A stretch of DNA of 64,000 nt, from NCBI GenBank assembly GCA_965205505.1, contig CBDBHB010000009.1:256001-320000 (forward strand). The letters run 5' to 3'. Numbering within the stretch: the first letter of the stretch is position 1; the number at the start of each line of letters is the position of its first letter. Origin of the DNA: Acidobacteriota bacterium (GTDB lineage: Bacteria > Acidobacteriota > UBA890 > WLXD01). The translations under genes were made by a program, and so were the position numbers. Below, one piece after another: positions 1 to 64,000 of this stretch. The notes below the pieces were generated by a model. It did no database searches and was not told where the DNA came from. It worked only from the letters and a program-made list of their open reading frames with translations.

Positions 1-1
1 G

Positions 2-133
2 GTCGGATACGGAGACGTGATCCCGGTAACACCGGTGGGACGGGTGTTCACGGGGGTAATCGTGCTGCTAGGAATTGGCGTTGTCGCCGTTCCTACCGGT
101 CTGATTGCGTCGGGGCTGGCAGCAACGAAATAG
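2..133 (+). CDS. Potassium channel / ion transporter, C-terminal part (runs off the window start)
   Basis: Frame 2 reads VGYGDVIPVTPVGRVFTGVIVLLGIGVVAVPTGLIASGLAATK*: GYGD selectivity filter plus an S6-like helix. Not in the ORF track. Confidence 0.9.
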   Translation, partial: VGYGDVIPVTPVGRVFTGVIVLLGIGVVAVPTGLIASGLAATK

Positions 134-144
134 GAAGAAATACG

Positions 145-306
145 ATGGCAAGTCTACCCAAGCGTGTAGAGGCTCGAATCACCAAGGGCCTGAAGCGTTT
201 TCAGCCCGTGCTCTTGTCGGCTCAATCCCGAGACGTAAACGAGTCCGACACGTCTCTCATCGTAGCCGACATGCTCCAGGACATCTGGGGCTACGACAAA
301 TGGTGA
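145..306 (+). pseudogene. HsdR_N-like restriction endonuclease, N-terminal fragment
   Basis: MASLPKRVEARITKGLKRFQPVLLSAQSRDVNESDTSLIVADMLQDIWGYDKW* has the NESDT...GYDK pattern and stops before the nuclease motif. Confidence 0.65.
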
Positions 307-639
307 TGCCCGGCCAGCCTGAAGGCGCTAAGGAGGGCGTGGAGCGGCTGGCCAGCGGAGCGGGAGGGCTAGTGCGACCTGTCACGATCCTTGAGCCGAT
401 CTATTTGCTCGCAATCCTCGTAAACATCGTACCGCTGTATGTCGTTTATTTCCGCTGAGAAGGGCAGAATACGCCGAAACGTCAGGGTGGTTCAAAAGCG
501 CTCGAAACGGATTTGAAGTTCGCGGAAGGAGCACTCGGATAACCCGGAAGCCACCGCCTGTTGCACAGCTGCCCTGAGGCGGGCATCGAGGGTTAGTATC
601 GAGCTACTCACACTCGTCCTTGAGGACGATCCGTCCGTA

Positions 640-760
640 GCCGTAGGCGGACAACTTGACGTACATGCCGCCGAGCATGACCTGCGCCGCGATCTGGCCC
701 CGCTCGGCGGCCAACTGATACCAGCGCATGGCTTCGGCAGCGTGCTGGGCGGACGCCCCG
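640..760 (-). pseudogene. Sel1-like repeat fragment
   Basis: AAEAMRWYQLAAERGQIAAQVMLGGMY fits the Sel1 consensus. Confidence 0.7.
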
Positions 761-970
761 CCCAGCTTCGTTCCTGCCGCCGGGAACGGCTCGCCATTGC
801 GATGATCGATGCAGCGGGCTGACACGGTTGGCGGGTGGTCTAGACGACAGAATTCGCGACCGTTTTGTTAACTATTTGTTAACTTTCGCCGTCGAAACGG
901 CGGAAATGGACCGAGACGAAATGCCCCGTCCCCATCGGTATCTTCTTATTTTGAAAGAGGTTAAACCGAA

Positions 971-1026
971 GTACCCAAGGAGGGACTTGAACCCTCACGG
1001 GCTTGCACCCACTAGGTCCTGAACCT
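971..1026 (-). tRNA. Partial tRNA-Leu(CAG), 3' half only (att-site relic)
   Basis: Reverse complement AGGTTCAGGACCTAGTGGGTGCAAGCCCGTGAGGGTTCAAGTCCCTCCTTGGGTAC contains a CAG anticodon loop, long variable arm, T-arm and 3' acceptor strand. No D-arm or 5' strand. Confidence 0.85.
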
Positions 1027-1082
1027 GAGTTCATGCTCTGCGGCGGCTTGACAAACCTGGAAAGCAGCACGATAGGCTGCTA

Positions 1083-2273
1083 GTGAACTCCACCCGAAGC
1101 TGCCGATCTCCCCGGAGTCCACCCGTGCCGAAGAGCCTACCAACAGTCACGCCACGGATCGTGTTGCCAGCCCTCGGGGTGTTGATCGGTGTCCTCGGAC
1201 CCGCCTTCCTGCTCTCCGATCCAGGGACGATCGCCGGCCTCCGTGAAACGTTTCTGACCCGGCAGCCGGAACCCATCGTGGCAACGTTGCGGTCGAGTGC
1301 AAGCGCCGGCTGTGGCAAGGCACCGCCGACGCAACCCGGCGCCACAGAGACGCTGACGTTGACCTACGATGGCCTCGAACGCACGTACAACGTGCATCTG
1401 CCGCCGAGCTACAAGCCTAGCAAGCGCCACAGCCTCGTGCTGGCCTTTCACGGCTACAGCAGCAGCGCCAGGGTTGCAGAGCACGGAACCGGTATGAGCC
1501 TGCATGCCGATGCCAAGGGGTACATCGCCGTGTACCCGGAATCGACGCGCTTCCGTGTCGGTGGATCTCGGCGGATTTCGTCGTGGAACGACGGCGCATG
1601 CGCCAGTTCCCCGGGTCCCGAGGGACCGACCTGTACCGCTGACTCGTTCCAATATCCGTTTCCCGATGAATGCGGTCCGGCTCGATGTAACTGGTGCAAT
1701 TGTGTCGACGATGTCGGTTTCGTCGCTGCCATGCTCGACGAAATCGAGAATGCCTACTGCATCAATACGCGTCGGATCTACGCGACCGGCTTGAGCAACG
1801 GCGGCATGTTCGTACAACGGATGGCATGCGACCTAGCGGACCGCTTCGCTGCCGTATCCCCGTCGCACGGACAGCTACACGTCGGGTTCAACTGTGCGCC
1901 GTCCGAGCCCATGTCGATGATGAGCGTGTGGGGCAAGCGCGACCGGATCGTACCCGGCGCTGGTGAGGTCAGCTCCGACGGTTATCTGTACACGCCGGTG
2001 GCCGAGGTGACGGAGATCTTCGCCGGTCCTGAGTCACAGAGATGCGATGTGACCGACACAGCCTACAGAAGCCCGGCCGATGGCGTTCGGGGGTGGGCCT
2101 GTACACAGCGCGCCAACTGCGCCCGCAGGCGTCAGGTGGTGGCGTGTTCCTGGAACGGTGGCCATCGCTGGCCGGTATACGACGACGGTGTGTACTTCGG
2201 GCTCGATACCGTCTGGCGTTTCTTCAAGAAGAACCGCAAACCGCCGGAAAAGCTCCCCGCCGCTCGCCGGTAG
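1083..2273 (+). CDS. Secreted alpha/beta-hydrolase esterase (PHB depolymerase/LpqP-like)
   Basis: LVLAFHG, DDVGFV, GLSNGG nucleophile elbow, GGHRWP, N-terminal hydrophobic segment. True start may be further downstream. Confidence 0.85.
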   Translation: MNSTRSCRSPRSPPVPKSLPTVTPRIVLPALGVLIGVLGPAFLLSDPGTIAGLRETFLTRQPEPIVATLRSSASAGCGKAPPTQPGATETLTLTYDGLERTYNVHLPPSYKPSKRHSLVLAFHGYSSSARVAEHGTGMSLHADAKGYIAVYPESTRFRVGGSRRISSWNDGACASSPGPEGPTCTADSFQYPFPDECGPARCNWCNCVDDVGFVAAMLDEIENAYCINTRRIYATGLSNGGMFVQRMACDLADRFAAVSPSHGQLHVGFNCAPSEPMSMMSVWGKRDRIVPGAGEVSSDGYLYTPVAEVTEIFAGPESQRCDVTDTAYRSPADGVRGWACTQRANCARRRQVVACSWNGGHRWPVYDDGVYFGLDTVWRFFKKNRKPPEKLPAARR

Positions 2274-2668
2274 CATCTCCACTCGAGCATCTGTTGCCAG
2301 TTGTACTGCCCAACGCGGTGCCGCTGTTTCGAAGGTCGAGTGTCCGGGCACTCGCTGCGGGTCGGCTCGGCACAGTCACTCGCCGCCGCTGGTGCTGGCC
2401 TGGTCGAAATGCAGGCTGGCCGGGTGGCTCTCGCCGACCATGCCGGCTCGCTACGCACGCGGCGAGCTTGCCGCTCGAGGTGCAGTGGCTAGGCTGCGCT
2501 ACGGAGCCTAGTAGACGGGCTCTCGACAGGTACTTTGGCCTACGCCGCCGGATGCCGTGCGGTCATCGTCAAGTGACGTCGGAAGCTCGCTGAGCTGAGC
2601 CAGAGGTGGACCCCGAAATTCGGACAGCTTGCTAAGGTGGAATCCAGACCAAGGAGAAGGAGTCTGGA

Positions 2669-2953
2669 ATGCCACGGAAGAGACGAAGTTATCCTGCTGA
2701 GCTGAAGGCGAAGGTCGCTTTGGAGGCGCTTCGGGAGGAAGCGACGATGGCGGAGCTGGCAGCCCGCTACGATGTGCATCCGAACCTGATCGCCAACTGG
2801 AAGAAGAAGGCTCGGCAGAAGGTACTGGCCGGCTTCTCGGGCAAGCAAGAGCGGGATGAGGTCTCTCGGGAGGCGGAGATCAAGGAGCTGCGGGCGAAGA
2901 TCGGAGAGCTCGTCATCGAGCGGGATTTTTTATCCAAGGTCTTCGGTCGTTGA
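2669..2953 (+). CDS. IS3 transposase OrfA (HTH)
   Basis: KAKVALEAL...LAARYDVHPNLIANWKK. Confidence 0.92.
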   Translation: MPRKRRSYPAELKAKVALEALREEATMAELAARYDVHPNLIANWKKKARQKVLAGFSGKQERDEVSREAEIKELRAKIGELVIERDFLSKVFGR

Positions 2954-3837
2954 GCCGCGGCCGGAGAGTAGCGATGGTTGATCGCGACCACGCACGGGTC
3001 AGCATCGCGCGACAGTGCTGCTTGGTGTCGATCGCGCGCTCGTCGTTCTACTACGAGGGCAAGGGCGAGAGCCCGTTGAACCTGCGCCTGATGCGGTTGA
3101 TCGACGAGCAGTTTTTGGAGACGCCGTTCTACGGCTCCCGTCAGATGAAACGCTGGCTACGTCGTCAGGGCTACACGGTCTCTCGCAAGCGGGTGCGCCG
3201 CCTGATGCGGCTGCTGCGGTTGCAAGCTATCTTCCAGCGGCCCAGGACGTCTCAGCCGCACCCGGAGCACAGGATCTATCCCTACCTGCTGGGCGATCTG
3301 CAGATCACGCGACCGAACCACGTTTGGTGTGCGGATGTGACCTACATCCCGCTGCAGCGAGGTTTTCTGTACCTGGTTGCGGTGATGGACTGGGCGAGCC
3401 GCAAGGTGCTGTCCTGGCGCCTGTCCAACACGCTCGATGCGAGCTTCTGCGTCGAGGCCTTGCAAGAGGCTCTCGAGCGCTACGGTGCGCCCGAGATCTT
3501 CAACACTGATCAGGGTAGCCAATTCACCAGCGTCGACTTCACCGACGCGCTCAAGGAGGCCGACATTCGGATCTCCATGGACGGCACGGGCCGCTGGATG
3601 GACAACGTCTTCATCGAGCGGCTATGGCGATCACTGAAATACGAGCAAGTCTATCTGTCAGAGTACGCGACTGGCTCCGAGGCTCGGGCCGGGATCGGCT
3701 GCTGGATGGACTTCTACAACGAGCGCCGACCGCACTCGTCGCTCGACGACCGGACGCCCGAGGAGGCGTACACTGACGACGGGGCTGAAAGGAGCCTGGG
3801 GCTACGCCCCGTCTCCTGTCAGCCCAAGGCAGCCTGA
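2950..3837 (+). CDS. IS3 transposase OrfB (DDE)
   Basis: WCADVTYI, NTDQGSQF, DNVFIERLWRSLKYE. Confidence 0.93.
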   Translation: MSRGRRVAMVDRDHARVSIARQCCLVSIARSSFYYEGKGESPLNLRLMRLIDEQFLETPFYGSRQMKRWLRRQGYTVSRKRVRRLMRLLRLQAIFQRPRTSQPHPEHRIYPYLLGDLQITRPNHVWCADVTYIPLQRGFLYLVAVMDWASRKVLSWRLSNTLDASFCVEALQEALERYGAPEIFNTDQGSQFTSVDFTDALKEADIRISMDGTGRWMDNVFIERLWRSLKYEQVYLSEYATGSEARAGIGCWMDFYNERRPHSSLDDRTPEEAYTDDGAERSLGLRPVSCQPKAA

Positions 3838-4067
3838 ATCATGAACCCGGATTCCACCTTAGCTGTGACCCAAACCTGTCCAAAGGATGGGGTCCACCTC
3901 TGACTGCCGCTTTTGAGCCAGGTTGCCGACCCCAACGACTAAGGCAGCTCACTGTGCAGACAGGAACTCCTGGACCGTACGCGACGCCTGTTCCTGCCTG
4001 CCCTCTCTGCCAACGTGGGGTGAGACGATGGAAGTTGGATAATTACTGACCCACGGGGCGGCTCGGA

Positions 4068-4565
4068 GTGGCACAGATGTTGGAGTTGGAGAATAACGGA
4101 ACAGGTAAGCAGGTCGTTGGATCTGCGGCGGAGGGACGCGTAGGCGACCGGAGACGCAGATCCAACGATCGCGCCTCGAAGATACCGGATCCGGAACTGG
4201 TGGAACGCCCGCGTCGGCGCAAGTTCAGCGCCGAGTACAAGCTTCGCGTTGTGGGCGAAGCGGATCGATGCACCAAGGCCGGCGAGGTCGGCTCGCTGTT
4301 GCGCCGCGAAGGGCTGTACTCGTCGCATCTGTCGGAGTGGCGCAAGCAACGTGACGCCGGGGCGCTGGTGGCGCTCACCAAGAAGCGAGGTCGACCGGCG
4401 ACGGATCCCCGAGACGCGAAGATCGCCAACCTGCGCGGCCGCCTCGAGCGCACCGAGGCGGAACTCGAGAAAGCACGGCGGGTGATCCAAGTGCAGGGAA
4501 ACGTCTCCGCGCTTCTGGGGGATCTGCTCGATCCCAGGGGCGCGAACGGGAGTACCAAGAAATGA
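4068..4565 (+). CDS. IS3 transposase OrfA
   Basis: RRRKFSAEYKLRVV...LLRREGLYSSHLSEWRKQ. Confidence 0.88.
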   Translation: MAQMLELENNGTGKQVVGSAAEGRVGDRRRRSNDRASKIPDPELVERPRRRKFSAEYKLRVVGEADRCTKAGEVGSLLRREGLYSSHLSEWRKQRDAGALVALTKKRGRPATDPRDAKIANLRGRLERTEAELEKARRVIQVQGNVSALLGDLLDPRGANGSTKK

Positions 4566-5566
4566 TCGAGCAGACCGTCCAGGAGCTCACGCCCATCATC
4601 GGGACGCGCCCAGCATGCCGGTCTCTGGGAGTGTCGCCAGCAACGATGTATCGACGACGTCGGCCACCCGTGCCAACAGTGAGCCGTCCTGGAGCGAAGC
4701 CTGCCAGGGCACTCTCGGACACGGAGCGCGAGCAGGTGCTGGCCGAGCTGCACAGCGAGCGGTTCCAGGACTGCGCGCCAGCCCAGGTATGGGCGACGCT
4801 GTTGGACGAGGGCCGCTACCTGGCCTCGGAGCGCACGATCTACAGAATCCTCGCCGCCGAGGGCGAGGGACGGGAGCGACGCAACCAGCTCGTTCATCCA
4901 CCTTACTACAAGCCCGAGTTGCTGGCTGAACAACCCAACGACTTGTGGAGCTGGGACATCTCGAAACTGCTGGGGCCCAGCAAGTGGACCTACTTGTACC
5001 TGTACGTAGTGCTGGACGTGTTCAGCCGCTACGTAGTCGGGTGGAGCGTGCAACACCGCGAGAGCGGTCCTCTCGCCAAGCAGCTCATCGGCCAGGCCAT
5101 CGAGTAACAGCGGATCACGCCTGGCCAACTCACCCTGCATGCTGACCGCGGCAGCTCGATGAGGTCCAAGCCCGTTGCCTTCCTGCTCGCTGATCTGGGC
5201 GTCACCAAGACGCACTCAAGGCCGTATACGTCATCGGATAATCCGTACTCGGAGGCTCACTTCAGGACGCTCAAGTACCGGCCGGAGTTCCCGGCGCGGT
5301 TCGACTCCATCCAGCAGGCTCGCAGCTTCTGCCGCGCCTTCTTCCATTGGTATAACCACTGCCACCGTCACTCCGGCATCGGCCTGGTGACTCCAGCGAC
5401 CATGCACCACGGCCTCGCCCAGGCGGTCCAGCACAAGCGCGCCGAAGTTCTTCTGGCGGCCTTCCGCGCGCGGCCCGAGCGCTTCGTCAGCAGCGTGCCT
5501 CAACCACCGCCGGTGCCCACCGTGGCCTGGATCAACAAACCCGCCAGCATGGAGAATGCTCACTAA
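4562..5566 (+). pseudogene. IS3 transposase OrfB with in-frame TAA at 5105-5107
   Basis: WSWDISKL...LHADRGSSM...DNPYSEAHFRTLKY lie in one frame across the stop. Confidence 0.88.
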
Positions 5567-6120
5567 TTTACGAAACCCACCGTCTCATCCGCGTTGACAG
5601 GCACCGCTGTCGGGCGGGTAGCCGTGCCTGCGCAGGATCCGCTTAACCAGTATGCGGAGGTTGCGCGCGTACGTTCTCCCGCAGCGTCCAGTCGATCGTG
5701 ACGTCGCCGCGCACGGTCTGCACCAGCTTGCGGACAATACTGCGCAGAATCTCGTCAGTCACCTCGCTGTGTTGAGCCAACTATGACCTCGAACCTTCTC
5801 GCAATCCTGCGATCGGAACGACCCCGATGCTCGCGGCGGCTCTTGCGGTCGAGTGAGGGGCAACAGCGCAACGGATTTTCGCAGATTGCGCTTCCATTAA
5901 CCGAGCCCTCAGGCGAAGGACTGGGGCCCCACCCTTTGCTTTCGGCTCTCCTGTCGGTTTCTCTAGCTGCTGCTGTCTCGCTGCTGTGTCTTCTGCTTAG
6001 GCCTTTTCATTAGTCTTCCGTTTCCTACCGCGGTCTCGGCGGCAGTAGCGCTAGGCCGCGCTGGCGCGACCCTTCTATCCTAATTCGGCCGAAGCCCCCA
6101 ATGCCTCTGGAAAGCTCCCT

Positions 6121-7593
6121 GTGGCTACCTGTAACGCGATCCGAAACACGGTAGGGGGGAATTTCTGTCGAATACAGATCGGTCCTTTAGGATCGATCCT
6201 GCAGACAGCAAGAGTTCGCACATTCCGTACAATGTTCGCCACGATTGCGCCGAGCGAGAGCGAACGGTACCTTTCCCCCGGGGCCGGGGAACAGCCGGAG
6301 GGACGCGAAGAGCCCGCGCGCGTGGGAACAATGCCCGGCCATCCTACCGGTCACTCTATAAGGACGCCCCCAGAGCGGTACAGCTTTCCAAGAAACTCTG
6401 CGCACCGGGCGACTAATGAGGTGCCGCGGCAGAATTCGGGTAGTCTATCATCGCAGCTGTCGACCAACCCCACGCACACGGGACCGAGCTTGGCACCCAC
6501 ATACCCGCAAAGACCCTTCTCCCGGAAACCGTGGCCGCTGCTGGCGTGCCTGCCCCTGCTTTTGTGGGGATCGGGGCCGCGTCCAGATAGTGCCGCCGTC
6601 GAGGGTAGCGACGGCATCGAAGTGCTCTATGTCGCCAACCGGATGGAGGGGACGATCTCCGTCATCCAGGTGCCGAGCTTCGAGGTGATCGGCAAGTTCG
6701 ACGCGCTGCCCGACATTCCGGCCGACCAGCGACCAGAGGGCGGGCTGGTTTACGACCTGGTGGCGTCGAGCATGGGCGAGGTGTTGTACGTGGCTCGCGA
6801 CGAGGTCCGCGACGTCGCGGCGTTCAGCACGGCGACCGAGGAGCTGCTGTGGCGTCTGCCGGTGGGTGGCATTGCCGATCACATGGCTTTGTCGCACGAA
6901 GGGCGCTACCTGTTCGTCTCGGTGATCAGCGAGAGCCACGCAGTCGTGATCGACACCGTCGAGCGCGCAGTCGTCGGCAAGATCCATACCGGCATCGGCC
7001 CGCACGGCATGCACATGTCACCTGACGGCAATCGTGTGTATAACGGTTGCATACTGTGTGATCAGATCACGATCGCCGATGCCAGTACGTTCGAGGTCAT
7101 CCGGACGATTCAGTTCGATGAAGGCGTGCTCCCGTTCGCCGTCACGGCTGATGAAGAAACGATGTTCATTCAACTCACCAAGCTACACGGGTTCGTCGTA
7201 CTCGACTTGGAAACCGATCACGTCGCCAAGACCATCCATCTACCGGTGCCCGACGGTGTAGAGCACATGAAGACCTGGCCTCACACCGCTCACCATGGTC
7301 TAGCGCTGACGCCCGATGAGACGCGGCTTTGCCTAGCTAGTACGGTGGGACACTACGTTGGGATCGTCTCGGTGCAAGGGCTGGATCTTCTGGCCACGAT
7401 TCCTATCGGTCGCGAGCCCTACTGGGTGACCGCGAGCCTCGACAGCGGGTACTGCTACGCCAGCGCGCGTTACGACGACAACGTCTCGATCATCTCGCTC
7501 GCTGAAGAACGAGAGGTCGCCCGTCTCGAGCTCGGTGACTACCCGTTCGGCATGTTGACGGTACGTATTCCCGAAAGGCAGGTCGGTCGCTAG
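6121..7593 (+). CDS. YVTN/YncE-type beta-propeller protein (true start uncertain, probably near 6500)
   Basis: LYVANRMEGTISVI and repeated G.GPHG...SPDG blades. The first ~130 aa look non-coding. Confidence 0.8.
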   Translation: MATCNAIRNTVGGNFCRIQIGPLGSILQTARVRTFRTMFATIAPSESERYLSPGAGEQPEGREEPARVGTMPGHPTGHSIRTPPERYSFPRNSAHRATNEVPRQNSGSLSSQLSTNPTHTGPSLAPTYPQRPFSRKPWPLLACLPLLLWGSGPRPDSAAVEGSDGIEVLYVANRMEGTISVIQVPSFEVIGKFDALPDIPADQRPEGGLVYDLVASSMGEVLYVARDEVRDVAAFSTATEELLWRLPVGGIADHMALSHEGRYLFVSVISESHAVVIDTVERAVVGKIHTGIGPHGMHMSPDGNRVYNGCILCDQITIADASTFEVIRTIQFDEGVLPFAVTADEETMFIQLTKLHGFVVLDLETDHVAKTIHLPVPDGVEHMKTWPHTAHHGLALTPDETRLCLASTVGHYVGIVSVQGLDLLATIPIGREPYWVTASLDSGYCYASARYDDNVSIISLAEEREVARLELGDYPFGMLTVRIPERQVGR

Positions 7594-8774
7594 TCTCCTG
7601 AGTTATAAATTCGTTTAATAATAAAGGCATGGTTCATCTTCCTGTTACCGACACTGCAGGAGACCTTATGCCCAGAGGCCGCCCTATCGCGCCGGTCGAT
7701 CTCAACGACCAGGATCGCGACATTCTCCAGCGCTGGGTTCGCAGACCCAAGAGCGCGCAAGCGCTCGCTTTGAGGGCCCGGATCATCCTCACCGTGGCCG
7801 AGGGCTCCTCCAACACCACGGCTGCCGAGCAACTCGGCATCACCATCCAGACGGTCGGCAAGTGGCGCAAGCGGTTTCAAGACCAAGGTGTGGACGGGTT
7901 GCTGGACGCGCCGCGTCCTGGGGTCCAGCGCACCATCACCGACCAGGACGTCGAACGAGTCCTGACCCTGACCCTGGAGAGCCAGCCGCAGGCCGCCACC
8001 CACTGGTCCACTCGTTCCATGGCCCAGCGGTGCGGTCTGAGCGAGAGTGCCGTCAGCCGGATCTGGAGAGCTTTTGCACTGCAGCCACATCGGTCCGAGA
8101 CCTTCAAGCTGTCTAACGACCCGTTGTTCATCGACAAGGTCCGTGACATCGTCGGACTGTACCTGAGTCCTCCCGAAAGGGCCGTGGTCCTGTGTGTCGA
8201 CGAGAAGTCTCAGATCCAGGCGCTGGACCGCAGCCAGCCGCTGGACCGCAGCCAGCCGCTGTTGCCCATGCGTCCCGGCCAGATCGAGCGCCGCACCCAT
8301 GACTACGTCCGGCACGGCACCACGTCCCTATTCGCCGCCCTGGATGCAAAGACAGGAGAGATCCTTGCCCAGTGCCATCGTCGGCATCGTGCCGTGGAGT
8401 TCAGGAAGTTCCTCCGGTGCATCGACCAGGCCGTGCCCGAGGATCTGGACGTGCACTTGATCTTGGACAATTACGCCACCCACAAGAGCCCGATGATCCA
8501 TCAATGGTTGGTGAAGCGCCCACGTTTCCATCTGCACTTCACTCCCACCTATTCCTCCTGGCGCAACATGATCGAACGCTGGTTCGCCGCTCTGACCGAG
8601 AAGCAACTCCGGCGCCGTGTGCATCGCTCTACCCGCGATCTTGAACTTGCCATCGAACGCTTTGTCGACTCCACCAATGCTCAGTCCCAGCCGTTCATCT
8701 GGACCAAGACTGCCGACCAGATCCTAGATTCCATCGCCCGATTTTGTATGCGAACTTCTGACTCAGGACACTAG
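7590..8774 (+). mobile_element. IS630-family element flanked by CTAG
   Basis: CTAG at 7590 and 8771; IRs TCTCCTGAGTTATAAATTCG / CGAACTTCTGACTCAGGACA. Confidence 0.92.
7668..8774 (+). CDS. IS630 transposase with a 6-aa in-frame duplication
   Basis: [25 protein letters not shown]; LDRSQP occurs twice. Confidence 0.9.
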
Positions 8775-9019
8775 CAGACCCCGTCACTTTCCACGACGGC
8801 CTGCTAGGACAGATAACGTTTTCCGAGGCATCCTATTCGAAGCCCAGATCAGGGTTGAGGCGTCCGCCGCCGCTCATCTGCTGGCCGGCGAGGTACCCGT
8901 CGCCGCACTGAAGTCCGAGTAGGAAACGACCCCCGGTCGGCTACCGCTTCGTCAAGCTCCTCAGCCACTGACCGACTATGTGTGTGGGCCGCGCCGTCAC
9001 CCCGCCCCCCGGTCGACCG

Positions 9020-9272
9020 CCCTCGCGCTCGGCGCCATGGCACGGGTCGTCTGGTGCGAGGGCGGGGAGCCGTACCTGTTCTCAGCCAACATCTGGAGCA
9101 TGCGCAACTCGCAGCACCTGGCCGATCCGTACACAGTGCCGCACATGCTCCACGGGGTGGCGTTCCACACGCTGCTGTGGATGATCGTCGGCAACAAGCT
9201 GTCGAGCGCCTGGCGCTTCGTCATGGCGTTGGGAATCGAGACCGTCTGGGAGGTTTTCGAGAACACGCCGCG
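9020..9272 (+). pseudogene. DUF2585-family membrane protein fragment
   Basis: NSQHLADPYTVPHMLHGVAF...ETVWEVFENTP. Confidence 0.75.
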
Positions 9273-10614
9273 AGCAACTGCATCCTGGCCTGACCCGACA
9301 ACGACACGGACACGCCGGAGGCGCGCTTCCGTATGGAGAACGAGCCCTGGATCTTCGGCATGCTGCGGCACCAGCTCAACGACGCCTTCTGGCAGCGCAT
9401 GTCGCTGCGCCCCAACTACGAGCATCCCGCGCATGCTCGAGCACATGTCGGTGCCACAGCGCGCCATCATCGGTCGGCCCAGGCCGCGGTTCAACATCCG
9501 CCCGGAGGTGCTGCGCGGGTGGGACCACCGGCTCACGGGCAACGACACCGGAATGGAGGAGCCGGTGCTGGCGATGTACGTAAACGAGTTGTACAAGCCG
9601 AGCCTGGAGATCGAGAGCATCCCGGGACATTGGCGCGCCACCGAGTGGCCGCCCAAGGGCATCGAGGAGGTCGCTCTGTATCCGCAGCCCCAGGGCGTGC
9701 TGTCCCGGCGTCGGACCTCAGACCATGTGTCTGAGCTCGATTACAAGGCGACCGTGGGTTTGACCAACCGCTACCGGTGCCCGCATAACTCGGCCGAGTT
9801 GCCGATCGATCAGCTAGCGGACGACGCCTGCTCGATAGCGTACCACACCGAGCCGCTGAATGAGAGTGTGGAGAGGTGCCCGAGGGCGGTGCTGCACGTG
9901 TCGGCGAGCGCGCCGTTGGCCAACTGGATCGTGCGGTTATGCGACGTGGCGCCCGACGGCACCTCGACGCTGGTGTCCAAAGGCATTCTCAACGGTGCGC
10001 ATCGCGACTCCAACATCGAGCCGTCGCCGCTGGTGCCGGACGAGGTGTACGAGCTGGAGTTCAACCTCAAGTCGATGTCGTGGGTGTTTCCACCGGGGCA
10101 CCGGATCCGGGTGGCCGTATGCAACGCCGACTTCCCGAACCTTTGGCCGACGCCCTAGGATGAGCACCAAGCTGTTCGTCGATGCGGCGTGGCCGTTCGA
10201 GAGTGGTGTTGCCGGTGGTGCCGGCGGGCACACCCGAGCTGCCGTACGAGCCGCCCGAGGTGGCGCCGCGGCCGTCTGGCGGAAGCTCAGAAGGCGGACC
10301 GAAGGATCGCTGGGAGATCACGCGCGACGAGATGGCGCAGACGGTGACGGTGTTCCGCGAGACGGATTAGTCCGGCATGGTGGAGCGGCGCTGGTGCACG
10401 GTCAACGATCGGGAACCGGCTCGCGCGACGATCCGGTGTGAGGGGAGCGCCACGGCGAACGCTGAGCGCCGCGAGATCGTGTGCAGATCCCTGGATGACC
10501 ATCGAGAGCGACGAGAAGACGGTCGAGATCAACGCGCGGCTGGAGCTGCGCGTCAGCGGCGAACTGCAATACGAAAAAGACTGCGCCGAGGTCATTCCGC
10601 GAGATCTCGCCTAG
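9273..10614 (+). pseudogene. CocE/NonD (S15) hydrolase C-terminal part, several frameshifts
   Basis: VRLCDVAPDGTSTLVSKG...FPPGHRIRVAVCNADFPNLWPTP. Confidence 0.8.
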
Positions 10615-11119
10615 ACGCGACAACGATCACGGCAGGTCCCGGTGTGGCGGACAGGCACGGGCCAGGATGACGCGCCCGCCGGCCACCGCGTCGTCGTGGC
10701 GCATGGGCGAGGAGATGCTGGGCTCGGTGAAGGTGAACACGGGCGCCACGATCCTGTTCGAGTTCAATGACGAGATGTGGGAGCTGGTGGAGGAGGTCGA
10801 CCCGCTGGAGGACAAGCTTCTGCGCTCCGGCCGAAGCACCGACGCCGGCTCGTACACCGACAACGGCGAGATGGTGTACCTCACCGAATACGGTACCCCG
10901 ATGTCCAAGCGGCTCACCTGTCCGGCCATCGGTGAGCGCGATCGGCAGCGGTTGCCCCGCATCCTGCCCGACCTCGCCCGGGTCCGCGAGACCGTCGATC
11001 CGTGCCTGGCGCACACGGCGGCGGAGTTCGACGACGAGAACGTCCCCGAGTACTTGCTGCGCGAGGTGGGCGAGGACTTCCTGGAGAACTACGTGGAGCC
11101 GGAGAGTACCGCGCCAGCT

Positions 11120-11406
11120 GGAGCTTGGAGCCGGAGGAGATCTCGAAGGCGTATTTCCTGTCGATTTCCCGATCATGATGGGCTCCTGCGCGTTCCTCAT
11201 GCCGGTGGCGAGCGTGAGCTTCGTGCGCAAGAACAGCTACGCGCTGCGCCCGTCGCTGGGCTTAGTTGCTCGGTGGCGTCCCGGCGGTGCTGGTCGCCGC
11301 CTTCGTGGTCGGCTCGCTACCGCTCACCGCCATCCGCTGGCTGGTGGTCGTGGTGGTGATCTACGTGGCGGTCTCGATGCTCGTCTCGGCGCGTGCCGAG
11401 ATCTAG
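11120..11406 (+). pseudogene. TauE/SafE (TSUP) permease C-terminal fragment
   Basis: FPIMMGSCAFLMPVAS, then after a frameshift GVPAVLVAAFVVGSLPLTAIRWLVVVVVIY. Confidence 0.7.
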
Positions 11407-11410
11407 GAGG

Positions 11411-11760
11411 TCAGCAGCCGTGGCACGCTGAAGCCCCGCGCTCGGGCATGACAGGCAACACCAGATAGGACGGCGTCGGCCTGGAATGGTGGACGATTAT
11501 GTGAGCGACTTGCCAGGTGTCGCTCTCGTAGTTGCTCCCCCCGTGTTCAGGTTCCTGGCGAAGCGTGGGAAGTTGGAGCTTGAGACCTCCAGGCGAATGC
11601 GGTGCCCGGGCCTGAAGTAATTGGCCGTGGCACCGAGGCTCAGCCGTAGCTCGTAGACCTCGTCCGGTTGCAAAGGGACCTGCCGGTCGAACCCTCTCGG
11701 AAGCGCGCCTGTACGATCCCTTCCTGGATGTTGAATAGGTCGCGGCGTCCTCGACGGGGC
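11411..11760 (-). pseudogene. Second CocE/NonD C-terminal fragment
   Basis: ATANYFRPGHRIRLEVSSSNFPRFARNLNTGG...HHSRPTPSYLVLPV. Confidence 0.8.
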
Positions 11761-11895
11761 ACAGCAACCAGTCACAGAGGACTGTGTCTTCCCGGGTGCG
11801 CCACGGTAAACTCCTGATGGTCAGTCCCCGCGCTCGACCTGATCTTTGTAGAATACGCCCCTCCACTCTGAGGACCAACTGAGGAACTCGCGCCG

Positions 11896-12267
11896 ATGAA
11901 GATCGCTTACGTTTTCGCCACATCAGGCCACACAGCCAGCTACAAGCTCGGGCAGATGATCCTTCCGCAGCTGGAGCAGGATGCCCACGGCGTCGATGTC
12001 GTGGGGATGATGTTCTTCGACGACAACACGTATCTGCTGCGGCAGGGCGATCCAATGGGAGAGCGTCTCTCGCGGGTCGCGCGGGAGAATGGGATTCTGC
12101 TTATGATGTGCGACACCTGCGCTGTCGAGCGCGGACTGGCTGCAGGCGAGACTTGGCCCGGCACGTGCGAGCCTCTGGGAACGGTCGAGGGAGTCCGTGT
12201 CGGTTGCTTTCCCGACCTGTACGAATGCCTGGCCGGCAACCCTCCTGACCAGGTGATCACGCTGTAA
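11896..12267 (+). CDS. DsrE-related protein (SaoD-like)
   Basis: MILPQLE..HGVDVVGMMFFDDNT...CDTCA...GCFPDLY...PDQVITL; GAGG RBS upstream. Confidence 0.8.
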   Translation: MKIAYVFATSGHTASYKLGQMILPQLEQDAHGVDVVGMMFFDDNTYLLRQGDPMGERLSRVARENGILLMMCDTCAVERGLAAGETWPGTCEPLGTVEGVRVGCFPDLYECLAGNPPDQVITL

Positions 12268-12716
12268 CCGGTCGCGGAATGCCCTTCGAGGGCCAGCCCG
12301 GGACCATCGCGGGCGCTTCCTCTATCGGAGCCGGCCTCCGCACTCGCGGGACGCTCCCTAGAAAGCGCTGCGGCTGCCCGGTCCACGGCGCGCTCGCGAA
12401 GACACCGAAAGCCCTCGCCTCGTGCTTGCTGCGCAACTCGAACGGATCCGTGACGCTACGGTAGGCCTCGACCGCGCCCGTCCCGAACTCGATGTGCTTC
12501 CAGGCTCAGGCGTCGTCGTCGGTGAAGCCCGGAGTCCCGAAAGTCTCCTGGGTGAGCAGGGCCACAAGGCCCATGCCGCCCCACCGCTGGACGGCTTGAC
12601 CGTTGCGCAAGGCCGTGTAATCGACCTGGTGCAAATCCTGGCCACTGCCGGAGCAGGAGGGCCGGAGGGGCGAGTCGAGCATTAGCCTCCTGGTTCGTAG
12701 TTTGCACCGAGGAACG

Positions 12717-13151
12717 TCACCAGTCGCGCCGCCCACACCCGGAACACGAGAGAGTCGCGTGCCGCCCGGCCACGTAGTTCGTGACCTCTAGGGTGTAGTA
12801 GCTTGCCCCTGTCGAGTTGTTCGTGGGAATCCGGATATCGAAAGTAGCTTGGCCTCTGTCGGGGACTGGACCGTAGCTATCAGCATCCTCAGCAAGCAGC
12901 ACGCCTGCTGCGCTGTAGACTTTCGCCCGAACTTTCGAAAGAGGGTTAATCGTCCTTCTCGACGTATTCTGCACCGTCCCACCGATGAAGTCGAGCACGA
13001 AGCTCGACACCCTGGTGATGTCGAACACCTTGACCTCGGTGCCATCGGTGCTGGGGGCGGTGCTCGGGGTGGAGCGGCAGGAGACGCAGTACAGGATGGC
13101 TGCGGTGACACTTACGCGGATCGCCGACCGCCTAATCAGCAGTTGCCGGGC
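12717..13151 (-). pseudogene. Putative lipoprotein (FxLYD-like Ig fold), 5' end removed by IS
   Basis: The frame stays open upstream of 13028 through VSVTAAILYCVSC (lipobox-like) to the IS end; GTVQNTS..KVYSAAGVLL. Confidence 0.5.
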
Positions 13152-14364
13152 TGACCTGACCCCGCGGTTAGTACCACGTCTTATCTCAGTAACACGGTGC
13201 CGACAAGGGGTTGTTGAAGCCGGCGGAGCGTAGCGGAGCCGGGTTCAACAACAGCGCCTTAGGGGCCGGTGGTCAATAGCCCAGCGAGCTGTGCGGTCGA
13301 ACTCGGTTGTACTGCTGCCGCCACCTCTCGATCAGAACCCGTGCCTGCTTGAGCGTGTAGAAGATCTCCCGGTCCAGCAGTTCGTCGCGGAGCTTGCCGT
13401 TGAAGCTCTCCACGTAACCGTTGTCCCACGGCGAGCCCGGCTCGATCAACAGCGTGCCCACGCCGAGTCGGCCCAGCCAGTCGCGAACGGCCGCGGCAGT
13501 GAACTCAGGTCCGTTATCCGACCTGATGTGATCGGGTATTGCCCGGTGCACGAACAGCCACCCGAGCCGCTCGAGCACTTGCTCGGAGTTGAGCTTGCGC
13601 GCCACGTCGATCGCCAGGCTCTCGCGGGTGTACTCGTCCACGATCGTCAACATCCTCATGGACCGGCCATCGTGCGTCCGGTCATGGATGAAGTCATACG
13701 CCCACACGTGGTTCTTGCGCTCCGGTCGCAGCCGGATACACGAGCCATCGTTGAACCAGAGCCGGGCTCGTTTGGGCTGCCTCTTCGGCACTTTCAGGCC
13801 TTCGCTACGCCAGATCCGCTGCACTCGTTTGTGGTTCACGAGCCAGCCCTCCATGCGCATCAACGCCGTCACCCTCCGGTACCCATAACGTCCATACTCC
13901 CGAGCTAACTCCACGATCCTGTCCCTCACCAGTTGCTCGTCGTCCGCCGGCCTCGGCACGTATCGCGGTGTCGTCCTGGGCTGCCTGAGCACCCGGCAGG
14001 ATCGTCTTTCGGTTACGCCCAGCTGCCGTCGTACGTGAGCTACCGCCTCGCGCCGACGTGCTGGGCTCAGAAGTTTCCCTCCGCGACCTCCTTGAGGATC
14101 GCCAGGTCGAGCTCCTTGTCCGCCACCAGCTTCTTGAGCCGGGAGTTGTCCTTCTCGAGCTGTTTGAGCTTCCGCGCCTGGTTCAGCTTCAGCCCGCCGT
14201 ACTCGCGCCGCCACCGGTAGTAGGTGTGCTCGGTTATCGCTAGCTTGCGACAGGCATCCTTGACCGTCGCGCCTCGCGCCAGCTCCACTTAACCCTCCCG
14301 GAGCTTGCGCACGATCTGCTCGGCGCTGTGCCTCTTGACCGGCATTCTGACCTCCCTTTCTGGT
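13152..14364 (-). mobile_element. IS3-family (IS407 group), degenerate
   Basis: End TGACCTGACCCCGCGGTTAGTACCA. orfA 14067-14345 has TAA at 14289; orfB has [23 protein letters not shown]. The other end is replaced by the next IS. Confidence 0.9.
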
Positions 14365-14966
14365 TGACCCAAACCCCGAAAACGGTGCCAGGTTGATGTT
14401 TAGGAAATCGGTGTACCGTCGTCCTCCAAGCAGGAGGACAGATGAAGCGGAAGAGGTACACGGACGAGCAGATCGCCTACGCGCTGCGGCAGGCTGAGGC
14501 GGGCACGCCGATCAAGGAGGTGTGTCGCAAGCTGGGCGTCAGCGAGCAGACGTTCTACACGTGGCGCCGCAAGTTCGCCGGGATGGGCGTGGCCGAACTT
14601 CGGGAGCTACGACAACTCCGCCATGAGAACCGGAAGTTGAAGCAGCTGGTGGCAGATCTGAGCTTGGACAAGCACATGCTCCAGGAGGTGCTGTCAAAAA
14701 AGGTGTGAAGCCGGCGCGCAAGCGCGAGGTGGTGCGGTACCTGCAGGACGGGTTCCGTGTCAGTGAGCGTCGAGCGTGTCGGCTGATCGAGTTGTCGCGC
14801 ACCAGCCATCGGTATCAGAGCACAAGGACGGACGACCCCGTGCTGCGGCGTCGTCTTGGCGAGCTCGCCGCGGCGCGTCCGCGGTTCGGGTATCGGAGGT
14901 TGTGCGTGTTGCTACGCCGCGAGGGATGGGTAGTGAACCAGAAGCGCGTGTATCGGATCTATCGAA
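14365..14966 (+). mobile_element. IS407-group element, 3'-truncated (orfA 14442-14708, partial orfB)
   Basis: End TGACCCAAACCCCGAAAACGGTGCCA; MKRKRYTDEQIAYAL; A6G slippery site; orfB ends after KRVYRIYR. Confidence 0.88.
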
Positions 14967-15114
14967 TAGTCCCTCAAGCTAGTCTCTTAGAAAACGCTGA
15001 TCTTCACTGGGTCCGATCCCGAAGAACTCGCCAGGCCTCGTTCACGCCCTAGCCCACTGCACGCTGGACGGCCTACGCTCGACGTGCCGAGGACGCCGAG
15101 CGCGACCGCGTGAA

Positions 15115-15262
15115 TATTGTACGGCCTTCCATCCGCAGCAAGGCCGTGACCCTCCGGTATCCGTATCGGCCGTATTGCTGCGCCAACTGGATGATCCTGT
15201 CGGTAAGGACGTGCTCGTCGGTTAGCGGTTTCGGCACATACCGCTGCGTCGTGTGCGGCTGC
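15115..15262 (-). pseudogene. IS407 orfB internal fragment
   Basis: [38 protein letters not shown]. Confidence 0.8.
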
Positions 15263-15409
15263 GCATCAGCATCCGGAAGTTTCGGAGAGGAGCGCTAAGC
15301 TAGCAGACACATGGCTGGATGCAACGATGGAGATTGCGCGGCCCTGGTATACACGGCTCTCACGTTCTGATTCCCGCCGATCCTGGTTCGCTGAGCCGGT
15401 CTATCTCGG

Positions 15410-15590
15410 CTAACTGCGACGCTGTGCCCCTCGTGGGATCTCACCCGCACGGTTCTCTTGGGCAGCTCGCCTTGAGTTGAGTTCCAGCCGCCGCGCCAGC
15501 ACCTCATCGCGGACTCCGTCAGGCCAGCGGTAGCGAGAGAGTTTCTTCTTGCGGCCCCACTCTTCCTCGTCGATCTCGTAATCGCTACCG
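15410..15590 (-). pseudogene. C-terminus of a large N6-adenine methyltransferase (Eco57I/MmeI-like R-M protein)
   Basis: DYEIDEEEWGRKKK..RYRWPDGVRDEVLARRLELNSRRAAQE. Confidence 0.65.
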
Positions 15591-15731
15591 AGGCAACTCC
15601 AGTCGACCATCTGCACTTCCTCCGCTAGCATCGCGACGCCATGCTCGCCGAGTTGAAAGCCTCTGTCCGCGAGTAGCGCGAGTTTGTTCAGGCTGCGGCG
15701 CTGGCGGAGCGCCCGCTAGGGCACCGCCACG

Positions 15732-16676
15732 TTGCCCATAGTCGAGGTCGGGGAAGGGGGGAAGGTGAGCATACAAGACGTCTTGGTCAATACCTCAAGC
15801 TTCGATACTGACTTGATGATTCGGTTTCCGTCGCCGATGAGCAGGATCAGCCTTGGGCATGACGTGTATGTCGATTTTCTTGAGAGTGATATCTTCGGAT
15901 GCGTGGTAACCGCGTGTGATCCGCCTGGGTACAAATACGATCTCGTCGGAACTCGGGGGCAGGTATATAGCTTTATTCGTGAGAACCCGCCAGAAAACAC
16001 GCAATGGGATCCGGACGGGCGGCTTCAGGAAGTTGTGGCATTGTCTCGGCTGATTGTCCCCAGCCCGGTGGGATTGAGGTACGGTGCCAGAGTACATTAG
16101 GCCGCCTCGGGGGAAATTGAGAGGGTCGTTCCCGCTGATATCCACGGCCTGGGCGACGCAGCGTTCGTAGCCGACCCGAGGAGTCGCACTTGGTTGACGG
16201 CTGATGAGTTCGGTGAACTGCGCTGTCTTTTTCGGCTCTTTCGGCAGAGGAAACTACCGCTTCGAGTAACGCGCGCGATGTTCTACCTGGAGTACGCGTT
16301 CCGCATATTCGAGATCGATGTTCGCTGGGTGCTCGTCGTCACCGGACTGGAGGCGCTGGTGCACACAGATCAACATGCCTCAGGCAGGCAGTTCGTACAG
16401 CGGACCGCCGCCCTAGCCTCGGAAGCAGGGGTAACAATCTACGACGAGAATGTCGCCCGTAGCTGCTGGGACCAGAGATGCGAGGGTGTTCATGGTGGTC
16501 CGTTTCTTAGCGCGGACGCAACACTTTCGCCAGAGAACAGTGTCCTCGCCGACTACAAGAGTATGGAGTCCGTTCTTCGATTGAGCGTGCGGCGGGCAAT
16601 CGAGGACTCTGAGCTACACGCAATCTTCAGTGACTATGAGGCTATTCGAAGGCGGTGGCCGGTCAAAGGCTGTTGA
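15732..16676 (+). pseudogene. HEPN-domain (ApeA-like) protein with in-frame TAG at 16098-16100
   Basis: ORFs 15732 and 16194 share a frame with an open linker. The C-terminus has GLEALV and RCEGVHG (R-x4-H). Confidence 0.6.
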
Positions 16677-16707
16677 GCGCCGCACCTGCATCACCGCTCG
16701 CATCGCC

Positions 16708-17199
16708 CTACCGATGCGGCGCTCGCCAGATCACGTCGCCGTCCTCGTCGTAGAGAACCACCGCGGCCCGATAGCGCGTTTCGGCCCCCGTTGATGGTGT
16801 TACTAGCTCGACCGCACCGAGCTCAGCCCTCGTCTGCCCGTTCTCGTCGTAGTATCGGATGCCGTCGTGGGTAATGCTGACCCGCAGGTCCGAACGGTAG
16901 ATCTCCGTGAGCACCGCGCGTAATTCTTCACCGGTCATGGTTTCCAAGTTCTCGACTAGCTGCTGCGGCAGCGGTTTCACGTGTTCGTCGTAGTAGGTGA
17001 TCCCTCCTGCATTCATGCTGGCTCGCTCGGCGCCGCCCTCGTCGATCACCGCGAACGCCCGAGCCTGAATCACCTGCGGGATCTCTTGCGGCATCGCACC
17101 GAGCAGCGTGACCGCCAGCAGCGCGCCGACCACAGCGCCGGCCGAGAGCTTCAGCCTCCGAACGTCGCGCTCGAGCTTCTCTACCCTGGCATCATGCAT
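16708..17199 (-). CDS. Hypothetical membrane-anchored protein
   Basis: RVEKLERDVRRLK coiled coil, a TM helix, then ARAFAVIDEGG. Confidence 0.65.
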   Translation of the reverse strand: MHDARVEKLERDVRRLKLSAGAVVGALLAVTLLGAMPQEIPQVIQARAFAVIDEGGAERASMNAGGITYYDEHVKPLPQQLVENLETMTGEELRAVLTEIYRSDLRVSITHDGIRYYDENGQTRAELGAVELVTPSTGAETRYRAAVVLYDEDGDVIWRAPHR

Positions 17200-17289
17200 G
17201 CCTCGATCCGACACGTGGTTGCGGGCATTGCGCCCCAGAGACAGGAACCTCAATCAATCTGGTCCTGGAGGCGGGGAAGCGACTGAACC

Positions 17290-18159
17290 GTGACAATTGA
17301 TTTGTCGGACGGCTTCCCTTACTTGCTACTCTGGGTGGCACTGGGAATGGCGATGTTCCAGGGTGGTCGTTGGGGGTGGCCGATCTTCGCAGGTCTTTCC
17401 CTCGTCGCCGCGATCGTCGCTGGCATTGTCGAATGGGCAGGGCTAGTGGTGATCGCCCTGTTCACGGGGGGGTGCCTCGCGGCCGTGCGACCGACGCTTC
17501 CCACCGCCGTGCGCACATTGGCATGGAACGTAGTTGTGATCTGTGCCATCGCTCTAGCCGCCCATCAAGTGCCGTGGATCCATAACGTTCTCCTCTTCGA
17601 TGCCGTGGCTGTATCACCCTCGGCAGAGCATTACACGCTGTACTGGAACTACGACAAAGCATTGGTTGGCGTGTTGCTCTACTCGGTGTGTGTGCAGCCG
17701 CAGCGAAGGACGGAATGGAATAGCGCGATCGTTGCCACCGCGGCGACCGCTGTCCTCACCCTTGTCTTGGTCGGCGTGTCTGCCCTGGCGATGGAGTTCG
17801 TAGCTTGGGACCCGAAATGGCCAGCTATCCTAGCCATGTGGGTGCCGGCCAATCTGTTAGTGACATGCCTCGCCGAGGAGACGTTTTTCCGCGGGCTCTT
17901 GCAGCGCCATCTAGCGGAAGCTTTGTTCAATAGGGTTCCGTACGCAGGTCTCGTGGCACTGCTCGTCGCCGCGGCCGCATTTGGCGCGGCACACATCGCT
18001 GGCGGCGTTGCGTATGCCACGCTAGCCACACTCGCCGGCATAGGCTACGGCGCCGCCTACCACCTCACCCAGCGTGTCGAAGCGAGCATCTTGGTCCACT
18101 TCACCCTTAACTCGGTGCACTTGATGTTGTTTAGCTACCCGTTCGTTGCATTGGGCTGA
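17290..18159 (+). CDS. CPBP (CAAX/Abi) intramembrane metalloprotease
   Basis: AEETFFRG, FGAAH, HFTLN; multiple TM helices. Confidence 0.92.
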   Translation: MTIDLSDGFPYLLLWVALGMAMFQGGRWGWPIFAGLSLVAAIVAGIVEWAGLVVIALFTGGCLAAVRPTLPTAVRTLAWNVVVICAIALAAHQVPWIHNVLLFDAVAVSPSAEHYTLYWNYDKALVGVLLYSVCVQPQRRTEWNSAIVATAATAVLTLVLVGVSALAMEFVAWDPKWPAILAMWVPANLLVTCLAEETFFRGLLQRHLAEALFNRVPYAGLVALLVAAAAFGAAHIAGGVAYATLATLAGIGYGAAYHLTQRVEASILVHFTLNSVHLMLFSYPFVALG

Positions 18160-18171
18160 AGGCCGGGCCGC

Positions 18172-18400
18172 TCAGGCGTCGGCGCGCCAGGCAAAGCGCG
18201 TGTAGTCGACCTCCGCGGTGTTGAACCAATGGTCGGAGATCTCCTTGTCCTGTTTCCACTGCTCGTAGATCTTCCGGTACCCGGCGTCGGCCGCCGCCTG
18301 CTGCTCGAACAGGTCGAACGATGCCTCGCGCGCCGCGCTCCAGCGCCTGGTAAATCTCGCCGCCAGCGAGCACCTGCACCGCCACGCCCAGGCGGCAACA
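18172..18400 (-). pseudogene. TRAP solute-binding protein (DctP/TakP) fragment with internal deletion
   Basis: VLAGGEIYQALERG joined to REASFDLFEQQAAADAGYRKIYEQW. Confidence 0.7.
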
Positions 18401-18464
18401 TCCACGGCGGTCATCCAGTTCTGTCCGGCCAAAGCGGGCGGGGCGGGTCATGGCTTGCATAGGG

Positions 18465-18503
18465 AGCCCCTCGCTTTAAGGTTCCGGGCGAGGGGCTTTT
18501 CTT
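18465..18503 (+). terminator. Intrinsic terminator
   Basis: AGCCCCTCGC-13 nt-GCGAGGGGCT followed by TTTCTT. Confidence 0.65.
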
Positions 18504-18819
18504 ATGGCCTTACGGCAAAAGGAAAGCAAGGGAGACGCGCCGACGCGGCTCTCCTTATCGACGCGGCTCCCCGATGCTCCACCTTGACGGTCCGGTGCCC
18601 TTGAAACCGTCAAGAGGAGCGAACCTCACGGAATGGACGCGACGATCAGGATGATAACCAGATCGTTTCGCAGGGCCGGGTCGTCGACCTGGTAAAGCTT
18701 CTGGCCGCTGCGTCGGCACGGGAGCTTTCGATTGCGGCGCCATCGCGGAACCAGAAGCAGCTTTCGTACTAGCTGGCGCTCCACGCTGGGGCGCTAACCT
18801 TACGTGGCAGCCAGAAAGC

Positions 18820-19110
18820 TCACCGCTTGGCCGCACTCTCTAGTAGATCCCGAAGCTCACCCGCCGTCTTGATGACGCGATCCGTGCGGTAGAGGTCTGG
18901 ATGCTTTTGGTCGGCGGCATAGCGTGTCGGCTCGTGGGTCGTGGCGTTTACCACCCACGACTTACGCGGTGAGCGGTCGCCTAGCGCACGTCCCACATTC
19001 ACCGGATGCATTCCGATGACTTCACCGACCGCCCCATACGTTGCGCGGACGCGCTTCCGGATTAGGCACTCCAGAATTCGATCCAACAGGAGTTGCGCCG
19101 TTAACTTGAG
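18820..19110 (-). CDS. Small hypothetical protein with an MGMT/ATL-like HTH pattern (start uncertain)
   Basis: RATYGAVGEVIGMHPVNVGRAL...SWVVN. Confidence 0.5.
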   Translation of the reverse strand, partial: LKLTAQLLLDRILECLIRKRVRATYGAVGEVIGMHPVNVGRALGDRSPRKSWVVNATTHEPTRYAADQKHPDLYRTDRVIKTAGELRDLLESAAKR

Positions 19111-19385
19111 TGCACACCTGTACGCGGGCGCACCGCCTATCCGACCGGAGCCCGAAGAATTAGGGATATGGGTCAGCACGGATTGAGTCGCTGTGAAGCG
19201 TCGCTGAGAACACGGCCATCAACAGACCGGTGCGCTCTTCGCGTGTCGACTCGCGCAGGCCAAGTACGCCGCCAGTTCGGAGTCGTCCCTGCCCCGCGCC
19301 CGGCGCTCGAACAGGGCCCGGGCGCTGTTGGACCGGCCCAGCCGTTGGCCGAGGCCTGCGACATGCGGTGGTCCGCGACATCCCT

Positions 19386-19400
19386 TTACGGAAATCGTAA
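19386..19400. promoter_or_regulatory. Probable HigA operator
   Basis: Palindrome TTACG-N5-CGTAA, ending 21 bp upstream of the higB start. Confidence 0.55.
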
Positions 19401-19421
19401 CAGGGCGTAGGATCGGAGTAC

Positions 19422-19700
19422 ATGATACGAGGCTTCAAGGACCGGAGAACGCGGCGTTTCTTCGAGGGGCGGCGCGTCGCGGCGTTCCATAGCTTCTCGG
19501 ATCAGGCGGTGCGCCGACTGACCCTGCTGGACAGCGCGGAAACGCTCGGCGACCTGGCCGCGCTGCCGAGCAACCGGCTGGAGGCCCTGCGAGGCGACCG
19601 CGCCGGGGAGCACAGCATCCGGATCAACGCGCAGTGGCGTATCTGCTTCCGTTGGACCGACGACGGGCCGTGCGAGGTCGAGATAGTGGATTATCATTGA
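19422..19700 (+). CDS. higB: HigB (RelE/ParE-family) toxin
   Basis: PSNRLEALRGDRAGEHSIRINAQWRICFRW...EIVDYH. Confidence 0.95.
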   Translation: MIRGFKDRRTRRFFEGRRVAAFHSFSDQAVRRLTLLDSAETLGDLAALPSNRLEALRGDRAGEHSIRINAQWRICFRWTDDGPCEVEIVDYH

Positions 19701-19712
19701 GAGGCATGTGAC

Positions 19713-20018
19713 ATGAATGTGAGGAACGGCATGAGATCGGTGCACCCGGGCGAAATCCTGCGCGAGGAACTCGACGAACTCGGGCTGTCGGCCAACGCGC
19801 TGTCCAAGGCGCTCGGCGTGCCGGTCAACCGGGTGACGATGATCCTGAACGGCCAGCGGGGCGTGAGCGCAGACACGGCGCTCCGGTTGGCCCGGTATTT
19901 CGGGACGACGCCGCAGCTTTGGTTGAATCTTCAGAAGACCTGGGAGCTTCGGCGAGCGGAGATCGAGGCGGGTCGGGAGATCACCAAGCAGGTCACGCCC
20001 CGGCATGCGGTGGTGTAG
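19713..20018 (+). CDS. higA: HigA antitoxin
   Basis: HPGEILREE...ADTALRLARYFGTTPQLWLNLQ. Confidence 0.95.
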   Translation: MNVRNGMRSVHPGEILREELDELGLSANALSKALGVPVNRVTMILNGQRGVSADTALRLARYFGTTPQLWLNLQKTWELRRAEIEAGREITKQVTPRHAVV

Positions 20019-20493
20019 CGGAGGCGTGACGAATCCCCGTCCCCGCGCCGCTGGCGCTCACGGGGGCGAGACGATGGCTCCGCCACGCCGGATCAGCATG
20101 GACGCCGATGGCTGTCGCTGGATGCGGGTGCGGTGTTGGGGCAACTCACGAGTTACGACCGGATCTTCCGGTCCCGGGCGGCGAAACGAGACTCCGGAGG
20201 CGCGGTTTGCGAGTCCGGCAGGCCAGCCAAGCACTATCGATCGGCAGTCACTGCCTCGCCCGGATCTCGCTCAAGCGTGGCCAGCCAAGCCTTGGTTCCA
20301 GGCTATGCGCCACTTGCCGATGATCTCGATTGTCGCTCCCCTGATGTCGGGTGACCCTGGCGGAGAGGCAAGGGTAACTCCGCGTGGCGGCTCTCGGGTG
20401 ATCTACGGCGGCTGGCTGTGCTCGGCCATGAAGTAGCGCAGGGAACGAGGGTCGGGTACTGGACGGCACTGCAGCGCACCGTTCAATATCGGC

Positions 20494-20560
20494 CCGGTCC
20501 AGGCTTCCCGCTGCCGAGAAATGGACACCGAATCGCACGCCGCGCTTCGGTCGCTCACGC
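20494..20560 (+). repeat. About 67-bp dispersed repeat (inverted copy at 33951-34019)
   Basis: Both copies share TGGACACCGAATCGCACGCCGCGCTTCGGTCGCTCAC. Confidence 0.85.
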
Positions 20561-20663
20561 TTCAACCGCCCGAGCTGCTCCCGCATCTCGGTAAGCCAGT
20601 GAGGCGTCGGTCAAGTTCGCTTCGGCCCCAAGGCACGCGACTACCGCGCCCCCGTGATCGTAT

Positions 20664-20738
20664 TTCCCTGTTCCGGCGCACGGATTTCCCTGTTCGGCCG
20701 CAGAAATTCCCTGTTCGATGCCAGCAAATTCCCTGTTC
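20664..20738 (+). repeat. Four phased TTCCCTGTTC direct repeats (spacing 22/21/22 bp)
   Basis: Starts at 20664, 20686, 20707 and 20729; inverted part-copies near 20747 and 20848. Confidence 0.9.
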
Positions 20739-21106
20739 CGGAGCGTAGGGAATTCGGACCCTAAGCCCCATTATATCAGTGGCTTAGGAGCCCTCGATCC
20801 GGCCGATTTGGGGCCAAATCGATAAAAGTCCCTGTTTTTCCCCGTTTAACAGGGAAATCGGGCAGAGACAGGTTCGCTCCAGACTGCGTGCACCGCCTAC
20901 CACTTGAGCCATTGAGATTACTGCGGGAGTTATCAAGACCGCCGCCTATATCCCTTTTATTCTCAGGACTTTAGCGTCACTCGATGCTGCCCCTGAAGCC
21001 AACAGAGACACCACGGTGCGCTCCGGCGCCAGCTTGCGGCGCCGATGTCTCTCGAGCCCCTTGCGGTGGTACGGGTTTTTGGCCGTTGACGGTGCCCATT
21101 CAAAGA

Positions 21107-22842
<1,736 letters not shown>

Positions 22843-22846
<4 letters not shown>

Positions 22847-22960
22847 GGCGAGCCCTTGGCGCGCGGCGCTCCCTGAACGCCGAAGAAGCGGGGGCCGGAC
22901 CAATGGGCGCCGATGATACGCCGGGCGATACTGCTCAAGGAGCGATACAGCTTACCCCGA
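22843..22960 (-). pseudogene. DUF2924 C-terminal fragment
   Basis: GKLYRSLSSIARRIIGAHWSGPRFFG lies directly upstream of the recombinase. Confidence 0.8.
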
Positions 22961-23225
22961 GTCCGATCCCCGCCGTCCAGGCTTCGCGGCGGTAGCCTAG
23001 CCGCCAGAGCCGCCGACACCCGAGGGCGAGCGGCAGGCCGCAGGGCGCGACCACGATCAGGGATTGCGCCGCCATTAGCATCATCATCAGCCACATCTCT
23101 GGCTCCGCCCACGGCCCGTTCCCAGGCGCGAAGCGCACCCACGCGGTCGCGACCACTCCTGCTGGCAGCCACAGCAGCGCCAGTGGCCAGAAGCCCTGCT
23201 GCCCGATGAGTCTCCGCTTTCCCAT
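22960..23225 (-). pseudogene. Membrane protein N-terminal fragment fused to the DUF2924 remnant
   Basis: Hydrophobic segments FWPLALLWLPAGVVA and LIVVAPCGLPLAL. Confidence 0.45.
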
Positions 23226-23245
23226 GCCTCAGCTAACTCCAACCC

Positions 23246-24013
23246 TCAATCGCTTGGAGGCCCGTGTCCGCCTACTTCTAGCTCTTCGAAGGTCAGATTC
23301 AGGATCCGATACTCCGACCAGTTTCGGTAGTCGAAGTGCCACCATTCGTATGCGTAGATGGTGAATCCCTGCTTCTCCATCGCTCTTGTGAGGCGATTCC
23401 TGTTGTCCCGCTCCTGGGCGGTCAAACCCTGGTAATCGGGGTAAGATCGCTCAGTGAATTCGTCGTACCCGCTCCCCATCGCAGCTGGCCGGCCCGATTC
23501 CAGATGATAAAGGGTCAGATCGACGGCTGCCCCACGGTTGTGCCGTGAGCCGGAAGCTGGATCGGCCACGAACTGCCGAAGATTCTCGGGGGTTCCCTCC
23601 CAGAACATCCAGGTGACGTACCAGGGACGGTAGGCGTCGAAGATCATCAAGCCAAAGCCCTGCTGCTGCAAATCCTTATGCGCTGCGATCAGGGCTTCGG
23701 CCACCGGCCGCTGGAGATAGGCTTTGGCCTGCCGGTAAAAGGGTGTGCCCATAAAGTTGTTGCTTCCTGCGTAGCGGATATCGAATCGCAGCTCTGAATC
23801 CAGCAGCGAAAGATCGACCAGATCGGGTCGCAGTCGCTGTCCCTCTTCCACGGGTGGAGTAGCCGCGAGCGCTTCGACTTCCAGCTGCTCAGCCGGTCTC
23901 TGGGGCTGAATCCGGAAAGGGAGTACGTCGCCAGGCTGGCCGCAACCAAGAATGACAAGGAGCAGCACGAGGGTTGCGGTGACCCGAAAGCGAATCGAGC
24001 AGAGTTGGGACAT
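23246..24013 (-). CDS. D-Ala-D-Ala dipeptidase (M15D, DdpX/VanX family), lipoprotein
   Basis: DAYRP, SRHNRGAAVD, EWWHF; ILGC lipobox. Confidence 0.92.
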   Translation of the reverse strand: MSQLCSIRFRVTATLVLLLVILGCGQPGDVLPFRIQPQRPAEQLEVEALAATPPVEEGQRLRPDLVDLSLLDSELRFDIRYAGSNNFMGTPFYRQAKAYLQRPVAEALIAAHKDLQQQGFGLMIFDAYRPWYVTWMFWEGTPENLRQFVADPASGSRHNRGAAVDLTLYHLESGRPAAMGSGYDEFTERSYPDYQGLTAQERDNRNRLTRAMEKQGFTIYAYEWWHFDYRNWSEYRILNLTFEELEVGGHGPPSD

Positions 24014-24157
24014 TTTCTCTCAGCGAGCAAAGGACATGATCCAGCTTGCGAAATACTACAGGCTGCGACGGCCCGAACGGCCGGTGGCCACGTTGTTGCG
24101 CGTGCGCTCCGTGCACGCAGTCGTTGAGACACCGACAGGGCACCGCCCGCACCCTCC

Positions 24158-24217
24158 CACTAGGTTCAGGACCTAGTGAGCTTCGGCCCGTGGAGGTTCA
24201 AGTCCCTCCTTGGGTAC
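24158..24217 (+). tRNA. Partial tRNA-Leu(CAG), 3' part only (att relic)
   Basis: CTAGG-TTCAGGA-CCTAG anticodon arm, variable arm, GGTTCAAGTCC T-arm, CCTTGGGTAC. No D-arm. Confidence 0.85.
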
Positions 24218-24466
24218 TACTCGTAAGTTACTCTGTACAAGGGAGATCCGATCGACAAAAGGCCAGATGTCGGCGCTCACGTTCCGAACTGAACGTTCAG
24301 CGATCTAACATCCATCTAACATTTCGGCGCTGGTCCGGTGTCAACAGGGCTGAGCCTGGTGCGATTCTCCGAGGTAATCTTCTTCCGTCGACGGTTCCCG
24401 CCTTCTTTCTGGCCGGGTTGCTCCCGAGGATTTCGCTTCAGGACGCGTTACCCTTCGCGCATTCGC

Positions 24467-25966
24467 CTACCTCACCTTGGAGCGGACCGACTTGCTGGCC
24501 GCCTGTATAGCGCCGTCCGTCGGCGTCACGGTGCACTCTAGGCGGTCGCCCTTGGTGAACAGGTCGGTGGCGAGGGCGTCGGAGTGCGCTGCGATGGTGA
24601 CGTCGCGTACAACCCTGCCGTCTACTTTCCACACGTACCGGTACGAGACGACGTCGTAGTCGGGGTCGTCGGTCACCAGCGGGTACTTGAGCTCGCACAA
24701 TGGCACTCTGTGGGCCTTCGGCTTGTTGCGAAACCTGACCCTCTTGAGCGCCACCGGCGCCCGGTTCAGGTCAGCATCTCGCTTGGTCATGACCTCGTAG
24801 GGCATCGTGGCGAGCTTCTTGCCGTTGACGTGCAGCTCGAGTTTCCAGGTGCCGGTGAAGACGCGCATGCCGTTGACGATCCAGCGCTGCCTCCACCAGC
24901 TGTAGTGGAGAGAATCGATGTTGCCGAGCTCACGCGCGCCAGTGTCCAACGCGACGGAGTTATTGGGCCGCCGGAACACCACCCGCTGGATGCTGTTGGC
25001 CGGTAGGTTCTGCAGCAGGAACCAGATGTAGAGCCATTCATCGTCGGTCTGAAACTGGCCCGACGAGGGCAGTTGCTCGGGCGGCAGCTTGTCCTCGGGT
25101 AGCGTACGGAGCTCTTGGTGGGTGATCCCGGCGTCGAACAGGTAGGTGTTGCGCTTGAACTTGAGCTGCTTCACGAAGCCGCTGGCGCCCGGGTTGCAGC
25201 GGCCTGCGAACGGCTCGGTAGTAACCCGATTCACCCAGGTCTCGAAATGCAGGTGCGGTCCGGTACTGTAGCCGCTCGAGGCCGTCATGCCGATGCTCTG
25301 CCCGGCCACGACGTCATCGCCCATCTTGACCGCGACGCTGCCTTTGCGCATGTGCCAGTACAGCGACAGCTGACCGCCTCCGTGGCTGATGATGACGTAG
25401 TTGGCGGGCTTGTACGTCAGCGTCGTCGAGCGGTCGGGATTACCGTCCTGAGCAGCGACCACGCGTCCGTCCAGCGCGGCGTAGATCGGCACCCCGATGT
25501 CCTGGAACGCGAAGCTCCGCACGTCAGAGTCGTGTCCCTGGTGCCCATCATAGGTGTAGTCGGTGCAATTCCAATCCAAGATGGCGGCATCTCCTTGAGT
25601 CGGGTCCAGGTCGACGAAGCCAGAAAAGAACAGGTCGCCTTCGTGCACCCCGGCCTGCGGGTAAAAGGGGTAGCGGGTCGAGATGTCAGTTTTGGTTGCC
25701 GGCGGCAACCCGTAGGTGCGCTCGTACGCGTCGAGCGCAGCGTGGACCCTCGCGTACTCGGCCACGGTGATGTCGGAGCCAAGCGTGGCACGCTGTTCGG
25801 GCGACAGCTCCGACGTGTAACCCTGCCATCGTCCCCGACCGTCCGGCACGATCAACTCGCCGGATCCGATCAGGCGGTGTCTGGCGGCGTGCTGCCCAGC
25901 GGCGTTGCCCGATGGCGACACGAGCGCTAGCGATACGACGACCAGGTAAATCCCGAGTCTTGTCAT
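24467..25966 (-). CDS. Secreted M23 metallopeptidase with C-terminal Ig-like domains
   Basis: HQGHD, YWHM, STGPHLHF; signal peptide from the ATG at 25966. Confidence 0.9.
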   Translation of the reverse strand: MTRLGIYLVVVSLALVSPSGNAAGQHAARHRLIGSGELIVPDGRGRWQGYTSELSPEQRATLGSDITVAEYARVHAALDAYERTYGLPPATKTDISTRYPFYPQAGVHEGDLFFSGFVDLDPTQGDAAILDWNCTDYTYDGHQGHDSDVRSFAFQDIGVPIYAALDGRVVAAQDGNPDRSTTLTYKPANYVIISHGGGQLSLYWHMRKGSVAVKMGDDVVAGQSIGMTASSGYSTGPHLHFETWVNRVTTEPFAGRCNPGASGFVKQLKFKRNTYLFDAGITHQELRTLPEDKLPPEQLPSSGQFQTDDEWLYIWFLLQNLPANSIQRVVFRRPNNSVALDTGARELGNIDSLHYSWWRQRWIVNGMRVFTGTWKLELHVNGKKLATMPYEVMTKRDADLNRAPVALKRVRFRNKPKAHRVPLCELKYPLVTDDPDYDVVSYRYVWKVDGRVVRDVTIAAHSDALATDLFTKGDRLECTVTPTDGAIQAASKSVRSKVR

Positions 25967-26019
25967 GGTTGCGGAGCTATAGTGCCGGACCCGACACCAC
26001 GCTACATCGCTGTGGTGCT

Positions 26020-26315
26020 CGGCCCGTTCGTTTGCTAAGCGGATGGAGTTCCTGCGCTCGAGTGGCAAAGACCCGGCTACCGTGATGGCGGAGACGACGG
26101 CAGCATTCGAGCAGAGCTGGAGCAATCTTGACGAACGTTTGAACCTAGTGCCTGGCAAGAGCCTACTGAGTGCCCTACGTGGGGTGCTTCAGGATCGCCA
26201 TCGGGTCACGATTACCAATCTCCGTATTCAGCGAGAGTTTCGACGCGACGAAGTCCCAGACAACTTGCGCAAACTGTTGATATCCCTTGATGGCTTCGCT
26301 AAGCAAGAGCCGTAG
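26020..26315 (+). pseudogene. C-terminal fragment, probably of an AAA/OLD-type ATP-dependent nuclease
   Basis: FEQSW...RLNLVPGKSLLSAL...EVPDNLRKLL pattern; no N-terminus. Confidence 0.4.
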
Positions 26316-26755
26316 CCCCAGGTTGCTGCTGGTGCAGCCGTCGCCGAAGTCGAAGCTCGTCGGAACGACATCTACCAACGATATGTGCGCACCGACGCTG
26401 ATCGGGCCCACTACGTGACGGTGAGTCGGGTGTTCATCGTGGCGTTTCTCGTGATCGCCTATGTCCTCAGCGCCTACTCTTTCGAGTACCTGGTGGTGCT
26501 CGTAACCCTGTCGGGCTGCCGTCTTTCATTGCCTGTTGCCGGCCGACGAATGGGTCCTCTTGCGCACCAGCCTTCTTCAGATCATCGATCTCGAGCAGGC
26601 AACCCAAGCCCGGGCGATTCACCGCTCCGTAGCGGTGCCAGCCTCCGAACGCGCAATGCTGGCCCTGATCAAGGGGCCTGCGATGGGCGCCGCGCGACCG
26701 CACCAGCCAGTGAACGGCCTACGGGTGACTCCGGGAACCGATTTGCCGAACCAGG

Positions 26756-27199
26756 ACCTGGCCCAGCACTCTGCAGGCCCGCCTCTCGGACACCCCCAGC
26801 GACTGCTGCGCGTGTTGCACCGCCCGGCTCCGCCGCGCCGGGCTCAGAAGTTTCCCGACGTCACCTCTTTAAGGATGGCGTTGTCGAGCATCGTCTCCGC
26901 CAGGAGTTTCTTGAGCCGCCCGTTCTCGCGCTCCAGCTCCTTGAGCCGCCGCGCCTGATCCACTCTCAGGCCGCCGTACTCCTTACGCCATCGGTACTAC
27001 GTGTTCTCGCTGATGCCCAGCTTCCGGCACGCCTCCGGCGTCTTGGCTCCTTGCGCCAGCTCGATCTCTGCCTCCCTGAGCTTGGCGATGATCTGCTCTA
27101 CCGTGTACCGCTTCCGGGCCATTTCTCCCCCTTCCCGAGCCATCCTGAGAGTCTCAAATCCTAACTCTCAAACTGGCCCGACTATTGGGGGTCAGGTCA
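26756..27199 (-). mobile_element. IS407-group remnant (frameshifted orfA, start of orfB)
   Basis: End GGGGTCAGGTCA; MARKRYTVEQIIAKLREAE; close relative of 43042-44009. Confidence 0.88.
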
Positions 27200-27285
27200 G
27201 CCGATGTAGTAGTCGAGGAAGATCCGCCGGCCACCGCCCGGTCTTCCTACGCTACTTGGCCGGTGCTGCAGGATCTTCTGAGTGC

Positions 27286-27680
27286 TCATGCCCCTGCCCA
27301 AGCCTCCGACAACACCTCCGCCTGCTCCAGGACCGTCTGCGTTGCCTTCTCCTGCTTGTCCGGCGGGTATCCGTGCTTCCGTAGGATCCGCTTCACGTAA
27401 ACGCGGAGCTGTGCGCGGACGTTCTCACGGATTGTCCAGTCAATCGTGACGTTTCTCCGCACGGTCTCGACCAGCTCTCGTGCGATCGTCTTCAGGGTCT
27501 CGTGACCGAGGACCTGCACGGGGCGCTGTCGTTGGTCTCGAGGGCGTCGTAGAACGCCACTTCGTCCTCCGAGAGCCCCAGTTCCTCGCCGCGAGCACCC
27601 GCCGCCCGCATGTCCTTGGCGAGCTGGATCAGCTCCTCGATCACCTGCGCTGCCTCGATCGCGCGATTCTGATACTTCCG
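27286..27680 (-). pseudogene. hsdR: Type I HsdR C-terminal (DUF3387) fragment, frameshifted
   Basis: [17 protein letters not shown]...[12 protein letters not shown] / [46 protein letters not shown]. Confidence 0.88.
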
Positions 27681-27953
27681 GACCGCCGCGACCGACGTCG
27701 CGGCCGTCCCGAGCATCAAGGCCGCAGGATTCGCTTCTAACGGCCGCCGCCGGAGATCTCGCTGCGGCCCTTGCGGGTTGATCCAGGCCGGCGCCCGCGA
27801 GAAGCAGGGAAGCCGGGGGCGGGCCTTGTTATCTGGCTTCGCTGTGCCGAGTCTGCGCCTCATGGTGCAGCATGACTGCTAAGACCTTTTTCGATCGCTC
27901 CCAGGCAGCCACTGCCATTGGCAAAGTGGAACGAGGATCGGGAGCCATCTGCC

Positions 27954-28066
27954 TGAGCAGTGAACTCCGGTCCGTTATCCGACCGGATGTGCTCTGGTAT
28001 GCCCCGGTGCACGAACAACCACCCGAGCCGCTCCAGCACGCTCTCGGAGTTGAGCTTCCGTGCCAC
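27954..28066 (-). pseudogene. IS407 orfB fragment
   Basis: [36 protein letters not shown]. Confidence 0.85.
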
Positions 28067-28099
28067 GGGCTCGGCCGGTAGCGGTATTCCGGATCACCA

Positions 28100-28294
28100 G
28101 ATCGATCTGGAACGTCGGAAAAGTCGAACCACGGAAAGTGACCCGGTTCCGGTATCCTTTGTCCGAACTCGAACCCGGGGGGCTTCGAACTCGGGCAGCA
28201 AGGCAGCGAGCGCGGCGAGGCGCTCATGCATCGTCGCTTTGCTGCCAGGCCCGTCGCGGGGTTCGATCGTCGGCCAGGTATCAGGTTGTTTCAC
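28100..28294 (-). pseudogene. DUF6508-like N-terminal fragment
   Basis: ERLAALAALLPEFEAP, frameshift, GFEFG. Confidence 0.45.
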
Positions 28295-28587
28295 TTGCGT
28301 TCTCCGTGCAGCGCCGATCGCCCGCTCCGTTCACCCGCGGCCGGCGGCGCTTCGACGGCGACCGCGAGTCCGTCCGTTTATGCCGCGCCTAACAGAACAC
28401 AATCACACACCGAAACAGGGGGCGGTCGACGTCGCGCTTCCGGGGCCAGAGGAACCGAACGGCCCGGTACGCAGCCATTCACATCGTTGCCATCGCGTTG
28501 GCGACCTGGCGGACGTGGGCCTCGCGAAGTTCGAGCCATGCTCGATTGTGAAGCCCGCCCCCTGGAACATCCCGCGAGCATTCATCT

Positions 28588-28683
28588 GAAGCTCAGAGAC
28601 GAGCTGCTGAACGCAGAGATCTCTACACGCTCGCCGAGGCAAAGGCCTTGGTGCAAGGCTGGCGACGTGAGTATAACCGTGAG
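28588..28683 (+). pseudogene. IS407 orfB 3' fragment
   Basis: [11 protein letters not shown]...TLAEAKALVQGWRREYNR. Confidence 0.75.
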
Positions 28684-28876
28684 GGGCAGGGTCGTCGGTT
28701 GTTGCGCGCCGCATCGTGGTCCCGCTGTGCGGAGTGTGGTGCAGATGGCCTCGGGCGCTGCGCCGCTAGCGGGGTGCTGTGGCGCGTCGGTGCGGCAGTA
28801 GGTTGCGGCGGCGATCGACGGCGACTCCGATCAGCGAGCGCAGGGAGATAATCGCTGCGCCAGCGGGACTTTCCGC

Positions 28877-28914
28877 GGTAGCGGGGGCAGGATTTGAACC
28901 TGCGACCTTTCGGT
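28877..28914 (-). tRNA. Partial tRNA 3' end (initiator-Met-like; att relic)
   Basis: Reverse complement ACCGAAAGGTCGCAGGTTCAAATCCTGCCCCCGCTACC is a T-arm plus 3' acceptor strand resembling tRNA-fMet. The anticodon is absent. Confidence 0.75.
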
Positions 28915-28919
28915 GGAGA

Positions 28920-29393
28920 TTACGGCAGGGCCGCCACCGTAGCGTAGATCTCCGCGTAGTCCGGCGCAACGCCGAGGCTCTCCGCGACCCAGTGATAACG
29001 GACCACACCATCCTTGTCGACGATGGTCACGGCGCGGTTGGCGGCGACGTATCCCGGCAAGCCGCCCAACGCCGGGAACGCCACGCCATAGGCATGCACG
29101 ACGTCCCGGTTGTAGTCGCTGAGGAAAGTGTAGTCGACGCCATGCGCGGCCTTCCACGCGTCGAGCGCGAAGGGCGGGTCGACCGTGATGCCGATGATCT
29201 CGGCATTCATAGCGCTGAACTGATCGATGCGGTCGCGAAGCGCGCACATCTCCGTCGTGCACACGCTGGTGAAGGCGCCGGGGAAAAAGGCGAGCACAAC
29301 GTTTCTACCACGGTATTCGCTGAGGCTGCGCTGTTGCTCCAGGGTCTCATGTAGCGTGAAATCGGGAGCGGGCTGCCCTACGGTAATGGCCAT
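28920..29393 (-). CDS. Peroxiredoxin (AhpC/TSA, AhpE-like)
   Basis: APDFTL, FFPGAFTSVCTTEMC, FLSDYN; AGGAG RBS. Confidence 0.93.
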   Translation of the reverse strand: MAITVGQPAPDFTLHETLEQQRSLSEYRGRNVVLAFFPGAFTSVCTTEMCALRDRIDQFSAMNAEIIGITVDPPFALDAWKAAHGVDYTFLSDYNRDVVHAYGVAFPALGGLPGYVAANRAVTIVDKDGVVRYHWVAESLGVAPDYAEIYATVAALP

Positions 29394-29534
29394 TGACCAA
29401 ACTCCTGATCGGGATTGCCGGTGAATAGCCTAATGGTCTCGGCATACACATCGGCTCCGAGCGCAAGGCTCTGACGAAGACGAGGAACTCGCCGACAACC
29501 GACCGAGATATTACTGCACCGCAAGGCTGGACGC

Positions 29535-29954
29535 GTGATGCGGCGCGCACGTGGCGTTTACGACGAAGGGCGGATGTCGATGGCTCTGGCCGGTGCATCG
29601 TGTCGGGAGATCGGTAAGCGCCTCGATGTGCACCACTCGACGGTGGCCCGCGACATCAAGGCTCGGCTCGCCGAGATGTCCAAGTGGTGTCCGTCGACCG
29701 CGACCTACCGCGAGCTTCACCGGCAGCGCATCGAGAAGCTCCTGACCACCTGGTGGCTGCGGGCACTCGAGGACAACCAAGCTCTCGAGGCCGTGATCCG
29801 TCTACTGTCCCGCGAGGCCAAACTCCTTGGGCTCGATGAGCCCAATCGGCTCGAGCACAGCGGCGAGGTCGAGGTACGGCCCGACCTGTCGGTGCTGTCG
29901 GATGCGGACCTGGAGGCCCTGCGAGCGTACGCTCGGGATGTGGCGACGCCCTGA
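29535..29954 (+). CDS. Phage HTH protein, terminase small subunit-like
   Basis: GASCREIGKRLDVHHSTVARD...REAKLLGLDEP.RLEHSG...DLSVLSDADL. Confidence 0.65.
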   Translation: MMRRARGVYDEGRMSMALAGASCREIGKRLDVHHSTVARDIKARLAEMSKWCPSTATYRELHRQRIEKLLTTWWLRALEDNQALEAVIRLLSREAKLLGLDEPNRLEHSGEVEVRPDLSVLSDADLEALRAYARDVATP

Positions 29955-30024
29955 TGGGCGGGTCGGCGGCGTCTGCAGTTCGGCTGTCAACTCTGGGTCG
30001 CCGAGCGGTCGATCACCCGGACTG

Positions 30025-30255
30025 GAGGCCACATCGTCTCCCGATGACGCGCCTCGCGGTATGGATTTCCTGTACGATCCGAATCGCCTGAACGTTGCCA
30101 CCAGCCGCGCCCGCTGCGCGTGTGTCCTCGTTGTGAGCCCGCGGCTCCTTAGCCCCGAATGCAAGAGCCCGGCGCAGATGAAGCTCGCGAACGCCCTGTG
30201 CCGCTACAATGAGCTTGCGCGTCAGATCACCACACCGGCCTCGAGAATGGCCTAG
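30025..30255 (+). pseudogene. TM0106-family RecB nuclease/SF1 helicase C-terminal fragment
   Basis: SSPDDAPRGMDFLYDPNRLNVATSRARC...QMKLANALCRY. Confidence 0.8.
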
Positions 30256-30388
30256 AACAGTGCAACCTTGACGAGCGTCGACACGAACCCCTTCGGCAAG
30301 CGCGATGTGCACAGGCGGTAGCGAACAGGAGGCATCTCGTTCTTGCTGACAGAGAACACTGCGGGCACACGTCGAAACTTCGCGGACT

Positions 30389-31087
30389 CTAGGCGAGGAT
30401 CTGCATGACCAGTCCGTGCCCATCGAACTCAGTTGAGGACGGCAGCTTGATGGCCGTTCCGTCGTCGATACGGCGCGCTGTCCAAAGTGCTGCGAGCGCG
30501 TCGAGGATGTCGTCGTCGTTGGCAGCTGCCCGCGGAATCTCGGCACGAATGCCATGAACCACGGCGCCAAAGGTATTCTCCACGAGCTCATGGCGCTCAA
30601 TGAAGCCGAAGCCGGACGCCTTCGGATGAGCCATAGGTATGCGACCATTCCAGAAGTAGAAGCTGACTTCGGGGTGTGCTTCTCGAACCATCCCCGCCAA
30701 CCTCGGTGACCTCCGCAGTACGGCGTTCACCTCACGAATCCTGGATAGAATCGCGAACGCCTGTTTCGAGAGACGCTTCCCACAAGCGGCCTCGTTGGCT
30801 TCGCACGCAGCCTCGTAGGTATCAGCGTTGAGGGCAGCATAGACGGGCGGCGAAAACACACTGCTTCGTCTCGGCCCTAGAAGACTTCGGGCCTCTCGGT
30901 CACAGGCGCGTGGCCGGTCTGTCGATAGGGCGATCGGGATATCGATCGCCGTTACTTCTGCCAGCGTGTCGCCAAAGAGCGCATCGGCACTACCGAAAAC
31001 GTCCACGGAGATATCGTCCGTGTTCGAATCCTGCGACACGCAGAGCCAACCTGCTCGACAGCCGTCTACACCACGGATGAGCGCCAC
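30389..31087 (-). CDS. DUF429 predicted RNase H-like nuclease
   Basis: GVDGCRAGW, IDIPIAL, R.CDREAR, EAHPEVSF, DDILDA. Confidence 0.9.
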   Translation of the reverse strand: MALIRGVDGCRAGWLCVSQDSNTDDISVDVFGSADALFGDTLAEVTAIDIPIALSTDRPRACDREARSLLGPRRSSVFSPPVYAALNADTYEAACEANEAACGKRLSKQAFAILSRIREVNAVLRRSPRLAGMVREAHPEVSFYFWNGRIPMAHPKASGFGFIERHELVENTFGAVVHGIRAEIPRAAANDDDILDALAALWTARRIDDGTAIKLPSSTEFDGHGLVMQILA

Positions 31088-31107
31088 CTGTTCCTAATTT
31101 TAAGCTG

Positions 31108-32718
31108 CTATGAACTCGACGCAGCAACGGCAGTTCCCACCCGACGCCAAGACTCTACGTTCCTCAAATTGAGCCGCATCCCGCTGATATCGTCCAGAAA
31201 ACTCGTTACATCGTCCGTGCGAAAGATCAAACCCGCGCCATCACCTGGCCAAACCTCGGTATCCTCCTTGTTGTCGAGCTTCAGATCGCGTCCGCCTACC
31301 CTAACGCGCATGTCCTTGACCTTGTCTTTTTCACCGAGCAGCGGGGTCGTTTCGATAGATCCGAGAAGCTCAAGCCCTCTGCCCTCTCCTGCAAGCGTTA
31401 CAGACTGAAGGACGAACTCAACACGCGCTACGAGATTTCCTTGTCGATTCAGACCTTCGAAAATCCATCCCGGCGTTGGACGAATGCTTGCCGTTTCCGC
31501 TTTGTCGATCCGATCGGACATGTTTGGGTGACTGGAGAAGGCGTTTTGCTTGCCGACTTCGCCTCCCCGGACTTGTGCACTGTAGTTTATCTTGCTCAGA
31601 ATCTGAGCCATCGGACTGGGTCCCTGAGCAACCTCATGTGATTGTAGGTAGACCGTCGCTAGGGAATCCGACTCCATCTCAAAGGCTCGCGAATAACCTG
31701 ACAGCACGATCTCGGAGGCGATGCTCGATACCGCTGCTGTCAACGTAGCAAATGTCTGCGCGTCGCCGAGGTCGTCGCTCGTGGCCGCGCCGACCACCAC
31801 AGCTGCTACTGCTCCCCAGAAGGCGGCTTTCTGCGCGGACTTGAGCTTTCGGTATCCGTGTCGCATCTCGACATGGCCGATCTCATGGGCTAGCACAGCT
31901 TCGAGCTCCGCGTCGTCCTCCACCACGTCCAATAACCCTGTGGTGATAAACACGGGCCCACCTGGGCACGCGAACGCATTTGCATCGTCAGATCGGACAA
32001 GCTCGAAGGAGTAGCTGTAACCTTTCTTTAGAAGTGGCCAACTCGCGAGCGCACGGTTGCCGAGGGTCGTGATCCGTTCCTGCTGCAATTGATCGACGAC
32101 AACCGGATAGTAGAAACGGACTTGGGCGGAGCATTCAGCACCAAGGGCACGCTCGGTGAGGTAGTTGGAGACCCTGGGTGTCTCGTAGAAACACACGCCG
32201 CATCGGCGATGACCGGCGGCTAGTGCCTCATCCAGATCTATGTACTCTGACCGGTCCTCAGCTGGCGGCAGATGGTTGGATCCGGCGAAGTGCGCTACAT
32301 CTGTCTTGCGGTTGGCCACAACGGATTTGTAAAGATCAGGCTCGGCAGGATCCGAAAAAGCGTGCCAGAGAATCTGTCTAACTGCTTCGTCCTGGTCTCC
32401 GACTTCGCGAAGATCTGCTTCGATCTTCCCCTTGCCCAGCGTCTGATGCAAATATTCAACCGTGAGTCTGTTTCTCGATCTCTCCAACTTGGAGATACGG
32501 ACGCGCACGTTTTTCGGAACGGGAAACAACCGCGTATCAGCGTGCTCGTAGACCCCATAGCCATCAGACGTTTCCACGTAGACAACGCGGCTTGTGTTGA
32601 AGGTCTGCCGTAACACGACTTCTGCCCCTTGCTGGACTTGAGCGTGGGCGGGCTCATTCCACGTTCCAGAACCTCCAATAGCAACGAGCAATGCCACGGC
32701 GATCACGCGGTTCTTCAT
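31108..32718 (-). CDS. Secreted M48 metalloprotease with an Ada-like CxxC module
   Basis: NAFACPGG, AHEIGH, YSRAFE.ESD, SSHP; signal peptide from the ATG at 32718; EALAAGHRRCGVC. Confidence 0.88.
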   Translation of the reverse strand: MKNRVIAVALLVAIGGSGTWNEPAHAQVQQGAEVVLRQTFNTSRVVYVETSDGYGVYEHADTRLFPVPKNVRVRISKLERSRNRLTVEYLHQTLGKGKIEADLREVGDQDEAVRQILWHAFSDPAEPDLYKSVVANRKTDVAHFAGSNHLPPAEDRSEYIDLDEALAAGHRRCGVCFYETPRVSNYLTERALGAECSAQVRFYYPVVVDQLQQERITTLGNRALASWPLLKKGYSYSFELVRSDDANAFACPGGPVFITTGLLDVVEDDAELEAVLAHEIGHVEMRHGYRKLKSAQKAAFWGAVAAVVVGAATSDDLGDAQTFATLTAAVSSIASEIVLSGYSRAFEMESDSLATVYLQSHEVAQGPSPMAQILSKINYSAQVRGGEVGKQNAFSSHPNMSDRIDKAETASIRPTPGWIFEGLNRQGNLVARVEFVLQSVTLAGEGRGLELLGSIETTPLLGEKDKVKDMRVRVGGRDLKLDNKEDTEVWPGDGAGLIFRTDDVTSFLDDISGMRLNLRNVESWRRVGTAVAASSS

Positions 32719-32729
32719 GTCTAGTCTCC

Positions 32730-32777
32730 GAGCTATAGACGAGGGGGCAAAAAGAGCTATAGACGAGGGGGCAAAAA
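32730..32777. repeat. Perfect 24-bp tandem duplication
   Basis: GAGCTATAGACGAGGGGGCAAAAA twice. Confidence 0.95.
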
Positions 32778-33081
32778 TCTGGCCACCAACCTGTCCCTGG
32801 AGCGGCAAGTGTAGCAACGGAAGCCGTGGGGCGTGATCTGTCGTGCGACTCGCGCAGAGGCCTAGGAGCGGGCGGCATGCGTCGGTTAACGAGCCGGATT
32901 GTTGCGAGAGGTCCTCCACGTCGGCACGGGTGCACAGAGTGCATGGCAATGGACCACACCCTGAGTCGCAGGGGATCGCCGATCGGAGCGAGCCGCTATA
33001 GGCCTTCCCAGGTGCACTGGCACTGGGCGGGCAGGCAACCTGCGTGATCGCCCCAGGGCAGGGTCGCCTCGATGAGGCGTA

Positions 33082-33840
33082 TCAGTCGCGTAGCACGAAG
33101 AGATTTGCTCGGTGCCATGCGAGCCGCTCCCTGTGCTTCTGTGTCAATGGAATAGGCTGCGTCCAGCGCAGCTCGGTTCGCGCCCGCTCAGTCAATACAG
33201 GTGAGTACTCCGGCCGCCCGTCGTCGTCGAAGGTCACCAATCCCTTGTCAAAGGCCGCGTCCCAAAGCGCTGAGAGAAGTAGGCCATTGCGAACGTCCAG
33301 CCGTTCGGCATCGTCGGGGCAGTCCTTCCACGGGATGATGTGCGAGGCACGCAGCAGTTCTGGGTCCGTGATTCCGGTCAGCGGACATCGACCCTGCCAG
33401 TAGGTCATCAGCCGGTCGCGAAAGATGTCCTGGCCGATTCGCTGGACGACGAGGCGCTCCGCCTCGGTGGTTTTCGGAAGGTTGTTTGTCTTGGCGCGAA
33501 ATGCCTCGAGCGGGCCGTCGGGCAACGCCACGCCAAGGGCATAGACCTTGGGCATCACGGCGTACAGTTCCTTTAGCGTGGCGAAGACATAGCGGGCAAG
33601 ACCGGGACCGGGCATGGTGGCTCGTGGATGCTCCAGTTCCTCGACCACGCCGGCGTGGTCCAGGGCGAGGAACCAGGGACCCGAAGATCCGGCGGCACCG
33701 AGCCTGATCGTGCCTTTCGCGGTGGTGGAGCCGTAACGCGCCCAGCCCTCTTGCTGCCCCAGGGGGCGGCGATAGCCGTTCTGCCAGGCGACCTTCTCGC
33801 ACTCCTCGGCGACGACGAAGCTCTGGGGTGTCTCGATCAC
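33082..33840 (-). CDS. HNH endonuclease (HNH_2, restriction-associated)
   Basis: RIGQDIFR...CPLTG...ASHIIPW...NGLLLSALWDAAFDKGL. The GTG start overlaps the upstream TGA. Confidence 0.9.
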   Translation of the reverse strand: MIETPQSFVVAEECEKVAWQNGYRRPLGQQEGWARYGSTTAKGTIRLGAAGSSGPWFLALDHAGVVEELEHPRATMPGPGLARYVFATLKELYAVMPKVYALGVALPDGPLEAFRAKTNNLPKTTEAERLVVQRIGQDIFRDRLMTYWQGRCPLTGITDPELLRASHIIPWKDCPDDAERLDVRNGLLLSALWDAAFDKGLVTFDDDGRPEYSPVLTERARTELRWTQPIPLTQKHRERLAWHRANLFVLRD

Positions 33841-33950
33841 AGACCGAGTTGCGTGAATTGCCCACTCGTCTCCATCCGGTCCCAGGCGGCAAGGACGAGA
33901 CGGCGGGTGCGGTATTCGCCGTGGTGCCGCATTTCCTTTTCCTTGAGCAC
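33837..33950 (-). pseudogene. C-terminus of an Eco57I-like DNA methyltransferase/R-M protein
   Basis: VLKEKEMRHHGEYRTRRLVLAAWDR. Confidence 0.75.
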
Positions 33951-34149
33951 GCGAGTGAGCGACCGAAGCGCGGCGTGCGATTCGGTGTCCACGTTTCCGC
34001 AGCGGGAGGCCTGAACCGGACCCCCGAGCGCGCCGCGAATCTCGGCTGCGAGGACGATGCAGATCATCCCGTGTCATTGATGATGTCGATGCGACGGGTG
34101 TGAATCGATCACACCCCATTCTGCGGCTCAGGAGAAATCGAGTTTTCCG

Positions 34150-34539
34150 CATGTCGGTCGCCGGGGCGACGCGCTCGATTTCCTCGTCGTCCGATAGTTT
34201 CAGCGTGGCCGCGTACTGCAGCCCGCAGGGATTGGGCCAGACGAGTCGTGTTAGCGCAACAACCCGTTAGATTCGCTTGTCGGAGTCCCAGCTTCCGCCT
34301 GGCTCCGCCGCCTCGGCGATGTAGCTGCACAACTCCCAGTAGTCTCGCGTCCGCCCAAGGGTGTAGCCGTAGCCAGGTGGCTCACAGGCATCAAATACCA
34401 GTTCGGCTCGATCTTCTCCGAGCTCACAGACCGCCACCCCGTTCGGCAGCTTTATGCGTGACGTCGGAACTGGAGGTAGCGAAACGTCGATAGGCATCGG
34501 GCTTCCCGTAACCATGAGGACATCCAGCCTTCGGATCAT
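34150..34539 (-). pseudogene. Paralog of the 15732 HEPN-type gene, N-terminal part with in-frame TAA at 34267
   Basis: ACEPPGY..WDSDKRI*RVVALTRL..GLQYAA..EIERV aligns with ACDPPGY..WDPDGRLQEVVALSRL..GLRYGA..EIERV. Confidence 0.75.
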
Positions 34540-34905
34540 CGTCTTCGGCCACCTTGTCCATAGTCACTCAGTCTGCCCCGAGGCTCGGTCAACGAGATGC
34601 TGTCTCGCTTTCTGTGAAAAAGGCGACGGTGACGGTCGTTGCCCCACTCTCGATGCCGCGACCCATACCCGCTACCGTTCGCAGGCCTAGCCATCGTTGT
34701 CCCGATCCATGCTCCGCTGGTACGCGCAATGGCTGCGCGGCACGCCATTGGGCTGCCGTGCTCCACTTCGTGGTCGCGATGTGCCTGAGCCTGGCCGCGA
34801 AACGGGGTCGGCCGGTTCCAATACCGGCCAGAAAACAGAGACTGCATCGTGCAGGAATTTTCGGGGACACCGCAGAGGTGTGCGGGCAGACAACGCCCCG
34901 GGCGG

Positions 34906-36720
34906 TCACGGCCGCTCCGGGTCGACTTTCCCCGTTTCCGCCGGAATGGACGCCGGGTCAATCCGCACGAGGTGTTCATCGCCGACGTGATAGACCGTGG
35001 CCCAAGGCGCCTCCTCGAAGAACGCTGCGAGTGATCGGCGGCTGGCGGCTGGTGCGGATCGGTGGATGGCGACCAGGTCGACGCCCAGCTCCGCGAGCAC
35101 GGCCACGCCCCGACTCTCCGGCAGGGCATTTAGCGCTTCCATCGTTTGTCTGAATCCGTGCGGTGAGGCTCCGCTGAATCCGTTCACCACGCGCGCCCAG
35201 TGGTGCGTGGAATCGAGCATGTAGACAGCTTCGGGCGTGGCGTAGGCGCGCAGGAAATAGTGAACCGGAAGGTGCACGACGACCGGCGCGCGTGTTTCAT
35301 CGCGCCAGAGTTGCGGAATCGCGACGTCCAGACGGCTGATCTCGTACGGCCGCGGCTCGAAGGGCAGCCGGATTGGATACACTTCCGCCAGGAACACCAG
35401 ACAGGCCAGTGAGATCATGATCCACGCGGAGCGGGCGCTCCGGCATCTTGCTGCGAGGGTCGCTGCCCCGGCCCCGGACAGAATCATGATGCCGAAATAG
35501 AGCAGAAGCGAGAAACGCTGCGTCGCGCGCAGGCCCTTGAGAAAGTCCAGTCCGGGCACTTCGGAAAGGTGGAACAAGGGCAGCCGCACTTGTTGTGAGG
35601 AGACGAATCCCTGCGCCAGTACAAAGCCGACGACGACCAGGCAGATCCCGGTCGCAATCCACCGTGTGTCAACGGTCCTCGGTGGCGCGTCCCCGTCTGG
35701 CGTCAGGTGCCACGGACGCCGGATCAGGAGTCCGGCCAGGGCAAGCGCGAGCGCCGTGTAGCCGACATATAGCGTCTGCTCGCCCCAGATCCAGGGGCCG
35801 GCCTGTCGCATCTGGCCGAGGAGCGTCGCCAACGGCGGTTCGAGGTAACTCGATACGGACACCCGTTCACCGGAAACGAGCGCGGCGGCGTAACGACTGC
35901 CGAGTGTCGTTTCCTCGAGGCTCCGGCGGTAGGGAATCGCCGTGGGGAGTATGACCGCGGCGCACAATGCAGCGGCCGCGGCGGCGCTCGCCGCGTGTCT
36001 GAGCGTCAGTCGTTGCCGGCCGATCTGCAGGACCGACAGCACCAGGACCAGGATCGTCGTGATCACCGCGTGGTACCAGCTCACGAGCGCCTGAGCGACG
36101 AAGCAGGCGGACAATGCTAGCGTCCGCGCACCCGTCGGGGACCGCAGGAAACGGATAAGGGTGGCGGCGACGAACGGCATCCATTGGAAGGAGAGCACAT
36201 GCAGGTGCCCGATATGGTGGATCCTGAAGAACAGGAATGCCCAGAAGATGCCTGCCCAGAAGCCCGCCTGATGAGACCCGGTCACCTCCCGCATGAACCA
36301 GTAGCCGCCGACGCAGGAGAGATAGTAGGCGAGGAAGATGAGCAGGTTGTAGCCGAACCACGGGCTGTCGGACAGAATCGAGAGAGGCGCGTTGATGACA
36401 GCGAGCGACAGCATGTGGTCGGTCAAGGCGACCACGTTGGGGTGCGGGTGGAACGTGTTTCCGTTGAACAGATTCAGTGGGTCGGTATAGAGGGCACGCG
36501 ACACCCACTGCAACTGCCAGTTCATCAACGCGGGGTCGCCCTCGAGGATGGCGTGGCTGTCGAGGTCGGTGAGCAGGAAGACCCTGGAGCAGAAGAGCGC
36601 CGACAACCCGAGGAACACAGCGTTGACAGCCAGCAGACCGCTTCCCGCCAGCGAGGCGGCGATCCCGTCGGCGCGATGACTGTGCGGCGAGCCGACCGCG
36701 GGCGCCGACGGGGCGATCAC
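34906..36720 (-). CDS. Multi-TM GT-C-like membrane protein (YfhO-related)
   Basis: GDPALMNWQLQW..NTFHPHPN..DHML; LYVG; STHHW..VNGFSG. Confidence 0.75.
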   Translation of the reverse strand: MIAPSAPAVGSPHSHRADGIAASLAGSGLLAVNAVFLGLSALFCSRVFLLTDLDSHAILEGDPALMNWQLQWVSRALYTDPLNLFNGNTFHPHPNVVALTDHMLSLAVINAPLSILSDSPWFGYNLLIFLAYYLSCVGGYWFMREVTGSHQAGFWAGIFWAFLFFRIHHIGHLHVLSFQWMPFVAATLIRFLRSPTGARTLALSACFVAQALVSWYHAVITTILVLVLSVLQIGRQRLTLRHAASAAAAAALCAAVILPTAIPYRRSLEETTLGSRYAAALVSGERVSVSSYLEPPLATLLGQMRQAGPWIWGEQTLYVGYTALALALAGLLIRRPWHLTPDGDAPPRTVDTRWIATGICLVVVGFVLAQGFVSSQQVRLPLFHLSEVPGLDFLKGLRATQRFSLLLYFGIMILSGAGAATLAARCRSARSAWIMISLACLVFLAEVYPIRLPFEPRPYEISRLDVAIPQLWRDETRAPVVVHLPVHYFLRAYATPEAVYMLDSTHHWARVVNGFSGASPHGFRQTMEALNALPESRGVAVLAELGVDLVAIHRSAPAASRRSLAAFFEEAPWATVYHVGDEHLVRIDPASIPAETGKVDPERP

Positions 36721-36894
36721 AGCGAATCGTTCATGATAACGCGTTGAATGGTTAGTAGCTTATCGGTAGAGATTCTAGCAAGAATAGCAACCCGGTGTCC
36801 CATTAATCGGCCGACGCCTCAGACCGCTCGAGGCATCCGGCCAACGCGACCGGTTCGTGTCTCGGTGGTTCAACCTCGCGACAATCCATCCCCG

Positions 36895-36979
36895 ACTTCT
36901 TACGAGGCGCTGAGAAAGGACGCGGCGCTCGCCCGCGATGTGACCACCACGCTGCTCGAGGAACACTTCCCGGAGACCA
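36895..36979 (+). pseudogene. Short fragment resembling phosphorothioate-dependent SBD-HNH restriction enzymes
   Basis: YEALRKDAALARDVTTTLLEEHFPET; short match only. Confidence 0.35.
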
Positions 36980-37698
36980 ACCGTGAAGCGCCGTGCCAGC
37001 ACGTTGGGCGCCGCTGACCGGCCAGGTGTGGGCCGTGTTGTCACCCGGAACCGACGGGGTTGGCGAGCTCGAAGTCCTTCCTGGCGCATCAGCCGAGCTA
37101 CCCGCTTGCGAGAGCAGCGGATCCCTCGTTGCCGAAGTTGCTTGTGGATGCGCGGACTTCCGTAACGGTCGCGGCTCTCTCGGAATGCAGCTCTGATCTG
37201 CACACGTAGACGGCGATCTTCTCGCGCTCTCGGGCTCGGCCCCCTTCCTCGCCACTCGTAGTAACCGCCGTGAGACACCTCGAGCATCTTGCACAACCGC
37301 CGCACCGGGAACTTGCCGGACAGTTGCTTGATGATCGGGTACTTCATCGCGGGCGTTCCGAGAAGATCGCCAACGCTTTTTTTAGAATGTCGCGCTCCTG
37401 CCGTACTCGCCGCAGGTGCCGCCGTAGCTGTTGCCCGTCCAGGTCCTGGTCGGGCATCTTCCCCGCGCCCGGAAACGCCGTGACCCCCTGCTCCTGGAGC
37501 TGTTTGCGCCACTTGGTCAACATGCCGCGGCCAACACCCAGATCCCGGGCCACCTCAGACACCGGATGGCCCAGCTGCGTCACCATCCTCACTGCCTCAA
37601 TCTTGAACTCGCGACTGTACCGCCGTCGTGACCCCATGCTTCACCTCCGAGCCCATTATCGGGCTTCCAAAGGTGTCCGGGAAATCGGGGGAGGCCCA
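36980..37698 (-). mobile_element. IS3-family element, 5' half (orfA 37344-37637 plus orfB N-terminus)
   Basis: IR TGGGCCTCCCCCGATTTCCCGGACAC; orfB ends at APNVLARRFTV. Confidence 0.88.
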
Positions 37699-38067
37699 GT
37701 GCGCCAGCAAGGGATCCTTGGGGACACCCGCGCCATTGGCGTAGCTAAGTCCGAGGTCGTACTGCGCACGGGCGTGGCCCTTCTTGGCGGCTAGTCGGTA
37801 CAAACGCACCGCCTCGGCCTCGTCCTGGAGGACGCCCTCACCATTGGCGTACATAACCCCGAGTGTGTACTGCGTAGGAGCCTGGCCCCGCTCGGCGGCC
37901 AGTCGGTACCAGCGCACCACTTCGGCTTCATCTTGGGCGACGCCTTCGCCTCTGGCGTACATGCGCCCGAGGTCGAGCCGCGCACGCGCAAGGCCCTTGT
38001 CCGCAGCTAGGCGAAACAGGCGCACCGCCTCAGCCTCATCCTTGAGGACGCCTTCACCTTTAGCGTA
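37699..38067 (-). pseudogene. Sel1-repeat protein, internal fragment
   Basis: Three repeats of the GEGV..DEAEAVR.YRLAA..G type. Confidence 0.88.
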
Positions 38068-38296
38068 GGGAATTATACCGTTGACAAACCCTGAGCGGGC
38101 TTTGCTAGCTCCCCTTCTTCTTTTTCGCCCGCTTCTCCGCTGCCAGAACCTTGCTTCCCGGAACCCGCATGAAAGCACCCAGCGCCTGTTCCGGCGATAG
38201 CGGATGCATGCTCAACCTGCCTCCTGACGCTGCGCGGTCGAACTTCTTGTCCTGACGCTTCTGCTTCTTGGGCGTGCGCTGTCTAGACGATTTCAC
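38068..38296 (-). mobile_element. Probable IS1595-family (ISNwi1-type) end with a small basic ORF (38105-38296)
   Basis: GGGAATTATACCGTTGAC (GGnnATTAT) lies exactly at the Sel1 breakpoint. No transposase remains. Confidence 0.45.
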
Positions 38297-38466
38297 GGGT
38301 CCACCTCCTGCCAGTGCGCGAGTTTCCTGCTCGGGGATGGTAGGGTCAGCGCCGCACACGCACGACCTGTCGTCCGCGAGAGCGGGAATACCGCGGGAAC
38401 CGCGATCGGTTGTGGTGTGCAAGGCCCGGCACCTATTGCCGGACTTTCCACCAGGAGGCCCCCCTG

Positions 38467-39003
38467 ATGGGACGCCGAATGATCTGCGCAGCCACTCTCG
38501 TTCTGACGCTCGCTACACCGGTTGTTAGCGCTCAAGAGGATGTGCGCGCGCTGAAAGGGACGATGGACTGGGGCAATCCTGACCGCATCGAGTCTCGACC
38601 CGATGGCCTGACTATCCTGACCTACAATCTCAGCGACGAGGCAGTCGGTCAGTTCCGTGGAAAAAAGAGTGTCTTTGCCTACATCACCTACGCGTCGATC
38701 AGCCGGCCTAGTCTTAGCAACGGGTTCGGTGTATTCGACCTCACGCCGCTTGAATTCGCTCGCTACTACTACTCGCTGGCAGTGGCAAACTTTGGCACCA
38801 GGACCGCCCGCGGAACCTTTACCTTGAAACTCTCCGGGCCTACCCGGTGGACGCGAACCTTCCCGAACACGACCGTATCGGGACGGACCTTCACGGTCCT
38901 GTACTACCAGGGAGAACCGCTGAACCGAACCGGGAACTACCTGCTGAAGGGCACGTTCAAAGGCGCAGGATCTACAAAGTCGCGATTTTGCGCTGGTTGT
39001 TAA
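38467..39003 (+). CDS. Secreted hypothetical protein
   Basis: AGGAGG RBS; signal peptide ending VVSA; beta-rich body. Confidence 0.7.
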   Translation: MGRRMICAATLVLTLATPVVSAQEDVRALKGTMDWGNPDRIESRPDGLTILTYNLSDEAVGQFRGKKSVFAYITYASISRPSLSNGFGVFDLTPLEFARYYYSLAVANFGTRTARGTFTLKLSGPTRWTRTFPNTTVSGRTFTVLYYQGEPLNRTGNYLLKGTFKGAGSTKSRFCAGC

Positions 39004-39385
39004 ACAACGGATAAAGTAACCAATGCCAAGCACAGGTCAGAAATGCACACCAATCGGGGATCTATCAGAGCGACTGTGCATGCTGCTCGCAGATTGCCAT
39101 CGTTTCTCCTTGGGTGCGCTGAGCAGCCCGCCTTGACTCAGAGCACGACACCAACTGCACGACCGGCAACAATATTGAGTCTGAAAATCGGCGTGAAGGC
39201 ACAGGCGGGTTGCCTAAGTGCGCCGAGTGTAAGCGGATTCAGGGACTGTAGTAGCAAAGACAATTTCCCAGTAGGGTCCCGTCGGCTCACCGTCGATCAT
39301 GCCCCAAATACGGCGCAGATCAGACACGGGCAAGTCGTACGCACTAGTTCGATGGCAAAGTTCGGAAAGGCGCTGGGCACAACCG

Positions 39386-40039
39386 GGATGCCGTGGACAG
39401 CGTCTGGGTGGGCGACCTGACATACCTGTGGAGGCAGGAAGGATGGCTATACCTGGCCGTGCTGATGGATCTGTGCTCGCGACGGATCATCGGCTGGGCG
39501 GTGAGCGAGACGATGACGGACGATTTGACGCTGGCGGTCCTGGATCAGGCCTTGGAGCAACGCCGTCCCGGTTCCGGAGTGCTCCATCACAGCGACCGCG
39601 GCAGCCAGTACAGCAGCGACGATTACCTAGACAAGCTGCGTGACCGTGGCTTCACCATCAGCATGAGCAGGAAAGGAGACTGCTGGGATAACGCGCCGAT
39701 GGAGAGTTTCTTCTGTACCCTGAAGTTCGAACTCGGTGGCTGCTTCAGTTCCCGGGCGGCGGCCCGAGCCGAGTTGTTCCACTACATCGAAGTGTTCTAC
39801 AACCGGGCTCGCATGCACACCTCGATCGGAGACCAGAGTCCGGCTCAGTTCGAGGCGGCAATGCGGCGGCCAGGTCAGAGCGGCCAATCAGCTGTGGAAG
39901 CTGACGCGCCCGTGGAAATCGACTCCCGATTTCCACCGTCGCTTGGACAACGCTCCGCGTTGCCAACAGCTCCCACAGCCGCTAATACGACTACGACAAT
40001 GGATCTTAACTAAGTGTCCGGGAAAGCGGGGCAAGGTCA
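39386..40039 (+). mobile_element. IS3-family element, 3' half (orfB DDE core plus IR)
   Basis: VWVGDLTY, HHSDRGSQY, CWDNAPMESFF; IR GTGTCCGGGAAAGCGGGGCAAGGTCA matches the IR at 37698. Confidence 0.9.
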
Positions 40040-40516
40040 ATCTCGCGTGCCCCGGTCGGGTCTGTGCGGATCGCGCTCGAAGCCAAGGCGGCGATGGCGA
40101 AACTCCAGTCGTCGATCCCTAGGCTCTACGACGAGCTCAACTCAAGTCACTTGACGATTCACGGTGCATCGGACAACGTGATCGCGATCGGGTACTCGCT
40201 CGTCAACGCGGCGCTTCGTTTTCTGAGCCCGCCACTCAACCGATACTCGCTCGCAACGTACCCGCGTCGGTATCGGGACATGAAGCCCGGCGAAGCAGGT
40301 CTCGTGGTCGACAAGATCCGGGACATGCCACGGCGGAACCGGCCCGGCATGGAGGGCTTTGACGCGCTTGGGATTACTGTCATCAGATTTGAGAATACCG
40401 GCGCGCCAGTCACGCTGGTGCGAGCCGCTCCCGCTCCACCTGCCAATGATCTGTTCCACTACGAGAGTATGATTCGCAGGGCCTCTAGCCTGTACCAGTC
40501 AAGATTCGTCCAATAG
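40040..40516 (+). pseudogene. PD-(D/E)XK-like endonuclease, 5'-truncated by IS3
   Basis: RIALEAK (E-x-K) followed by PRLYDELNSSH; the frame is open back to the IS end. Confidence 0.5.
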
Positions 40517-40688
40517 ACGTCGGCGGAGGGCCGCTAGCCACCACGGTTTCATCACAGCTGCGACTCTCTGAGATGAGGCCGATCGCGTTACGCCTGCTGA
40601 GATGGACGTGATTCGCGGGCCAGCAACATCAGTGAGCTGTGTGTAACCCTGATCGTCGACTCGAGGACACGCCGCCAGGAGACACCGG
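40517..40688 (+). ncRNA. Candidate RT-associated structured RNA
   Basis: Nested complementary segments and a CTGAGATG direct repeat. Folded by eye only. Confidence 0.3.
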
Positions 40689-41789
40689 ATGAGGCTTGAG
40701 CGTTTGGCAAGCCGACCCAATCTCAGGCTGGCGTGGCGTCGGATCACAACCGGGGGCAACCACCAGTACAAGCGACTCTATCGCAGTCTCTACTACGCGT
40801 ATGAGGCTGCGCTCGAAGCCAACATTCGCGATTTGCGGACGCGGATCCTGGGCGGCACCTTCTCGCCTCGTCATCCTGAACGCATCTTTGTTCCGAAGCC
40901 GTCCGGGCTCCACCGTCCTCTCGGCCTGTTGGGCATCGAAGACCAGATTGTCCTTCAAGCGTTCGCGAATCTCGCGGCGAAGAAGTTGCAGCGTCGCCGA
41001 GTACCGCTCCAGTTCGAGGTCGTCTTCAGTAACATCCTGCAGAACCAGGACAGTATTTTCTTCTTTCGTCGTTGGCAGGATACCTACGCAGCGTTCCAAC
41101 GGAGGATTCGCCAGCACTATGAAGACGGCCTGCGATGGGTCGGGGATTTCGACCTTGCCGCGTTTTACGACACCATCTCCCACGAACTACTGCTGCGGAC
41201 CATCTACCCGCAGACGCAAAACGAAGACCTGAGGTGGATGGCGGACTGCCTGCAAACGTGGAGCTCGGTTCGAGCATCCTCTAGACACGGCCACGGCCTG
41301 CCCCAAGGGCCTATCGCGTCTGACCTTCTGGCCGAGTGCTTCCTCCTGCCAATCGATGTGGCGCTCAGGGAGCAGCGAGGGTACACGCGGTACGTGGACG
41401 ACTTTCGACTGTTCGGTGACACAGAACATGAGGTTCGAGCGGACCTGATCGAACTTGAGCGCCATTCGCGTGAACGGGGGTTGATACCGCAGACCGGCAA
41501 GTTCGCCATCAAGCGGTCGCGGACCTTGCAGGACGCGATGGGAATGCTGCCCAGCATCGCGGACCCACAACATGTGGCGGGTACTGAGCCAATCGACAAA
41601 GCCCTCGCCAGGTCGTTATTCCGCACCGCGATCAGTGGCAGACCGTACAAGGTTACCGACAAGACTCGCCTGCGCTATGTCCTCTACCGCGCCGAACCGG
41701 ACAACGACCTCCTGAGGCGGGTATTGACTCTGGTTCCGCGTCACCCGGAACACGCCGACGTGTTCTTTTCGTACCTGGGCCTGACCTGA
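40689..41789 (+). pseudogene. Reverse transcriptase, UG/Abi (DRT-like) lineage, C-terminus cut by IS407
   Basis: VPKPSG..RP, EDQIV, FDLAAFYDTISH, GLPQGPIAS, RYVDDFRLF; helical C-terminal extension; AGGAG RBS. The stop codon comes from the IS end. Confidence 0.9.
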
Positions 41790-43041
41790 CCCCACGGTTA
41801 GTACCACGTCTTATCTCAGTAACTCGGTGCTGACAAGGGGTTGTTGAGGCCGGCGAAGCGGAGCGTAGCCGGCTTCAACAACAGCGCCTCCGGGGCCGGT
41901 GGTCGGTAGCCCAACGAGCTGTGCGGTCGCATGCGGTTGTACTGCTGCCTCCATCTCTCGATCAGAACCTTTGCCTCCTTGAGCGTGTAGAAGATCTCGC
42001 CGTTGAGCAGCTCGTCTCGGAGCTTGCCGTTGAAGCTCTCCACGTAGCCGTTCTCCCACGGCGAGCCCGGCTCGATGAACAGCGTGCCCACACCGAGCCT
42101 ACCGAGCCAGTCGCGAACCGCCTCGGCGGTGAACTCCGGTCCGTTATCGGACCGGATGTGCTCAGGTATGCCCCGGTGCACGAACAACCACCCGAGCCGC
42201 TCGAGCACGTCCTCACAGTTGAGCTTCCGTGCCACGTCGATCGCCAGGCTTTCTCGTGTGTACTCATCGACGATCGTCAGCAGCCTCATAGCCCGACCCT
42301 CGTGCGTCCGGTGATGAACGAAGTCATACGCCCAGACGTGATCTTTGCGCTGTGGTCGCAGCCGGATGCACGAGCCATCGCTGAGCCACAGCCGGGCTCG
42401 TTTGGGCTGCTTTGTCGGTACTTTCAGCCCCTCACGCCTCCAGATACGCTGCACTCGTTTGTGGTTCACCCACCAGCCCTCCATACGCAACAACGCCGTC
42501 ACTCGCCGATACCCGTAGCGCCCGTATTGTCGGGCTAGATCCACGATCCGCTCCGTCAACATCTGCTCATCGCCCGGTTCTCTTGGCATGTACCTGTGTG
42601 TCGTGCGTGGTTGTTTCAGTACCCGGCACGCCCGCCTCTCGGAGACGCCCAGCCGCCCCTGTACATGCGCCACCGCCTCGCGCCGTCGAGCTGGGCTCAG
42701 AAGTTTCCCTCCGCGACTTCCTTCAGGATCGACAGGTCGAGCTCTTTCTCCGCCACCAGTTTCTTGAGCCGGGCGTTTTCTTTCTCCAGCTGCTTGAGCC
42801 TTCTGGCCTGGTTGACCTTCAGCCCCCCGTACTCCCGCCGCCACCGATAGTAGGTGTGCTCGGTGATCGCTAGCTTGCGGCAGGCATCCTTGACCGTCCC
42901 GCCTTGCGCCAGCTCCACTTCAGCCTCCCGGAGCTTGCGTACGATCTGCTCGGCGCTGTGCCTCTTCGTCGGCATTCTGACCTCCCCTTTTCGACCCAGA
43001 TCGTGAGATTACCTCTGGATCCGTTTTGGGGGGTCAGGTCA
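41782..43041 (-). mobile_element. IS407-group element, complete, 1260 bp (copy 1)
   Basis: TGACCTGACCCC...GGGGTCAGGTCA; orfA 42697-42975; orfB extends to 41816. Confidence 0.95.
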
Positions 43042-44009
43042 TCCCCACGCCGAGCCTACCGAGCCAGTCGCGAACCGCCTGGGCAGTGAACTCCGGTCCG
43101 TTATCCGACCGGATGTGCTCAGGTATGCCTCGGTGCACGAACAACCACCCGAGCCGCTCTAGCACGTCCTCACAGTTGAGCTTCCGCGCCACGTCGATCG
43201 CCAGGCTTTCTCGCGTGTACTCATCGACGATCGTCAGCAGCCTCATAGCTCGACCGTCGTGCCTCCGGTGGTGGACGAAGTCATACGCCCAGACGTGATC
43301 TTTGCGCTGTGATCGCAGGCGGATGCACGAGCCATCGTTGAGCCATAGCCGGGCTCGTTTGGGCTGCTTTCTCGGTACCTTCAGCCCTTCGCGCCGCCAG
43401 ATACGCTGCACTCGTTTGTGGTTCACATACCAGCCCTCCATGCGCAGCAACGCTGTTACCCTCCGATACCCGTAGCGCCCGTACTGCCGGGCTAGATCCA
43501 CGATCCGCTCCGTCAGCATCTGCTCCTGTTGCGGCCCTCTTGGCACGCACCTCTGCCTCGTGCGTGGTTGTTTCAGTACCCGACATGCCCGCCTCTCCGA
43601 TACGCTCAGCTGCCCCCGCACGTGCGCCACCGCCTCGCGCCGGCGCGCCGGGCTCAGAAGTTTCCCGACGACACCTCTTTGAGGATGGCGTTGTCGAGCA
43701 TCGTCTCCGCCAGCAGCTTCTTGAGCCGCCCGTTCTCGCGCTCCAGCTCCTTGAGTCGCCGTGCCTGATCCACCCTCAGCCCGCCGTATTCCTTACGCCA
43801 CCGGTAGTACGTGTTCTCGCTGATGCCCAGCTTCCGGCACGCCTGTGGCCTCTTGGCTCCTTGCGCCAGCTCGATCTCTGCCTCCCTGAGCTTGGCGATG
43901 ATCTGCTCTACCGTGTATCGCTTCCGGGCCATTTGTCCCCCTTCCCGAGCCTTCCTGAGTGCCTCAATTCCTAACTCTCAATCTGGCCCGATTATTGGGG
44001 GGCAGGTCA
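43042..44009 (-). mobile_element. IS407-group element truncated by the adjacent IS
   Basis: orfA 43654-43932; orfB ends at LGRLGVG; end GGGGCAGGTCA. Confidence 0.9.
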
Positions 44010-44099
44010 AACTCGATGATGCACCCGCGCGCGGGATCGGGAGCCGGAGCGCCAGCTCGAGGATCTGGTGCAAAGCTCCGGCAGCGGCGCTCGAGGGGC

Positions 44100-44285
44100 G
44101 GTCAGCGGATCGGCCACGGTGGTGGAGCCAGGCCTCGCGCGCCCGGACCTGCTCGAGCGTGAGGCGATCGCCAGCGTGCTTGCGCTCGTGGCAGTCCCGG
44201 CAGATCGGCTGGATGTTGTTGCGGTCCCAGAAGCGCTCCGGAGACAGGTGCACAGGCTCGATGTGGTCGATGTGCTCGGCGGCCG
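44100..44285 (-). pseudogene. Phage-type HNH endonuclease fragment
   Basis: HIDHIEP...FWDRNNIQPICRDCHERKH. Confidence 0.8.
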
Positions 44286-44289
44286 ACTG

Positions 44290-44482
44290 TGAAGCCCGCT
44301 TCGCCGCAGGCCTTGGACTGGACATGTGCCGGCAAACGAGCGTCACTGTGGGTGCCTTCGGCGTACCCCTCCGTTACGCATAGGACATCGCAATCGGGCT
44401 CAGCCAAGGCGGCACTGACACGGTCGCCACGCGGAGTCCGCAGTTTCGCCCATTCGGTATTCCAGGTGCCTATGCGGGGCAT
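44290..44482 (-). pseudogene. Endonuclease/exonuclease/phosphatase N-terminal fragment
   Basis: MPRIGTWNTEWA...DCDVLCVTE. Confidence 0.75.
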
Positions 44483-44567
44483 GGTTTGACTGTACCCTGC
44501 CCGCACCTCCAACCGTGCGCACAAGTTTCTCGCGGCGTGCGGGGCGCGTGTAGGGCACGCAACGGCT

Positions 44568-44882
44568 CTAACGCGGGACCTCGTTGTCGTACCCGGTCAA
44601 CTCCCAGCGCACCATCGATACCGGGATCACACCGACAGCGGCAAACTCGTCCATGAACCGCTTCAGAGTGAATCTATCTCCGAGTTGGATGGCGCGTTCG
44701 GCGAGGAGCCTCCCGATCTCGATCTTGCCCATGACGTAGCTGGTGCCGTATCCGGGCTGCGTGAGGTAGAAATGCTCCTCGCCCTGGATGGTGTCGCCGT
44801 CGGCCGGCAGCCACCCGCGCGGCATCCACTCCGAGGCAAACTCGGTCGCCTCCTGCAACGTCCACTCCTGCCCATGCTGCAT
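44568..44882 (-). pseudogene. DUF885 protein C-terminal fragment
   Basis: YLTQPGYGTSYVMGK...FTLKRFMDEF. Confidence 0.8.
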
Positions 44883-44924
44883 CAGACCACCGATCGCGCA
44901 CGCTGCACGATGTGGGGCCCGCGC

Positions 44925-45346
44925 CCGAGTTCATCGTCGGCCGGCTCAAGTCCTGGTTCGAAGCGGGGGTGCCCAATGACTCCATCTGCCTAGCTACACG
45001 GACTAACTCGCAGCTCAAGGCTCGCTATAAGGCCATCCTGGCCGCCGCGGAGATCTCCGCCGTCTACGTCGAGCGTACCCCCGCCTCCGAAAGAGGTCCC
45101 GGCGTTCGCCTTGCCAACATGCACCGAATGAAGGGCCTGGAGTTCTCTCGCGTTCTGCTCGCCGGCGTTCAGGACGGGACGATGCCACTCTCGAGCGAAC
45201 ATACGGAGGCCGCTGACGTAGCCGGCCGCGAACACTGGGAGCTAAAAGAGTGGTGCCTGTTCTATGTGGCGCAGAGCCGGGCGAGGGACGGGCTGACGAT
45301 AACGGGGTTCGGGGCCCCAAGTGAACTCGTCGAGCCACCGTCGTGA
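44925..45346 (+). pseudogene. UvrD-like helicase C-terminal fragment (copy A)
   Basis: MHRMKGLEF...LFYVAQSRARD. Confidence 0.88.
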
Positions 45347-45384
45347 TTAGGGAGGCTGGAGCTAGATCCGATCGCCGAGCGGCT

Positions 45385-45545
45385 GGGATGACGGGCTCAG
45401 GTTGATCTAGAGCGTCGGGGCAAGCTCGCGAAGGTGTTCCTCGCCAAGCCGCTCGAGCAGATAGGCCATTAGGTCGTCCTGGCGCGGTTGTCGGAACAGC
45501 ATGTGATGGACCGCCAGTGATCGTTTGAGTGCAATTAACTCACCT
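45385..45545 (-). pseudogene. SF2/SNF2-like helicase extreme C-terminal fragment
   Basis: LKRSLAVHHMLFRQPRQDDLMAYL...*INLSP. Confidence 0.55.
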
Positions 45546-45794
45546 ATGCGGAGCTGGACATAAAGCCCTCTCGAGACAGTCGAGCTGGCAGTACTCTTCG
45601 ACAATCCCCTGCTCGCCCTGTTAGCGAGCTCCGTGATGGCGCAGTGATCCGGGAGGCTGATTGCGCTCACGCTCTTCCTGCTGATGCGTCCCTGGAGTGT
45701 CTCGTGGGGCGGGGGTCCGCCGCAAAACGGATGCGAAACTCGTACTATCTGCGCGTTCTCCCGATGGTAACGCGCTAGGAGACGAGGAGCGGCG

Positions 45795-48215
45795 ATGGCC
45801 CGCCTGAAGAACGCCGACGTGCAGCCCGTGTACGACGCTGCAGACAAGTTCGTCGAGGTAGCCCTACGCGCTGCCGAATCGCTCTTCACTCCCGGGTCCT
45901 CTATTTGGACGTCCGAGAACCTAGACGACCTTCACTCTCGATTTGTTGAGAACCCGGATGAATCGTCCGACTCCTTCGACGCCAAGCTCGAGCGCCAGCT
46001 CGGGGGGGCACCCGATGCAACGACTCAGCTTGCTGCGGAGCTGATCTATGTGCATCTCCTCATTGCCCGCTCGATGAGCGGCGTTAAAAAGAGGGCACTG
46101 CTCAGTAAGGTGATTTCTTGGATGGCATCGCCCGTCGAGATCCCGGACGAGCTCGACGCTGTTCTGAATACGGGCATCGCCAGCACGGGCATGGCGTTCC
46201 TGACGTACCGGCCTTTCCAGCTTTGGATGCTGATCGACTTCATGCGTCGATGGAAAGAGATGCCCGCAGACGAGCGGGAGGACCGCCTCACCGACCCATG
46301 GAAGTTCAAGGAGACAGTCGCAGCGTCTGCGCAGAAGGCCTCGTCGCCTCAGGAGGAGGCCTTGATGCACCTCGTGTTCCCGGACACGTTCGAGCCGCTC
46401 ATCCTGCGCAGCGCCAAGAAGCGCATCGCGGAGCACTTCGCGGAGCATGTGCACACTCCAACGCCGGACGTAGACCGGCAGCTCCTTGAGATCCGCGAGG
46501 CGCTTACCCAGGAGTACGGTGCGGGATTCATGTTTTATGACCCGCCGATTGCCGTGCAGTGGCAAAAGGACTCCAGCCATTGGGGTCAGTTTGTGCACTG
46601 GGCACAGCGTTTCTACGACGTCGAGGCTCTCGAGAAGGAAGAGCGTGCCTACAAGTTCGATTGTGCGAAGCGACTTCGCGACGCGATCGGTGCAGTGCGT
46701 GAAGATCGGGACGACTGGCCCAAGACGATGCGCTGGGCGTTCGGCGGCAAGAACAACATCACCAACCACCACAGTCACGGGCCATTCCTCGACTGGTGCT
46801 CGGACGAGACGGAGACGGCGCTTGCCGCGTTGCTGTCGCTGTTCGCCGAGGAGCGGCCGCTGTCGGAGCGTATCCGAGCGTTCAGTCGGGCCTTTCCGCG
46901 TGAGGTGCTCTCGGGCCGCGGTGTCCGGTTGAACCTCATCTCTTTCATGCTGATGGGATTCGACCCGGTCGAGTATCCGCCCTACCAGTACACTCCGTAC
47001 AACAAGGTGATCGGCCTCGTCGGATTCCAGCGCCCAGGGCCCGCTAATGCCGAGGAGGTTGTGTACACCTGGGCTCTGCAATTCCTCGACGAGTTCATCG
47101 ATCAGGCCGCCAGCCGCGGATTGGAACTTCGCGATCGACTCGATGCCCAGTCGATGGTCTGGGTATTGATGACCAAGTACCGGCTCAAAGAGCTCGATCC
47201 GGCGGCGCAAGCGGCATATCTGGAGTTTCTCGGCGAGGAAGCGCCCACCTCCCCGACTGAGCCGCTCGTTGTTAAGGAGGAGCCTGATACCGACGGCGCG
47301 GAGGTTGAGACGCTGGCCGACGTCGCCGCCGAGCTCCTCATCGCCCCAACCTACCTCCGGGATATGGTGCGACTGCTCGAGGCCAAGCGGCAGATCATTT
47401 TCCACGGCCCGCCCGGCACCGGGAAGACATTCGTTGCCCTCCGGCTTGCCGAGTATCTCGCCGGCTCTTCGGACGCCGCCGACCTTGTTCAGTTCCATCC
47501 CTCCTATGCCTACGAGGACTTTGTCGAGGGCTACCGACCTCACCGCTACGAGACTGGACTAGGCTTTCGGCTGCAGGACGGTCCGCTCAAGAGGCTCGCG
47601 AAGAAGGCCGGCTCCGCGCCTGACGTGCGACACGTGCTTGTGATCGACGAGATCAACCGCGGCAACATCGCCAAGGTCTTCGGAGAACTCTATTTCCTGC
47701 TGGAGTACCGCAAGCACGAAATCCAGTTGCAGTATTCCCAGGAGCCGTTCGCGATGCCGGCGAACCTGCTCGTGATCGGCACGATGAACACAGCCGACCG
47801 GTCGATCGCTCTAGTGGACCTGGCGCTCCGGCGCCGATTCCACTTCTATCCGTTCTTCCCACACCAACCGCCGGTGGAGGGTCTTCTATCCCGCTGGCTG
47901 GAGCGAAATAGGCCGAAGATGGCGTGGGTCGCCCCGGTGCTCGATCGGCTCAACAAACTGCTGGACGACCGCGACGTGGCAGTCGGACCCAGCCACTTCA
48001 TGCGCAAGGATCTCGATGACGACTGGGTTCGTCTGATCTGGGAGCACTCGATCCTCCCCTACGTAGCCGAGCAGTTGCACGGGGAGCGGGAACGCCTGGC
48101 CGATTTTGCCCTCGACGTGCTTCGCGGCAACGAGTCAGTTTCGGCGGGAGAAGTAGAAGCTGCCGATACCGCGGGGAGTGAGGAGGCCGATGGCGAGCAC
48201 GCTGAGGCTGACTGA
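45795..48215 (+). CDS. mcrB: McrB-family AAA+ GTPase with a long N-terminal region
   Basis: GPPGTGKT, QFHPSYAYEDFVEG, IDEINRGN, MNTAD, ALRRRF. Confidence 0.95.
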   Translation: MARLKNADVQPVYDAADKFVEVALRAAESLFTPGSSIWTSENLDDLHSRFVENPDESSDSFDAKLERQLGGAPDATTQLAAELIYVHLLIARSMSGVKKRALLSKVISWMASPVEIPDELDAVLNTGIASTGMAFLTYRPFQLWMLIDFMRRWKEMPADEREDRLTDPWKFKETVAASAQKASSPQEEALMHLVFPDTFEPLILRSAKKRIAEHFAEHVHTPTPDVDRQLLEIREALTQEYGAGFMFYDPPIAVQWQKDSSHWGQFVHWAQRFYDVEALEKEERAYKFDCAKRLRDAIGAVREDRDDWPKTMRWAFGGKNNITNHHSHGPFLDWCSDETETALAALLSLFAEERPLSERIRAFSRAFPREVLSGRGVRLNLISFMLMGFDPVEYPPYQYTPYNKVIGLVGFQRPGPANAEEVVYTWALQFLDEFIDQAASRGLELRDRLDAQSMVWVLMTKYRLKELDPAAQAAYLEFLGEEAPTSPTEPLVVKEEPDTDGAEVETLADVAAELLIAPTYLRDMVRLLEAKRQIIFHGPPGTGKTFVALRLAEYLAGSSDAADLVQFHPSYAYEDFVEGYRPHRYETGLGFRLQDGPLKRLAKKAGSAPDVRHVLVIDEINRGNIAKVFGELYFLLEYRKHEIQLQYSQEPFAMPANLLVIGTMNTADRSIALVDLALRRRFHFYPFFPHQPPVEGLLSRWLERNRPKMAWVAPVLDRLNKLLDDRDVAVGPSHFMRKDLDDDWVRLIWEHSILPYVAEQLHGERERLADFALDVLRGNESVSAGEVEAADTAGSEEADGEHAEAD

Positions 48216-49410
48216 ATATCAGCGTTCTCCGGCAGTTCGCCTCGAGCCGGAGCTACGCGACGCCCTGGCCGGCGCGATTCCGGGCATCACCGTGACGCCC
48301 GTCGCCGGAGAGCGGGATGCCTATGACCTGACTCCGTCCTCCTGGATTGGCGTGGTCGCGCTGCCGGGACTGATCGTCGAGGTCCAGCCGAAGATCCCTG
48401 TGGATCGTCTGTTGTTTCTCCTCTCGTACTCGTTGCACAAGCGCGGCTGGCAAATCCAGGACGCGGCGCTCGACCCGAGCAAGGGGCTTCTCGAGGCGTT
48501 CGTGCCGATCTTCTGCGAGGTGGTCCGGCGGGGAATTCACCCAGACCTTCTTCAGGGCTACCGAACCGAGGAAGACGCTCTGCAGACGGTGCGCGGCCGC
48601 ATCCGGTTCGATGACCAGATCCGCGACCGGTTCGGCATCTTCCCGCCGATCGAAGTGCGTTACGACGAGTTCACGGTGGATACCAACATGAACCGCCTTA
48701 TCAAAGCTGCAGTGCATCGTCTGGGGCGTCTGACGGTGCGATCCGCGCAAGCGCGGTCGGAGCTCAGGCGGCTCGCTGCGCGTTTCCGGCCGGTGACGCT
48801 GGCGCCGTTCGAGGCAAGGAAGTTGCCGGAATTTTCCTACGATCGGCTCACGGACCGTTACCGGCCCGCTTTGGAATTGGCCTCGTTGGTGCTTCGGGCG
48901 ACCTCGGTAGAGTTGCGGGCCGGAGCTCTCGAGGCACCGTCGCTGCTTGTAGACATGAACCAAGTGTTCGAGGACTTCGTGGTTACGGCCCTACGTGAGG
49001 AGCTCCGCCTCGGCGAGCCAGGGTTTCCCCAGAACTGCCATGGCCATCGGATGAGACTCGACACCGGGGGACGCGTGAAGCTCGAGCCGGATCTGTCGTG
49101 GTGGGAGGCCGGTCGGTGCGTCTTCGTCGGAGATGCCAAGTACAAACGCCTCGAGACAAAGGGCTTCAAGAACGGTGATTTGTACCAGATGCTCGCCTAT
49201 TGTACGGCGGCCGATCTGCCCGGCGGCCTGCTTGTCTACGCCGCCGGCGAAGGCGATGTCGGGAACTACGAGATCGTCTATGCAGACAAGACTATCGAGG
49301 TCGTGCATCTGAACTTGGATGGCACACCTGAGACCGTGCTCAGAGAGATCGCTGCGCTTGCGGAGCGGGTGCGACGGTGGCGACAAAGTTCGATTCGATC
49401 CGCCGCCTAG
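48190..49410 (+). CDS. mcrC: McrC-family nuclease subunit
   Basis: DMNQVFEDFV, EPD..DAKYK, DLYQMLAY; overlaps mcrB; GGAGG RBS. Confidence 0.95.
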   Translation: MASTLRLTEYQRSPAVRLEPELRDALAGAIPGITVTPVAGERDAYDLTPSSWIGVVALPGLIVEVQPKIPVDRLLFLLSYSLHKRGWQIQDAALDPSKGLLEAFVPIFCEVVRRGIHPDLLQGYRTEEDALQTVRGRIRFDDQIRDRFGIFPPIEVRYDEFTVDTNMNRLIKAAVHRLGRLTVRSAQARSELRRLAARFRPVTLAPFEARKLPEFSYDRLTDRYRPALELASLVLRATSVELRAGALEAPSLLVDMNQVFEDFVVTALREELRLGEPGFPQNCHGHRMRLDTGGRVKLEPDLSWWEAGRCVFVGDAKYKRLETKGFKNGDLYQMLAYCTAADLPGGLLVYAAGEGDVGNYEIVYADKTIEVVHLNLDGTPETVLREIAALAERVRRWRQSSIRSAA

Positions 49411-49664
49411 TTGGGTAACAAAGGAAGACCCGAAATGACCGAAGAGAGCGGTGTCGGTTCGTTCGTGCCGGTAGCGGACCACCACAGCAGATACAGGTCT
49501 GAGCCGCCGAGCCGGCTACGGCATGGTCTCCACTTCAACGCGATCCCCGGTCCTGATCGGGCCGGCGACGTCGACCAGGGGCGCACGCGGCTGGGGGAAG
49601 AAAGAGCGCCGCCGACCACGCCCCGCAGGTTGAAGGCATGCTTGGGAAACATGGCCGCCTGCAC

Positions 49665-49740
49665 CAGGTTCGCCGCCCCGCTCGGTGCAGGCGGGCTGGG
49701 GCAGGTGTACCGAGCACGCGATACCACGCTGGATCGTCAT
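49665..49740 (+). pseudogene. Ser/Thr kinase N-terminal fragment
   Basis: APLGAGGLGQVYRARDTTLDR. Confidence 0.7.
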
Positions 49741-49805
49741 CCTGGACTCAGGCGGCCTTCCCTACGAAACGGAATGAGATCCCGGCGCAAGCACGTCGGC
49801 TGTGA

Positions 49806-50735
49806 CTAGTCGGCATCGTTCTTGCCTTGGTTAATGACGCTCATCGCGGTTGCCATCATCGACGCTGCATCCGCGACGCTGGCCGGCAGGATCATTGTGT
49901 TGTTGGTCTTGGCCAGCTCTCCGAACTTCTCGATGTAATCCTGCGCGACCTTCAGCTGAACCGCCGCCGGGCCGCCGGGGGCACCAATTGCTTCGGCGAC
50001 GCGAGTAATCCCGTCCGCGGTCGCGGCGGCCACGGCGAGGATCGCCTGGGCCTTCCCCTCTGCCTCGTTGATCTGCTTCTGCTTGGCGGCTTCCGAAGCC
50101 TTGATGACCTGCTGCTTGGCCCCGTCGGCCTCGTTAATTGCGGCATCGCGCTCTCCTTCCGAAGTGAGGATAACGGCACGCTTTTCGCGTTCAGCGCGCA
50201 TCTGTTTCTCCATCGCGGCGAGAACGTCCTGCGGAGGCGTGATGTTCTTGATCTCGTAGCGCAGCACCTTGATCCCCCAGGGATCGGAGGCTTTGTCAAC
50301 CTCGTCAACAACTTGAACGTTGATTGAGGTGCGCTCTTCAAAGGTGCGGTCCAGATCGATCTTGCCGATTTCACTACGCAGCGTCGTCTGGGCAAGTTGG
50401 CTAATCGCGAACATGTAGTTGCCTACACCGTAGGAGGCGCGTTTCGGGTCCATAACCTTGAGGTACAGGACTCCATCGACGCCGACTTGGACGTTGTCGC
50501 GAGTGATACAGATCTGTTCCGGAATGTCGACCGCCGTTTCCTTTAGACCGTGCCGGTAGCGAATCACGTCGAGAAACGGCAGGAGTATGTGAAATCCAGG
50601 GTCGAGTGTCTTGTGGAACCGCCCCAACCGTTCGACGACATAGGCATTCTGCTGTGGGACCACCGTCGCAGTCTTGGCAATAACGACAGCAACCAGAGCT
50701 GCGATCACGGCAAAAACGAAGACGGTCATGCTCAT
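49806..50735 (-). CDS. SPFH/stomatin-like protein (QmcA/paraslipin type)
   Basis: VVERLGRF, ITRDNV, AQTTLRSEIG, QMRAEREKRA. Confidence 0.95.
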   Translation of the reverse strand: MSMTVFVFAVIAALVAVVIAKTATVVPQQNAYVVERLGRFHKTLDPGFHILLPFLDVIRYRHGLKETAVDIPEQICITRDNVQVGVDGVLYLKVMDPKRASYGVGNYMFAISQLAQTTLRSEIGKIDLDRTFEERTSINVQVVDEVDKASDPWGIKVLRYEIKNITPPQDVLAAMEKQMRAEREKRAVILTSEGERDAAINEADGAKQQVIKASEAAKQKQINEAEGKAQAILAVAAATADGITRVAEAIGAPGGPAAVQLKVAQDYIEKFGELAKTNNTMILPASVADAASMMATAMSVINQGKNDAD

Positions 50736-51172
50736 GTCTGGCTCCTCCGAATGTAGAGTTTCAACCCGTCGACCTGCTCAACTACGCCCTTGTCACCTTG
50801 AGCAAGAACCTCTGTTCCTACATTCTCCGCACCCCAGGAGGTTTCGCGAAGCTCAGCCCTGCCATCGGCTCCGGGAGCGATGTCCTCCGCGACGACCACC
50901 GGCACGCCCACCAGCGAGTCAACCTGTCCAGCATCGTCTCCAGTCGTTTCCAGTCTTCGGAGAATCGGCCCGCGCAGGGTAAGAAGGGACACCACAGAGA
51001 GTACCGAGCACATGGCCCACTGAAACCAAACGGGTCCGCCGATACCGAGCGATACTAGTACCCCAACGACGACAGCGGCGGCACCAAAGAAGAGCAGGAT
51101 GATGCCCCCCGGAACGATGACCTCGAAGGCGAGCAGCCCCAGCCCGACGAGTATCCAGATCCACCAATCCAT
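50732..51172 (-). CDS. NfeD-family protein
   Basis: MDWWIWILVG..E; C-terminal OB-fold pattern; ATGA overlap with the SPFH gene. Confidence 0.92.
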   Translation of the reverse strand: MDWWIWILVGLGLLAFEVIVPGGIILLFFGAAAVVVGVLVSLGIGGPVWFQWAMCSVLSVVSLLTLRGPILRRLETTGDDAGQVDSLVGVPVVVAEDIAPGADGRAELRETSWGAENVGTEVLAQGDKGVVEQVDGLKLYIRRSQT

Positions 51173-51344
51173 GCCAGATCTCCTTCGGTCGGCAAGTCGG
51201 ATTCCACATACATCTACTGGGAGGGTACTCCCCATGAACTCCAATCCGGACCACTAGCACAGAAGCTCGCAGCGACTAGCTCTCGTCGAACCCCCACTGC
51301 TCGTCAGAGAGCGTGAGCATCGCGGCTCCGTTAGTCGTCACCGA

Positions 51345-51470
51345 CCTGATGCTATCGCGAATCTCCTACGACTTCAGCACCCGGCTGTTCCTTGCCGCCC
51401 TCATCCAATACGACAATCAGACGGATCAAGTACTGTCCAACATCCGGCTCAACTTCATCCACACGCCGGG
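51345..51470 (+). pseudogene. DUF5916-type beta-barrel C-terminal fragment
   Basis: RISYDFSTRLFLAALIQYD...NIRLNFIHTPG. Confidence 0.65.
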
Positions 51471-52130
51471 CGCCGTCCGCGAGCGCTCCCTTGGCAACGA
51501 AGAGCTCATCCTCGCTCGCTCGCGTGTCACGGATCTTGTGCAGCTCCCGGAAGGTACGCTCCACCAGCAAGCGCCCGGCCTCGGGTCGCCCGGAGGAGCG
51601 GAACGTGTAGCTCCCGGGGACCTCGCACGCCGGGTTCCAGGAACGAGCTGTTGTCGTTGGTGATAACGCTCAGCGCCGTCGGCGTTGGCCGCGGCCGTAT
51701 CGTCAGCCGACGGACTACGGCCGAACGGATGGTCGCGGAACAAGCGGCTGTCGAACGAGGCGATCGCCCCGGCGATCGAGCTCCCCCAGTCGATTCCCTC
51801 GGTCTGAGACCTGCGCCCCATTGCCGCGGCCGATGCGACGCCGAACGCGGGCGCCTGCAGGACGGCCGCGAACAGGTCGAGCGCCCGCCATGCATCTTCG
51901 GCGGGCACATCGAGGCTCACCCCGGTCTCCTCGCGTCCCACGCTCACCGTGTACGCGGCTGCCATCTCGTCGAGCGCCGCACGGAAGTCTGCCACGGACA
52001 TTGGATGCCGGACCGCGCCGCAGCGCCGCAGCCACGGCTGTGGAGCGCCATCGCCGCCGCGATGAGGAAGCGCCGGTTGATCATGGCCCGTCCTCCGAGG
52101 CAGGTCGCCGCGGCGTTCGTGAGCGCGCCA
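51471..52130 (-). pseudogene. M16 (insulinase) peptidase fragments
   Basis: LDVPAEDAWRALDLFAAVLQAPAF...LFRDHPFGR; frameshifts. Confidence 0.55.
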
Positions 52131-52394
52131 CGCCCACCGAGCGGTTATCGGGCACGAAGTAGAGCTGCGCGACTTGGGCGATGTGGATGTTCTTACTCCA
52201 CCCAATGTGGGCTTTAGTTTTCGCGACGCTGCCGGGCGCTCAACAGAACTGTTGCTCCCTAATTCCGACATACTAGTGCGCGTCGCGGCTATGTGTGATT
52301 TGGAAACGCTCGACTCATTGAGAAAAAGAGCGCCCGGGTGACCCTGCGTTACTGGCCGAATTGCAGCCGTGCCACTGCACCTCGAGCAGCAAGC

Positions 52395-52640
52395 TCACCG
52401 CAGGCTCTTGGTATCAGCCAGGATCGACTTCCAGGCCAAGAAGTCCGCCACGGCCTCCAACAAGCTCTCCAGCTCCCTTTCATCCGCTGCCAGGAACACC
52501 AGCGTGTTGCGATGCAACCGGGGCGAAGTGCCCCGGTTCGGCATGATGTCTGCCGTACTCTCCAAAGCAGCCGATTCCTGCTGCCGATGTCTATGGCTCA
52601 CATCGGGTGGAACAATGACGAGCCTGCACCCCGTTCGGCA
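52395..52640 (-). pseudogene. DUF499 ATPase internal fragment
   Basis: NRGTSPRLHRNTLVFLAAD...AVADFLAWKSIL. Confidence 0.75.
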
Positions 52641-52667
52641 ATCGGATCCAACTCCAGCCTCCCCGGT

Positions 52668-53420
52668 TCACGACCGTGGCTCCGCTAATCGGCTGGGAGA
52701 CCCGAACCCCGTGACCGCCAGCCCGTCCCTCGCCCGCCTCTGCGCCACATAGAACAGGCACCTCTCTTTTAGCTCCCAGTCTTCGCGGCCGGCTACGTCA
52801 GCGGCCTCCGTATGTTCGCTCGAGAGTGGCATCAACCCGTCCTGAACGCCGGCCAGCAGAACGCGAGAGAACTCCATGCCCTTCATGCGGTGCATGGTGG
52901 CGAGGCGAACGCCCGGGCCTCTTTCGGAAGTCGGCGTACGCTCGACGTAGACGGTGTGAATGTCTGCGGCGGACAGGATGGTTTCGTACCGATCCTTGAG
53001 CTGCGAGTTAGTCCGTGTAGCCAGGCAGATGGAGTCATTGGGCACCCCCTCTTTGAACCAGGACTTGAGCCGGCCAACGATGAACTCGGCCTCCTCGGTC
53101 TCGCGCTCGAAGTGACGAAACTGCGGCTCCGGGCCGTAGCGCATAGAGAAGTCGTACTTGAGAGTGTCGGTGCCGAGATCGAGGTCGTCGACTTCATGGC
53201 CTTCTAGGACTCGTTCGGCGGAGCGGCGGATTTCGGCGGTCGTGCGGTAGTTGAGCTGGAGGCGGCGGATGCGGCGGCCGACTTCAATGCCGCAGTGACT
53301 GAGGCTGGTGGGGAAACCGTAGATTCGCTGATGGGCGTCGCCGACCAGGAAGAGGCTGTTGTGGCTGTCCGGAGCGATGGCAGCGAGGAGCTTGAGAGCG
53401 TTAGGGGCGTCCGTCTTGGA
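52668..53420 (-). pseudogene. UvrD-like helicase C-terminal fragment (copy B)
   Basis: LVGDAHQRIY, LNYRTT, TMHRMKGMEF, YVAQRRARD. Confidence 0.9.
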
Positions 53421-53541
53421 CCTCGTCTGCAAGGACGGCGCGGTAGGGCAACCTTGTTGAATATCTCGACATCATTCGCGAGGCCACGCATCGCTGCCTC
53501 TGATGCCCCATCTTCCGGTCGCTAGCACAGGGAGCCGACCT

Positions 53542-53829
53542 TCACCGGCGCGCCCGTGCCGTACCCTTCACCCATCCTGCTCCTCCAGGTGCCCAGGGTA
53601 CTGCCTGGTCCCATAGTGCATCCAGGGCTTCTGTGTCGCCGGCAGCGCGGGCGCGTACCAGCGCCGACAGGAGCGCACCATCCATCCGGAACACGTCTGT
53701 GCGCCGGTACCAGGTCGGTGGCGCTCCAGCCGCGGTGAGCTCCACTGCCTGATCGGTCACGGACAGCACACGCAGCGCTGCGGCGCGCCCATCCGCCATG
53801 CGGCACACAACCAGCTGGCCTCTCTTCAT
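53542..53829 (-). CDS. Hypothetical protein
   Basis: Plausible 95-aa ORF, divergent from 53884. Confidence 0.45.
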   Translation of the reverse strand: MKRGQLVVCRMADGRAAALRVLSVTDQAVELTAAGAPPTWYRRTDVFRMDGALLSALVRARAAGDTEALDALWDQAVPWAPGGAGWVKGTARARR

Positions 53830-53883
53830 GCAGCACGATAAGAGCTTACGCTAGGAAGTTCCGGATGGAACTTTAACCTACTG

Positions 53884-54411
53884 ATGGAGAACAAGGTGAT
53901 GGCTATCAACAAGGCCGTTCGTGACGGACTCCAAGCAGAACAAGCAGACGTTGCGGATGAGGTGGCTCAACTTGAGGCACGGCTGCAGTGGCTCAAGACA
54001 CGACAGGACGCCCTTCGCTTAATCCTGGACCAAGAAACCGCACCGGACGCCGGACTGCGCCAACTCGGTGTTCGTGATGCGGCCCGAGCGGTACTCAAGG
54101 AGGCTGGGGCGCTGAAGCCTGCGCAGGTCACGCAGATTCTGCGCGATCGTGGCTATCAGTTCAAAGGAAAGATGAAGCCTGGAGCGCGTGTCGGGCAGGA
54201 GCTTTGGGCAATGGCCAAGTCGGGCACGTTGAGCAAGAACTCCGCTGGAGAGTACTTCTTGCCCGGTGAGGAACAAGACGAACCGGACACGGCTGCGCCA
54301 CCACCGCCCAGCTCCGATGAGGATGCCTTAGCCGTTGTCCGGAACGAATCAGCCGGCGCAACAGGTGCGGACAGCGTCACCGAGGCAGAAGGGTCAGGAG
54401 CATCGAGTTGA
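53884..54411 (+). CDS. Coiled-coil plus winged-HTH hypothetical protein
   Basis: N-terminal heptads; DAARAVLKEAG.LKPAQVTQILRDRGY...GEYFL. Confidence 0.6.
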   Translation: MENKVMAINKAVRDGLQAEQADVADEVAQLEARLQWLKTRQDALRLILDQETAPDAGLRQLGVRDAARAVLKEAGALKPAQVTQILRDRGYQFKGKMKPGARVGQELWAMAKSGTLSKNSAGEYFLPGEEQDEPDTAAPPPPSSDEDALAVVRNESAGATGADSVTEAEGSGASS

Positions 54412-54658
54412 CGGTCTTGAGGTGGTGCCGGTGAGTTCCACTCCATTCGAGCCGTCACTGCCGGGTGATGGACCTTAGCCCCTTCGGCGGCGCTCAGGGT
54501 CCGGTGGCGTTTGTCTTTCACGACGGCGGCACGACGCCGCTCGATCATTCCTTTCACTTCCTCGACGCCGATGGTGGTTCCGAAGTTACCCCGGAACTGT
54601 GCGCCGCCGAGACCGGTGGCCGCGTCCACGCATCTGCTCGAAGTCCGCGACGAGAAGC

Positions 54659-55918
54659 TGACCTGACCCCACGGTTAGTACCACGTCTTATCTCAGTAAC
54701 TCGGTGCTGACAAGGGGTTGTTGAGGCCGGCGAAGCGGAGCGTAGCCGGCTTCAACAACAGCGCCTCCGGGGCCGGTGGTCGGTAGCCCAACGAGCTGTG
54801 CGGTCGCATGCGGTTGTACTGCTGCCTCCATCTCTCGATCAGAACCTTTGCCTCCTTGAGCGTGTAGAAGATCTCGCCGTTGAGCAGCTCGTCTCGGAGC
54901 TTGCCGTTGAAGCTCTCCACGTAGCCGTTCTCCCACGGCGAGCCCGGCTCGATGAACAGCGTGCCCACACCGAGCCTACCGAGCCAGTCGCGAACCGCCT
55001 CGGCGGTGAACTCCGGTCCGTTATCGGACCGGATGTGCTCAGGTATGCCCCGGTGCACGAACAACCACCCGAGCCGCTCGAGCACGTCCTCACAGTTGAG
55101 CTTCCGTGCCACGTCGATCGCCAGGCTTTCTCGTGTGTACTCATCGACGATCGTCAGCAGCCTCATAGCCCGACCCTCGTGCGTCCGGTGATGAACGAAG
55201 TCATACGCCCAGACGTGATCTTTGCGCTGTGGTCGCAGCCGGATGCACGAGCCATCGCTGAGCCACAGCCGGGCTCGTTTGGGCTGCTTTGTCGGTACTT
55301 TCAGCCCCTCACGCCTCCAGATACGCTGCACTCGTTTGTGGTTCACCCACCAGCCCTCCATACGCAACAACGCCGTCACTCGCCGATACCCGTAGCGCCC
55401 GTATTGTCGGGCTAGATCCACGATCCGCTCCGTCAACATCTGCTCATCGCCCGGTTCTCTTGGCATGTACCTGTGTGTCGTGCGTGGTTGTTTCAGTACC
55501 CGGCACGCCCGCCTCTCGGAGACGCCCAGCCGCCCCTGTACATGCGCCACCGCCTCGCGCCGTCGAGCTGGGCTCAGAAGTTTCCCTCCGCGACTTCCTT
55601 CAGGATCGACAGGTCGAGCTCTTTCTCCGCCACCAGTTTCTTGAGCCGGGCGTTTTCTTTCTCCAGCTGCTTGAGCCTTCTGGCCTGGTTGACCTTCAGC
55701 CCCCCGTACTCCCGCCGCCACCGATAGTAGGTGTGCTCGGTGATCGCTAGCTTGCGGCAGGCATCCTTGACCGTCCCGCCTTGCGCCAGCTCCACTTCAG
55801 CCTCCCGGAGCTTGCGTACGATCTGCTCGGCGCTGTGCCTCTTCGTCGGCATTCTGACCTCCCCTTTTCGACCCAGATCGTGAGATTACCTCTGGATCCG
55901 TTTTGGGGGGTCAGGTCA
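54659..55918 (-). mobile_element. IS407-group element, complete, 1260 bp (copy 2)
   Basis: Same ends and identical translated ORFs as 41782-43041. Confidence 0.95.
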
Positions 55919-56883
55919 GAGGAAGGGCGGGTGAGGACGAGCCCGGAGGGGCTGGCGAGGCGGTTCGGGTGCGAGGAGCCCGCTCGAGTAGTGCTGGAGG
56001 TTGGAACGCACTCGCCGTGGATGAGTGAGCAGTTGAAGCAACTGGGTCATGAGGTGCTGGTGGCTAACCCGAGGCGGCTGAAGCTGATCTATGGCGAGCA
56101 CGACAAGACCGACCGGTTGGATGCCGAGCACCTGGCACGAGTGGGCAGAATGGACCCAAAGCTGCTTAAGACGGTGCAGCATCGAGGCAGACAAGCGCGA
56201 GCGGATCTAGCCGTGATTCGGAGCCGAGATGCTCTGGTAAAGAGCCCACGCAGTTGGTGAGCCATGTGCGTGGTGCGGTCAAGTCGGCCGGTTGTCGTAT
56301 TCCCAGGTGCTCGACGCCGGCGTTCGCGCGCACCGCGCCAGAGCACATACCGGAGCGGCTCAAGGGAGCGCTCGAGCCGGTGCTTGAAACGATCGCCATG
56401 CTGACGGGCAACATCCAGCAATACGAGCGTCAGATCGTGCAGCTGTGCCAGGGGCGATACCCGGAGACACAGCAGCTCCAGCAAGTGGCCGGGGTCGGAG
56501 CTCTGACCGCACTGGCGTATGTGCTGACGCTCGAGGAGCCGGAGCGGTTCAATACCTCCAGAGCCGTGGGCCCGTACCTGGGACTGAGACCGAAGAAACG
56601 GCAGTCGGGGGACAAGGACCCTGCGCTACGAATAACCAAGGCGGGCGACAAAATGCTCCGACGCCTGTTGGTGGGCTCGGCGCATTACATCCTGGGCCCC
56701 TTCGGGCCCGATACTGAGCTCAGACGCTGGGGGCTCAAGCTGGCCGGACGCGGTGGTCCTCATGGCAACAAAAAGGCAGCAGTTGCTGTCGCCCGTAAGC
56801 TCGCCGTTGTGCTGCACCGACTGTGGCTGAGTGGAGACGAGTACGAACCGTTGCGCGCACCTGTAGAGGTTTCAGCAGCATGA
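55919..56883 (+). pseudogene. IS110-family (IS1111-type) DEDD recombinase, 5'-truncated and frameshifted near 56245
   Basis: VVLEVG, KTDRLDAEHLA, GVG.LTA, YLGLRP..RQSG, AVARKL. Confidence 0.92.
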
Positions 56884-57145
56884 ACTAACCCGCAACCAGG
56901 AGGTCGGTAGGGCGACGCGACCCAACGGTTATCGATCTGACCGCCCGGTCCGGGCGACTGCGAAGGTCACTACGAGCTTCGAGCTCGGCAGCTAGATTGC
57001 AGCGCCTCGAATCGGGACGGACCCCAGAATGCACCGGACGACCTGAATCCTCGTCCACCAGAGTGCGAATAGGAGCATGGCGTGCAGATCGATTCTTCGC
57101 TGGGCACCACATTGCCCTTGACCGAACTAGGCCTTCTCATAGAAG
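56884..57145 (+). ncRNA. IS1111-type 3' non-coding end encoding a putative bridge/seekRNA
   Basis: About 260-nt non-coding tail with a stem/guide/hairpin/guide/stem module at 56958-57002, a TTGAC -35-like box and an end at CATAGAAG. Confidence 0.7.
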
Positions 57146-57589
57146 TGGCCTGTAACAGATGATCGTCGCATATCGCAGATGGGATTTGCGGGTGAGATCA
57201 AGGCGCGGCGAGGATGTCGATGCTAGCAGGCCGTGATGGAAGTGTGGTGGGTCTGGCAAGTGGGACTCACGGGCTAGGGCAAGGATCGACGATGAGGCGA
57301 TGCTGGAGCCATCGTCGAGGAGGAGAGACGCCGCCATCGCCCGTGACTCCCACTTGCCCTACGGGTTACCCATCACACTTCCATCACGACCTGCTGGGGC
57401 ATCGTCGACGAGGCGCAACGCCGATATCGCCCGCAACTGCCCATCTGTCCGGAGGATGGCGGCGAAATCGGCCCGTCTGCGGCGTTGCTCCTCCTCCAAG
57501 ATGGGCAAACATCGTCTCGTCGTCGCGCCTGGCATCCGGACCCATTTCGCCACCACGATAAGCAACGATCATCTGTTACCGGTCACTAG
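57144..57589. repeat. Palindromic MITE/REP-like element (outer)
   Basis: TIRs AGTGGCCTGTAACAGATGATCGT / ACGATCATCTGTTACCGGTCACT(AG). Confidence 0.85.
57223..57397. repeat. Palindromic MITE nested in the outer element
   Basis: About 50-bp arms CTAGCAGGCCGTGATGGAAGTGTG...GGCAAGTGGGACTCACGGGC and the inverted counterpart at 57339-57397. Confidence 0.85.
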
Positions 57590-60381
57590 AACGTGCGGTC
57601 GAACCACTCGTCCTTCAGCACCGTGACGTCGCCGGTGAGCTCCTGCCCGTCGACGAGTAGCCTTACCGTGTACGCGCCGTGCTTGGCGCGGATGTGCTTG
57701 AAATCCCGCTCGCGCCATTCCGGCAGCGTGTGCACCCAGACGTTCAACGGTCGGCCGTAGATGCTCACCTCGCTGTCGGCGGCGGCAAAGTGATCCGTGC
57801 CGTCGTAGTAATCGAAGTATTCCTCCTCCGAGCGCACTCCGCGGTTCCACTCCTCCCAGTCGCGCTTTTCCTCCTCGGTTCGGGGGATTCGCTCGGTCAG
57901 GTACCACTCGACGAAGTTCAATCCTTCCTCGCCGGAACCGCGGTACTCATTGACCAGCGTCGTGCCGCGGTAGATCTGCACCGTGACCGGGCCCGAGGCG
58001 GGCTGGCGCAGCGTGTAGTGCACGACGGCTCCCTTCGGCGCGTTCTCGCCCTCGTAGTTTTGATAGATGGAAGCGACCTGAGTCTGGCGGGCAGAGATCC
58101 ACAACACCTGAGGCGCCACATCGAACAGGTGCACGTCTTCGGCCAGGGTCTGGCGCGTTATCTCCTGCAGTGGCGAGATGTCGGCGATCCAGAAGCTTCG
58201 TCCGTAGGTGCCCACAACCAGGTCGTTGTCGCGCGGATGGATCACCAGGTCGTGGATCGGCACGTTCGGCATGTTGTTGCGCAACGAGGACCAGGAGTTG
58301 CCGCCATCGAATGAGACATAGATGCCCTTGGCGGTGCCCACGAACAGCAGGTCGGGGTTGCGGTGATCCTCGCGAATCACGTTGACTGGCTCGTCGGCCG
58401 GCAAACCGCCGCTGATCGAGCGCCAGGTCTCCCCGAAATCGTCGGTCCGGTAAACGTACGGTCGTAGGTCGCGACGATCCCGGCGACCACCGCTGGCGGT
58501 CACGTACGCCCTGCCGGCTGCGTGATTCGATGCCTCCAGGCGGGTGACGTTGTAGTTGTGCCAATCGGGGATCGCGTTGCTGGCACGCTGCCAGCTCGCG
58601 CCATCGTCGCGAGTCACCCAGACGTTGCCGTTGTCGGTTCCGGCCCAGATGACGCCTTGCTGCACCGGCGACTCATCGAGTGTGCTGATCGTGCCGTTGA
58701 CGCGGCGCTCGAACACTGCGCCGCCGTCCTCCGACAGGTCAGGGCTGATCTCCGCCCAGGCCGCGCCGCGGAACGGCGAGCGCAGCAGCACGTTGGCTCC
58801 GTGGTAGATCACATCAGGGTTGTGCGGCGAGATCAGGATCGGTGCGATGAAGTTGAAGCGCACTCCCTCGGCACGGTAGCGGATTCGGGTGCGCACGCCG
58901 GTGCGCTGGTCGTTGCGCGAGATGCTGCCGTTCTGCGACTCCACATAGAGCCAGCGATTGTCGGACGGGTCGATCTGGGCGTAGGAGCCGTCGGCGCCGC
59001 CGACGTGTTCCCAGTCCTCGAAGCGAATCGGCCATCGTCCCCGCTTGGTGCTCGGGCCACGCCAGGTGCCGAAGTCCTGCATGCCGCCGTAGACGTTGTA
59101 TGGCCGCGCCATGTCCACGCCGACGGCTTCGAGCTGCCCGAGCGGCAGGTTGTCGGGGTGGTACCAGGTGTCGCCGTTGGAATAGGAGATCGCCAGGCCA
59201 TAGTCGTAGCCCAGAATGATGTGGTCGCTGTTGGTCGGGTTGATCCACATGGCCTGGTTGTCGCCAGCGAAGCGGATCATCTTCTGCCAGGTGCGTCCGC
59301 CGTCCGGCGTGCCTTGCACGCCCGTGTTGAGCACGTAGATCCGATCGGCGTCGCTCGGATCAATGCGGATCTGACCAAAGCGGGATGATCCGGTGAGCTC
59401 GTACTCATCGGGATCGGGTCCGATTGCGTCCCACGTAGCACCCGCATCGACGCTGCGCCAGGCGGTGTTGCGGTACCGATCGCGGCTGCTCCCATCCCAA
59501 TCCGGTCGCTGTACGAGGATGCAGGCGACCAGGATGTCCGGGTCGCTCAGATAAATATCGAGGCCGATCCGATCCATGCTTCTCGTCGGTAGCCCGCCCT
59601 CGAGCCGCGCCCAGCTGTTGCCGCCGTCGGTGGTCTTGTAGATGCCGCTGCCGCCGCCGTCGTTGCGGTCCCAGGCTGAGGCGTAAAGCACATCTGGATC
59701 GCGCGGGTCTATGATCAGATCCGCGGCGCCAACGTGATGGTCTTCGTGGCGCAGCGCCAGCGAGCGCACCCAAGTGGCACCGCCGTCGGTGCTCCGGAAG
59801 ACGCCCTTCTCCGCGCTATCGGTCACCCAGTTGCCGGCCGCCGCGACGTACAGCGTGTCCGGGTCGTCAGGGTGGACGCGGATACGCGTGATGTAGAGCG
59901 AATCGTCGAGCCCTCGATAGCTCCAGGTGGCGCCGCCATCGCCGCTGCGGAAGATCCCTTCTCCCCAGTACGAACCGTTGCCGGTGCCGACGTAGAGCAC
60001 CTCCGGGTCGGAGTGGGCCACCGCGACGTCGCCGATCGAGTTGATCGGCACATCGTCGAAGATCGGCTTCCAGGTGATGCCGGCGTCGGTGGTCTTCCAC
60101 AGTCCGCCGGTCGAAGCCGCGGCGTAGAACGTGAACGGCTGTCTTGCCGGATCCGGCGCGCCGATGTCCATGATGCGGCCGCCTTGCTTGGTGCCGCCAA
60201 TGGAGCGGAAGTGGATGCGGTCAAGGATCGAGCGTGGAACGCTCAGCGTTGCGCCAGAATCCTGCTGACCGAGCTGCGGTACCGCATCGGCGCGCCTCGA
60301 CAAGAGTGGCACGGCGGCGACAACCAGCGTAGCGATAGCCAGCGCGGATACGAGGCGGCTTTGTCCGAATGCACGGGACAT
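57586..60381 (-). CDS. VPS10/BNR-repeat beta-propeller glycosyl-hydrolase-like protein
   Basis: Many S/T-x-D-x-G-x-T/S-W Asp boxes; GGMQDFG; GTYGRS; signal peptide. Confidence 0.93.
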   Translation of the reverse strand: MSRAFGQSRLVSALAIATLVVAAVPLLSRRADAVPQLGQQDSGATLSVPRSILDRIHFRSIGGTKQGGRIMDIGAPDPARQPFTFYAAASTGGLWKTTDAGITWKPIFDDVPINSIGDVAVAHSDPEVLYVGTGNGSYWGEGIFRSGDGGATWSYRGLDDSLYITRIRVHPDDPDTLYVAAAGNWVTDSAEKGVFRSTDGGATWVRSLALRHEDHHVGAADLIIDPRDPDVLYASAWDRNDGGGSGIYKTTDGGNSWARLEGGLPTRSMDRIGLDIYLSDPDILVACILVQRPDWDGSSRDRYRNTAWRSVDAGATWDAIGPDPDEYELTGSSRFGQIRIDPSDADRIYVLNTGVQGTPDGGRTWQKMIRFAGDNQAMWINPTNSDHIILGYDYGLAISYSNGDTWYHPDNLPLGQLEAVGVDMARPYNVYGGMQDFGTWRGPSTKRGRWPIRFEDWEHVGGADGSYAQIDPSDNRWLYVESQNGSISRNDQRTGVRTRIRYRAEGVRFNFIAPILISPHNPDVIYHGANVLLRSPFRGAAWAEISPDLSEDGGAVFERRVNGTISTLDESPVQQGVIWAGTDNGNVWVTRDDGASWQRASNAIPDWHNYNVTRLEASNHAAGRAYVTASGGRRDRRDLRPYVYRTDDFGETWRSISGGLPADEPVNVIREDHRNPDLLFVGTAKGIYVSFDGGNSWSSLRNNMPNVPIHDLVIHPRDNDLVVGTYGRSFWIADISPLQEITRQTLAEDVHLFDVAPQVLWISARQTQVASIYQNYEGENAPKGAVVHYTLRQPASGPVTVQIYRGTTLVNEYRGSGEEGLNFVEWYLTERIPRTEEEKRDWEEWNRGVRSEEEYFDYYDGTDHFAAADSEVSIYGRPLNVWVHTLPEWRERDFKHIRAKHGAYTVRLLVDGQELTGDVTVLKDEWFDRTF

Positions 60382-60513
60382 CAGAGGTTGCTCCTGCGGC
60401 GAAAGGCACGACTGGACGGGCACCGCGAGCGAGTGTATACAATATTCAAAACACAAAGAAGGGAAGCTAGGCGCGCGGCTCCGGCTGTGGCTCAGCCAAT
60501 CGTAGACAGGCCA

Positions 60514-62253
60514 CTAACGAGCCACCGCGGGGCGGGAGGCAAGCACACCGCGGCCTTGCTGGATGACGAAGCGCCGGTTGGCGGCGAGGTCGTTCAGTAC
60601 CTCGCGGCCGCCACCCGGCCAGCGGATCGTCAGGTTGGCCGAGGACGCGGCACCGAGCCCGATATGCAACGTCAGGTCGTTGGTCGACGCGTACGACGCA
60701 CCGGCCACCACCTCTCGTATGAGGTGCCCGGCGCCGGCGACCTCCGCATTCGTGGACGTTACCTCGACGCGCGCCCCCACCGCGTTGCGGTTGGCCTGGC
60801 GGCCGATCAGTCGCAGCTGGATCCAGTTGCCCGCGACCGTGTCGTTGCGCAGATAGTCGGCGGCCTGGTTGCTGTTGGAGACCACGACATCGAGGTCCCC
60901 GTCGTTGTCGACGTCGCCGACGACGCTACCGCGAGAAACTTTGACCAGCCCCATGCCACTTCCGGCTTCAGCATGCACTTCGGCAAATAGCCCGCTGCCG
61001 TCGTTGATGTACAGGTGGTTGGGCTGCGGGTAGGTGCGCTCGGCGAGCGCCGAGCCGGCGACGCCCTCGCGGAACTCGGCGATGTTGTCGATGATATGCC
61101 CGTTGGCGACGAACAGGTCGAGGTCGCCGTCGGCGTCGACATCGAACCAGTTGGTGCCGAAGCCGACGAGCAGCAGGCTGGGTTCGCCGATACCGCTGGC
61201 GTAGCTGTGGTCGACAAACGCCGCGTCGCCGAGGTTGCGGTACAGCGTGTTGGTCTCGAGCGTCAGGTTGGTGACGATCAGGTCGAGATCGCCATCGGCG
61301 TCGAAGTCGCCGAAGTCGGTCCCCATGCCGGCCTGGGTGCGCCCGTCCTCGCTGTAGCCGACGCCGGCAAGGAAGGAGTCGTCGACGAAGGTGCCGTCGC
61401 CCTGGTTGGTGTACAGGAAGTTGCGCGTCGAGTCATTGGCCACGTAGATGTCGGGGTCGCCGTCGTTGTCGTAGTCGCCCCAGACCACCCCCAGCCCCTT
61501 GCCGTCGATCCGGTCGTCGATGCCGGCGATGGCGCCGATCTCGACGAACGTTCCGTCGGCGCGGTTCTCGTACAGCCGGTCGGGGACGGCGTTGTAGACG
61601 TCGGGGTGACAGTACGCCGAGATCTGTCGACCGGCGTCGCCACAGAACTTGTTGTTGTCCCAGTCGAAGTCGACGTAGTTGGCGACGTACAGATCGAGAT
61701 CTCCGTCGCCGTCGAAGTCGCCCCATGCAGCCGACGAGCCCCAGAGGTCGTCGCCCGTGCCGGCATCGTCGGCACGGCTGAAGGTGCCGTCGCCGTTGTT
61801 GCGCCACAGGTTGTTGGCGCCGAAGTTGGTGATGTAGAGGTCGGGGAAGCCATCGTTGTCGTAGTCCGCGGCGGCGACCCCGGCGCCGTAGCCCTCCTCG
61901 ATCAACTGGGAGGCCGCCGTCGCGTCGCGGAACGAGCTCCCGGCGTTGCGAAACAGCCGATCGGTCAGCGGCCCGTCGGTGACGAAACCGGGCGTCGCCC
62001 CCTGCTGCACGAGATAGGCGTCGACCCGTCCGTCCATGTCGATGTCGACCAGCGCCAGGCCGGAGCCCATGGTCTCGACCATATAGCGCTCGCCGGTGCC
62101 GCCGTGACGGTGTTCGAAGGCCAGCCCCGAGGTCGCCGTGGCGTCGGCCAGCAGCACTTGCCGTGCCGGGGCAACGGCCGCCAGCGCGGGTTGAGGCCGG
62201 GCGAATCCCGGCTGGGCGAGCGCCAGCGTCAGCAAGATGGCTAGGCGCAGCAT
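60514..62253 (-). CDS. CRTAC1-family protein (FG-GAP repeats plus ASPIC/UnbV)
   Basis: DxDxDGDxDL repeats; NRNAVGARV; HIGLG..IRWPGG. Confidence 0.93.
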   Translation of the reverse strand: MLRLAILLTLALAQPGFARPQPALAAVAPARQVLLADATATSGLAFEHRHGGTGERYMVETMGSGLALVDIDMDGRVDAYLVQQGATPGFVTDGPLTDRLFRNAGSSFRDATAASQLIEEGYGAGVAAADYDNDGFPDLYITNFGANNLWRNNGDGTFSRADDAGTGDDLWGSSAAWGDFDGDGDLDLYVANYVDFDWDNNKFCGDAGRQISAYCHPDVYNAVPDRLYENRADGTFVEIGAIAGIDDRIDGKGLGVVWGDYDNDGDPDIYVANDSTRNFLYTNQGDGTFVDDSFLAGVGYSEDGRTQAGMGTDFGDFDADGDLDLIVTNLTLETNTLYRNLGDAAFVDHSYASGIGEPSLLLVGFGTNWFDVDADGDLDLFVANGHIIDNIAEFREGVAGSALAERTYPQPNHLYINDGSGLFAEVHAEAGSGMGLVKVSRGSVVGDVDNDGDLDVVVSNSNQAADYLRNDTVAGNWIQLRLIGRQANRNAVGARVEVTSTNAEVAGAGHLIREVVAGASYASTNDLTLHIGLGAASSANLTIRWPGGGREVLNDLAANRRFVIQQGRGVLASRPAVAR

Positions 62254-62371
62254 GCGCAGGCCGTAAGCGAGTAACTCGGTACAATACACTCAGAACATAT
62301 TACCGGCCCCGCGGCCGATCCGAACCGTGTTCGCCAAGCCCCGCCGGGCCCGTGAACCAGGAGGCTCGATA

Positions 62372-63430
62372 ATGCAGTGGCAGCTGAGGCAGGCGTGGCC
62401 GAAGGCGCGGATATTCGTCCCGGCGCTGACGTTGGCCCTGGTGATGTTGTTGGTGGCTTTCGTCGGGGCGCAGCGCAGCACGCGGCTGCGCGGTGTCGTT
62501 GTCGATGCGGCCGGAGAGCCGCTCGAGGGCGTCGCCGTGACTTCGGTTAACGAGAATTTCGCGCCTGGCAGGTTCACCGCCGTGACCGACGATCGCGGTC
62601 AGTGGGCGATGATCGGTTTTGGCGACCGCACGGCTCCGTGGAATTTCGCGTTCGAGCTCGAAGGCTATGTCACGGTGCAGGTGAGCCAATGCGTCAAGCC
62701 GCTGGCTCGAAGGTGTCGTGCGGGTGCGGCGGCGGTGACCACTTGTACCGATAGCTTCGGGGCGACGGGTGGCGCCTGTAACGCCGACCTCGACGTGACG
62801 TTGCAGCAGATGACCGAGAGTGGTGCCACCGACGCTGGCGGCGGTGTGGGGGACGAGTCCATCAATGCCGACAACTACTGGAACGGTGTCGCCGCGTTCG
62901 AATCCGACGATTTCGCCGGTGCCGTGGAGAGCTGGCAGGCCTTCGTAGTTGACAACCCCGACAACTTCGCGGTTTGGCTGCGCCTTGCCGAAGCCTATGT
63001 TCGAGTGGACAGCATCGCGCCGGCGCAAGCCGCCTACCAGCGGGTGCTGGTGTTGTCGCCCGAACACCAGACCGCATTGTTCATGCTGGCGAGCCTGAGC
63101 TCCAACGCCGGAGATCTGGAAACGGCGCTCGACTATTTCGAACGGGTCATCGTCCAAGACCCCGAGAACGCCTCGCTCTACTACAACATCGGAGAGATCT
63201 ACTTCCAGCAGAGCCGTGCCGCCGAGGCCGTTTCCTTCTACTCGCGGGCACTCGAGGTCGATCCGCAGTACAGCGTCGCCTACAAGCAGCTCGGCTTTGC
63301 CCATGTGAACAGCGGTCAGATGGAGCAGGCGATTGCGGCGTTCGAGAGCTACATCGAGATGGTACCCGCAGACGGCGAAGAGGCCGCTATCGTGAACGAC
63401 ATCCTCGCAGCGCTGCGGGAGTCGCAGTAG
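62372..63430 (+). CDS. Carboxypeptidase-regulatory-like domain plus TPR protein
   Basis: GVVVDAAGEPLEGV..TDDRG; TPRs such as YYNIGEIYF; AGGAGG RBS. Confidence 0.9.
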   Translation: MQWQLRQAWPKARIFVPALTLALVMLLVAFVGAQRSTRLRGVVVDAAGEPLEGVAVTSVNENFAPGRFTAVTDDRGQWAMIGFGDRTAPWNFAFELEGYVTVQVSQCVKPLARRCRAGAAAVTTCTDSFGATGGACNADLDVTLQQMTESGATDAGGGVGDESINADNYWNGVAAFESDDFAGAVESWQAFVVDNPDNFAVWLRLAEAYVRVDSIAPAQAAYQRVLVLSPEHQTALFMLASLSSNAGDLETALDYFERVIVQDPENASLYYNIGEIYFQQSRAAEAVSFYSRALEVDPQYSVAYKQLGFAHVNSGQMEQAIAAFESYIEMVPADGEEAAIVNDILAALRESQ

Positions 63431-63433
63431 AGC

Positions 63434-64000
63434 ATGAGTCCGAGTCCTTCGCGCCCGGCAGCCGGAGCCGGGCGGTGCGCCGGTCGGATCGGCCTGGCGA
63501 TCGCGGTCGTGATGGGGCTGAGCAGCTTCGGCACGATGGTCGGCGCAAATGTCCGGGCCGCCGGTGCGTTGTCTGCACATCAGGTCGATCTGAATGCCTA
63601 TCCGAAGCTCCGATCGCGCGACCTACCAGAGCGTTTCCGGGTCTGGCTCGAGGAGGAGGTTGTCTGGATCATCACCGAGCCCGAGCGCGATGTGTTCCTC
63701 CGTCTCGACTCCGACGAGAAGCGTGATCGGTTCGTCGATGCGTTTTGGGAGCGTCGAGACCCTACCCCGGGGACGCCGCGCAACGAGTACGTTCCGATTC
63801 ACTACGAGCGGCTGGCGTATGCCACTCGTCAGTTCGGCCGCGTCTCTCCGGGGCCTGGCTGGCGCACCGACATGGGCCGTATCTACGTGTTGCTCGGCGA
63901 GCCTCAAACTCGCTCACGACACCACAACGACGCCAACCTATACCCGGTCGAGGTCTGGTTCTATCAGATGGATCCGCGCCTGGGAGTTCCGACCTTTTTC
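63434..64000 (+). CDS. GWxTD-domain protein (runs off the window end)
   Basis: WLEEEVVWIITEPE...FWERRDPTPGTPRNE...GWRTDMGRIYVLLGEP. Not in the ORF track. Confidence 0.93.
   Translation, partial: MSPSPSRPAAGAGRCAGRIGLAIAVVMGLSSFGTMVGANVRAAGALSAHQVDLNAYPKLRSRDLPERFRVWLEEEVVWIITEPERDVFLRLDSDEKRDRFVDAFWERRDPTPGTPRNEYVPIHYERLAYATRQFGRVSPGPGWRTDMGRIYVLLGEPQTRSRHHNDANLYPVEVWFYQMDPRLGVPTFF

Follow-up and report, generated by a model that had tools for sequence, protein, structure and literature searches.

Truncated UG19-large reverse transcriptase gene beside half of a likely type II endonuclease gene, between IS3-family elements in an Acidobacteriota genome

A reverse transcriptase (RT) gene that lies 172 nt downstream of a PD-(D/E)XK-like nuclease ORF, on the same strand, raises the question of whether the two genes form one defence system, as was proposed in a preliminary description of this DNA, where nuclease, ncRNA and RT were read together as an uncharacterised DRT subtype. 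We examined the locus in a 64,000-nucleotide stretch of an Acidobacteriota genome (the window) and conclude that positions 40040-41781 are very probably an isolated remnant of a defence island. In it, a UG19-large RT gene is represented by its 5′ half and a likely type II endonuclease gene by its 3′ half; most likely the two are unrelated, and each is likely inactive. The features concerned are as follows (window positions).

36980..37699, - strand: 5′ half of the left IS3 element, inverted and 1.7 kb from the 3′ half; the halves are contiguous in other genome copies.
39386..40039, + strand: 3′ half of the left IS3-family element (rve integrase; Pfam rve), with 99% matches to other copies and eight full copies in the genome.
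40040..40516, + strand: putative type II restriction endonuclease, C-terminal ~158 residues of ~281 aa, assigned on a 56% match to P0226 residues 123-278, the family fold and the family context of methyltransferase (MTase) and Vsr.
40517..40688, no strand: 172-nt spacer with no sign of a conserved ncRNA, by fold z-score, homolog comparison and the lack of an Rfam match.
40689..41781, + strand: UG19-large RT, residues 1-364 of 698 aa, comprising the whole RT domain, the linker and the first helical repeats, assigned on PADLOC RT_UG19, the match to the allele P0202 and the model of that intact allele.
41782..43041, - strand: right IS3-family element, complete, 1260 bp (Pfam rve/HTH_21), with 18 full copies in the genome.
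43042..44010, - strand: second, different IS3-family element, ~85% to the first and cut by the 1260-bp IS; its ORF 43034-43630 breaks at the junction.
45795..49410, + strand: McrB-like AAA+ ATPase and McrC (Pfam AAA_5 and McrBC), island context only.

The RT ORF (40689-41789, + strand) encodes 366 aa and matches Pfam RVT_1 at 52 bits, over the cut-off, with PQG at residues 205-207 and YVDD at residues 235-238, followed by helices; the RT core is complete, as the preliminary description had stated. Its best PADLOC model is RT_UG19 (PDLC03756) at 420.8 bits, 258 bits ahead of the runner-up (162.7 bits), and the intact allele scores 471.7 bits on the same model, covering positions 3-558 of 562. 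By these HMM scores, and not by a tree, the RT is of UG/Abi class 1, UG19-large, and not a retron, intron or DGR RT; judged on its sequence, it is a truncated new member of an already catalogued group. A group II intron RT/maturase was rejected on a TIGR04416 score of 89 bits against a cut-off of 300, on YVDD in place of YADD and on the lack of an Rfam intron, and a DGR was rejected because blastn (E ≤ 1e-8) matched the segment between the IS ends nowhere else in the genome, which leaves no TR/VR pair. An Rfam search over 38000-44500 returned no intron, retron or other RNA, with a single chance-level match (E 0.41), and all seven NCBIfam matches of the RT fell far under their family cut-offs. 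The UG/Abi assignment and the exclusion of retrons, group II introns and DGRs thus agree with what had been said before, but the notion of an unplaced DRT subtype falls away, as the RT fits a group catalogued in 2022 (PMC9226505).

In the passages of that survey covered here (Mestre et al. 2022, PMC9226505), UG19-large is an RT with a fused domain of unknown type that has very distant HEPN homology, and a defence role is predicted from individual loci. The at least 16 UG19 tree labels taken from part of its supplement have no accession in common with the ten RT homologs that we looked up. The literature on UG19 that we found, as far as the portions covered go, consists of this survey and a classifier paper (PMC8934634), and the passages covered of a paper on UG5 (PMC13436386) do not mention it; we found no bench test of UG19, although most subscription papers lay outside the scope of the search, so one may exist. 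With an intact homolog as query, 725 RT relatives were recovered among 8000 candidates, and the best 120 of them are nearly all ~699 aa long. No RT match was found on plasmids at E ≤ 1e-30, and the RT was present in none of ten other genomes of family-level relatives and in 5 of 400 other genomes of the phylum.

Two intact alleles of 698 aa show what the window copy has lost. P0202 is 99.5% identical to the window RT across 364 residues and P0225 differs from it at 1 of 364, so that the window RT carries only one or two differences per 364 residues from either allele. Its gene is cut at 41781, and residues 365-366 and the stop codon (41787-41789) are supplied by the right IS. We made a structure model of P0202 (pLDDT 86.8, pTM 0.89), in which the RT domain reaches to ~287 and is followed by a low-confidence linker (288-299), helical repeats (304-527, pLDDT mostly ~90) and a helical domain (540-696). 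Only residues 304-364 of the repeats survive in the window copy, which bears out the earlier remark that a helical C-terminal extension begins there; the missing 334 residues comprise most of the helical repeats and the fused C-terminal domain, HEPN-like with an RxxxxxxH motif, which is the likely effector. The tail had been reported as lost from the window, and by tblastn and with an HMM of 112 tails we did not find it in the whole 5.98-Mb assembly either, which is 96% complete in nine contigs, so that the missing tail could be unassembled. The RT sequence does not resume to the right of any other IS copy in the genome.

The window RT is probably non-functional, since most of its repeats and its last domain are gone, and UG15 (PMC9226505, in the part covered) and AbiK (bioRxiv 10.64898/2026.10.21.760695, likewise in part) both lose defence when small pieces of the C-terminus are deleted. 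It is very unlikely that the 366-aa protein retains polymerase activity and some function, or that it resembles UG19-small with a HEPN partner in trans. Its catalytic motifs and start codon are intact and it is scarcely diverged from the intact alleles, but a recent break would leave just as few differences, the protein ends ~60 residues into a helical region of ~225 residues and the genome contains no homolog of the tail. UG19-large homologs are often broken or in pieces, namely at 5 of 11 GTDB loci (L003, L005, L008, L009 and L011) and, counting this one, in three of six genomes of the phylum (also G374 and G366), some of which may be assembly errors. In addition, a weak second RT-like stretch occurs in this genome (G000:C8:538197-538574; 28% to two homologs, E ~1e-4 to 1e-5).

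The description of this copy as cut by IS3 elements on both sides held: the left IS3 ends at 40039, cutting the nuclease gene, and the complete 1260-bp IS3 starts at 41782. A 4-bp target-site duplication is present at 7 of the 18 full copies of the 1260-bp IS, but not at the 41782 site, and the far end of this copy sits inside the second, cut IS3; taken together, we infer that this fits an adjacent deletion. A short-read contig from run X1, which may be the source sample, covers 40013-41806 and both IS junctions with zero differences, and the truncation is therefore probably not an assembly error. A reading in which both truncations are artefacts of collapsed IS repeats and the cell holds an intact gene could draw on the very many near-identical IS copies, the lack of target-site duplications and the existence of intact alleles at 99.5% identity; it is nevertheless most unlikely, given the X1 contig, a host contig of 3.17 Mb and a tail that is nowhere in the assembly. 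Run X4 has a 7771-base contig that matches the window as far as 41781 and then continues into different, non-IS sequence, and a second contig that extends 1032 bases upstream of 40040. Since non-IS sequence follows at both junctions in these contigs, there is an allele that lacks both IS elements.

Within 36980-39385, the left IS3 is itself interrupted in the integrase gene, its halves being separated by a truncated Sel1-repeat gene and a 1-kb duplicated stretch, and contigs from three runs likewise begin at 39386. The duplicated stretch (38067-39097) occurs again at C9:340628-341656 (98%) and at C9:2601987 (67%), and within it lies a 178-aa signal-peptide-like ORF (38467-39003) with no match in Pfam, NCBIfam or PADLOC.

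The nuclease-like neighbour that had been described upstream of the RT is indeed there, but it is only the C-terminal fragment of a gene and not a complete ORF. The piece (40040-40516) keeps an E-A-K motif, but ~122 residues are missing from its N-terminus, an invariant Asp among them; in P0226 numbering D81, E136 and K138 are invariant in 120 of 120 homologs, so that the window piece retains E136-x-K138 without Asp81. It departs from the family at 6 of 47 conserved columns (the median of 80 rows is 1), and with its first half missing it is probably non-functional. Its relatives comprised 101 proteins of 82-263 aa and 414 of at least 264 aa, and the best 120 of the long ones have a median length of 283 aa. 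No near-identical full-length nuclease was found (the best was at 56%), nor was the N-terminal half found elsewhere in the genome. The fragment had no match in the PDB, Pfam, NCBIfam or PADLOC, and a PADLOC run thus called the RT but not its neighbour; full-length family members likewise matched no Pfam or PADLOC model.

The predicted structure of a 259-aa member (pLDDT 93) resembles NucC, Cdn1, BbvCI, EcoRI, BstEII and NgoMIV with middling Z values of 6.4-7.2; the best (7.2) is to NucC, many restriction enzymes score 5.3-6.6, none reaches 8 and the best Foldseek E value is 0.019. To this we add the gene neighbourhoods at the best 80 of 433 confirmed metagenome loci, of which 13 hold less than 600 nt downstream. 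Two neighbours recur, a C5 DNA methyltransferase (PF00145 in all eight sampled) and Vsr (confirmed in all four sampled). With profiles built from the nuclease loci, the MTase was found in 66 of 80, Vsr in 71 and either one in 77, the three loci with neither being contigs of 1.1-2.0 kb, and the MTase was never missing where the nuclease has at least 1.5 kb of sequence on each side (34 of 34). The partner MTase matches the PADLOC model PDLC03324 MTase_II at 521 bits. These recurrent neighbours and the predicted fold suggest that the family most likely provides the predicted nuclease of type II restriction-modification (R-M) units made up of C5 methyltransferase, Vsr and endonuclease. Compared with such units, the copy here is half a nuclease gene with no MTase, and neither a cognate MTase nor a Vsr was found in this genome. 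The nuclease was present in 6 of 400 other genomes of the phylum. The family numbers more than 500 proteins of ~281 aa (loci L012-L091 and L099-L102), and the locus thereby exposes more than 500 putative restriction endonucleases for which neither Pfam nor PADLOC has a model. One homolog, P0260 (578 aa), carries a 290-residue N-terminal extension without a Pfam match.

We then compared the neighbourhoods of the two families, on which the proposed link between RT and nuclease depends. An RT lay beside the nuclease at none of the 80 nuclease loci (67 of which hold at least 600 nt downstream and 52 at least 1500) and at none of six further genome loci, and conversely none of 17 RT loci from 16 genomes had the nuclease beside the RT, three of these having less than 900 nt upstream. 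None of the 400 genomes of the phylum contained both, five having the RT and six the nuclease, although both families are so rare there that the non-overlap shows only that linkage is not obligate. No RT fusion occurred among 120 longer nuclease homologs. The neighbours of the RT vary instead, and include HsdS of type I systems (L001 and L108), a type IIG enzyme (L109), GmrSD (L009), Lon_C (L002), NYN (L003), a type ISP enzyme (L110) and TIR (L106). On these counts, which answer the refutation criterion set in the preliminary description itself, the linkage was rejected, and nuclease and RT are most likely unrelated neighbours, the debris of two separate defence systems.

There is one counter-case, at L008:5713-6624, where the reading frame of a different PD-(D/E)XK fragment (PDDEXK_11) runs on into part of a broken RT (residues 246-450, then a stop); this fusion is likely a deletion scar. 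For two contigs with an apparently intact RT, the nuclease calls are only 135 and 70 aa long, the pairing on these sister contigs being deduced from matching sizes (19882 and 8927) and not from DNA. The 135-aa form would owe its start to a 2-base insertion at 40110, seen in run X4.

The third proposed component, an ncRNA, found no support in the spacer. Its folding is no better than that of 200 shuffled sequences (z +1.08 and +1.04), it resembles none of 13 regions upstream of homologs and, at several RT homologs, the upstream gene ends within 40 nt of the RT start. With no shared flank, z values near +1 and no Rfam match, the ncRNA-dependent systems DRT2, DRT3 and DRT9 were rejected. As weak evidence against an integron cassette, a crude attC pattern, unvalidated on known sites, had no match in 40001-41800 or in 11 homolog flanks of 200 nt.

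The closest precedent for a nuclease partner is DRT8 (UG7), in which a class 1 RT also adjoins a PD-(D/E)XK-like gene; in the part of the survey covered, 150 of 385 UG7 members have such a partner (PMC9226505). The window RT scores 106 bits on Drt8 against 421 on UG19 and the nuclease recurs at 0 of 17 and 0 of 80 loci, on which DRT8 was rejected. That nuclease, ncRNA and RT nevertheless make up a real, undescribed DRT subtype comparable to UG7 gains something from this precedent, from the shared orientation over 172 nt and from the X4 contigs, by which the adjacency probably predates both IS insertions. We consider it extremely unlikely, because the pair recurs at no locus surveyed and in no fusion, the nuclease family has MTase and Vsr partners of its own, the RT is far closer to UG19 than to Drt8, the spacer is unstructured, unconserved and shorter than 40 nt in several homologs, and the nuclease looks broken where the RT is intact. 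The proposal of a three-part defence system was thus not borne out. According to the reading that we prefer, of two unrelated and stranded gene halves, the RT gene would first have come to lie downstream of an R-M gene, just as its relatives follow R-M genes of many kinds; that unit would then have decayed, and IS3 insertions with adjacent deletions would have removed the start of the nuclease gene, probably its methyltransferase, and the RT tail. The locus itself, a broken copy with a chance neighbour, matters little and is useful mainly as a pointer to UG19.

An intact allele has the same build as UG19-large, i.e. RT, helical repeats and a fused C-terminal domain, and occurs near defence genes; the window copy differs in lacking the last 334 residues, and an invariant R-X6-H motif was observed in the homologs analysed here. 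In the P0202 model, the highest structural Z values of the RT core on its own come from group II intron RTs (up to 22.0, ~260 residues), whereas alignments over 370-432 residues are obtained only with AbiK, DRT4, DRT6, AbiA and Abi-P2 (Z 14.3-18.0), the repeats aligning with those of AbiK, DRT4, DRT6 and AbiA. DRT4 (UG15), DRT6 (UG12), AbiK and Abi-P2 share the class 1 RT and helical repeats with it, but offer no aligned counterpart to residues ~540-698, and the Drt4 score is 34 bits against a cut-off of 450. AbiA of Lactococcus lactis (PDB 8oz7) has the same order of RT, helical domain and C-terminal domain, with a flexible linker after the RT, and aligns at Z 18.0 (rmsd 4.3, 381 residues), but at 10% identity; the window copy of 366 aa scores 14.8 bits on TIGR04499 against a cut-off of 250, AbiA is absent among the best 25 PADLOC matches of the intact allele, and the structural alignment ends at residue 526, short of the candidate HEPN-like domain.

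Two motifs stand out in 115 close homologs (63-73% identical) and four locus translations. R654 and H661 are invariant in all 115 aligned close homologs, most commonly as RNHLPVSH, which is near-identical to the AbiA HEPN motif RNSNPVSH (PMC11077055, in the part covered), and Ser289 is invariant among the close homologs in a flexible linker that contains no Tyr, whereas AbiA primes on Tyr298 in the matching linker, as the same part of that paper describes. Conserved tyrosines lie elsewhere, at positions 27, 31, 35 and 38. One distant homolog (35%) retains the R and the H, while its Ser289 context is not clearly aligned. The last domain matched HEPN/RNase LS clusters in the Atlas at 0.80-0.81, which we take as a lead only, and gave no fold match on its own; judged on its sequence features, it is a candidate HEPN-like domain.

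By analogy with class 1 enzymes, in the parts covered of PMC9226505, PMC11077055 and bioRxiv 10.64898/2026.10.21.760695, the intact 698-aa allele may, by a somewhat better than even judgement, be a one-gene system of UG/Abi class 1 on the pattern of AbiA/DRT4, combining protein-primed DNA synthesis with a HEPN-like effector. In such a system, ssDNA would be synthesised by the RT domain without a template and from a protein primer, and recognition of a phage protein would fall to the helical repeats. Dimerisation would be the task of the HEPN-like domain, which would likely also cleave RNA to arrest the infected cell. Doubt arises from AbiA, for which the covered part of PMC11077055 saw no need for the R-X-H motif in defence tests, and from the RT core, which is nearest to templated enzymes of the group II intron type, so that template-free synthesis is not assured. 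A more specific version, which we regard as rather unlikely, is that intact UG19-large is an AbiA-like RT-repeat-HEPN protein that primes on Ser289 and whose R-X6-H motif is that of a real RNase, unlike AbiA, switched on by its own DNA product; if true, such a DRT type would have its effector covalently linked to a group-II-like RT core. The 698-aa alleles at 99.5% identity offer clear residues to mutate, namely YVDD, R654/H661 and S289.

The surroundings are those of a restriction-rich island, as the preliminary description had recognised, with the McrB/McrC genes (45795-49410) and, by Pfam, HNH ORFs at 33082-34152 and 43978-44346. The McrB (806 aa, with a long N-terminal region without a Pfam match) and McrC pair looks intact. 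Two separate UvrD C-terminal fragments (44912-45346 and 52668-53432) are further signs of a decaying island, and the window also holds a large serine recombinase gene (21107-22903) and several other IS types.

What the first reader, a model, noticed from the sequence alone, without database searches (positions are those of the whole stretch)
56884..57151. IS1111-type bridge/seekRNA with readable guides aimed at a MITE terminus
Seen: outer stem CTGCGA(56958)/TTGCAG(56997) encloses AGGTCACTA (56964-72), hairpin CGAGC/GCTCG, and GCAGCTAG (56988-95). The reverse complement of the first guide, TAGTGACCT, matches the actual junction AGTGGCCT (57144-51) with one G:U wobble. It also matches the far MITE end CTAGTGACC. 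The two guides overlap at TAG, predicting the target GCAGCTAGTGACCT with an AG core. ATAGGAG (57069) mirrors the IS end ATAGAAG, as a donor guide would. Known: IS110/IS1111 recombinases use such bipartite guide loops. Inference: an RNA-guided element programmed against a non-autonomous repeat family. The recombinase here is broken and the left flank is lost.
Basis: partly seen in the sequence, partly recalled or inferred. Interest (0 to 1): 0.85.

Follow-up and report, generated by a model that had tools for sequence, protein, structure and literature searches.

The report
RNA-guided insertion sequence targeting MITE ends
This is a dead copy of an IS1111-type jumping gene whose built-in guide RNA is complementary to the tip of a small repeat element, where it usually lands; it is a clear example of a mechanism described in 2024, not a new one.

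Summary
Window 55919-57145 is the 3' 1228 bp of a 1406-bp IS1111-family insertion sequence. An IS3-family element cuts it off at the 5' end, and a 1-nt deletion shifts its frame.

The own genome holds 31 right ends and 27 full copies, 10 with an intact 348-aa DEDD transposase. All 31 right ends abut TGGCCT (30) or TGACCT (1). Of the 27 left ends, 26 abut CTAG and 1 TTAG. So the target is CT-AG-TG(G/A)CCT. It occurs uninterrupted 111 times, mostly as the terminus of a ~274-bp MITE that is spread through the genus.

The 3' non-coding region carries AGGUCACUA, which complements the top strand with one U:G wobble, and GCAGCUAG, which matches the left flank plus core. They sit on the two sides of an internal loop, in the order published for IS1111 seekRNAs.

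Among 80 homologous loci at 52-62% protein identity, both guides covary with their own flanks. The longest exact match averages 7.3 against 3.3 permuted, and 6.1 against 3.4. The donor-side motif covaries with the element end.

CTAGTGTCCT sites are never occupied (0 against 87 empty), whereas G/A sites are (31 against 111; p=1e-7).

IS1111 itself is already known to target a MITE.

The parts
54659..55918 (-). IS3-family insertion sequence (orfA 55574-55852, orfB 54693-55721). It truncates the IS1111-type copy. It is context, not part of the guided element.
   Evidence: Pfam HTH_Tnp_1 and rve/rve_3. About 20 near-identical copies of ~1260 bp in the own genome; boundaries from their common extent.
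55919..57145 (+). 5'-truncated copy (element positions 179-1406) of a 1406-bp IS1111-family insertion sequence.
   Evidence: blastn to a full copy: 99.9% over 1228 nt. 31 right ends and 27 full copies in the own genome.
55922..56883 (+). Broken transposase gene. The N-terminus, including the first DEDD aspartate, is missing. A frameshift comes from a 1-nt deletion between 56246 and 56247.
   Evidence: PF01548 in 55922-56260 and PF02371 in 56254-56883. Indel located. NF033542 scores 202.8 bits against a cut-off of 140.
56884..57145 (+). 3' non-coding region, 262 nt, that encodes the bridge/seekRNA and the right end.
   Evidence: The stop codon ends at 56883. In the full element tnp occupies positions 98-1144 of 1406.
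56921..56946 (+). 5' strand of the long-range closing helix (P0) of the RNA domain.
   Evidence: Duplex energy with 57076-57105 is -29.7 kcal/mol. Across 57 loci the mean is -23.7, against -15.0 +/- 0.5 for permuted partners (minimum -16.7).
56951..56963 (+). 5' strand of the stem (P1) that closes the target-binding loop.
   Evidence: RNAalifold on 53 sequences predicts 9 pairs. Covariation is seen, for example column pair 30/109 with UA 22, CG 21, UG 9.
56964..56972 (+). Guide 1 (AGGUCACUA). It complements the top strand T-AG-TGGCCT, that is core plus right flank, with one rU:dG wobble. It is perfect for TGACCT.
   Evidence: Sequence. Identical in all 31 own copies. Covaries with the right flank in 49 non-redundant homologs: 7.31 against 3.27.
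56973..56987 (+). Inner hairpin that separates the two target guides.
   Evidence: Folds at -4.4 kcal/mol, z -3.6. A hairpin of at least 4 bp is present in 57 of 61 distinct homolog loops although the sequences differ.
56988..56995 (+). Guide 2 (GCAGCUAG). It has the same sense as left flank plus core, so it pairs with the bottom strand.
   Evidence: Sequence. Covaries with the left flank in 45 non-redundant homologs: 6.09 against 3.36.
56997..57007 (+). 3' strand of stem P1.
57019..57035 (+). 5' side of the donor-binding module. CCCAG (57023-27) is the candidate guide for the left-end extension. GCAC (57031-34) is a stem strand.
   Evidence: Pairing with the 5-nt left-end extension is 3.92 of 5 across 37 pairs, against 3.29 +/- 0.09 permuted; 0 of 2000 permutations reached it. 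In the own element it is only 3 of 5.
57036..57056 (+). Hairpin of the donor module.
   Evidence: -8.0 kcal/mol. A hairpin of at least 4 bp is present in 60 of 61 homologs.
57060..57076 (+). 3' side of the donor module. GUGC (57063-66) pairs with GCAC. AUAGGAG (57069-75) has the same sense as the right end ATAGAAG.
   Evidence: The GCAC/GUGC pairs are invariant in 53 sequences. Motif against right end: 46 of 50 non-redundant loci identical (ATGGAAG 36, ATAGAAG 10), no crossed combination, and 4 differ by one letter.
57076..57105 (+). 3' strand of the closing helix P0.
57118..57123 (+). TTGACC. A TTGAC motif stands near the right end in most homologs seen. It may be the -35 of a promoter completed at the circle junction (inference only).
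   Evidence: Seen by eye in the homologs. Junction promoters are described in PMC11187229 (section 4) and PMC12288879 (passages). Not tested.
57130..57140 (+). Right subterminal inverted repeat GGCCTTCTCAT. Its partner ATGAGAAGGCC lies at the left end of full copies, which this copy lacks.
57141..57145 (+). Right terminal extension AGA plus the core dinucleotide AG that is shared with the target.
   Evidence: Left junction ..CT-AG|ATGAG and right junction ..AGA-AG|TGGCCT in full copies. Uninterrupted sites read CTAGTGGCCT.
57146..57151 (+). Right half of the target (TGGCCT), which is also the first bases of the MITE.
   Evidence: 31 of 31 right flanks are TG(G/A)CCT.
57146..57589 (.). MITE copy of ~440 bp plus the terminal CTAG at 57586-89. 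Its near terminus is the occupied target. Its far terminus reads CTAGTGACCG on the minus strand.
   Evidence: Inverted termini. The family has 161 ends in the genome with a modal length of 274 bp. The family is present in the other genomes of the genus.

Best explanation
The region is the right-hand part of an IS1111-family insertion sequence.

How a full copy works. A 348-aa DEDD/serine recombinase is made together with a structured RNA of about 185 nt from the 3' non-coding region. That RNA has two modules.

The first module is an internal loop with two guides. The 5' guide (AGGUCACUA) pairs with the top strand of the core AG plus the right target half TG(G/A)CCT. The 3' guide (GCAGCUAG) pairs with the bottom strand of the left half plus the core. 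The two guides overlap at the core.

The second module carries a same-sense copy of the right end (AUAGGAG for ATAGAAG) and a short complement of the left-end extension. It holds the joined ends of the excised circle.

Recombination at the shared AG puts the element, in one orientation and without target duplication, between CTAG and TGGCCT. That sequence is the outermost 10 bp of a MITE that was already abundant in this genus, so the element had many ready landing sites and multiplied to about 31 copies in this one genome.

Shown: the element's ends, its target, the guide complementarity, the covariation and the site discrimination.

Inferred: that the RNA is made, binds the recombinase and directs strand exchange. 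This rests on analogy with ISEc11, ISPa11, ISKpn4 and IS621.

The window's own copy cannot move by itself. It has no left end, and its recombinase gene is truncated and frameshifted.
For: Family features. Pfam PF01548 plus PF02371. NCBIfam 'IS110 family RNA-guided transposase', 202.8 bits against a cut-off of 140. 348 aa with the GLRPKKRQSG motif. An 11-bp subterminal inverted repeat with 7-bp left and 3-bp right extensions. A 262-nt non-coding region downstream of tnp. All of these match the IS1111 definition in PMC11187229 (sections 4 and 6).

Target. 31 of 31 right ends abut TGGCCT (30) or TGACCT (1). 26 of 27 left ends abut CTAG, 1 TTAG. CTAGTGGCCT occurs uninterrupted 109 times, against ~13.5 expected from base composition.

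Guides. Their order, top-strand complement 5' of bottom-strand complement with an overlap, is as published for IS1111 seekRNAs (PMC11187229 section 9). All 31 own copies carry the same guides.

Covariation.
- Guide 1 against right flank: mean longest exact match 7.31 in 49 non-redundant homolog loci, against 3.27 permuted (maximum of 1000 permutations 3.67). 32 of 49 reach 7 or more.
- Guide 2 against left flank: 6.09 in 45 loci, against 3.36 (maximum 3.86).
- Donor motif against right end: 46 of 50 identical, no crossed state.
- Left-end guide: 3.92 of 5 against 3.29.

Structure. The closing stem shows compensatory changes. Hairpins are kept in 57 of 61 and 60 of 61 loops. The outer helix averages -23.7 against -15.0 kcal/mol.

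Natural specificity test. For CTAGTGNCCT, empty sites are G 109, T 87, C 6, A 2, and occupied sites are G 30, A 1, T 0, C 0. Fisher p = 1.1e-7 for purine against T. This fits a guide U that accepts A or G (wobble) but not T.

Distribution. The MITE terminus is found in all 4 other genomes of the genus. The IS was found in 0 of those 4 at E<=1e-30.
Against: There is no direct evidence that the RNA exists or where it starts and ends. No Rfam family matched the non-coding region even at E<=10.

The main target pairs with a U:G wobble rather than perfectly.

Only 4-5 of the 8 nt of guide 2 are reflected in the own flanks.

The proposed left-end guide pairs at only 3 of 5 positions in this element.

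The donor motif differs from the end by one letter (G for A) in this element.

The donor-side covariation rests mainly on two sequence states, which may each be inherited once.

Homolog loci are related to one another, so permutation p-values overstate independence.

No clean orthologous empty site was recovered from the relative G004.
Confidence: 0.9

Rival explanations
1. Only the target loop is an RNA guide, a short seekRNA of roughly 70-100 nt. The element's own ends would then be recognised by the protein through the subterminal inverted repeats. On this reading the donor-side look-alikes (AUAGGAG, CCCAG) are conserved scaffold, not guides.
For: The donor motif has few states: ATGGAAG 36, ATAGAAG 10. 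The left-end pairing is weak, 3.92 of 5 against 3.29, and 3 of 5 in this element. PMC11187229 (sections 4 and 9) describes the abundant seekRNA as 70-100 nt and discusses only its target matches in the sections I read.
Against: Motif and right end change together with no crossed case in 50 loci. One locus seen by eye (L083) has ATGGCAG in both places. The left-end signal exceeded all 2000 permutations. The outer helix encloses both modules as one domain. PMC11208160 (passages on IS1111) predicts two-loop bridge RNAs in the right end of 93% of IS1111 elements.
Confidence: 0.15
2. Target choice is made by the protein, which reads the DNA sequence or the hairpin-prone structure of the MITE terminus. 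The complementarity in the non-coding region would be incidental or regulatory.
For: Many targets of this family are palindromic repeats (REP, attC, transposon ends). Here too, head-to-head MITE ends form the palindrome AGGCCACTAGTGGCCT.
Against: Five right flanks are not repeat termini yet keep the 10-mer. In 45-49 homolog lineages with unrelated targets, the loop sequences change with the flanks. Related members have been shown experimentally to need the RNA (PMC11187229 abstract and section 4).
Confidence: 0.04
3. TGGCCT (or the MITE) belongs to the mobile unit. The constant flank would then reflect a composite element that moves as a whole, not a target.
For: 20 of 31 right flanks continue as a repeat terminus, 14 A-type and 6 B-type.
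Against: CTAGTGGCCT stands uninterrupted 109 times, continuous with the same MITE sequences that follow occupied ends. After TGGCCT the right flanks diverge into at least four classes. The MITE occurs in four related genomes in which this IS was not found. Only 11 of 42 paired MITEs carry the IS, always at one end.
Confidence: 0.01

Closest known systems
IS1111-family elements with a characterised seekRNA (ISEc11, ISPa11, ISKpn4, ISPst6; Siddiquee et al. 2024, PMC11187229, sections 4, 6, 9 and 13 read)
   Same: DEDD transposase of 330-350 aa with GL-P----SG. Subterminal inverted repeats of 11-13 bp. Terminal extensions of 7 bp on the left and 3 bp on the right. A long non-coding region downstream of tnp. 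A top-strand complement 5' of a bottom-strand complement, overlapping in the target. One orientation, no target duplication. Targets are often repeated elements.
   Different: The protein is distant: the best tblastn identity to any plasmid-borne IS110-family gene is 36%. The target is different. Nothing is known about its RNA in vivo. The hosts are soil-type MAG lineages rather than Proteobacteria (record titles).
IS621 / ISCro4 bridge recombinases and bridge RNA (Durrant et al. 2024, PMC11208160, passages read; PDB 8wt6 and 9t56)
   Same: The logic of two guide modules, target and donor. The core dinucleotide is the same: AG here is CT on the other strand. The recombinase is a sequence relative: ISCro4 E 7.6e-9 and IS621 E 9.6e-8, matching over the C-terminal half.
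   Different: IS621 carries its bridge RNA upstream, in the left end, with guides in the reverse order relative to tnp, and has only very short subterminal repeats. Here the RNA is downstream and the repeats are 11 bp. That ISCro4 belongs to the IS1111 group is my recollection, not a tool result.
IS1111 of Coxiella burnetii inserting into QMITE2 (Wachter et al. 2018, PMC5896051, abstract and passages read)
   Same: An IS1111-type element whose copies sit almost all in one MITE family: 20 of 21 copies there. The MITE is older than the insertions.
   Different: There the site is a GTAG REP inside the MITE, 10-20 bp from one end. Here it is the outermost 10 bp, CTAG included. That paper read no guides.
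[quoted passage not shown]
   Same: An IS1111-family element aimed at the terminal inverted repeat of another mobile element.
   Different: The target is a large autonomous transposon, not a MITE. I did not read the paper itself.

Membership tests
IS1111 family (within ISfinder's IS110 family) | DEDD/RuvC-like N-terminal domain plus the PF02371 C-terminal domain | tested here: met
   PF01548 (E 5.9e-9) and PF02371 (E 3.3e-17) in the window's two frames. NF033542 202.8 bits against 140 for the intact protein. D9, E54, D92 and D95 are invariant in a 20-sequence alignment. Assigning these four as the DEDD residues is my inference.
IS1111 family (within ISfinder's IS110 family) | Transposase of 330-350 aa with the GL-P----S(T)G motif | tested here: met
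   348 aa; the sequence contains GLRPKKRQSG. G249, L250 and G258 are invariant, and S257 is at least 90% conserved. Criterion from PMC11187229 section 6.
IS1111 family (within ISfinder's IS110 family) | Subterminal inverted repeats of about 11-13 bp with asymmetric terminal extensions (7 bp left, 3 bp right) | tested here: met
   ATGAGAAGGCC and GGCCTTCTCAT, 11 bp. The extensions are AGATGAG on the left and AGA on the right if the shared AG is counted with the left end. Criterion from PMC11187229 section 4.
IS1111 family (within ISfinder's IS110 family) | The longer non-coding region lies downstream of tnp | tested here: met
   tnp occupies positions 98-1144 of 1406, leaving 97 nt upstream and 262 nt downstream.
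IS1111 family (within ISfinder's IS110 family) | Site- and orientation-specific insertion without target duplication | tested here: met
   31 of 31 right ends at TG(G/A)CCT. 26 of 27 left ends at CTAG. Empty sites read CTAGTGGCCT with a single AG.
IS1111 family (within ISfinder's IS110 family) | A seekRNA with the top-strand complement 5' of the bottom-strand complement, overlapping in the target | tested here: met
   56964-72 and 56988-95 overlap at TAG. Both covary with their flanks among homologs.
IS1111 family (within ISfinder's IS110 family) | The RNA is produced, binds the transposase and is required; a circular intermediate with abutted ends forms | not testable with these tools
   RNA-library contigs cover the element but cannot show transcripts, ends or joints.
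IS110 group proper (IS621-like bridge RNA) | Bridge RNA in the left end upstream of tnp; very short or no subterminal repeats | tested here: not met
   The structured guide RNA is downstream and the upstream region is only 97 nt. The subterminal repeats are 11 bp. So it works like a bridge RNA system but is not a member of the IS110 group.
Any curated Rfam RNA family | A match to a covariance model | tested here: not met
   No hit in 56884-57145 at E<=10, apart from one chance-level lncRNA hit (13.9 bits, E 6.6). The strong hits at 57176-57447 are plant miRNA models matching the MITE palindrome, far below their gathering scores.
MITE (the target repeat) | Short, many copies, terminal inverted repeats, no transposase gene, target-site duplication | tested here: inconclusive
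   161 termini, 42 paired copies, modal length 274 bp, inverted termini. The family is spread through the genus. No pair longer than 618 bp was found, so no autonomous partner was seen. Whether CTAG is a duplication or part of the repeat is unresolved: variant flanks are not concordant, for example TTAG/CTAG and CCAG/CTGG.

The most novel reading that the evidence does not exclude
Position +3 of the target, opposite the guide U, may act as a switch in a conflict between two mobile elements. MITE termini reading TGG or TGA are open to the IS, through rU:dG wobble or rU:dA pairing. Termini reading TGT are immune.

In the second repeat family (B), every one of the 6 CTAG-flanked G-termini is occupied, while all 22 T-termini are free. 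A-type G-termini are filled in only 18 of 83 cases.

The boldest reading is that insertion, or later gene conversion between IS copies, itself changes T to G at the junction. A related reading is that the T allele is spreading as an escape from the IS. Neither is excluded. The plainer reading, standing polymorphism plus a strict purine rule, is more likely, because the IS-free relative G004 also has 2 G against 6 T B-termini.
Probability: 0.08. Interest if true: 0.6.

Novelty: new member of a known kind. Interest (0 to 1): 0.32.

Why it matters
It adds nothing categorically new. It is, however, an unusually clean natural data set for RNA-guided recombinases of the IS1111 type.

One genome offers 31 insertions, 111 unused matching sites and 87 one-mismatch sites. 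Together they amount to a specificity experiment. They suggest that an rU:dG wobble is tolerated at target position +3 and that a pyrimidine there is not.

Across soil-type lineages, some 45-49 relatives share one RNA scaffold but carry different guides and targets. That is a ready catalogue of natural reprogramming in a clade with no characterised member.

It also shows a mobile element that lives on the landing sites made by an older, non-autonomous element.

Tried and rejected
Rfam scan of 55800-57700 at E<=10. Nothing in the non-coding region. The only sizeable hits are plant miRNA models on the MITE palindrome, far under their thresholds, and I rejected them as chance.

Single-sequence fold of 56884-57145. 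z = -2.2. The fold partly pairs the two guides with each other, so I did not use it as the structure.

RNA evidence. The look-up of sequencing runs found 5 RNA-library runs in 2 studies and 6 runs of unrecorded kind. Read laying placed X1, X2, X5 and X6 on a full copy. Contigs cover most of the element, but there were no joints and no starts or ends, and the output itself says this does not show transcription. So there is no verdict on expression or on a circle junction.

Orthologous empty sites. For the copy at C9:685112-686515, G004 has both flanks 2 nt apart, but its sequence at the join differs and lacks the target. For the copy at C6:103354-104759, G004 has unrelated DNA of ~327 bp between the flanks. 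One search returned mostly repeat hits and I did not pursue it. So no clean before-and-after pair was found, and the within-genome empty sites were used instead.

Whether CTAG is a MITE target duplication: not resolved.

Escape-allele idea. TGT against TGG A-type termini are 21/60 in G000, 7/30 in G004, 3/79 in G002 and 1/64 in G003. The IS-free G004 is also rich in TGT, so there is no support for selection by the IS.

Metagenome scan: 7 loci at 27-60% identity. No close relative, and the loci were not analysed further.

I did not ask for paper supplements. They may hold target logos or bridge-RNA predictions for relatives of this element.

Parsing failures. 7 of 80 homolog loci gave no anchors (L061, L065, L083, L090, L102, L108, L110) and are left out of all counts. 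Loci with identical guides were collapsed to one before the permutation tests.

A junction promoter (TTGACC plus a -10 across the joined ends) was only looked at by eye. The -10 candidates are poor, so it is not claimed.
Full report
**What is in the window.**
The stretch 55919-57145 (+) matches positions 179-1406 of a 1406-bp repeated element. The identity is 99.9%, and the only difference is one missing base between 56246 and 56247.

Its two reading frames carry the IS110-family domains PF01548 and PF02371.

To the left it abuts an IS3-family element at 54659-55918 on the minus strand, which has about 20 copies in the genome. Beyond that element the DNA is unrelated. So the first 178 bp of this copy and its left flank are gone.

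To the right, from 57146, lies a ~440-bp repeat with inverted termini, the MITE.

The far MITE end CTAGTGACC lies at 57581-89 on the minus strand.

**The element in its genome.**
The own assembly has 9 contigs and 5.98 Mb. It holds 32 matches to the window fragment at 98.7-100% identity.

Motif searches give 31 right ends and 27 left ends. All 27 left ends pair with a right end.

Ten copies keep a 348-aa open frame.

The ends are ATGAG-ATGAGAAGGCC... on the left and ...GGCCTTCTCAT-AGAAG on the right. That is an 11-bp subterminal inverted repeat. Its extensions are 7 bp (AGATGAG) and 3 bp (AGA) if the shared AG is counted once.

The gene occupies positions 98-1144. This leaves 97 nt upstream and 262 nt downstream.

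These are the defining features of the IS1111 family, as listed by Siddiquee et al. (PMC11187229, sections 4 and 6).

The intact protein passes NCBIfam's 'IS110 family RNA-guided transposase' model at 202.8 bits against 140. Its nearest solved relatives are ISCro4 (E 7.6e-9) and IS621 (E 9.6e-8). Its best identity to any plasmid-borne family member is 36%.

**The target.**
- All 31 right ends are followed by TGGCCT (30) or TGACCT (1).
- Of the 27 left ends, 26 are preceded by CTAG and 1 by TTAG.
- The left flank ends in AG and so does the element. The insertion is therefore CT-AG|element-AG|TGGCCT, with no duplication and always in the same orientation.
- The uninterrupted 10-mer CTAGTGGCCT occurs 109 times, against ~13.5 expected from composition. 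CTAGTGACCT occurs twice.
- Of the 111 empty sites, 62 continue as the full A-type MITE terminus and 11 as a short form.
- Of the 31 occupied sites, 14 are full A-type termini, 5 short A-type, 6 termini of a second repeat (B..GAGTCAG..) and 6 other. One of those 6 is an A-type terminus with a 1-nt insertion.

So the element recognises the 10-mer, and the MITE is simply where that 10-mer mostly lives.

The MITE family has 161 termini and 42 paired copies, with a modal length of 274 bp. In 11 of the 42 pairs one end carries the IS.

**The guides.**
In the 3' non-coding region a stem (56951-63 with 56997-57007) closes an internal loop.
- The loop's 5' strand is AGGUCACUA (56964-72).
- Its 3' strand is GCAGCUAG (56988-95).
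- A hairpin (56973-87) lies between them.

The first strand is the complement of the top strand T-AG-TGGCCT, with one U:G wobble, and is exact for TGACCT. The second has the sense of left flank plus core and so pairs with the bottom strand. They overlap at TAG.

This order, top-strand match first, and this overlap are what Siddiquee et al. report for ISEc11, ISPa11 and ISKpn4 (PMC11187229, section 9).

All 31 own copies carry identical guides.

**Test by covariation.**
An alignment of 20 homologous proteins retrieved 80 loci from named MAG records of many phyla, at 52-62% identity.

They share one RNA scaffold (alignment A2). The loop strands differ from lineage to lineage.

I left out 7 loci that could not be parsed and collapsed loci with identical guides. 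The results were:
- Reverse complement of the 5' loop strand against the locus's own right junction: mean longest exact match 7.31 nt in 49 loci, against 3.27 when flanks are permuted. The maximum of 1000 permutations was 3.67. 32 of 49 loci reach 7 or more.
- 3' loop strand against the locus's own left junction: 6.09 nt in 45 loci, against 3.36 (maximum 3.86).

The loci are related to one another, so these are not exact probabilities. The effect is nevertheless large, and it is visible locus by locus.

**Structure.**
RNAalifold recovers the closing stem with compensatory changes, for example one pair that is UA in 22 sequences, CG in 21 and UG in 9.

The variable hairpin between the guides forms at least 4 bp in 57 of 61 distinct loops. 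The hairpin of the second module does so in 60 of 61.

A long outer helix joins 56921-46 to 57076-57105. Across 57 loci its duplex energy averages -23.7 kcal/mol, against -15.0 +/- 0.5 for permuted partners.

The RNA domain is thus about 185 nt.

**The donor side.**
The second module has an invariant GCAC/GUGC stem. After it comes AUAGGAG (57069-75), which has the sense of the right end ATAGAAG.

Among 50 non-redundant loci the motif and the right end are identical in 46 (ATGGAAG 36, ATAGAAG 10). They are never crossed, and they differ by one letter in 4, this element among them.

On the 5' side, five bases (CCCAG here) tend to complement the 5-nt left-end extension. The score is 3.92 of 5 in 37 pairs against 3.29 +/- 0.09, and no permutation of 2000 reached it. 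In this element only 3 of 5 pair.

The left-end guide is plausible but weaker.

**A natural specificity experiment.**
For sites of the form CTAGTGNCCT, by the letter at N:

| N | empty | occupied |
|---|---|---|
| G | 109 | 30 |
| T | 87 | 0 |
| C | 6 | 0 |
| A | 2 | 1 |

Purine against T gives Fisher p = 1.1e-7. The guide base opposite N is U. The result fits A (Watson-Crick) and G (wobble) being accepted and T being rejected.

Left of CTAG the guide letters are only mildly enriched. At -6, A is found in 9 of 25 occupied against 12 of 111 empty. At -5, G is found in 9 of 25 against 21 of 111.

**History.**
The A-type MITE terminus is found in all 4 other genomes of the genus: 85, 73, 38 and 2 hits, against 102 in the own genome. 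It is almost absent outside the genus.

The transposase was found at E<=1e-30 in none of those 4.

The copies are nearly identical. The simplest history is a recent arrival of the IS in a genome already full of matching sites.

**An unexplained detail.**
For the B repeat, the CTAG-flanked termini without IS read TGT 22 times, TGC once and TGG never. All 6 termini with the IS read TGG. A-type TGG termini are filled in only 18 of 83 cases.

The IS-free relative G004 has 6 TGT and 2 TGG B-termini. So standing variation plus the purine rule explains most of it, but not the 6 of 6.

**Comparison with what is known.**
Seek/bridge RNAs downstream of tnp in IS1111 elements are published (PMC11187229; PMC11208160, passages on IS1111, which predict them in 93% of IS1111 elements).

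Targeting of repeated or mobile DNA is a family habit. Examples are REP, attC and Tn21 ends (reference titles only). For IS1111 itself the target is a MITE, with 20 of 21 copies in QMITE2 (PMC5896051, abstract and passages).

My searches for 'IS1111' + 'MITE' and for 'IS110 family' + 'MITE' + 'target' showed no other paper on this point among those listed.

The element here is therefore a new, distant member of a known kind. It has a new target, and its guides can be read directly from the sequence.

**What remains inferred.**
It remains inferred that the RNA is made, processed and bound, that a circle forms, and that the recombinase acts at the AG.

RNA-library contigs do cover the element, but they cannot show any of this.

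Noticed in passing
window 54659-55918 (-): IS3-family element (orfA/orfB, probably joined by frameshifting). It has about 20 near-identical copies in the genome. It replaces the first 178 bp of the IS1111-type copy. The DNA on its other side is unrelated, so a deletion or rearrangement followed, not a simple insertion.
   Followed up: partly
window 57586-57589 and ORF 57586-60456 (-): The CTAG at the far MITE end supplies the TAG stop codon of a 956-aa ORF. Another IS copy likewise sits on a CTAG that ends what looks like a coding region (left flank of the copy at C9:685112-686515).
   Followed up: no
window 57176-57447: The MITE has a long internal palindrome. It draws sub-threshold hits from plant miRNA models in Rfam on both strands (51.7 and 46 bits against a gathering score of 268).
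   Followed up: no
own genome, B-type repeat termini (e.g. C6:104760, C7:281733): All 6 B-type termini next to the IS read TGG. The 23 CTAG-flanked B-type termini without it read TGT (22) or TGC (1). A-type TGG termini are filled in only 18 of 83 cases.
   Followed up: partly
L129, L135, L136 (first ~230 nt after the gene): These homologs carry two target-loop modules in tandem. The two have similar but not identical guides.
   Followed up: no
own genome: C6 copies at 423091 / rc 10343, and 189958 / rc 511020: Pairs of IS copies share one flank but not the other. This suggests inversions or other rearrangements by recombination between copies.
   Followed up: no
own genome C9:2702237: One copy has three ATGAG repeats at its left end instead of two.
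   Followed up: no
L112 right junction: In this homolog the dinucleotide at the right junction reads TG while the left junction reads AG. The core may be mismatched or mutated.
   Followed up: no
own genome, e.g. C9 rc 1828568, C6:424766: MITE ends often stand head to head and form the perfect palindrome AGGCCACTAGTGGCCT. This offers the target in both orientations.
   Followed up: no
G011:C1:3908161-3911885 (L032, L038): A genome of the same order holds a 63-68% identical transposase split into two pieces about 2.7 kb apart. It may be another interrupted copy.
   Followed up: no
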